From: Silvanigrellaceae bacterium
GTDB taxonomy: Bacteria; Bdellovibrionota_B; Oligoflexia; Silvanigrellales; Silvanigrellaceae
DNA length: 23,839 bases
Direction: 5' to 3'
NCBI GenBank assembly: GCA_049423385.1
Contig: JBMSQQ010000053.1
Coordinates: 1 to 23,839, forward strand
Under the pieces are notes generated by a model, which saw nothing but the letters and a program-made list of their open reading frames with translations, made no database searches and was not told the DNA's origin. Below are positions 1 through 23,839 of the stretch, piece after piece (within the stretch, counting starts at the first letter, position 1; each line of letters starts with the position of its first letter). The position numbers and the translations under genes are program-made.

Positions 1-132
1 ATATGATCAAATCTCGTCTTAATGCCACACCATTAGTACTACAGATTCCAATTGGCGCAGAGGCTGACTTCCTAGGAGTTGTTGATTTAATTGCAATGAA
101 AGCATTGGTGTGGCCAGGAGAAACTAAAAAGG
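1..132 (+). other. fusA: Internal fragment of elongation factor G, apparently foreign (actinobacterial-like); probable chimeric contig end
   Basis: The frame starting at 3 reads [43 protein letters not shown], matching the EF-G G-domain segment (xxRLxAxPxxxQxPIGAExxFxGVVDLxxMKAxxW). Similarity ends abruptly at ~132 and a stop follows within 10 codons. Codons here are mostly A/T-ending, unlike the rest of the window. Not in the ORF track. Confidence 0.85.
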
Positions 133-680
133 CTGCGTGGCATCGGAAATTGAGATGACGAGCCTGCGGAGAGGATGATGGCTTCGTCGCGGTTTCTGGC
201 GAAATCCTCGGGTTTCAGGTTCCACGAATGGGCTGAAACCGTGTTTTCACCAATGAGAAGCAAAACATGGCTGCGCAAATGGCTGGCACTGTCCTTCAGA
301 GCCACGATTTTGGTTCGTGCCACAATGTTTGCAATTCGAGTTCCCGGTTTGGGTTGAATGCTGATTCGGATCGCGCATTCGCTGAGTCCCGATGGCTTTG
401 TTGCGAGGTTGAGTTCCAACCTCTCAAACTCAACAATGGCTTGATAAGAGTCGCCGGTTGTGTGTTTGATTTTGACATCGTTGGATGGTTTGTCTTTTGA
501 AGACTTGCAGCCCGAGCCAAATGCCAGCCAGTCGAGAATCTTGATTTGAGCCTCGCTTGTGCTCTGAGGGGCTGTTCTGGGCAGCTTCCCTTCCGCGGGC
601 GATTGCAAAAAGAAAATTCCCAGGGTGCTCAACAGAATTGAGACAAATTTGCGAAACAACGGGAGTTTGTTTGAAATCAT
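87..680 (-). CDS. Exported protein, DUF4360-like; C-terminus probably truncated or artefactual at the ~132 junction
   Basis: ORF track 87..752; preferred start is ATG 680 ([25 protein letters not shown], signal-peptide-like). AFGSGC, VEFERL and [14 protein letters not shown] recall the DUF4360 pattern (GSGC...F...NC.l...P.G). The last ~15 aa are antisense to the fusA fragment. Confidence 0.55.
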
Positions 681-708
681 CCTTGCGTTCCCCGCTTTTC
701 CGAATGCC

Positions 709-734
709 ACATCGGGTCTGGACAGATGCCTTGA
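709..734 (-). promoter_or_regulatory. Putative sigma28 (FliA)-like promoter of the DUF4360-like gene
   Basis: Minus strand TCAAG-N13-CCCGATGT, ~29 nt upstream of ATG 680; spacer is one base shorter than in the best copies. Confidence 0.4.
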
Positions 735-766
735 CGCCTGATCTAACACCATGAATTTTCAAAAAC

Positions 767-794
767 TAAAGTTTTTTCCTCATGCTGCCGAAAA
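767..794 (+). promoter_or_regulatory. Putative sigma28 (FliA)-like promoter of the lipoprotein gene
   Basis: TAAAGTTT-N12-GCCGAAAA versus the enteric consensus TAAAGTTT-N11-GCCGATAA. GGAGG RBS at 810-814 and ATG at 823 follow. Confidence 0.55.
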
Positions 795-822
795 CTAAAG
801 AGTTTTGTGGGAGGTTCGACTC

Positions 823-1542
823 ATGCAACTGCCTCTTCTCCTCTTGTTTTCCGCGCTTGCTCTCGCGGGTCAGGCCTGCAACAAAACTGTTGTGTCCGAC
901 AAGGTAGTGCCAGTAAAGACTCCCGACACTTCGCCAGCAACAGGCTCGGGAAACATCGATGGCCAGACTCCTGATGCGAAATCAAGAATTCGCATCAGCA
1001 AAGCGAATTGTGATGCAGAGAGAAAAACTCTTTTTCAGGTCAAGGTTGCTGGTTTGGTCGGTACGGAATGGATTCGCATGACCTGCGAAGAAATCAAGAG
1101 TGGCAAGGAATTCGAAGTCGATTCAAAAAAAGGGTATTGCAACGTTTTGCAGTTGAAGGCGGATGTTTCCTTCGAAAAGACGAATGCGAACGGCACCGTG
1201 ACAAAGGAAAACTACACCCGTTCATCAGCCAATTTGTCGGACAAGGTGTTTTTCAAGATTGAGCCTGGGTCTGATGCGGGAACCCTGAGTGCGCTCAGGA
1301 TCAAATTTGAAGACACCAATGATGACTATTGGAACAAGGCTTACCAATACTGCACCACCAACCCCAACGGCGTGATTGAAATGGTTCCCATCACTGGAGT
1401 CATGAAACAGGAATGCCAATCATTCATCAGTGATCCCGGAATGGCAGTCGACTTCAACGATTTTGTTTTTTCGATTCAAAGCAGCGATATTCAATTCGCC
1501 GTGGAAAACCAGCCGGGGATCGGTTGCAAGCTGGGTCAATGA
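823..1542 (+). CDS. Cysteine-containing lipoprotein with a split FED...DFND (DUF4114-like, putative Ca-binding) motif
   Basis: GGAGG precedes ATG 823. Signal MQLPLLLLFSALALAGQA-C has a lipobox Cys, followed by a P/T/S linker, IKFEDTNDDY and VDFNDFVFSI; six further Cys. Confidence 0.7.
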   Translation: MQLPLLLLFSALALAGQACNKTVVSDKVVPVKTPDTSPATGSGNIDGQTPDAKSRIRISKANCDAERKTLFQVKVAGLVGTEWIRMTCEEIKSGKEFEVDSKKGYCNVLQLKADVSFEKTNANGTVTKENYTRSSANLSDKVFFKIEPGSDAGTLSALRIKFEDTNDDYWNKAYQYCTTNPNGVIEMVPITGVMKQECQSFISDPGMAVDFNDFVFSIQSSDIQFAVENQPGIGCKLGQ

Positions 1543-2237
1543 GAGTCAATCAGGGAACGGCAGCGTGAAAATATTTCATCAAAGGCTTTTTCATCCAGTT
1601 TGCCGGTGAAGGTGTTTTGTTGGCTAGGATGATAGCTGGCAAGCAAGAAAATTCCACTTGAAAGCATCGTCCCGCAACCATGTCCAAAGTCGATGCGTTC
1701 GGATTTTTGAGCCAATCCCTGTTTTTCAAGAACCGTCCATGCGTTCTTCCAGGCGATCTGCCCCAATGCGAGGACAACTTTTTTTGCACTGGCATTTTGC
1801 AGCGTTTCTTCGAGGAATGGCCTGCAATTCTGGACTTCGTCGGGTGTGGGTTTGTTGTCTGGCGGTGCGCAATGACAGACTGCGGTCACGAGGCAATCGA
1901 AGAGTTCGAGGCCATCATTGCGTTGCAATGATTCCGGTTGACTTGCAAATCCTGCCTTGTGCAGGGCGCGGTAGAGCCATACCCCACTCTGGTCGCCGGT
2001 GAACATCCGCCCTGTCCTGTTGGCTCCATGGGCTGCAGGTGCCAATCCGACGATCACGAGGCGCGCAGACTCATCTCCAAAATTTGGAACTGGCTTGCCC
2101 CAATACTCCCAATCGGAAAACATCTTCTTTTTGACTTTGGCTATATTGAGGCAGTGTTCGCGCAAACGCGAACACCCTGTGCATTGGATGATCCTTTGCT
2201 CCAGGGTGTTCATGTTGTGAGTCATGTCGACGGGCAT
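1536..2237 (-). CDS. udgB: Uracil-DNA glycosylase family 5 (4Fe-4S)
   Basis: CTGCSRL cluster ligands, motif A GLAPAAHGANRTGRMFTGD, CAPPDNKP...C, and motif B YHPSQQN. The start could also be a downstream Met. Confidence 0.92.
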   Translation of the reverse strand: MPVDMTHNMNTLEQRIIQCTGCSRLREHCLNIAKVKKKMFSDWEYWGKPVPNFGDESARLVIVGLAPAAHGANRTGRMFTGDQSGVWLYRALHKAGFASQPESLQRNDGLELFDCLVTAVCHCAPPDNKPTPDEVQNCRPFLEETLQNASAKKVVLALGQIAWKNAWTVLEKQGLAQKSERIDFGHGCGTMLSSGIFLLASYHPSQQNTFTGKLDEKAFDEIFSRCRSLIDSH

Positions 2238-2258
2238 TCGACCGGTTGTTGAAGACGG

Positions 2259-3167
2259 TTACTTTTTCTTGTCGATTTCTGCACCGATATTGATGCCCAA
2301 CAGCTTCACGGTTTTGCGGATACCATCGTAATCGCTGTCCTTGACTTCAGCAAAGGCATCGGAGTTGTTGATTCCCCTGAAGGCATCTGGAAGCTTGCCG
2401 ACACAGGTCTGGAATGCCTTGGCAATTTTGGCTTTCGACTCTGCTGGAATTTCCTTGCGGATGACAACAGGATCATTTGGAATATCTTCCGTCAGGGTGA
2501 CGATTTTCACTTTGTCTTCAACATCGGGAAACTGTGTTTTGACCTTCTCCCGTGCATCCTTGATCTTTCCATCGACAGGCTTGTTGTAAAAGACAGCACC
2601 TGCATCGACTTGGCCCTGATAGACGGCAGTGACCACTGCGTCATGTTTGCCTTGAAAGACCTCCTGGGAGGGCTTCACTTTTGAGTCGAGAAAAAGCTTT
2701 TTTGGGAGGATGTATCCTGAGGTCGATGCGGGGTCGACGTAGGCGATCTTTTTACCGTTCAAGTCGTTCACGGTTTTGATGTTCTTGTCTGTGCGTGCAA
2801 GGATCGCTGCACGGTAGGTTGTTTCACCGTGACGCGACGCCTTCAACAATGCTTCTGCACCGTACTTCTCGTGAGCAAGCAAGTATCCGAATGTAGGCAG
2901 AAACGCGATATCGACTTTTTTTGAACCCATTCCTTCGATGGCGACGATGTAGCTGTTGGGTACAGAGATGTCGAAGGTCATCGATGTTTCTTTCTCAAGA
3001 CACTGCGCGACTGGCTTCATGCTCGAGAGAATTTTGGTCGAGTCTGTTGAGGGAACCATCACAAGTTTAAGAGGGTTTTTCCGCGTTCCAATTTTTGGCT
3101 CTTCTGCGCGAGCAACAGGAACAACGAGAGCGGACAGTGCAATCGACAGGCAAAAGCGACTAAGCAT
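2259..3167 (-). CDS. phnD: Phosphate/phosphite/phosphonate ABC substrate-binding protein (PhnD family)
   Basis: Signal peptide ending ARA; motifs SYIVAIEGM, KVDIAFL, DLNGKKIAYVDPASTSGYILP, GKHDAVVTAV, IPNDPVVIRK and DSDYD. GGAGGG lies 7 nt before ATG 3167 (the ORF track starts at 3182). Confidence 0.88.
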   Translation of the reverse strand: MLSRFCLSIALSALVVPVARAEEPKIGTRKNPLKLVMVPSTDSTKILSSMKPVAQCLEKETSMTFDISVPNSYIVAIEGMGSKKVDIAFLPTFGYLLAHEKYGAEALLKASRHGETTYRAAILARTDKNIKTVNDLNGKKIAYVDPASTSGYILPKKLFLDSKVKPSQEVFQGKHDAVVTAVYQGQVDAGAVFYNKPVDGKIKDAREKVKTQFPDVEDKVKIVTLTEDIPNDPVVIRKEIPAESKAKIAKAFQTCVGKLPDAFRGINNSDAFAEVKDSDYDGIRKTVKLLGINIGAEIDKKK

Positions 3168-3272
3168 TTGAAATCCCTCCATGAGACGAGCCCGGCTTGG
3201 GCTTTACCGGAGAGTTTTCAAATTTTCAAGGAAAGTTGGGATTCTGAAGCTGGACGGCTGAACTTGAAGTCC

Positions 3273-4943
3273 TCAGGCAGCCGATTTTTTTGAGTTATTT
3301 TTAACTTTGTTCAACAAGGCTTGAGCCTCTGGCGAGCCCTCTTCTGGGTGCGAGTAAAAGCACGCCTCGACCTGCTCTTTTGTAAAGAATTCAGAGCTGC
3401 ATGCGCTACAGCAGTATTTCGCATTGTTTCTGCGGTAGGGTTTCATTCCATCTTTTCTCAGAAACACGGTGGAACCTGCGGACTCCTGAATGGCATCCGA
3501 AACTGCATCCAAAAGGTTTTCATCGATTTTCACCATTTTTTCTTTCAGAATCTTGGCGTCTTTGGCGGAAAGTTGTAGTTCCTGATCATTGGAACTTGTT
3601 TGCAACAGCGCAAGAACATCGGCAGCGAGTACATTGGTTTCTGGTTGATCTGCAACGTTTGCAAAATCCGATGCCTCGGCAAATGCATTTGTGGAGTCGT
3701 CTGTATTTCCACCCACCAATGCCAAACTGAAGTCATCCATGGAGGAGTCACTTTTCAGTTCATCCAAAGCTGATTTTTCCGGGGGGCTGACTTCACTGCT
3801 TGTCGACGCAATGGCAAGCATGGAAAGAGCCGATTCAGAAGGTGCGGAATCATTGCTTGCCTCCAATTCATGATTTTCGTTGGGTTCAGAGCTTGCCGAC
3901 AAGTCCAGCGAATTTTCGTTCGAGAGTGTCTCCTGGAGGTCTTCGGACAGAGACATTTCAGGTTCCTGCAGAGACAAATCTGACTGCTGTTCTGAATCTC
4001 CACTTTCAAGCAGTGCTGATACACCCTCGTTTTCTGCTTGAGCTTCCGACGATGATCCCAGAGGCATTTGAACTTCAGCTGTTGAACCGGCGGGTTCAGG
4101 TTCATTTTGAATGTCCATGTCCGCCATCAAATTGCTTTCCAATTCCATTTCATCGATGGATTGAACTGGCTCGGACTGCTGAACTTCAATTTTCGGCAGA
4201 GTTGGAATTTGCGTTTCTGCAGGAGCCTCTGCATGCGTTTGTGCAGGAGCCTCTGCATGCGTTTGTGCAGGAGCCTCTGCATGCGTTTGTGCAGGGTGCT
4301 CTGTAACTTGATTCAACATCAAGCCGTCTTGTGGAGGAATGAACTTCGCATTTGGTTCCGCGGACTCGGTTTCATGATGTCTTGCTGCATCGGAAACAAC
4401 GGCTCTCGTGATTGGTTTTTCCGGAAGATCAACCTGCCGTCCCATCGCTTCCTGTTCGCGTGTCAGGGTCACCAACATTTTGGTATGTTCTGAAAATGGG
4501 TCAATCCGTTGCAGTGGGCGAACGCCGTGGGCTTGGAGGCGTTGGACGTAGCGAATTTGCACCTTCCTCAACGCAGCTTCGAATTGTGGAGTTGGCCTCA
4601 TTCGGTTCAGACAGCGTTCAAAGCATTCCTCGGCGTCGTCGGAATTGGCAAAACCTTTTCCACAGGCCGTGCAGGCATGGTGTGAAGGAGCGTCGCCGTT
4701 GCTGCGGCCCGATGGGCTGCGCAGCCTCAGTTCAATCGTGCAGCGGCCAAGGCAGTCGAATGCGGGTTCCAGCTTGGAATGAAGCCGGCCGCAAAGACCA
4801 CAAACAAATCCGGCCTTTACTCGGAAAACGCGAGGCTCGCCTGGGCTCATGAGATTGCGTCTCTGCGCCAAAGGGGCAGTCGACTCGAGCGCGTTTGCGC
4901 CCTTGTTTGCCGGTTCCAGCAAGCTTCTCAGGTCTTTAGCCAT
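3273..4943 (-). CDS. Hypothetical protein with three C2H2-spaced Cys-rich zinc fingers and a long acidic low-complexity linker
   Basis: Three C-x2-C-x12-C-x3-[C/H] motifs; E/S/D-rich central region. GAGG precedes ATG 4943 (alternative start 4958). Confidence 0.75.
   Translation of the reverse strand: MAKDLRSLLEPANKGANALESTAPLAQRRNLMSPGEPRVFRVKAGFVCGLCGRLHSKLEPAFDCLGRCTIELRLRSPSGRSNGDAPSHHACTACGKGFANSDDAEECFERCLNRMRPTPQFEAALRKVQIRYVQRLQAHGVRPLQRIDPFSEHTKMLVTLTREQEAMGRQVDLPEKPITRAVVSDAARHHETESAEPNAKFIPPQDGLMLNQVTEHPAQTHAEAPAQTHAEAPAQTHAEAPAETQIPTLPKIEVQQSEPVQSIDEMELESNLMADMDIQNEPEPAGSTAEVQMPLGSSSEAQAENEGVSALLESGDSEQQSDLSLQEPEMSLSEDLQETLSNENSLDLSASSEPNENHELEASNDSAPSESALSMLAIASTSSEVSPPEKSALDELKSDSSMDDFSLALVGGNTDDSTNAFAEASDFANVADQPETNVLAADVLALLQTSSNDQELQLSAKDAKILKEKMVKIDENLLDAVSDAIQESAGSTVFLRKDGMKPYRRNNAKYCCSACSSEFFTKEQVEACFYSHPEEGSPEAQALLNKVKNNSKKSAA
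4218..4295. repeat. In-frame 24-bp tandem repeat, 3 perfect copies plus a partial copy (encodes PAQTHAEA on the minus strand)
   Basis: TGCAGGAGCCTCTGCATGCGTTTG at 4218, 4242 and 4266, then TGCAGG at 4290. Confidence 0.97.
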
Positions 4944-4978
4944 AGATGCCTCATACAATAACGAGCCATTCGCGCGTT

Positions 4979-5005
4979 ATATCGGTTGAATCGGGACGGG
5001 GTTTA
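4979..5005 (-). promoter_or_regulatory. Putative sigma28 (FliA)-like promoter of the zinc-finger gene
   Basis: Minus strand TAAA-N15-ACCGATAT versus consensus TAAA-N15-GCCGATAA; exact spacing. Confidence 0.6.
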
Positions 5006-5075
5006 TGCCTAAAGTCCCATGTACGCGGAGTCGCTGACTTAATTTACTCCGCTGTTTACCGTCTTGGAGGGCGAG

Positions 5076-5357
5076 ATGCCTGTACTTACGATTAAAACAG
5101 ACAAGAAGACCATAGAAGTCGATAAGAATTCGGCCATCATCGATGTTTGCGAACATCATGACACAAGCATCCTTTTTGGTTGCCGCGATGGCGCTTGTGG
5201 CGCGTGCATGATCCGCGTCGTTGAACATCCGCAACACCTGAGCCCCATGGAAGAACACGAACGCGATTTCCTCGAGACGATGGCCGCCCGTGAAGATGAA
5301 CGACTTGCGTGCCAATGTCGGGTCCTGGGAGATGTCGTCATCGAAGTGTCAGAGTGA
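5076..5357 (+). CDS. 2Fe-2S ferredoxin
   Basis: CRDGACGAC...RLACQC cluster motif. GGAGG at 5066-5070 precedes ATG 5076. Confidence 0.93.
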   Translation: MPVLTIKTDKKTIEVDKNSAIIDVCEHHDTSILFGCRDGACGACMIRVVEHPQHLSPMEEHERDFLETMAAREDERLACQCRVLGDVVIEVSE

Positions 5358-6343
5358 TGGGCGTCCTTTTTGGTTCGCTTCGTTCCGGCCTGAAAGTTGA
5401 AAAATGGCATGGCGCCCGCAATGATTTCATCTTTGCAGAAGCAAACGCATTCTGGGCATCACTCGTGGATGTAAAAGATGAAGGGGCCATCGCCCGTATT
5501 GCTGTTGAACTCTGTGACCGTTCGGGTGGTCTTGGTGCAGATGGACTTGTTCTTTGGTTGAAGGAGTCATCTGGCGCTCTCTCCGCGGCGATTTGGAACA
5601 GTGATGGTTCGCGGGCTGGAACCTGCGGAAATGCGCTGCGCTGTTTGGCAGGCTTGAGTTTGGCGAACAAACTCTGGAGCGGAATCGGAGAATTTCCAGT
5701 TCATGAATTGAGCATCACACATGAGGGGCCGGCTCAGGGTTCAAAGGTTTTTGCCAAATTGCTCGAATGTTCGAACGTCGATTCCCGCGAACAGGATTTT
5801 CTGTCGAAAGTTGAAATGGGTGGTGTTGTAAAAAATCGTCCTGTGCCCCGCTCAGGTTTGAGCAGTGCGGCGTTCATCGGGGGAACCGTGGCACAGGAGA
5901 TCTTGTTGTCTGTGCTGCAGGACGCAACGTTTGTTGAACTTGCGAATCCTCACCTGGTGCTCACTCTCAAGCCCGACTCGTTCCGCAGATTTTCGAGCGA
6001 ACACTTCGTTGAACTGGGCACTCTTCTTCAATCCCAGGGGCTCTGCCAATCACTGGGCATGCCTGTTTCCAACATTGGTTTTGTTGAATTGCCCAACGAA
6101 AAGCAGATTCATTCAGGGCAAGCCCTGAATGCAATTGTTTTTGAACGAGGAGCTGGGCTGACACAATGTTGCGGTTCGGGTGGTTGTGCAATGAAGGTGG
6201 CTCTTGAAAATTCAAGAAGCTCCCAGGCTGGAACGCCAGAGAGCTTCTCCATGCCGGGTGGCATCATCACGATTTCAGGTGACCATCACGCGCTGCAATT
6301 GGCGGGCCCAGCTCAACGCGTTTGCCGGTTGACTCTGGAGTGA
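5357..6343 (+). CDS. dapF: Diaminopimelate epimerase
   Basis: KWHGARNDF, DRSGGLGADG, NSDGSRAGTCGNALRC, NPHLV, FERGAGLTQCCGSG and MPGG motifs. ATG overlaps the ferredoxin stop (TGATG). Confidence 0.88.
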   Translation: MGVLFGSLRSGLKVEKWHGARNDFIFAEANAFWASLVDVKDEGAIARIAVELCDRSGGLGADGLVLWLKESSGALSAAIWNSDGSRAGTCGNALRCLAGLSLANKLWSGIGEFPVHELSITHEGPAQGSKVFAKLLECSNVDSREQDFLSKVEMGGVVKNRPVPRSGLSSAAFIGGTVAQEILLSVLQDATFVELANPHLVLTLKPDSFRRFSSEHFVELGTLLQSQGLCQSLGMPVSNIGFVELPNEKQIHSGQALNAIVFERGAGLTQCCGSGGCAMKVALENSRSSQAGTPESFSMPGGIITISGDHHALQLAGPAQRVCRLTLE

Positions 6344-6369
6344 GGCTTTTTGTTTTTTGAACAAGAGCC
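6344..6369. terminator. Possible weak hairpin between convergent dapF and dksA
   Basis: Imperfect inverted repeat GGCTTTTTGTT...AACAAGAGCC immediately after the dapF stop. Confidence 0.3.
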
Positions 6370-6404
6370 CCGTCCTCATCTCAAAACATCGTCTAAAAAA
6401 GCAA

Positions 6405-6803
6405 TTACGCTCGACGACCGCGCTCAAGTTCTTCTTGATAGCGAAGTGAATAAAGAACCCAGGGTTGTACCTCGAGGCGTCTGTAGCCAATGGGTTCTCC
6501 GGTTCCCTCACAGAGGCCAAACGATCCGTCATTGGCTTCAATTTTTTTGAGAGCTTTTTCGACCAGGTTGAGCTTGTGTCGGTCGTGCTCTGCGAGCTTC
6601 ATTCCAACGTCCTGAGCTGTTTCGACGGAAGCAAGGTCAGCTTCGTCTGCCAGGTCGTCGCGGCTGATTTCGTACATTCCTTCAGCCTTTCGTTCGCGGG
6701 ATTTCTCATGGAGACCTTCCCTCGTTTTCAATAGGACCTCTTTCAGCTTCAGAACCTCGTCGGGAGTGAGTTCTTGTGCTTCTTTCGAGACCTTTGCCGC
6801 CAT
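6405..6803 (-). CDS. dksA: DksA/TraR-family RNA polymerase-binding factor, one-cysteine (zinc-independent-like) type
   Basis: Coiled coil with DEADLA (DxxDxA tip), then ALKKIE..GSFGLCEGTGEPIGYRRLEVQPW. Strong AGGAGG RBS. Confidence 0.9.
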   Translation of the reverse strand: MAAKVSKEAQELTPDEVLKLKEVLLKTREGLHEKSRERKAEGMYEISRDDLADEADLASVETAQDVGMKLAEHDRHKLNLVEKALKKIEANDGSFGLCEGTGEPIGYRRLEVQPWVLYSLRYQEELERGRRA

Positions 6804-6858
6804 ATCAGCAACCTCCTGCTGCGCTTATAGCTAATACCTTTATTGTTCGAGACGCTTT

Positions 6859-6895
6859 GGGGCGACGTTATGCACCACTCGCGCCTTTTTGTAAA
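6859..6895 (-). promoter_or_regulatory. Putative sigma70 promoter of dksA with a GC-rich discriminator
   Basis: Minus strand TTTACA-N17-CATAAC followed by GTCGCCCC. Confidence 0.5.
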
Positions 6896-6913
6896 CAATC
6901 CTTTGCAATGCCT

Positions 6914-6949
6914 ATAAATTAAGCTGTCTCTAAGTATCTTAGAGACAGC
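6914..6949 (-). terminator. Intrinsic terminator closing the glt cluster
   Basis: Perfect 12-bp stem GCTGTCTCTAAG / CTTAGAGACAGC (6923-6949, 3-nt loop), 30 nt after the gltF stop, followed on the minus strand by TTAATTTAT. Confidence 0.75.
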
Positions 6950-6979
6950 ATTGGGGAAATTGCAAGAGGTATGGGCGAA

Positions 6980-7402
6980 TTAATCCCCCAATCCGACCGC
7001 ATTGGAGGCTTCCAGCGCATGGACCTTGATGTTGTCCCGGAAATGACTTCGCAATTCGATGAGTGACTTGAAGCGGCCAGGTGCACGGCTTTGAATGACA
7101 AAACCATCCGGTGTCCGGGCTTTCCCTTCAATCGTCGTTTCACTGAAGTCGATGTGTTGGACTTTTCGCCCCCGGGCATCACGGGTGACTTTAACTTGCG
7201 CGCTGCTGTCCAGTGAGTTCGATGAACCTGAACCGGAAACACTTGCGGTTTGTCCTTGATTGCCAGTTGCAGCATCGGCTTTGGCCAAGCCAGCGCGCAA
7301 AATGATCACCAACACTATCGCAAGGAGAACAAGCCTGAGCCAAGGCAACAGTTTTTCGATGGGATAGCGGATGGGGCTGTGGGAATAGTGGATGGTTTTC
7401 AT
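6980..7402 (-). CDS. gltF: Gliding motility protein GltF/CglF homologue
   Basis: N-terminal hydrophobic segment, then IDFSETTIEGKARTPDG...RFKSLIELRSHF, the CglF-type IDF...IEG...P.G...F..LI..R..F pattern. 4-bp overlap with the upstream TPR gene. Confidence 0.75.
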   Translation of the reverse strand: MKTIHYSHSPIRYPIEKLLPWLRLVLLAIVLVIILRAGLAKADAATGNQGQTASVSGSGSSNSLDSSAQVKVTRDARGRKVQHIDFSETTIEGKARTPDGFVIQSRAPGRFKSLIELRSHFRDNIKVHALEASNAVGLGD

Positions 7403-8457
7403 TTGATGCTGTCCTCCATCTTTTGCAGCTCGCTCGGTGCTGAATTTGTTTCTGCAGCAGCATTTTCTCCGGATGCACCGGCTGTTGACTGCGCGCTGCG
7501 TGAAGCCATTTCGCGGAGGTTTTCATCCGACAGGTTCTTTTCTTGTGCCGCAATCAAGCGGCGAAGTTCCTGTTTCATTCCGACTGCGGTTTCGATGGTC
7601 TTGCGGTCGACCTTGCCCATGGCAAGCGTGCGATCGACGTACCGGGCTGCGCGTTTGTAGTCTTTGAGTCGCTCGCGGCTGATGTTGGCCAGATTTTCCA
7701 GAACGAGTGCATTGTCACCGGTGCGTCTGAGGACTTCATCAAGAGTCGCGACGGCCTCTTCGGATTGTCCCTCCGAGCTCATCACCAACGCGCGGCCAAC
7801 CTGTGCGTCCAGATGTTGAGGTTGAATTGCAAGTACCCGATCAAACAGGGCACCCGCTTTTTTGCTGTGGCCATTCTGGAAAAGCACAACACCCATGTTC
7901 ATGAGTGTCGGAATGTGATTCGGATTGAGGCTCAGGGCCTTGTTCCAGAGCGCCTTTGCATAAAGTGGATTGTTGAGCTGAAATTGGGCCAAACCTTCGT
8001 AGGAATACAATTCTGCATCCGCGCCCGAAAGGCTGGTGGCATTTCCGGTCAATGCAAGAGCCTCGTGTGGCCTTCGTTCCATCAGAGCGGCCTTGATGAG
8101 AGTCTTGAGGGCCCGCACATTGCGCAGATCACGTTTGAGAATGGTTCGGGCTTGTTCCGCTGCGTCGCGGCTCATGTGGCCCACCAGCAGCAATTCCGCC
8201 TTGGTTTGAAGAGTTTTTGCATCGAGTGCGTTTTTCGATTGTCCCGAACTGGAGAGAGCGAGTTTTTCGATGTTTTTTGGACGCCCTTCATTCCACATCA
8301 GACTGCCAGGGTCTTCGCTGACCTGAACAAGCAGCGACGCATTGTCGGCGCTGCGTATCGCCGTCGGGAGTCGTGTTGTTTGGCAACCGACAGCAAGAAG
8401 TGCACTTGCCAGAAGAGCGAATCCAAATTCGATGGAGCTTTTTTGTGTCTTTCTCAT
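7399..8457 (-). CDS. gltE: TPR lipoprotein, GltE/AglT-like
   Basis: Lipobox LLAVG-C; several TPRs (KALSLNPNHIPTLMNMGVVL, RVLAIQPQHLDA); located between the gltD-like and gltF-like genes as in Myxococcus. The symbol rests mainly on synteny. Confidence 0.65.
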   Translation of the reverse strand: MRKTQKSSIEFGFALLASALLAVGCQTTRLPTAIRSADNASLLVQVSEDPGSLMWNEGRPKNIEKLALSSSGQSKNALDAKTLQTKAELLLVGHMSRDAAEQARTILKRDLRNVRALKTLIKAALMERRPHEALALTGNATSLSGADAELYSYEGLAQFQLNNPLYAKALWNKALSLNPNHIPTLMNMGVVLFQNGHSKKAGALFDRVLAIQPQHLDAQVGRALVMSSEGQSEEAVATLDEVLRRTGDNALVLENLANISRERLKDYKRAARYVDRTLAMGKVDRKTIETAVGMKQELRRLIAAQEKNLSDENLREMASRSAQSTAGASGENAAAETNSAPSELQKMEDSIK

Positions 8458-8514
8458 GGCATTGTTCCTCTAATAAAGCATGAGTTTATGTTTTTTGGCA
8501 AAAAACACTTTCGT

Positions 8515-11500
8515 TCAATTTTCCTCGACAACTCCTTTCACCTCATTGTTGAGAGGAAGTTCATGTGCAAAATACGAAGGACGGGGCATGACTTCGATTG
8601 ATTTCCTGAAATCGTCCGGCCGGATTGTGGCCAATTTGTCCTTGAGAAGATGCGTGTATTGCGAAATGATTTCGGCATCGGACGCTTTGTCGAGTGCCTG
8701 CGAATAAAGTTTGGCAGCCTCTTCCTGAAGTGGGAGTGCAATCTTTTCGATTTTCGCTTTGAACGATTCGGTCTCCGCTGGCGAACTTCCTTGGGGCGCC
8801 GGAGCCTGCATGAGTATCAGAGCAAGTCCTTCCTGAATCTCGGCCACACGATACAATGCTCCGACCGCAGCCTCGACCTGTCCCGACTGTGAGAGTTGCA
8901 CATACTGTTGAGCCAGGCGCTGCGCATCGGTGCGGATGGAGCCGAATTCATTTTGAATTGCACTTCCGCTGCTGACGCGACGACTCAGCAGTTGACGGCT
9001 TTGTGCTTCGAGGAGTGAAAGTTGAACCTGGCCTGCCAATCTCAGTCCTTCAAACGCCCAAGCGCTCTGCAATTTTCCTGCAAAGAGCTTTCCGCGCGAC
9101 AGGGTCGCCGCCGCCATTTTTGCAGCCTCGCCTGCCTGACCCGCTGCGAGCCCAATCTGGGCAGCCTGGCCTGAAAAATAGAGTCCCCATTCCGGTGAGG
9201 TGTTCTGGCAGCGTTGATGGGCAGAATGGGCTGTCGCGAGAGTTGCCGTCGAGCGCATCATCATCTGTGCGTCCAGGACAAGCTTGAACATCTCGCAAAC
9301 ATCCGCCGGACGCTTCAGGTGTGGAATGGCTGCTTCTGCATTGGCGATGGCCTTGCCCGGATTGTTGTCGGCAAGCCGCAATTCGGCAGCGTGGGCGATC
9401 TCTTGTGCGAAGGTTTCCTTGTTGGTTCTGCGCGCTGCCAATTGCTCAAAGGCAGATGCCGCATCGCCGAGGCGTGCCATGGCTTCTGCGGTCATGGCCA
9501 TCATTTCAAGCGCCCGTGGCAAATATTCGGACGTCTGGTAGGTGGAAGAAAAGAGCCTCAGATTTGCGAGTGCCTCCTCGGGGCGATTGGCCTTGAATTG
9601 GTTGTTTGCGGCATTCACCAATGCTTTTCCCGCATCAGGATCGGTGGGGAAGTCTTTTTGATAGCTGACAAATTGCCGCGCAGCATCAAGGTGCATCCCG
9701 TTTTTCTCAGTCTGCAGGGCCTGCTGGAACAGAGCGACCCGCATCAGTTTGCTGATCTGCGCTCCTACGGGTGCGGCAGGAATTCCAGGGATGGAGAGAA
9801 AAGTCCTGGCATCGGCCGAAGCCTTTTGCCAATTTGAGGAATCGTACGATCGTTTGATGATGAGTCGCAGACCTTCGCTCACAAAAGGACTCTGTGGACT
9901 TTCCTTCGCCAATGACATCCATCGCTGGCTTGCCGGTGCCAGTTGACCAGATTGAAAATGTATCAGTGCAGCCCGATGGAGCAATGCAATGCGCTCGCTG
10001 TCTTTTGGAAACAGGGACGCGTGCAGATCAATGAGTTTGATCAGCCGGGCTTCGAGGGCTGGAATCGTTCCGTTGGCAATTCCAGCGGGAGTTCCTCTCC
10101 GTTGAATGAGGATGTCACTTTCAGCAATGGCATTTTCAAGCGCAATTTTCGTTTCAGGACGCTTGAGGCCAAGCTTTTTGTCGATCCAGGCTACCCGAGC
10201 GTAACCGTCAATTGCTTTCTCGTGTTCTTCCAGAGTGGTGTGCAGCTGTGATTTGTTGAATAGGGTTGAAAACATCTCCATCGACTCCGCTTGATGCCGA
10301 AGGGTGATTTCATACAGTGCCAACGCTTGGCGCGCCGTGGCCTTGTTTTTGCTCTTCTGGAATTCCGAATGGAATCTGAGGCTCCAGAGGTTTGCCTCAG
10401 ATGTGAGAAGCCTTTTGCTGTTTTCGCGTTCTTTCGCCGTTGGTTGAGACTTCCACCACTGCGATTCGGGTGAAGCCATGTCCGACAATTGCTGCAAACT
10501 TTCGACCATTTGTTCGCGCAGGTTGTCTTTCTCAAACAAAGCCGCCAGTCGGACCAGGAATTGTGGATTTTTTTCGCTTGCTGGAAACTCTTTCAGCAGT
10601 CTGGAATAGATTTCGATCGCTTCGCGATGTCGCCCTCCATCCGTGTGCAACCACGCAAGTCGTTCGAGCAGGGATGCATAGAGGCCGGTTTCGTTCATCG
10701 ACTTGAAATACTTCTGGGCTTCGTCGATGTCGCCCAATTCCGCGTAGACCAGCACCATGTCGCGCAAAGCATCCTTGCGAAGCATGGCCAGTTTTTTTCC
10801 TGATCCGCCTTCCTGGATGAATTTTTCCAACAGCTTGAATGCAGTCAGCGATTTTTGAAGGTTTTTTGCAGTCTCCTCATCACTTCCACGGATGTTGAAG
10901 AACGTCCATCCAAGCTTGTAGACGGCATAGGGATATGCCCGGTGAGTCCTGAAATTCAGAACTTTCTGGTAATACGTCTGTGCGTCGTTGAACTTGTTTC
11001 TGCTGAAATAGAACTCGCCGAGGGCAAGATTTGCATCGGGTATGAAATTCGATTTCGGAAAGCGATCAATCAGTCGCTGGAAATAAGGTGCAGCACTTTC
11101 GCTTTTCATTTCCGTCAGCAGAAAGCCGAGTTGGTAGAGTGCATCGGGTGTGCGGCTGTGATTGGGAAATTGATTGACCACATTGCGGAGGATCTGGGTC
11201 GCCGCATTCAACGATTGCATTGACTGGACCTGGGATATCTTTGGCTCGGGACCGCTTCGGTGATTGTTGAGCCATTTCGTGTGCGCTGCTTCGTATTGAT
11301 TCATTTCCCGAATGAGGAAATAGGTGTGCCTTTCGGAGTGCAATTCTGCCAACCGGAGAAGAAGATCAATCCGTTGGTTGGGCGATGAGGGCTGGCGGAG
11401 AATTTTTTCAATGCTTTGGATGGTCGCAAAGCGCAGGCTCTCGATTTCCTCTTCGCGCGTGGATTGCTTTCCAAGCTGATCATCCGATCGCCGCATGAAG

Positions 11501-11847
11501 CTGGCAAAGTCGAACAAGCCGGGTGCTTCGAAACGTCCTTCGGAGATAACCGAGGAAGTGCGCAGAGACCGAGTGAATTGCGAGGTTTGCTGTTTCAAGC
11601 TTTCTATTGCCGAGAGTCCACCGGTCTGGATTTGGGTGGTCCTGGATTGAAGCATCCGCGGTGCTGCAACCCCCTGCCAACTGTTCATCGCAGCAATGGG
11701 GTCCGTGTTCGATGCAATGGTTGCCTTGCTTTCCATTGCAGACTGGACCTTTGCGGGGTTCTGCTTTGCCTTGGCTTCATCCTCTAAAGTCGCCATCAGC
11801 AAAGCTGCCAATCCCAAGCAGGGAATCAATCTCTTATTTTTCTGCAT
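8515..11847 (-). CDS. gltD: Large exported TPR protein, GltD/AgmU-like (~1110 aa)
   Basis: Signal peptide MQKNKRLIPCLGLAALL at ATG 11847 (RBS GGAGAGG). Motifs LLLRLAELHSE, DALYQLGF, RLIDRFPKSNFIPDANLALGEFYF, YAVYKLGWTFFN, and C-terminal AALYRVAEI-like / IALPLQEEA. Confidence 0.75.
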   Translation of the reverse strand: MQKNKRLIPCLGLAALLMATLEDEAKAKQNPAKVQSAMESKATIASNTDPIAAMNSWQGVAAPRMLQSRTTQIQTGGLSAIESLKQQTSQFTRSLRTSSVISEGRFEAPGLFDFASFMRRSDDQLGKQSTREEEIESLRFATIQSIEKILRQPSSPNQRIDLLLRLAELHSERHTYFLIREMNQYEAAHTKWLNNHRSGPEPKISQVQSMQSLNAATQILRNVVNQFPNHSRTPDALYQLGFLLTEMKSESAAPYFQRLIDRFPKSNFIPDANLALGEFYFSRNKFNDAQTYYQKVLNFRTHRAYPYAVYKLGWTFFNIRGSDEETAKNLQKSLTAFKLLEKFIQEGGSGKKLAMLRKDALRDMVLVYAELGDIDEAQKYFKSMNETGLYASLLERLAWLHTDGGRHREAIEIYSRLLKEFPASEKNPQFLVRLAALFEKDNLREQMVESLQQLSDMASPESQWWKSQPTAKERENSKRLLTSEANLWSLRFHSEFQKSKNKATARQALALYEITLRHQAESMEMFSTLFNKSQLHTTLEEHEKAIDGYARVAWIDKKLGLKRPETKIALENAIAESDILIQRRGTPAGIANGTIPALEARLIKLIDLHASLFPKDSERIALLHRAALIHFQSGQLAPASQRWMSLAKESPQSPFVSEGLRLIIKRSYDSSNWQKASADARTFLSIPGIPAAPVGAQISKLMRVALFQQALQTEKNGMHLDAARQFVSYQKDFPTDPDAGKALVNAANNQFKANRPEEALANLRLFSSTYQTSEYLPRALEMMAMTAEAMARLGDAASAFEQLAARRTNKETFAQEIAHAAELRLADNNPGKAIANAEAAIPHLKRPADVCEMFKLVLDAQMMMRSTATLATAHSAHQRCQNTSPEWGLYFSGQAAQIGLAAGQAGEAAKMAAATLSRGKLFAGKLQSAWAFEGLRLAGQVQLSLLEAQSRQLLSRRVSSGSAIQNEFGSIRTDAQRLAQQYVQLSQSGQVEAAVGALYRVAEIQEGLALILMQAPAPQGSSPAETESFKAKIEKIALPLQEEAAKLYSQALDKASDAEIISQYTHLLKDKLATIRPDDFRKSIEVMPRPSYFAHELPLNNEVKGVVEEN

Positions 11848-13537
11848 GACGCGCCACCTCTCCTTCTGTTTTGTCGCAACTTGATGTCTTCTTGAAAACG
11901 AAACTGTCGAGTTCGTCTTGCCAAAACTCACGTTTGTCATTGTTCCAAAGATGCGGTTCCTGGCTGGCGGATTCGATGAACTCCTCCTCGGTTCCGGTGA
12001 ATTGCTGCCCGGAAGCCGAACGTCCATTGTTTGCCATCTTGTCTTTTTCAGCAGTCATGATTTCCAGATGAATCAACCGGAGTTGGGAAAAGGCACGATC
12101 GTAGTCGGAGCGCATGGAATCAATCACGGCCAGCACGTGCATTCCGATCTGGGACTGCTCCGATTCCTCCCGCTGAACCAGTGCATTCACGACCGTTTTC
12201 TTGATGCGCAGAGGCCAGTTTTCGGTATGGAATGCCAGCCTGTTTTCCCTGAGTTTTTGCAATGATTTCATTTTTCTGACGATCAGTGGCTTGTTGGCGA
12301 TCGTCTGCAAACTGCGCGGTCCGAGCGAGTTGTTTTTGGAACTCACACCAAGAAAAAGCGCCTCGGCAACTGAAAATGCCTTCTTCACCAAGGTCTTCTT
12401 TTCATCCGCAGTTGCATTTTCAGCGGTTCTCCATTTTCCCAGCAATGCCGAATCATTTTTTGTGTGCGCCACAAAACTGCGAATGTTTCTTCTTGCCGCC
12501 GGAAAGTCACACAGCCAGTAATTGACCGATGCACTCAGAAAATACTGATCGGGTTGAAACTGGTTGCTGAAAAATGGGCTTGTGGCACCGTATTCGGCAC
12601 CCAATGCACGATTGGGATGTCCGGCCATGAAGAAAGCCCATCCTTGTTCGCTCAGGCTCTCGTAGAACAGGGGGCTTTTGGAATCGATGGTGCGATAAAG
12701 CGCCAGTGCATCCTTGAATTCCTTGTTTTCAAACATGAGCCTGGCCAAGTTCAGTGCAGCAATTTCTTTCAGGTTGACCAGACTTTCACTCTCCATCCCG
12801 GAGCTCTTTTCTGCCTCAGTGGTTTCGAGTGACAGGACTGTTTCGAGTGAAATTTTTGCTTTTTGCAGTTGTCCGTTGGCCGCGTTCAAAAGTCCCTCGT
12901 TGAGGCGGGCGTGGCGGAACAAGGGCGACGACGGCTCGACTTTGGCCAGTTGAGCAAGAGCTTCCTCAGTCTTGCCTTTGCCTTTGGCAGCGATTCCCAA
13001 AAAGAAGTTCCAGTTTCCGTCTGTCAGCGTGTGTCCTGAACTTGCAAGTGCCGCGGCGACTTCTGCCAGCGCGGTGTAATTGGAACTGTCTGACACTCCA
13101 ATTTTGCCTTGAAAATCCTTCCAGATCAGAACGGTTGCATTTTTGTTGATTTTCAATGGCGCTGTTGTTGCAGCTTTTTTGATGAGTTCAACGGCCGCCA
13201 TGCGGCTGGACTCTTCGCTGCACAGGACAATAGACTGCGCGAGCATGATGCGCGATTGGTTTTCAAGGGTGTGGAACTGGGTTTCGAGATCTTTCTGCAG
13301 TTGCTCAACAAATGCAAGTTTTTTTGTCATTGAGTTGCTTTTTTGTTGCCACGCACGGTCGAGAAGCTGCAATTCCTTTGGGGTTTTTTTTGCGTTGTTC
13401 GGGGCTTGCTTTTTTGAAACTTGTGCAGCCTTTGTCGAATCGACGTTGTCGGCATTTGCCGGTTTTGGCATACCTGCCGACAGAATCAGCATCGCCAATG
13501 ATCCGCCCAGCCGTTTCGGAAAAGATGATCTGTTCAT
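11834..13537 (-). CDS. gltC: Exported TPR protein, GltC-like
   Basis: Signal peptide ending ANA. AALNLARLMFE, SPLFYESLSEQGWAFF, RALG...SPFF, YWLCDF and C-terminal W...EFWQDELDSF...C follow the GltC pattern. ATG 13537 lies just after the upstream stop. Confidence 0.75.
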   Translation of the reverse strand: MNRSSFPKRLGGSLAMLILSAGMPKPANADNVDSTKAAQVSKKQAPNNAKKTPKELQLLDRAWQQKSNSMTKKLAFVEQLQKDLETQFHTLENQSRIMLAQSIVLCSEESSRMAAVELIKKAATTAPLKINKNATVLIWKDFQGKIGVSDSSNYTALAEVAAALASSGHTLTDGNWNFFLGIAAKGKGKTEEALAQLAKVEPSSPLFRHARLNEGLLNAANGQLQKAKISLETVLSLETTEAEKSSGMESESLVNLKEIAALNLARLMFENKEFKDALALYRTIDSKSPLFYESLSEQGWAFFMAGHPNRALGAEYGATSPFFSNQFQPDQYFLSASVNYWLCDFPAARRNIRSFVAHTKNDSALLGKWRTAENATADEKKTLVKKAFSVAEALFLGVSSKNNSLGPRSLQTIANKPLIVRKMKSLQKLRENRLAFHTENWPLRIKKTVVNALVQREESEQSQIGMHVLAVIDSMRSDYDRAFSQLRLIHLEIMTAEKDKMANNGRSASGQQFTGTEEEFIESASQEPHLWNNDKREFWQDELDSFVFKKTSSCDKTEGEVARHAEK

Positions 13538-13541
13538 GACA

Positions 13542-14240
13542 TCAATCTCCGGAATTGAGAAAAGCACTGAGTCCAAACTGGGCAACCCAGTTGTGACGCC
13601 AGCTGCTCAAGGACGTTTCACCATTGCTCACGGTTTGTTTCAGGAAAACATCCGTTGCGTCGATCCGCAGACTGAATGAACGCGAGAAATAGAAGCGTTG
13701 GCCAATTCCTGGTGTCAGCGCCCACTTTTGACCCTGGGTTGTCTCGACGCGGGCTGCACCTGCGCTGAGCGTGAGGTCGGAATAAAGGATCAGCCAATCA
13801 AAAAGATTGATTTTCCCATAGATAGGCGCCGTCACCAGCTGAAGTTGATGTGATTTCGAGAGTCGAATGTAGCTCGGCTCAATCGAACGGCATTCGAGAG
13901 CCACACAGACTTCCTGTTTGCGAAGCGCAAGCAAATCAGGTGAATCCGCTGCCTTGAACTTGGCATAGTTGTATTCAACACCGATTTTTTCGCTCAGAAA
14001 AAGACCCACCCTTCCACCAAATGAACTGGTGTTCGAGTAGCTCTCATTCAAAATGGTTCCGGCGCTGACTCCGGTTTCAAGGCGGAGCTGCTTGGTGAAG
14101 AAACGGTTTTGCAGAACCGTCGGGGCTGTGTCGTTGCCCGTGTCCGTTGCCAACGCAAGCAGGCGTCCGTCGGATTTTGGGCCAGCAATGCCCACAGCTG
14201 AAACACTCGCCCAGGCGAGTGCAAGATGTGTCTTCCACAT
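13542..14240 (-). CDS. Outer-membrane beta-barrel protein, GltA/GltB-like myxobacterial/Bdellovibrio family
   Basis: Signal peptide; VLQNRFFTKQLRLE, APIYGKINLF and GIGQRFYFSRSFSLRID; alternating beta strands ending QFGLSAFL; adjacent to gltC. Confidence 0.75.
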   Translation of the reverse strand: MWKTHLALAWASVSAVGIAGPKSDGRLLALATDTGNDTAPTVLQNRFFTKQLRLETGVSAGTILNESYSNTSSFGGRVGLFLSEKIGVEYNYAKFKAADSPDLLALRKQEVCVALECRSIEPSYIRLSKSHQLQLVTAPIYGKINLFDWLILYSDLTLSAGAARVETTQGQKWALTPGIGQRFYFSRSFSLRIDATDVFLKQTVSNGETSLSSWRHNWVAQFGLSAFLNSGD

Positions 14241-14270
14241 GGTCGAATCCTCTAAGTTGACCTGTGGGTA

Positions 14271-14297
14271 TCATCGACGGCAAATTGACGAACTTGA
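14271..14297 (-). promoter_or_regulatory. Putative sigma28 (FliA)-like promoter of the glt cluster
   Basis: Minus strand TCAAG-N14-GTCGATGA, 30 nt before ATG 14240 (RBS GAGGA). Confidence 0.55.
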
Positions 14298-14327
14298 GCT
14301 TTTTGGGAAAAAATTTCCTGGAGGGTC

Positions 14328-15872
14328 TTATTTTGCGAGTGCTGCCGCGCCTATAACAGCCTTGAGGTCGTCATCCGAAAAGCGCAGACCAGCTCCAAAA
14401 AACGAGACGGGCTTTGGTGAGCGGCCAATGTTGTCGGCTCCACCGGTGATATAAACATTGGGCGTCACGAACAGGCTTGCATATCCCTTGACCCGCGCAA
14501 AACCCTTGGAACGATAGTCGGCCTGGCTGAGGTCGTCGCCAAATTGGAAGACTTCAACCGAAGTGCTGAGACGATCGGAAAACAAGTAGAGATCCCCGGC
14601 AACCCCGGCATAACTTTCAAACAGCCCGAAGCGCACACCCAGGTGGTCGAAGCGCTTGGCAAATTGCACATTGTACTTGATTCTTGGCCGTTCCTCGGAT
14701 GTGGTCGTCTCGACCCGGGTGATGTCGGCGTTCGTCGAATCCTTTGTGACAGTTGTTCTTTCCTCGGTGATTTTTCGGCTCTGTGGAGAATCCGAAACTC
14801 CAAGCAAATAGTACCTGTCGGGTCGGGTTGCCAATCTCAAGTTGAAGTGGTTGCCTGCGTTGCCCACATAGCGGGTGTCGTCGCTGCGGAGCTCGCCCTT
14901 GTAGTCGACCTCGATGCGCAACTTGGCCGCTGGCTTGAGAATTTCCTGAACGCTTTTGAGCGTTGTCTTGAGCTCATTGGCTGCGTCATCCTTGGACACC
15001 AATTGGCCCAGGGTGCCCTCGCCTTTTTCAACCTTGTCGACAATCAATTGGACCTTGCTGGTGGCCTGTCGCACGCTCTGCATGGAGTCATCGAGTGCTG
15101 CAACGATGTTTTCGATCCGGTTTTTGTTCTCGCCGGACATCACCTTGCGCAGTTCTGCACTGAAGACTTTCATGTCCTTGCTGGCATCGGCCACAGCGAG
15201 CATGATTTCGTCGATTCTTCCGTCGTGCTTTGCCAACAGGCCATTCACACGTGTGATGGACTCACGCAATGTGTCGAGCGTCGCCGCGATGTTTGCCTTT
15301 TGTCCGGAGACGATGTCACGCGCTTCAGCGGTGATTTTTTCCACGTTTGAAACAATGCTCTGCAACGTGGATTGTCCGTCTCCCCCACCAAACACCTTGG
15401 CCAGTGTACGACTCACGGTCTGGAGATCCTGGGCAATGCTGCCCAACGAACTCATCAGCGTCCCCATGTCGTTGAACTCTTTCATCTGGGGAATCTGCGA
15501 ACCGGTTTCCAGCTCTTCCTTGCTGTCCTCGTTGCGCACGATTTCGAGATAGACATCTCCAAGAATACCGCGCGATCTAAGCTCAATATAGGAACCTTTT
15601 GGAATCTTCACCGAGCCGTTCACCCGGAAGTTCACCTTTGCGCCCTTTGGAAGAATGTCGATCGACTCAACTTCTCCAACCTGCACACCACTCGTGCGCA
15701 CCTGCGTGCGAGCACCCACACCACCAACATTCTGCAGTACTGTGTTGAATCTGAGCGGGCGAGCGGTAAACGGATTTCCTTCGAGTGTGACAATGATTCC
15801 ACCCAATGCTCCAAGTGCGCACAGGGTGAAAAGCCCGACCTTCAATTCGGTGGTCACGGTTCTTTCGAACAT
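14328..15872 (-). CDS. mlaD: Long MlaD/MCE protein: N-terminal TM, one MCE domain, long helical region, C-terminal beta-rich domain
   Basis: ELKVGLF plus TM helix; VGGVGARTQVRTSGVQVGEV and RGILGDVYLEI; heptad-like helical middle; GEGTLGQLV; amphipathic beta strands to FFGAGLRF. Confidence 0.9.
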   Translation of the reverse strand: MFERTVTTELKVGLFTLCALGALGGIIVTLEGNPFTARPLRFNTVLQNVGGVGARTQVRTSGVQVGEVESIDILPKGAKVNFRVNGSVKIPKGSYIELRSRGILGDVYLEIVRNEDSKEELETGSQIPQMKEFNDMGTLMSSLGSIAQDLQTVSRTLAKVFGGGDGQSTLQSIVSNVEKITAEARDIVSGQKANIAATLDTLRESITRVNGLLAKHDGRIDEIMLAVADASKDMKVFSAELRKVMSGENKNRIENIVAALDDSMQSVRQATSKVQLIVDKVEKGEGTLGQLVSKDDAANELKTTLKSVQEILKPAAKLRIEVDYKGELRSDDTRYVGNAGNHFNLRLATRPDRYYLLGVSDSPQSRKITEERTTVTKDSTNADITRVETTTSEERPRIKYNVQFAKRFDHLGVRFGLFESYAGVAGDLYLFSDRLSTSVEVFQFGDDLSQADYRSKGFARVKGYASLFVTPNVYITGGADNIGRSPKPVSFFGAGLRFSDDDLKAVIGAAALAK

Positions 15873-15921
15873 TCACAACTCTCATTGCCCGAAGGCAAGC
15901 AAAAACGTTCACTTCAGTCTA

Positions 15922-15948
15922 TCATCGGAATCGAAATTAACATCTTGA
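15922..15948 (-). promoter_or_regulatory. Putative internal sigma28 (FliA)-like promoter upstream of mlaD
   Basis: Minus strand TCAAG-N14-TCCGATGA in the 125-bp mlaF-mlaD gap; it overlaps a possible extended -10 (TGA-TAGACT). Confidence 0.55.
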
Positions 15949-15997
15949 GATTGGATGGGTAACATTTTCAGCCCGTCGGAGTCGCGGCATCGATGCA

Positions 15998-16822
15998 TCA
16001 GGCAATGGGTTGTCCCAACGGGCCGGTCAAGGAGCCGGTGAGAAATTGTTGAATGACAGGATCTTTGCTTTGAAGAAAGTCTTGTGGAGTTCCGGACATG
16101 TACATTTTTCCTTCGTGAAGGAAAAAAATCCTGTCGGCGATGCGCAGCACCGACTGGATGTCATGACTGATGACGACGCTCGATAGGCCTGGAATCTTTT
16201 TTTGCATTTCAACAATAAGGTTATCAATCAGCTCGGAAACCAAGGGATCCATCCCGGTGGTCGGCTCATCGTAAAGCAACAAAGATGGATTCAGGGCAAG
16301 AGCCCGCGCGAGCCCGACCCGTTTTCGTTCGCCGATGGAAAGATCCGGAACCTGGGCCATACCATAACCTGGGAGCCCGACGGTCTCGAGCAACATGTTC
16401 ACCTTGTCGGCGAGTTGCCGCGGCGAAAGCTTTTCGAACTCCCGAATCGGGAAGGCGACGTTTTCGCCAACGCTCATGCTGTCGAACAACGCGCCGTCCT
16501 GGAAAAGTAGTCCCATTTTTCTGCGCGCCTCAATCCAATCGGTTTCGGGTGCATGGGTCAACACTTTTCCATTGATTGAAATTTCACCTTCATCTGGATG
16601 AAGCACGCCAATGATGTGCTTGATGGTGACAGATTTACCTTCTCCCGATCGTCCAATGATGAAACTGATTTCGCCTTGTTGAAGTTCAAAACTCAATCCG
16701 CGCAGAACCTGCTGATGACCAAATGATTTGCGGACGTTTGAAAAACGCACAATGGTCTTGTTTTTTGCGGAGGATAGATTGAGCGACGCTGGAGACTCGC
16801 TTCTGGGACTTTGCGAAGTCAT
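15998..16822 (-). CDS. mlaF: MlaF/Mkl-family ABC ATPase
   Basis: Walker A GRSGEGKS, LFQDGALFDSMSVGENVAFP, signature LSIGE, Walker B LLLYDEPTTGMDP, ISHD, and DPVIQQFL. Confidence 0.93.
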   Translation of the reverse strand: MTSQSPRSESPASLNLSSAKNKTIVRFSNVRKSFGHQQVLRGLSFELQQGEISFIIGRSGEGKSVTIKHIIGVLHPDEGEISINGKVLTHAPETDWIEARRKMGLLFQDGALFDSMSVGENVAFPIREFEKLSPRQLADKVNMLLETVGLPGYGMAQVPDLSIGERKRVGLARALALNPSLLLYDEPTTGMDPLVSELIDNLIVEMQKKIPGLSSVVISHDIQSVLRIADRIFFLHEGKMYMSGTPQDFLQSKDPVIQQFLTGSLTGPLGQPIA

Positions 16823-16825
16823 TCG

Positions 16826-17614
16826 CTATCCCCTCATCTGGGCGAGGGAAATGAAAAAATCGACAATCAAAATAGTGAGAAGGCTCGCCACCACCGCTTG
16901 GGTCGTTGCCTCGCCAACTCCCTTTGCTCCGCCGCGGGCATAGAACCCCTTGTAACAGGCAATCGTGGAAATAATGAATCCAAACACCAGCGCCTTCACC
17001 ATTCCTTTACGAATGTCCGAAACCCAGACCAGCCATTTGAGCTGAGCAACAAAAACGGAGGTGTCGACCCGGAACATGATCATCCCGAGCACAAAGCAGC
17101 CAACCAGGCCAAGCGCAAGAAAAATCACAGAAAGCAAAGGCATCATGATTGTGCTGGCAATCACGCGCGGAACGATAAGGTAACTGACGGGTGAGACGCC
17201 CATGGCTTCCATGGCATCAAGCTGTTCATTGACCCGCATCGTTGCGATTTCTGCAGCCATGGCCGCGCCGGCGCGGCCAGTCACAATAAAACCGCACATC
17301 ACGGGGGCCAATTCGAGCGCAAGCGCCTTGCCCGTGGCTGCGCCCATCAAACCTTCGGCACGGAAAATTCCAAAAATCGTGCCAATCTGAAGACCCAGAA
17401 CCGCACCTGTGAAAAGTGAGGAGAGGGTCACGATAGACAGCGATTTGTTGCCGACGAATTCGAATTGGCGAAAGATCAATTGGAGTCTGAGTGGTGGGCG
17501 AAAAAGCCAGAAAAAAACTTCGTGCATCAGGAGGGTGAAACGGCCAAGACCAATGACTTGCCTGCGTACCAAACCTCCCAAGGTTTCCAGACTGCGCAGG
17601 GCAATTTCAATCAT
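16826..17614 (-). CDS. mlaE: MlaE-family ABC permease
   Basis: VGNKSLSIV, ELAPV, GRAGAAMAAEIATMRVNEQLDAMEAMGVSP, and GGAKGVGEATTQAVV. ATG 17614 (alternative TTG 17620). Confidence 0.95.
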   Translation of the reverse strand: MIEIALRSLETLGGLVRRQVIGLGRFTLLMHEVFFWLFRPPLRLQLIFRQFEFVGNKSLSIVTLSSLFTGAVLGLQIGTIFGIFRAEGLMGAATGKALALELAPVMCGFIVTGRAGAAMAAEIATMRVNEQLDAMEAMGVSPVSYLIVPRVIASTIMMPLLSVIFLALGLVGCFVLGMIMFRVDTSVFVAQLKWLVWVSDIRKGMVKALVFGFIISTIACYKGFYARGGAKGVGEATTQAVVASLLTILIVDFFISLAQMRG

Positions 17615-17616
17615 GG

Positions 17617-18744
17617 TCAACTTTCTCCCGATTTCTCCGCGATTTTTTGGCCCAGCGATGCGAGATCCTCAAGACGCAGCGAAGACTGCGCGTCCAAATG
17701 CTGCGCAACCGGCAAGGTCACCACTGATTCAGCGGTGCGGCCCAGCTGTTCCTGTACGCGTCTCTGAACTATAATAAAATTCTCAAGATAATTTGCAAAA
17801 AACGAGGCATCTTGTTGACGCAGGTGATTGAGAGTCTCGTGGAATCCCGCGTCCTGCCGAAGTTCCTCCGGGAAGGCTCTGTTGATCACAACCTTGGCCG
17901 ATTTCATTTTCAAGGCTTTAAGTGTCCGGCTTAGTTCGGTTGCGACCTGAACGGCGTCATAGCGAACGGAAGTTACAACGTAACAGTGAGTTTCACTCGA
18001 CTTCAGCCAGTTCTTTGCAAAATCAAGACGGGTCATCATTCTTGCAAAAACAGCGTCGAGCAAGATTAAAAATTCGGCGAAGTGAAGCATGAAACGTTGT
18101 CCGCCGAGTTCCGACAATCCCTCAAGAATCCGCCTCGCGCCGCCCTTCACGACCCGCTGGATCAAGCCGCCCTGCGGTTGGTTTTCCTGAGCGAACCACT
18201 TGAGCCATTCGATGAGTTTGCCATCCAGAAACGCACTCAATTTTTCGGGCTTCGATAAAAAGTCGATCGCGTGGATTCCGGGCGCAGTATCGACAACAAG
18301 ATCAGTGAGCCCCTCTTCACGCTCCGGCCATTCTGCCATGCGAACAGCGGCGAACGTGTCTGTTGCAGTCGCAAGTCTTTCAGCAACAGCGCGAAAGAGT
18401 GTGTTTGCATACAATTTTTCTTGTGCGGCTTCGGAAAGACCAGCCTCCGAAACCCAACGCTTGAGGCTGTCGCCAATGTGCAAAACACTGGCACGCAGAG
18501 ACCCGTTGCCATGATGGAGTTCGATACGCGCGCCCGTTTCCGGCAGTTCTGACAGTCCCAATGCGCCCTGCAGGCGTTTGGCGGGGTCGATCGACATGAG
18601 TCCAACATGTTTGCCTTGCTGCGCGAGCGCCAGGGCGAAACCAGCGGAAAGCGTGGTTTTACCCACTCCACCCGCACCCAAAAACAGGTGCAGACGAGGC
18701 AGCTTTCGTTCTTCGCTCTTTGCTCGAGCTGATTCTTTTTTCAC
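17617..18744 (-). CDS. ArsA/Get3-family ATPase, subunit 2 (BagB/Rv3680-like pattern)
   Basis: LGAGGVGKTT, SIDPAKRL, LVVDTAPG and VVINR. The GTG start overlaps the upstream stop (GTGA). Confidence 0.85.
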   Translation of the reverse strand: MKKESARAKSEERKLPRLHLFLGAGGVGKTTLSAGFALALAQQGKHVGLMSIDPAKRLQGALGLSELPETGARIELHHGNGSLRASVLHIGDSLKRWVSEAGLSEAAQEKLYANTLFRAVAERLATATDTFAAVRMAEWPEREEGLTDLVVDTAPGIHAIDFLSKPEKLSAFLDGKLIEWLKWFAQENQPQGGLIQRVVKGGARRILEGLSELGGQRFMLHFAEFLILLDAVFARMMTRLDFAKNWLKSSETHCYVVTSVRYDAVQVATELSRTLKALKMKSAKVVINRAFPEELRQDAGFHETLNHLRQQDASFFANYLENFIIVQRRVQEQLGRTAESVVTLPVAQHLDAQSSLRLEDLASLGQKIAEKSGES

Positions 18745-19802
18745 CGCTGATCCTCGCTGATTTCTGCTGCCAGCACATCGGCAGTGGACGCGTGATGAGT
18801 CCTCGGATCCGAATCACCGGGATTTTGATTGGTGTTGCCGAGCCATTGGGTCACACCTTCAAGCACTGCCGATGCCGCTGCATCGGGATTGGCAAGACCA
18901 ATGTCCGGCACTGGAATGAGTGGAACTTCAGCTGCAATTTTTGCAGTCGATTGACGAAGGACATCTTCAAAATGAACTCGTTTGCACAAATCCCTGTGGA
19001 GCAATCCAAGCGCATTCACCGCCTGCTCGGATGAAAGATTGTCTTTCCAGATTCCGAGAACGTGACGCTCATCCAACGATGCGTGATTCTTTTCCATGAA
19101 TGGCGAAAGCGATCTGTTGATGAACAACGCCGCCGGCGATCTGCCCAAATCCTTTGTCAGACGTGGCAAAAATTCGAGTGTTTCTTCAACAGGAAGTTCT
19201 TCCGGAAGAGTGACGAGGGCGGTTCCCACCAGCTTGGGGTCGGCGAGCATCTTTGCAACTCTCTCGCATTCACTCGCCAAGGGCCCCGTCATGCCAAACT
19301 GTGCAATCGTCGGTGCAACAGTAAAAAGTGAAACTCCATGCCCGGTCGCTTGGGTATCGACAATCACCCTGTCGAATCGGGTTCCGCGAATTTCTTCCGA
19401 CAAACACACGAGCCAGAACAATCGCCCGAGAAAAAAGAGCTCCTGGACTCCCGGCGCAGCATGAATCAGCCGCTGAACGTGGCGGTTTTCAATCACCAGG
19501 TTGTAGAGCAGCTTCAATTTGAGATGGTCGATGAAATATTCTCGAATGGCCTCGTCGGGAGAGAAATTCATCGTCCAAAGATTGGGAGCGATGGGTTCCG
19601 AATCGTGACCCGCTGCGGGTTTGGAAAAAAGAAGAGAGACAGAGTCATGAAGTGCCCATTGGACAATCAGCGTCTTCTCTCCGTTGAGAGCGCACAACTG
19701 TGCGAAGGAAGTGGCTAGCGTTGTGCGACCAACCCCGCCCTTCCCGAGAAAAAACACCAATCTCTGCGGAATACGCTGGGTGAGATTGGTCGGTGAATTC
19801 AT
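18741..19802 (-). CDS. ArsA/Get3-family ATPase, subunit 1 (BagA/Rv3679-like pattern, degenerate P-loop)
   Basis: LGKGGVGRTT, AAPGVQELFFLG, VIVDTQATGH, VTLPEELPVEET and FINR. ATG overlaps the tatA stop (ATGA). Confidence 0.85.
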   Translation of the reverse strand: MNSPTNLTQRIPQRLVFFLGKGGVGRTTLATSFAQLCALNGEKTLIVQWALHDSVSLLFSKPAAGHDSEPIAPNLWTMNFSPDEAIREYFIDHLKLKLLYNLVIENRHVQRLIHAAPGVQELFFLGRLFWLVCLSEEIRGTRFDRVIVDTQATGHGVSLFTVAPTIAQFGMTGPLASECERVAKMLADPKLVGTALVTLPEELPVEETLEFLPRLTKDLGRSPAALFINRSLSPFMEKNHASLDERHVLGIWKDNLSSEQAVNALGLLHRDLCKRVHFEDVLRQSTAKIAAEVPLIPVPDIGLANPDAAASAVLEGVTQWLGNTNQNPGDSDPRTHHASTADVLAAEISEDQR

Positions 19803-20104
19803 TTGCTCGAATCGCGATGTTCGACGTCGACAAAGTCAACTTTGGGCTGATTGCTGCCCTGAGGACCTTGAAGGCTGCCCGGCTGAACGCTCTGTGCGGC
19901 GATAGTCTGCTGAGTTGATTGCATATTTTGCTGTGGAGGTTGCGACTGGGCCTGATTTTTGTCGCCAGAGTCGTCGTTCAGACCCTTTTTGAAGTTGCGA
20001 ATCCCCTCACCCAGGGACTTGCCGACCGTTGGCAACCGGTTGCCAAAGAGAAGCAATGCAATTCCAAGAATAACCAATAGTTCGATTGGACCAAGATTTG
20101 GCAT
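19799..20104 (-). CDS. tatA: Twin-arginine translocase TatA/E subunit
   Basis: MPNLGPIELLVILGIALLLFGNRLPTVGKSLGEGIRNFKKGL with a Q-rich tail. GGAGGG lies 5 nt before ATG 20104. Confidence 0.93.
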   Translation of the reverse strand: MPNLGPIELLVILGIALLLFGNRLPTVGKSLGEGIRNFKKGLNDDSGDKNQAQSQPPQQNMQSTQQTIAAQSVQPGSLQGPQGSNQPKVDFVDVEHRDSSK

Positions 20105-20198
20105 GACCGCCCTCCATACCCCAAAAAGCACGTCCGAAGACTTCTGGGTGTTCATCGGATTATTCCTGCCATTGGATGAGGTCAACAGTCGGGAAACA

Positions 20199-20212
20199 TT
20201 GACGCTCGTCAA
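20199..20212. promoter_or_regulatory. Palindrome TTGAC-N4-GTCAA (FNR/CRP-family-like box) in the divergent tatA/mqnE region
   Basis: TTGACGCTCGTCAA has perfect 6-bp arms and the same geometry as the FNR consensus TTGAT-N4-ATCAA. Confidence 0.4.
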
Positions 20213-20277
20213 GGGCATTTGATGCTCAGCGAAACGATGCTATCAGTCTTAAAGTCAAATTCATAGAAAGGGTTCCC

Positions 20278-21465
20278 ATGGAATCGCTGACTTGCGCTTC
20301 ATCCCATGTCCCCACACATCGGCTGACGGGGCCATCCGAGTTGCCTTCGGTTAAGGTAACCTATCACGCTGTTCAGTCCGCTTTGAGCAAAGCACTCCGC
20401 GGTGAGCGACTCACCTACGAGGATGGAGTCAATCTCTATCACTCTCCAGATCTGGTTGAACTGGGTGCAGTCGCCAACGAAATGAACATGCGCCGGAATG
20501 GACGCGATGTTTACTTCAACGTCAATCGCCATATCAATCCGACCAACATCTGCGCGTTGTCGTGCAAGTTTTGCGCATTTTCGCGCAAGCCTGGCGACGA
20601 AGGTGCATATGCCTATTCAGAAGACGAGATTGCCCATCGTGCGCGCATGGCAGCTGATTCCGGTGCAACCGAAATTCACATGGTGGGTGGTCTTCATCCG
20701 CGTTGGAAATTGTCGAACTACACAAACATCATCCGTACAGTGAAAGCTGCGGCCCCCCAGGTGCACGTCAAGGCGTTCACGGCCGTCGAGCTCGACTGGC
20801 TTGCGCGCAAGGAGCGCAAACCCGTTGCCGATGTAATAGCAGAACTGCGCGATGCCGGACTCGGTAGCTTTCCCGGGGGCGGAGCTGAAATTTTTGTTCC
20901 CTACGTGCGCGAAAAAATCTGCGACACAAAACTGACCGGCGAAGGCTGGCTTGATATCCACAGAACCGCACACAAGATGGGACTGCGTTCAAACTGCACG
21001 ATGCTCTATGGTCACATCGAAGATGTTTCCGCCCGCGTTGACCACATGCTACGTCTGCGTGCCCTGCAGGACGAGACGAATGGCTTCAATGTGTTTATTC
21101 CGCTGGCGTATCAACCCGAAAACAACGACCTGGGAATCAATCGACACACCTATGGTGTTGATGACCTCAAAACCATTGCGGTGGCTCGCCTGTTGATGGA
21201 CAACTTCCGCAACATCAAGAGCTATTGGATCATGACCGGCGACAGAGTCGCACAGACTGCGCTGCATTACGGCGCCAACGACCTCGATGGCACAGTTGTT
21301 GAAGAGAAAATTGCAAACATGGCCGGAAGTCAAAGCGGAATGGCCATGGCGAAGAGCAAGTTGTTGAGGGTGATCCGCGATGCCGGCCGTATTCCGGTGG
21401 AGCGCTCAACCGTCTATGAATCCATCCGTCGCTTCGACAATCCAGCCGAGGACCAACTCGCATGA
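20278..21465 (+). CDS. mqnE: Aminofutalosine synthase (radical SAM)
   Basis: FNVNRHINPTNICALSCKFCAF, EIHMVGGLHP, HVKAFTAVE, PGGGAEIF, TMLYGHIE, FIPLAY, IKSYWIM and GANDLDGTVVEEKI. Confidence 0.92.
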   Translation: MESLTCASSHVPTHRLTGPSELPSVKVTYHAVQSALSKALRGERLTYEDGVNLYHSPDLVELGAVANEMNMRRNGRDVYFNVNRHINPTNICALSCKFCAFSRKPGDEGAYAYSEDEIAHRARMAADSGATEIHMVGGLHPRWKLSNYTNIIRTVKAAAPQVHVKAFTAVELDWLARKERKPVADVIAELRDAGLGSFPGGGAEIFVPYVREKICDTKLTGEGWLDIHRTAHKMGLRSNCTMLYGHIEDVSARVDHMLRLRALQDETNGFNVFIPLAYQPENNDLGINRHTYGVDDLKTIAVARLLMDNFRNIKSYWIMTGDRVAQTALHYGANDLDGTVVEEKIANMAGSQSGMAMAKSKLLRVIRDAGRIPVERSTVYESIRRFDNPAEDQLA

Positions 21466-22784
21466 ATCCATATTCAATCAACTGTGCTGTGAAGCCTGTT
21501 TGGCGTGAGTTTGAAAAACCCCTGAAGCAAGACAGCCTTCCTGCCGGAGCTGGTTTTCAGGAAGCGCCAACACTGGAAGAAATCAACGCCCGTGATGCTC
21601 AGCGCCAGCAGCTGATCAACGCAGGTTCACGTGCAAGCCGTGTGCACGATGAACTGATGATGAGCCAAATCCAGGCCACAGTGGATCCCCTGCTCAAGTC
21701 TGCTTACGAAACAGCGCTTTCAGGAACACGACTGTCGGGTGAACAAGGTCAAGCTCTGCTCGACAACGGTGACTTGAATCTTCTGGGATGGCTTGCCACC
21801 CGCGCAAAAGAGCGCTTCCATCCCGGCGGAAAGGTTTCCTTCCTTCTCGACCGCAATATCAACTACACAAACATCTGCCGCATTGGCTGCGACTTCTGTG
21901 CGTTTTATCGCCGCGGCCCCGAGTCCGATGCCTACGTTCTTCCAAAGGAAGACATTTTCAAGAAAATCGAAGAAACCATCGAATTGGGTGGCACTGGCAC
22001 ATTGATGCAAGGCGGAGTGAACCCGCACCTGAAGATTGAGTATTATGAAGATCTCTTCCGGAGCATCAAGGAGCGCTACAAGATCCACTTGCATGCACTT
22101 TCGGTGATTGAAATCGAAGGCATTGCACAAGTTTCGCGCCTGACGGTTGAGGAAACGCTTGAACGCTTGAAGGCGGCCGGTTTGGATTCCATCCCAGGAG
22201 CCGGTGCCGAGATTCTTTCAGATGAAATCCGTCTCGAGCAGAGCCCTGTGAAACGTCATAGCCATCGGTGGATCAAGGTGATGCAGGAAGCCCACAAGGC
22301 GAACTTGCCAACCACGGCCACGATGATGTTTGGCGCACTGGAAGAGCGCAAGCATGTCATTGAACACATCCTGCGCATCCGCGATGCACAGGACGAAACC
22401 CAGGGCTTCTATGCGTTCATTTTGTGGACGTTCCAGGGCGAAAACACGGAACTGGCAAAGAAGAATCCGGATATGCAGCCGACCAGTGGTGTTGAATACC
22501 TGAGGGTTCTGGCTGTGAGCCGCTTGATGATGGACAACATTCCAAACATCCAGGGCAGCTGGGTCACAATGGGGCCAAAGATTGGACAAATCTCTCTCCA
22601 CTACGGCGCCAACGACATGGGCTCGATCATGATCGAAGAAAATGTCGTCAGTGCTGCGGGAACGTCCTATACGCTCGATCGCAAGAACATGATTGAACTC
22701 ATCCGTCGCTCCGGATTCACTCCGGTGCAACGCGACACGTACTACAACATTCTTGCCGAGTACCCCGAGTCCCCCGCCGAGTGA
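21462..22784 (+). CDS. mqnC: Cyclic dehypoxanthinyl futalosine synthase (radical SAM)
   Basis: DRNINYTNICRIGCDFCAFYR, LMQGGVNP, SIPGAGAEIL, TTATMMFG, QGSWVTMG, GANDMGSIMIEENVVSAAG and QRDTYY. ATGA overlap with mqnE. Confidence 0.93.
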   Translation: MNPYSINCAVKPVWREFEKPLKQDSLPAGAGFQEAPTLEEINARDAQRQQLINAGSRASRVHDELMMSQIQATVDPLLKSAYETALSGTRLSGEQGQALLDNGDLNLLGWLATRAKERFHPGGKVSFLLDRNINYTNICRIGCDFCAFYRRGPESDAYVLPKEDIFKKIEETIELGGTGTLMQGGVNPHLKIEYYEDLFRSIKERYKIHLHALSVIEIEGIAQVSRLTVEETLERLKAAGLDSIPGAGAEILSDEIRLEQSPVKRHSHRWIKVMQEAHKANLPTTATMMFGALEERKHVIEHILRIRDAQDETQGFYAFILWTFQGENTELAKKNPDMQPTSGVEYLRVLAVSRLMMDNIPNIQGSWVTMGPKIGQISLHYGANDMGSIMIEENVVSAAGTSYTLDRKNMIELIRRSGFTPVQRDTYYNILAEYPESPAE

Positions 22785-22796
22785 AAGTTCATTCCA

Positions 22797-23839
22797 GTGA
22801 GAGCACCGCTCCCTGAATTCCTGATGGAAGATTGGCTCGAAGCCCACCGATTCTCTGCAAAATACAATGCCGGGGAATCGGGGCATGTTGCGCAGAGCCT
22901 GGGTGCGGTGCTGCAGGGCCTGCAACCTGATTTTGATTTTGACCTGCGCGATGCCCTTTGCAGGGAGATGCTCTGCGATGCTCCGAACATGGGTATTGAT
23001 GCGTTGCGCGATGAAGTCGCGATGCTCCACCCGGGAGCGCGTCGAGAAAACGTCCTGATCACCACTGGCACCAGTGAGGCGCTCCTGCTTTTGCTTCGAC
23101 AACTGGCTCCGCGCAGGGTCGCGGTCATTGTGCCGGCGTTTCAGCTTCTGACGTCTGTTCCCCGTTCACTGGGTGCCGAGATTGTAGCTCTGCCGTTGGT
23201 TTGGAAATCTGACGGTCAGCCTCATGCTCCGGTTGAGGCTTGGCAGAGGATCATCGGCGAACAGAAACCCGATGTGTTTATTTTTAATCATCCACACAAT
23301 CCCTCGGGCTTGGTTTTCAACGTCCATGAACGCGAGGCTTTGTTGGAGAGCTGCGCCGCCGTGGGTTGCACGGTTGTTGGCGATGAACATTATCGTTTTT
23401 TGTGTTCGCCTGACGGGGCGAAAAATGATCCGCCCCACCTTTCGGATTTCCGGATTTCACCAGGTCCAACGGTGTGGCAGCCCTCGACCGAACGCTTTGT
23501 GACCGGAAGTTTTATCAAATGTGCTGGAACACCCGGACTGCGTATTGGCTGGTGTGTGGGAGAAGAATCGGTACTTGCTGCAATGCAGAGCGAAAAAAAC
23601 TATTTGACCCATACGGTCAACCCGTTGTCCCAAAGAATTGCCTTGTGGTTCCTTGAAAGCTTTCGACGCAAACAGACTTTTTTTGCCCCGCTTTATCGGG
23701 AGTGGCAGAAAAACCGCAACGCACTTGCAACCTGGTTAAGCAAAAACGAGAACGCGTGGTTGGGTATGCCTCCCCTGGGTGGATTGGTCTCATGTATTAC
23801 TCCGGTTGATGCATCAGAGAGTGCAAAGACATTTCTCAA
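22797..23839 (+). CDS. PLP-dependent aminotransferase class I/II, partial (runs off the window end)
   Basis: Read by hand from GTG 22797: LPEFLMEDWLEAHRF..YNAGESG, NVLITTGTSEAL, NHPHNPSG, VVGDEHY and GSFIKCAGTPGLRIGW (PLP lysine). Absent from the ORF track because no stop lies in the window. Confidence 0.88.
   Translation, partial: MRAPLPEFLMEDWLEAHRFSAKYNAGESGHVAQSLGAVLQGLQPDFDFDLRDALCREMLCDAPNMGIDALRDEVAMLHPGARRENVLITTGTSEALLLLLRQLAPRRVAVIVPAFQLLTSVPRSLGAEIVALPLVWKSDGQPHAPVEAWQRIIGEQKPDVFIFNHPHNPSGLVFNVHEREALLESCAAVGCTVVGDEHYRFLCSPDGAKNDPPHLSDFRISPGPTVWQPSTERFVTGSFIKCAGTPGLRIGWCVGEESVLAAMQSEKNYLTHTVNPLSQRIALWFLESFRRKQTFFAPLYREWQKNRNALATWLSKNENAWLGMPPLGGLVSCITPVDASESAKTFL

Follow-up and report, generated by a model that had tools for sequence, protein, structure and literature searches.

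Homologues of Get3 are widespread in bacteria, and the structure of one pair, BagAB, has been solved. BagA and BagB, i.e., "bacterial Get3-like A and B", are encoded in Mycobacterium tuberculosis by two adjacent, single-domain, Get3-fold genes, A then B (Rv3679/Rv3680; PDB 6bs3-6bs5). Get3 itself is a homodimer with a zinc-binding CXXC motif, and we know of no Get1/2 or Get4/5 partners in bacteria. A further member of the same ATPase superfamily is the ATPase of the ArsA-ArsB arsenite pump, a fused, two-domain protein of about 580 aa whose gene also adjoins membrane-protein genes. Transposon insertions in mycobacterial bagAB are described as altering tolerance to citrate, streptomycin, and rifampicin (PMC10597346, PMC12216072), changes that fit a membrane or envelope role.

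Mla systems, in turn, differ in complexity. The Escherichia coli system (MlaFEDB-MlaC-MlaA) has a short, ring-only MlaD, whereas PMC10665443 presents as widespread an MlaEFD type of only three genes, whose MlaD is elongated and ends in a barrel, with Veillonella parvula as an example. The authors of that paper raise the question of control of such bridges by accessory proteins; neighbours of the ArsA/Get3 or tatA kind are not mentioned in its main text.

A six-gene row joining tatA, an ATPase pair, and mlaEFD

The window analyzed here is a stretch of 23,839 nt from a Silvanigrellaceae bacterium (contig JBMSQQ010000053.1). Gene calls were based on ORFs and on Pfam and NCBIfam profiles, with junctions read straight off the sequence, and revealed a row of six genes, all on the minus strand, in the order tatA, ATPase1, ATPase2, mlaE, mlaF, mlaD. 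The tatA gene (19799-20104; 101 aa) starts with ATG at 20104, with GGAGG 6 nt upstream, and shares a 4-nt ATGA overlap with the gene for the BagA-type Get3/ArsA-fold subunit, ATPase1 (18741-19802; 353 aa; Pfam ArsA_ATPase, E 2.2e-21). The latter shares a 4-nt GTGA overlap with the gene for the BagB-type subunit, ATPase2 (17617-18744; 375 aa; GTG start; ArsA_ATPase, E 3.5e-18), whose stop lies 2 nt from the ATG (17614) of the mlaE permease gene (16826-17614, or to 17620 if a possible alternative TTG start at 17620 is used; Pfam MlaE, E 9.7e-72). An mlaF-like ABC ATPase gene (15998-16822; 274 aa; ABC_tran, E 1.8e-30) follows after 3 nt and, after a further 125 nt, mlaD, a long MCE gene (14328-15872; 514 aa; Pfam MlaD, E 4.2e-15). 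Gene order, overlaps, and short junctions were thus as the original prediction had described them. A profile scan of the 22 larger ORFs in the window also bore out its statement that ars genes, TatC, and MlaA/B/C are missing from this stretch. Across 20 regions, fetched from genomes of 11 families, the median gaps, in gene order, were 2.5, -4, 38, 3, and 124 nt (with rule-assigned start codons), and the ATPase2-mlaE junction measured -4 to 2 nt in 7/8 regions of the bacterium's own family. Tight spacing, with short or overlapping junctions, is thus found again in other families and is no peculiarity of this locus.

Identity of the ATPase pair

The top NCBIfam matches of ATPase1 and ATPase2 were BagA (NF053622; 83.5 bits) and BagB (NF053621; 142.1 bits), respectively, and the closest solved structures by sequence were 6bs3_A, i.e., Rv3679 (E 3.8e-17), and 6bs3_B (E 2.2e-28). 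The predicted model of ATPase2 (pLDDT 79.8) likewise gave 6bs3_B as its top Foldseek match (E 5.9e-16; 368 columns), and archaeal, yeast, and human Get3 were also among its top matches. In a quick tree of 44 pairs (44 rows on each side), the split between A and B subunits had an SH-aLRT of 100, with ATPase1 falling among actinobacterial A subunits and ATPase2 among B subunits. The A-then-B gene order seen in M. tuberculosis occurs here as well, and in 92/98 of the loci surveyed. NCBIfam, the 6bs3 matches, the tree, and the fold therefore all agree with the proposal that the pair is BagAB-type, Get3-like, and not linked to arsenic. However, identity to BagA/BagB is only about 26-33% and, because 83.5 and 142.1 bits miss the NCBIfam equivalog cut-offs of 400 and 521, respectively, we class ATPase1 and ATPase2, as judged from their sequences, as distant orthologues of the mycobacterial proteins, not equivalogs.

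The two subunits are unequal in their nucleotide-binding motifs. Using P-loop criteria drawn from our own survey, not from the literature (G[SA]GGVGKT for B, GKGG.GK[ST] for A), we found an asymmetry (GKGG in A, G[SAPC]GGVGKT in B) in 87/87 pairs. The P-loop of ATPase2, GAGGVGKT, is identical to that of 6bs3_B; it keeps the P-loop lysine and has no first lysine, and the B subunit also retains an I-D-P-A motif. ATPase1 departs from BagA/BagB-type A subunits at two positions, with a P-loop (GKGGVGRT) in which arginine replaces lysine and, as in the A subunits of its own family, a glutamine where other families have glutamate. The P-loop position is K in 78/87 A subunits and R in 8/87, and arginine occurs in 10/11 own-family rows of the alignment. 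GKGGVGRT is a family-level variant and is not evidence against homology.

With Get3/TRC40 the pair has in common the fold and the principle of a deviant P-loop ATPase dimer. Unlike the Get3/TRC40 homodimer, it is encoded by two unequal genes and would be a heterodimer; no CXXC motif occurs in the translation of either gene, and the Get3 profile TIGR00345 scores 74.5 and 71.4 bits vs. a cut-off of 135.

TatA and the Mla components

The product of tatA matches Pfam TatA_B_E (E 1.9e-13) and TIGR01411 (57.8 bits vs. a cut-off of 53.9) and consists of an N-terminal membrane helix, an amphipathic helix, and a Q/P-rich tail ending in V-D-V-E-H. This C-terminal motif was found in 11/11 own-family rows of the alignment and was absent from the other families aligned. 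TatC is encoded on a separate contig and a second, weak TatB-like gene lies on a third. The row's tatA is the only strong TatA gene in the genome and hence a housekeeping copy, no specialised paralogue.

The mlaE product exceeds the TIGR00056 cut-off (224.9 vs. 212.2 bits), and no other MlaE was found in the genome; within the family, the row-linked mlaE is usually the sole copy. MlaF has as its top NCBIfam match MlaF PRK11831 (182.4 bits, under the equivalog cut-off of 441), and the genome has no MCE gene other than the row's mlaD. The model of MlaD predicts a membrane anchor (helix 8-30), an MCE domain (strands 40-112), a long helical stretch (helices 137-312, with pLDDT under 50), a C-terminal beta-barrel of 12 strands (319-499, in confidence blocks mostly of 76-89), and an end helix. 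The modeled MCE domain matches 5uw8_A (Z 15.8), and the barrel resembles membrane barrels (Z 12.7-13.2), but also soluble ones (Z 10-11). In comparison with E. coli, MlaE, MlaF, and the MCE domain are common to both, but the row lacks MlaA, MlaB, and MlaC, and its 514-aa MlaD carries helical and barrel parts. A much closer counterpart is the minimal system of V. parvula, for which PMC10665443 describes the same three genes, mlaE, mlaF, and mlaD, and an MlaD type with the same anchor, MCE domain, long helical part, and C-terminal barrel, in some cases with an end helix. For V. parvula, the location of the barrel was addressed by cell fractionation; the barrel of the present MlaD is predicted from the model and may lie in the outer membrane. 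MlaA and MlaC were not found in our genome (PF04333, PF05494; 90.6% complete), nor are they found in the minimal system as described in that paper. The Mla part of the row is therefore the already described minimal MlaEFD with a long, barrel-ended MlaD, a lipid transporter of the envelope-spanning kind. As this type is known, a lack of mlaA/B/C is ordinary and does not point to a new system.

Conservation of the row within the phylum

To survey the neighbourhood, we retrieved the DNA surrounding each BagB-like gene from all 131 genomes of the phylum, whose members form a single class. The pair was present in 112 genomes, with A upstream of B in 109/110 of those that could be judged, mlaE downstream of the pair in 95/103, a long MlaD downstream in 87/93 (two with an insertion included), and tatA upstream in 77/108; the full row of six was found in 65/91 judgeable genomes, belonging to 10 of 15 families, although these genomes are kin and the counts overstate their independence. 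Exceptions included eight genomes having the pair without mla, 31 having it without tatA, and five in which tatA and the pair were kept without mla. Two genomes, both from one genus, had unrelated genes inserted between mlaF and mlaD. Restriction of the linkage to a single genome or genus, an outcome that would have spoken against the original prediction, was not observed; instead, the six genes form one row kept throughout this small phylum, and we found no description of the combination in the literature searched. BagB-like proteins are about 30% identical between families that keep the row. Conservation of the flanking genes stops at the family level: mqnE adjoins tatA inside the bacterium's own family only, and the genes past mlaD vary. 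This decay of the flanks serves as an internal control for the conservation of the row.

Possible role of the ATPase pair

Our preferred, though tentative, reading, to which we would give a probability of roughly 45%, is that the pair acts as an accessory, ATP-driven membrane-protein chaperone whose expression is shared with the adjoining envelope genes. If it resembles Get3/TRC40 in action, it would close on ATP around a hydrophobic segment and, in the cytosol, could chaperone, target, or help to assemble inner-membrane components encoded on the same transcript. ATP hydrolysis would be the task of B, whereas A, in this family, would probably be a regulatory partner that hydrolyses poorly. Candidate clients suggested by the phylum-wide row are TatA and the membrane portions of MlaE and MlaD; TatA is anchored by its N-terminus and so is not a classical tail-anchored client of Get3. 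As an accessory, the pair would help Tat and Mla machines that can run without it, and it may be a factor for the trans-envelope Mla bridge that was recently proposed as ancestral. A broader and, in our opinion, doubtful extension is that bacteria use BagAB-type ATPases to target or assemble, post-translationally, those inner-membrane proteins that are small or awkward; TatA and the inner-membrane base of the Mla bridge would be natural clients in this phylum. Were this so, the operon would give a first genomic indication of the clients that have long been sought for Get3 homologues in bacteria.

A quite possible alternative is that the genes are neighbours only, i.e., that the row has been inherited as a housekeeping operon of envelope genes, kept for shared regulation, in which the pair has a general job unrelated to TatA or Mla. 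Mixed ribosomal-protein operons offer a comparison. No BagB-like gene was found in 18/131 genomes of the phylum, and tatA stands directly before mlaE(FD) in five of these 18 (two were confirmed on fetched DNA). Since pair-less genomes keep this arrangement, the pair is dispensable for TatA and MlaEFD. Moreover, four genomes carry a second copy of the pair with neither tatA nor mla as a neighbour, and contexts outside the phylum are varied: among 80 loci from other species' genomes, mlaE lay beside the pair in only three, and other neighbours were gyrB/gyrA, trigger factor with GshA, sigma-54 regulators, or nothing recurrent. No actinobacterial BagAB locus was situated between tatA and mlaEFD, and pairs from that group had no MlaE or TatA nearby. 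All of this is as expected of mere neighbours. However, the block has been kept across families whose BagB-like proteins have diverged to about 30% identity, while both flanks were lost, and its junctions are overlapping or very short, which argues against such a reading. The suggestion of an undescribed envelope system stands as regards the conserved linkage, and is weakened by the housekeeping tatA, the pair-less tatA-mlaEFD rows, the other neighbours of the pair outside the phylum, and the insertions between mlaF and mlaD. The row gives a testable clue to the job of the ATPases, not proof of joint working.

We consider it unlikely that the pair docks on TatA, with the acidic tail as docking site, and regulates or energises assembly of the Tat pore, in analogy to ArsA on ArsB or Get3 on Get1/2. 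The position of tatA directly before the pair in 77/108 genomes (median gap 2.5 nt), the five genomes with tatA and the pair but no mla, and the V-D-V-E-H tail conserved in the family are consistent with docking. However, tatA is absent from the row in 31 genomes, the tail motif is missing in other families, and no TatA-family frame was found in the examined stretch beside the pair at the 77 outside loci that lack mlaE. To our knowledge, the Tat systems studied so far need no ATPase.

Even less probable, in our view, is a cytoplasmic lipid carrier or chaperone, supplying lipid to the MlaFE transporter or removing it from there, as first proposed for this pair. The Get3 fold, to which the ATPase2 model is matched, has a hydrophobic groove, but we know of no Get3/ArsA-family protein that binds lipid. 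Although mlaE follows the pair directly in 95/103 judgeable genomes, and accessory control of such bridges is a question raised in PMC10665443, lineages from which the pair was lost have an MlaEFD that works in its absence, and 77 loci outside the lineage showed no mla or mce linkage. Finally, a split ArsA-type arsenite pump ATPase can be rejected with near certainty: Pfam ArsA_ATPase matches both proteins, but they are single-domain (353 and 375 aa), miss the ArsA profile TIGR04291 widely (46 and 52 bits vs. a cut-off of 650), group with BagA and BagB in the tree, and have no ars genes as neighbours in the window.

Should the coupling of the ATPase pair and the envelope genes prove to be only regulatory, the row would still be a clean synteny marker for the phylum. 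Relatives of the row-bearing lineages include genomes assembled into 1-3 contigs.

Organization of the tatA-mlaD gene row

Open reading frames placed six genes, tatA through mlaD, on the minus strand at 14328..20104, where the original prediction had located them. The tatA gene starts at 20104 behind a GGAGG and scored 57.8 bits against TIGR01411 (cut-off 53.9). It is followed by two genes encoding single-domain ATPases of the ArsA/Get3 family according to both Pfam and NCBIfam, ATPase1 (353 aa; the A subunit) and ATPase2 (375 aa; the B subunit), and then by mlaE (TIGR00056, 224.9 bits; cut-off 212.2), mlaF, encoding an ABC ATPase whose top match was MlaF, and mlaD, encoding a 514-aa MCE protein. 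The junctions were likewise as described earlier: tatA and ATPase1 overlap by ATGA, ATPase1 and ATPase2 by GTGA, the ATPase2 stop lies 2 nt before the mlaE ATG (an alternative TTG start for mlaE is possible and would give a 4-nt overlap), and mlaE and mlaF are separated by 3 nt. The mlaF-mlaD spacer is 125 nt. A promoter and terminator scan of 11500-20600 returned 4 and 12 sites, respectively, vs. 4.0 and 12.8 expected. None of the window's 22 larger ORFs was an ars gene, tatC, or mlaA, mlaB or mlaC, again in agreement with the original prediction.

Divergent from tatA, at 20278-22784, are two menaquinone genes of the futalosine pathway, mqnE and mqnC, and then a class I/II aminotransferase. 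Beyond mlaD, at 8515-14240, the genes encode a beta-barrel protein of 232 aa (TIGR04565 OMP_myx_plus, 80.1 bits) and then two TPR proteins, one of 583 aa that is GltC-like and one of 1170 aa whose repeats resemble those of BamD/YbgF. Since these adjoin mlaD only in the window's genus, and partly in its family, they were rejected as members of the system.

The ATPase pair is of the BagAB type

The top NCBIfam matches of ATPase1 and ATPase2 were BagA (83.5 bits) and BagB (142.1 bits), and their closest solved structures were chains A and B of PDB entry 6bs3, i.e., mycobacterial Rv3679 (E = 3.8e-17) and Rv3680 (E = 2.2e-28). When an AlphaFold model of ATPase2 (pLDDT 79.8) was searched with Foldseek, 6bs3_B was again the top match (E = 5.9e-16, 368 columns), followed by archaeal and eukaryotic Get3, with ArsA lower. 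Both proteins scored far under the cut-offs for BagA (400), BagB (521), ArsA (650) and the Get3/ArsA subfamily (135). Judged by sequence, then, they are distant orthologues of BagA and BagB and not equivalogs.

When each species was represented by a single genome, a scan yielded 544 relatives among 599 candidate stretches, and the best 80 of the 544 were mostly from Actinomycetota. Of 98 loci, 92 had the A-type gene immediately ahead of its B-type partner; four of the other six end at the stretch limit and two had no A-type match. Among 87 pairs, every B subunit carried the P-loop G[SAPC]GGVGKT, while the A subunit read GKGG.GK[ST] in 78, had R for the second K in eight, and gave no match in one. 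A quick maximum-likelihood tree (IQ-TREE) was built from 44 of 88 available pairs, four loci having been lost to filters, and comprised the window, 17 further loci from its phylum (Bdellovibrionota_B), 11 other non-actinobacterial loci and 15 actinobacterial loci. A single branch (SH-aLRT 100) split all A from all B subunits, which argues that the A/B duplication is old and that the window's pair belongs to the BagAB type. The NCBIfam and 6bs3 matches agree with this tree, and the earlier view of a BagAB-type pair not tied to arsenic is upheld.

Conservation of the row across the phylum

In the collection used here the phylum consists of just one class, with 19 families and 131 genomes at species level, since searches at phylum scope gave only genomes of the same class. 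A BagB-like gene was present in 113 of the 131. For the census, DNA around every BagB-like match was taken from 112 genomes and searched by tblastn with the window's proteins and with a TatA profile built from our TatA alignment (A2), as remote TatA genes escaped tblastn. One genome, in which a 54-residue contig-end fragment was the sole match, was left out, as were four weak secondary matches, and the fuller locus was scored in genomes with two pairs. The A subunit lay directly upstream of the BagB-like gene in 109 genomes (no in 1, contig end in 2) and mlaE, or mlaF and mlaD, directly downstream in 95 (no in 8, contig end in 9). A TatA-family gene preceded the A subunit in 77 (no in 31, contig end in 4), and a long mlaD followed downstream in 85, plus two with an insertion (no in 6, contig end in 19). 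Both tatA and mlaE were present in 68 of the 99 genomes judgeable for the two, mlaE only in 23, tatA only in five and neither in three.

Rather than being limited to one genome or genus, the case in which the original prediction was to be given up, the complete six-gene row was found in 65 of 91 judgeable genomes and in 10 of the 15 pair-bearing families; these genomes are kin, and the counts are not independent events. Junctions were short throughout, and the BagB-like proteins were only about 30% identical across families. As flank controls, mqnE adjoined tatA within the window's family only, and the genes beyond mlaD varied between families, often being convergent on mlaD. The flanks are lost on both sides, and thus the gene block is kept where its surroundings are not.

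The genome of the window's organism has one strong TatA, that of the row, with a weak TatB-like gene on another contig and TatC on a third. Since it is the sole strong TatA, the row's tatA is the cell's housekeeping TatA.

A minimal MlaEFD with a long MlaD

In a model of MlaD (mean pLDDT 63), residues 8-30 form a membrane helix; the other parts are an MCE domain predicted with confidence, helices of low confidence over ~180 residues, and a beta domain of 12 strands (319-499) that is followed by an end helix. Mycobacterial Mce1 subunits and MlaD ranked first in Foldseek, and in an all-against-representatives structure alignment the MCE domain matched E. coli MlaD with Z = 15.8. Among membrane barrels, the C-terminal domain scored Z = 13.2 with a designed one, 12.9 with a Legionella porin and 12.7 with OpcA, vs. 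Z = 10-11 with soluble nitrobindin-like barrels. A three-gene MlaEFD that lacks MlaA and MlaC and has an elongated MlaD with a C-terminal barrel in the outer membrane is described for Veillonella parvula in PMC10665443, where this arrangement is inferred in 103 sequences and taken as ancestral. The genes and the MlaD model indicate the same architecture here, in which the barrel would sit in the outer membrane. Neither MlaA nor MlaC was found in the organism's genome (90.6% complete), and the one MCE gene and one MlaE detected there both lie in the window. Therefore, although mlaA, mlaB and mlaC are indeed missing from the window, as first noted, their lack is ordinary for this known minimal type.

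TatA, BagAB and a minimal MlaEFD with a long MlaD are each already known. No description of the tatA-BagAB-mlaEFD combination was found in the literature searched, which left most subscription journals outside its scope; ArsA and TatA are not mentioned in the main text of the Veillonella paper (PMC10665443), and papers on Get3 and TatA in bacteria gave, by their titles and abstract openings, nothing on this combination. As far as these searches show, the combination has not been published.

Possible role of the ATPase pair

If the pair works as Get3 does, its two subunits would form a dimer that closes on ATP around a hydrophobic segment and that chaperones, targets or helps assemble components of the inner membrane encoded on a shared message. 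The candidate clients are TatA and the membrane segments of MlaE and of MlaD, and B would be the catalytic subunit. We hold this tentatively, at a probability of about 45%. In the window's family the A subunit has R for the P-loop lysine (GKGGVGRT) in 10 of 11 rows of the A-subunit alignment (A3; window 19660-19750) and Q (V-Q-W) where eight of nine rows from other families have E (V-E). From what is generally known of P-loop ATPases, these changes suggest that this subunit binds ATP and hardly hydrolyses it. In mycobacteria, transposon hits in bagAB altered tolerance to citrate, streptomycin and rifampicin in the accounts of PMC10597346 and PMC12216072, which cite earlier work on glycerol and nitric-oxide toxicity; these phenotypes fit a membrane or envelope role and do not decide it.

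The conserved block could also reflect co-regulation alone, with no contact between the pair and its neighbours, and this is a real possibility, since several observations speak against a strict partnership. A BagB-like gene was lacking in 18 of the 131 phylum genomes (7 of 83 when only high-quality genomes are counted). In five of these 18 a TatA match lay 65-809 nt ahead of an MlaE match, and tatA-mlaE-mlaF-mlaD was seen on the fetched DNA of two of the five; the pair is dispensable in some lineages. Four genomes from one genus of another family (loci L182, L184, L185 and L186) have a second A-B pair, at another site and without tatA or mla. An astacin-like peptidase gene splits mlaF from mlaD in two members of the window's genus (L145:5747-7854 and L146:5744-9543). 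The inserts measure 2-3.8 kb, and one also carries a dockerin-domain ORF, the other a MASE1 histidine kinase gene in opposite orientation; mlaD thus need not be co-transcribed with the rest. Finally, mlaE follows the pair in only three of the best 80 loci from other species' genomes, all three being this lineage's row; the remaining loci neighbour gyrB and gyrA, trigger factor and GshA, sigma-54 regulators, or nothing recurrent, and the TatA profile found no TatA-family frame in the flanking stretch available for these 77. However, the retention of the block beyond its flanks stands beside these exceptions, and we still lean towards a chaperone, targeting or assembly role.

A docking or regulatory role directed at TatA appears improbable. 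The end of the TatA tail, which resembles a short docking motif, reads V-[VI]-D-[VA]-[ED]-H after a low-complexity stretch in all 11 rows from the window's family, across all sampled genera (A2; window 19799-19850), and is absent from both rows of other families in A2. A complex prediction of ATPase1, ATPase2 and TatA (TatA as partner, custom alignments), run without controls, gave 0.00 vs. a mark of 0.32, a score that weighs on binding in neither direction. The originally proposed carrier of lipids for MlaEFD has a slightly slimmer chance again. An arsenic pump was rejected on the NCBIfam scores, far under the ArsA cut-off, and is hardly credible.

In a small-genome member of the window's family (1.8 Mb) the pair has been lost (L124:9060-9790). 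The ~690 nt between tatA and mlaE contain an internal repeat, and the TatA tail reads V-I-D-V-E-Q; a remnant gene was considered for this stretch and dropped, as it has neither a long open frame nor an ATPase match. ArsA-like open frames of ~600 aa were seen in several phylum genomes. Another A-B pair (L033:8956-11125; 46% identity to ATPase2) lies on a metagenome-assembled contig titled 'Leptospiraceae bacterium', without adjacent tatA or mla, among genes for valyl-tRNA synthetase, a CARDB protein and a BatD-like protein. Among the A and among the B subunits of the tree alike, this pair nested within the window's family, possibly through transfer or a mis-binned contig.
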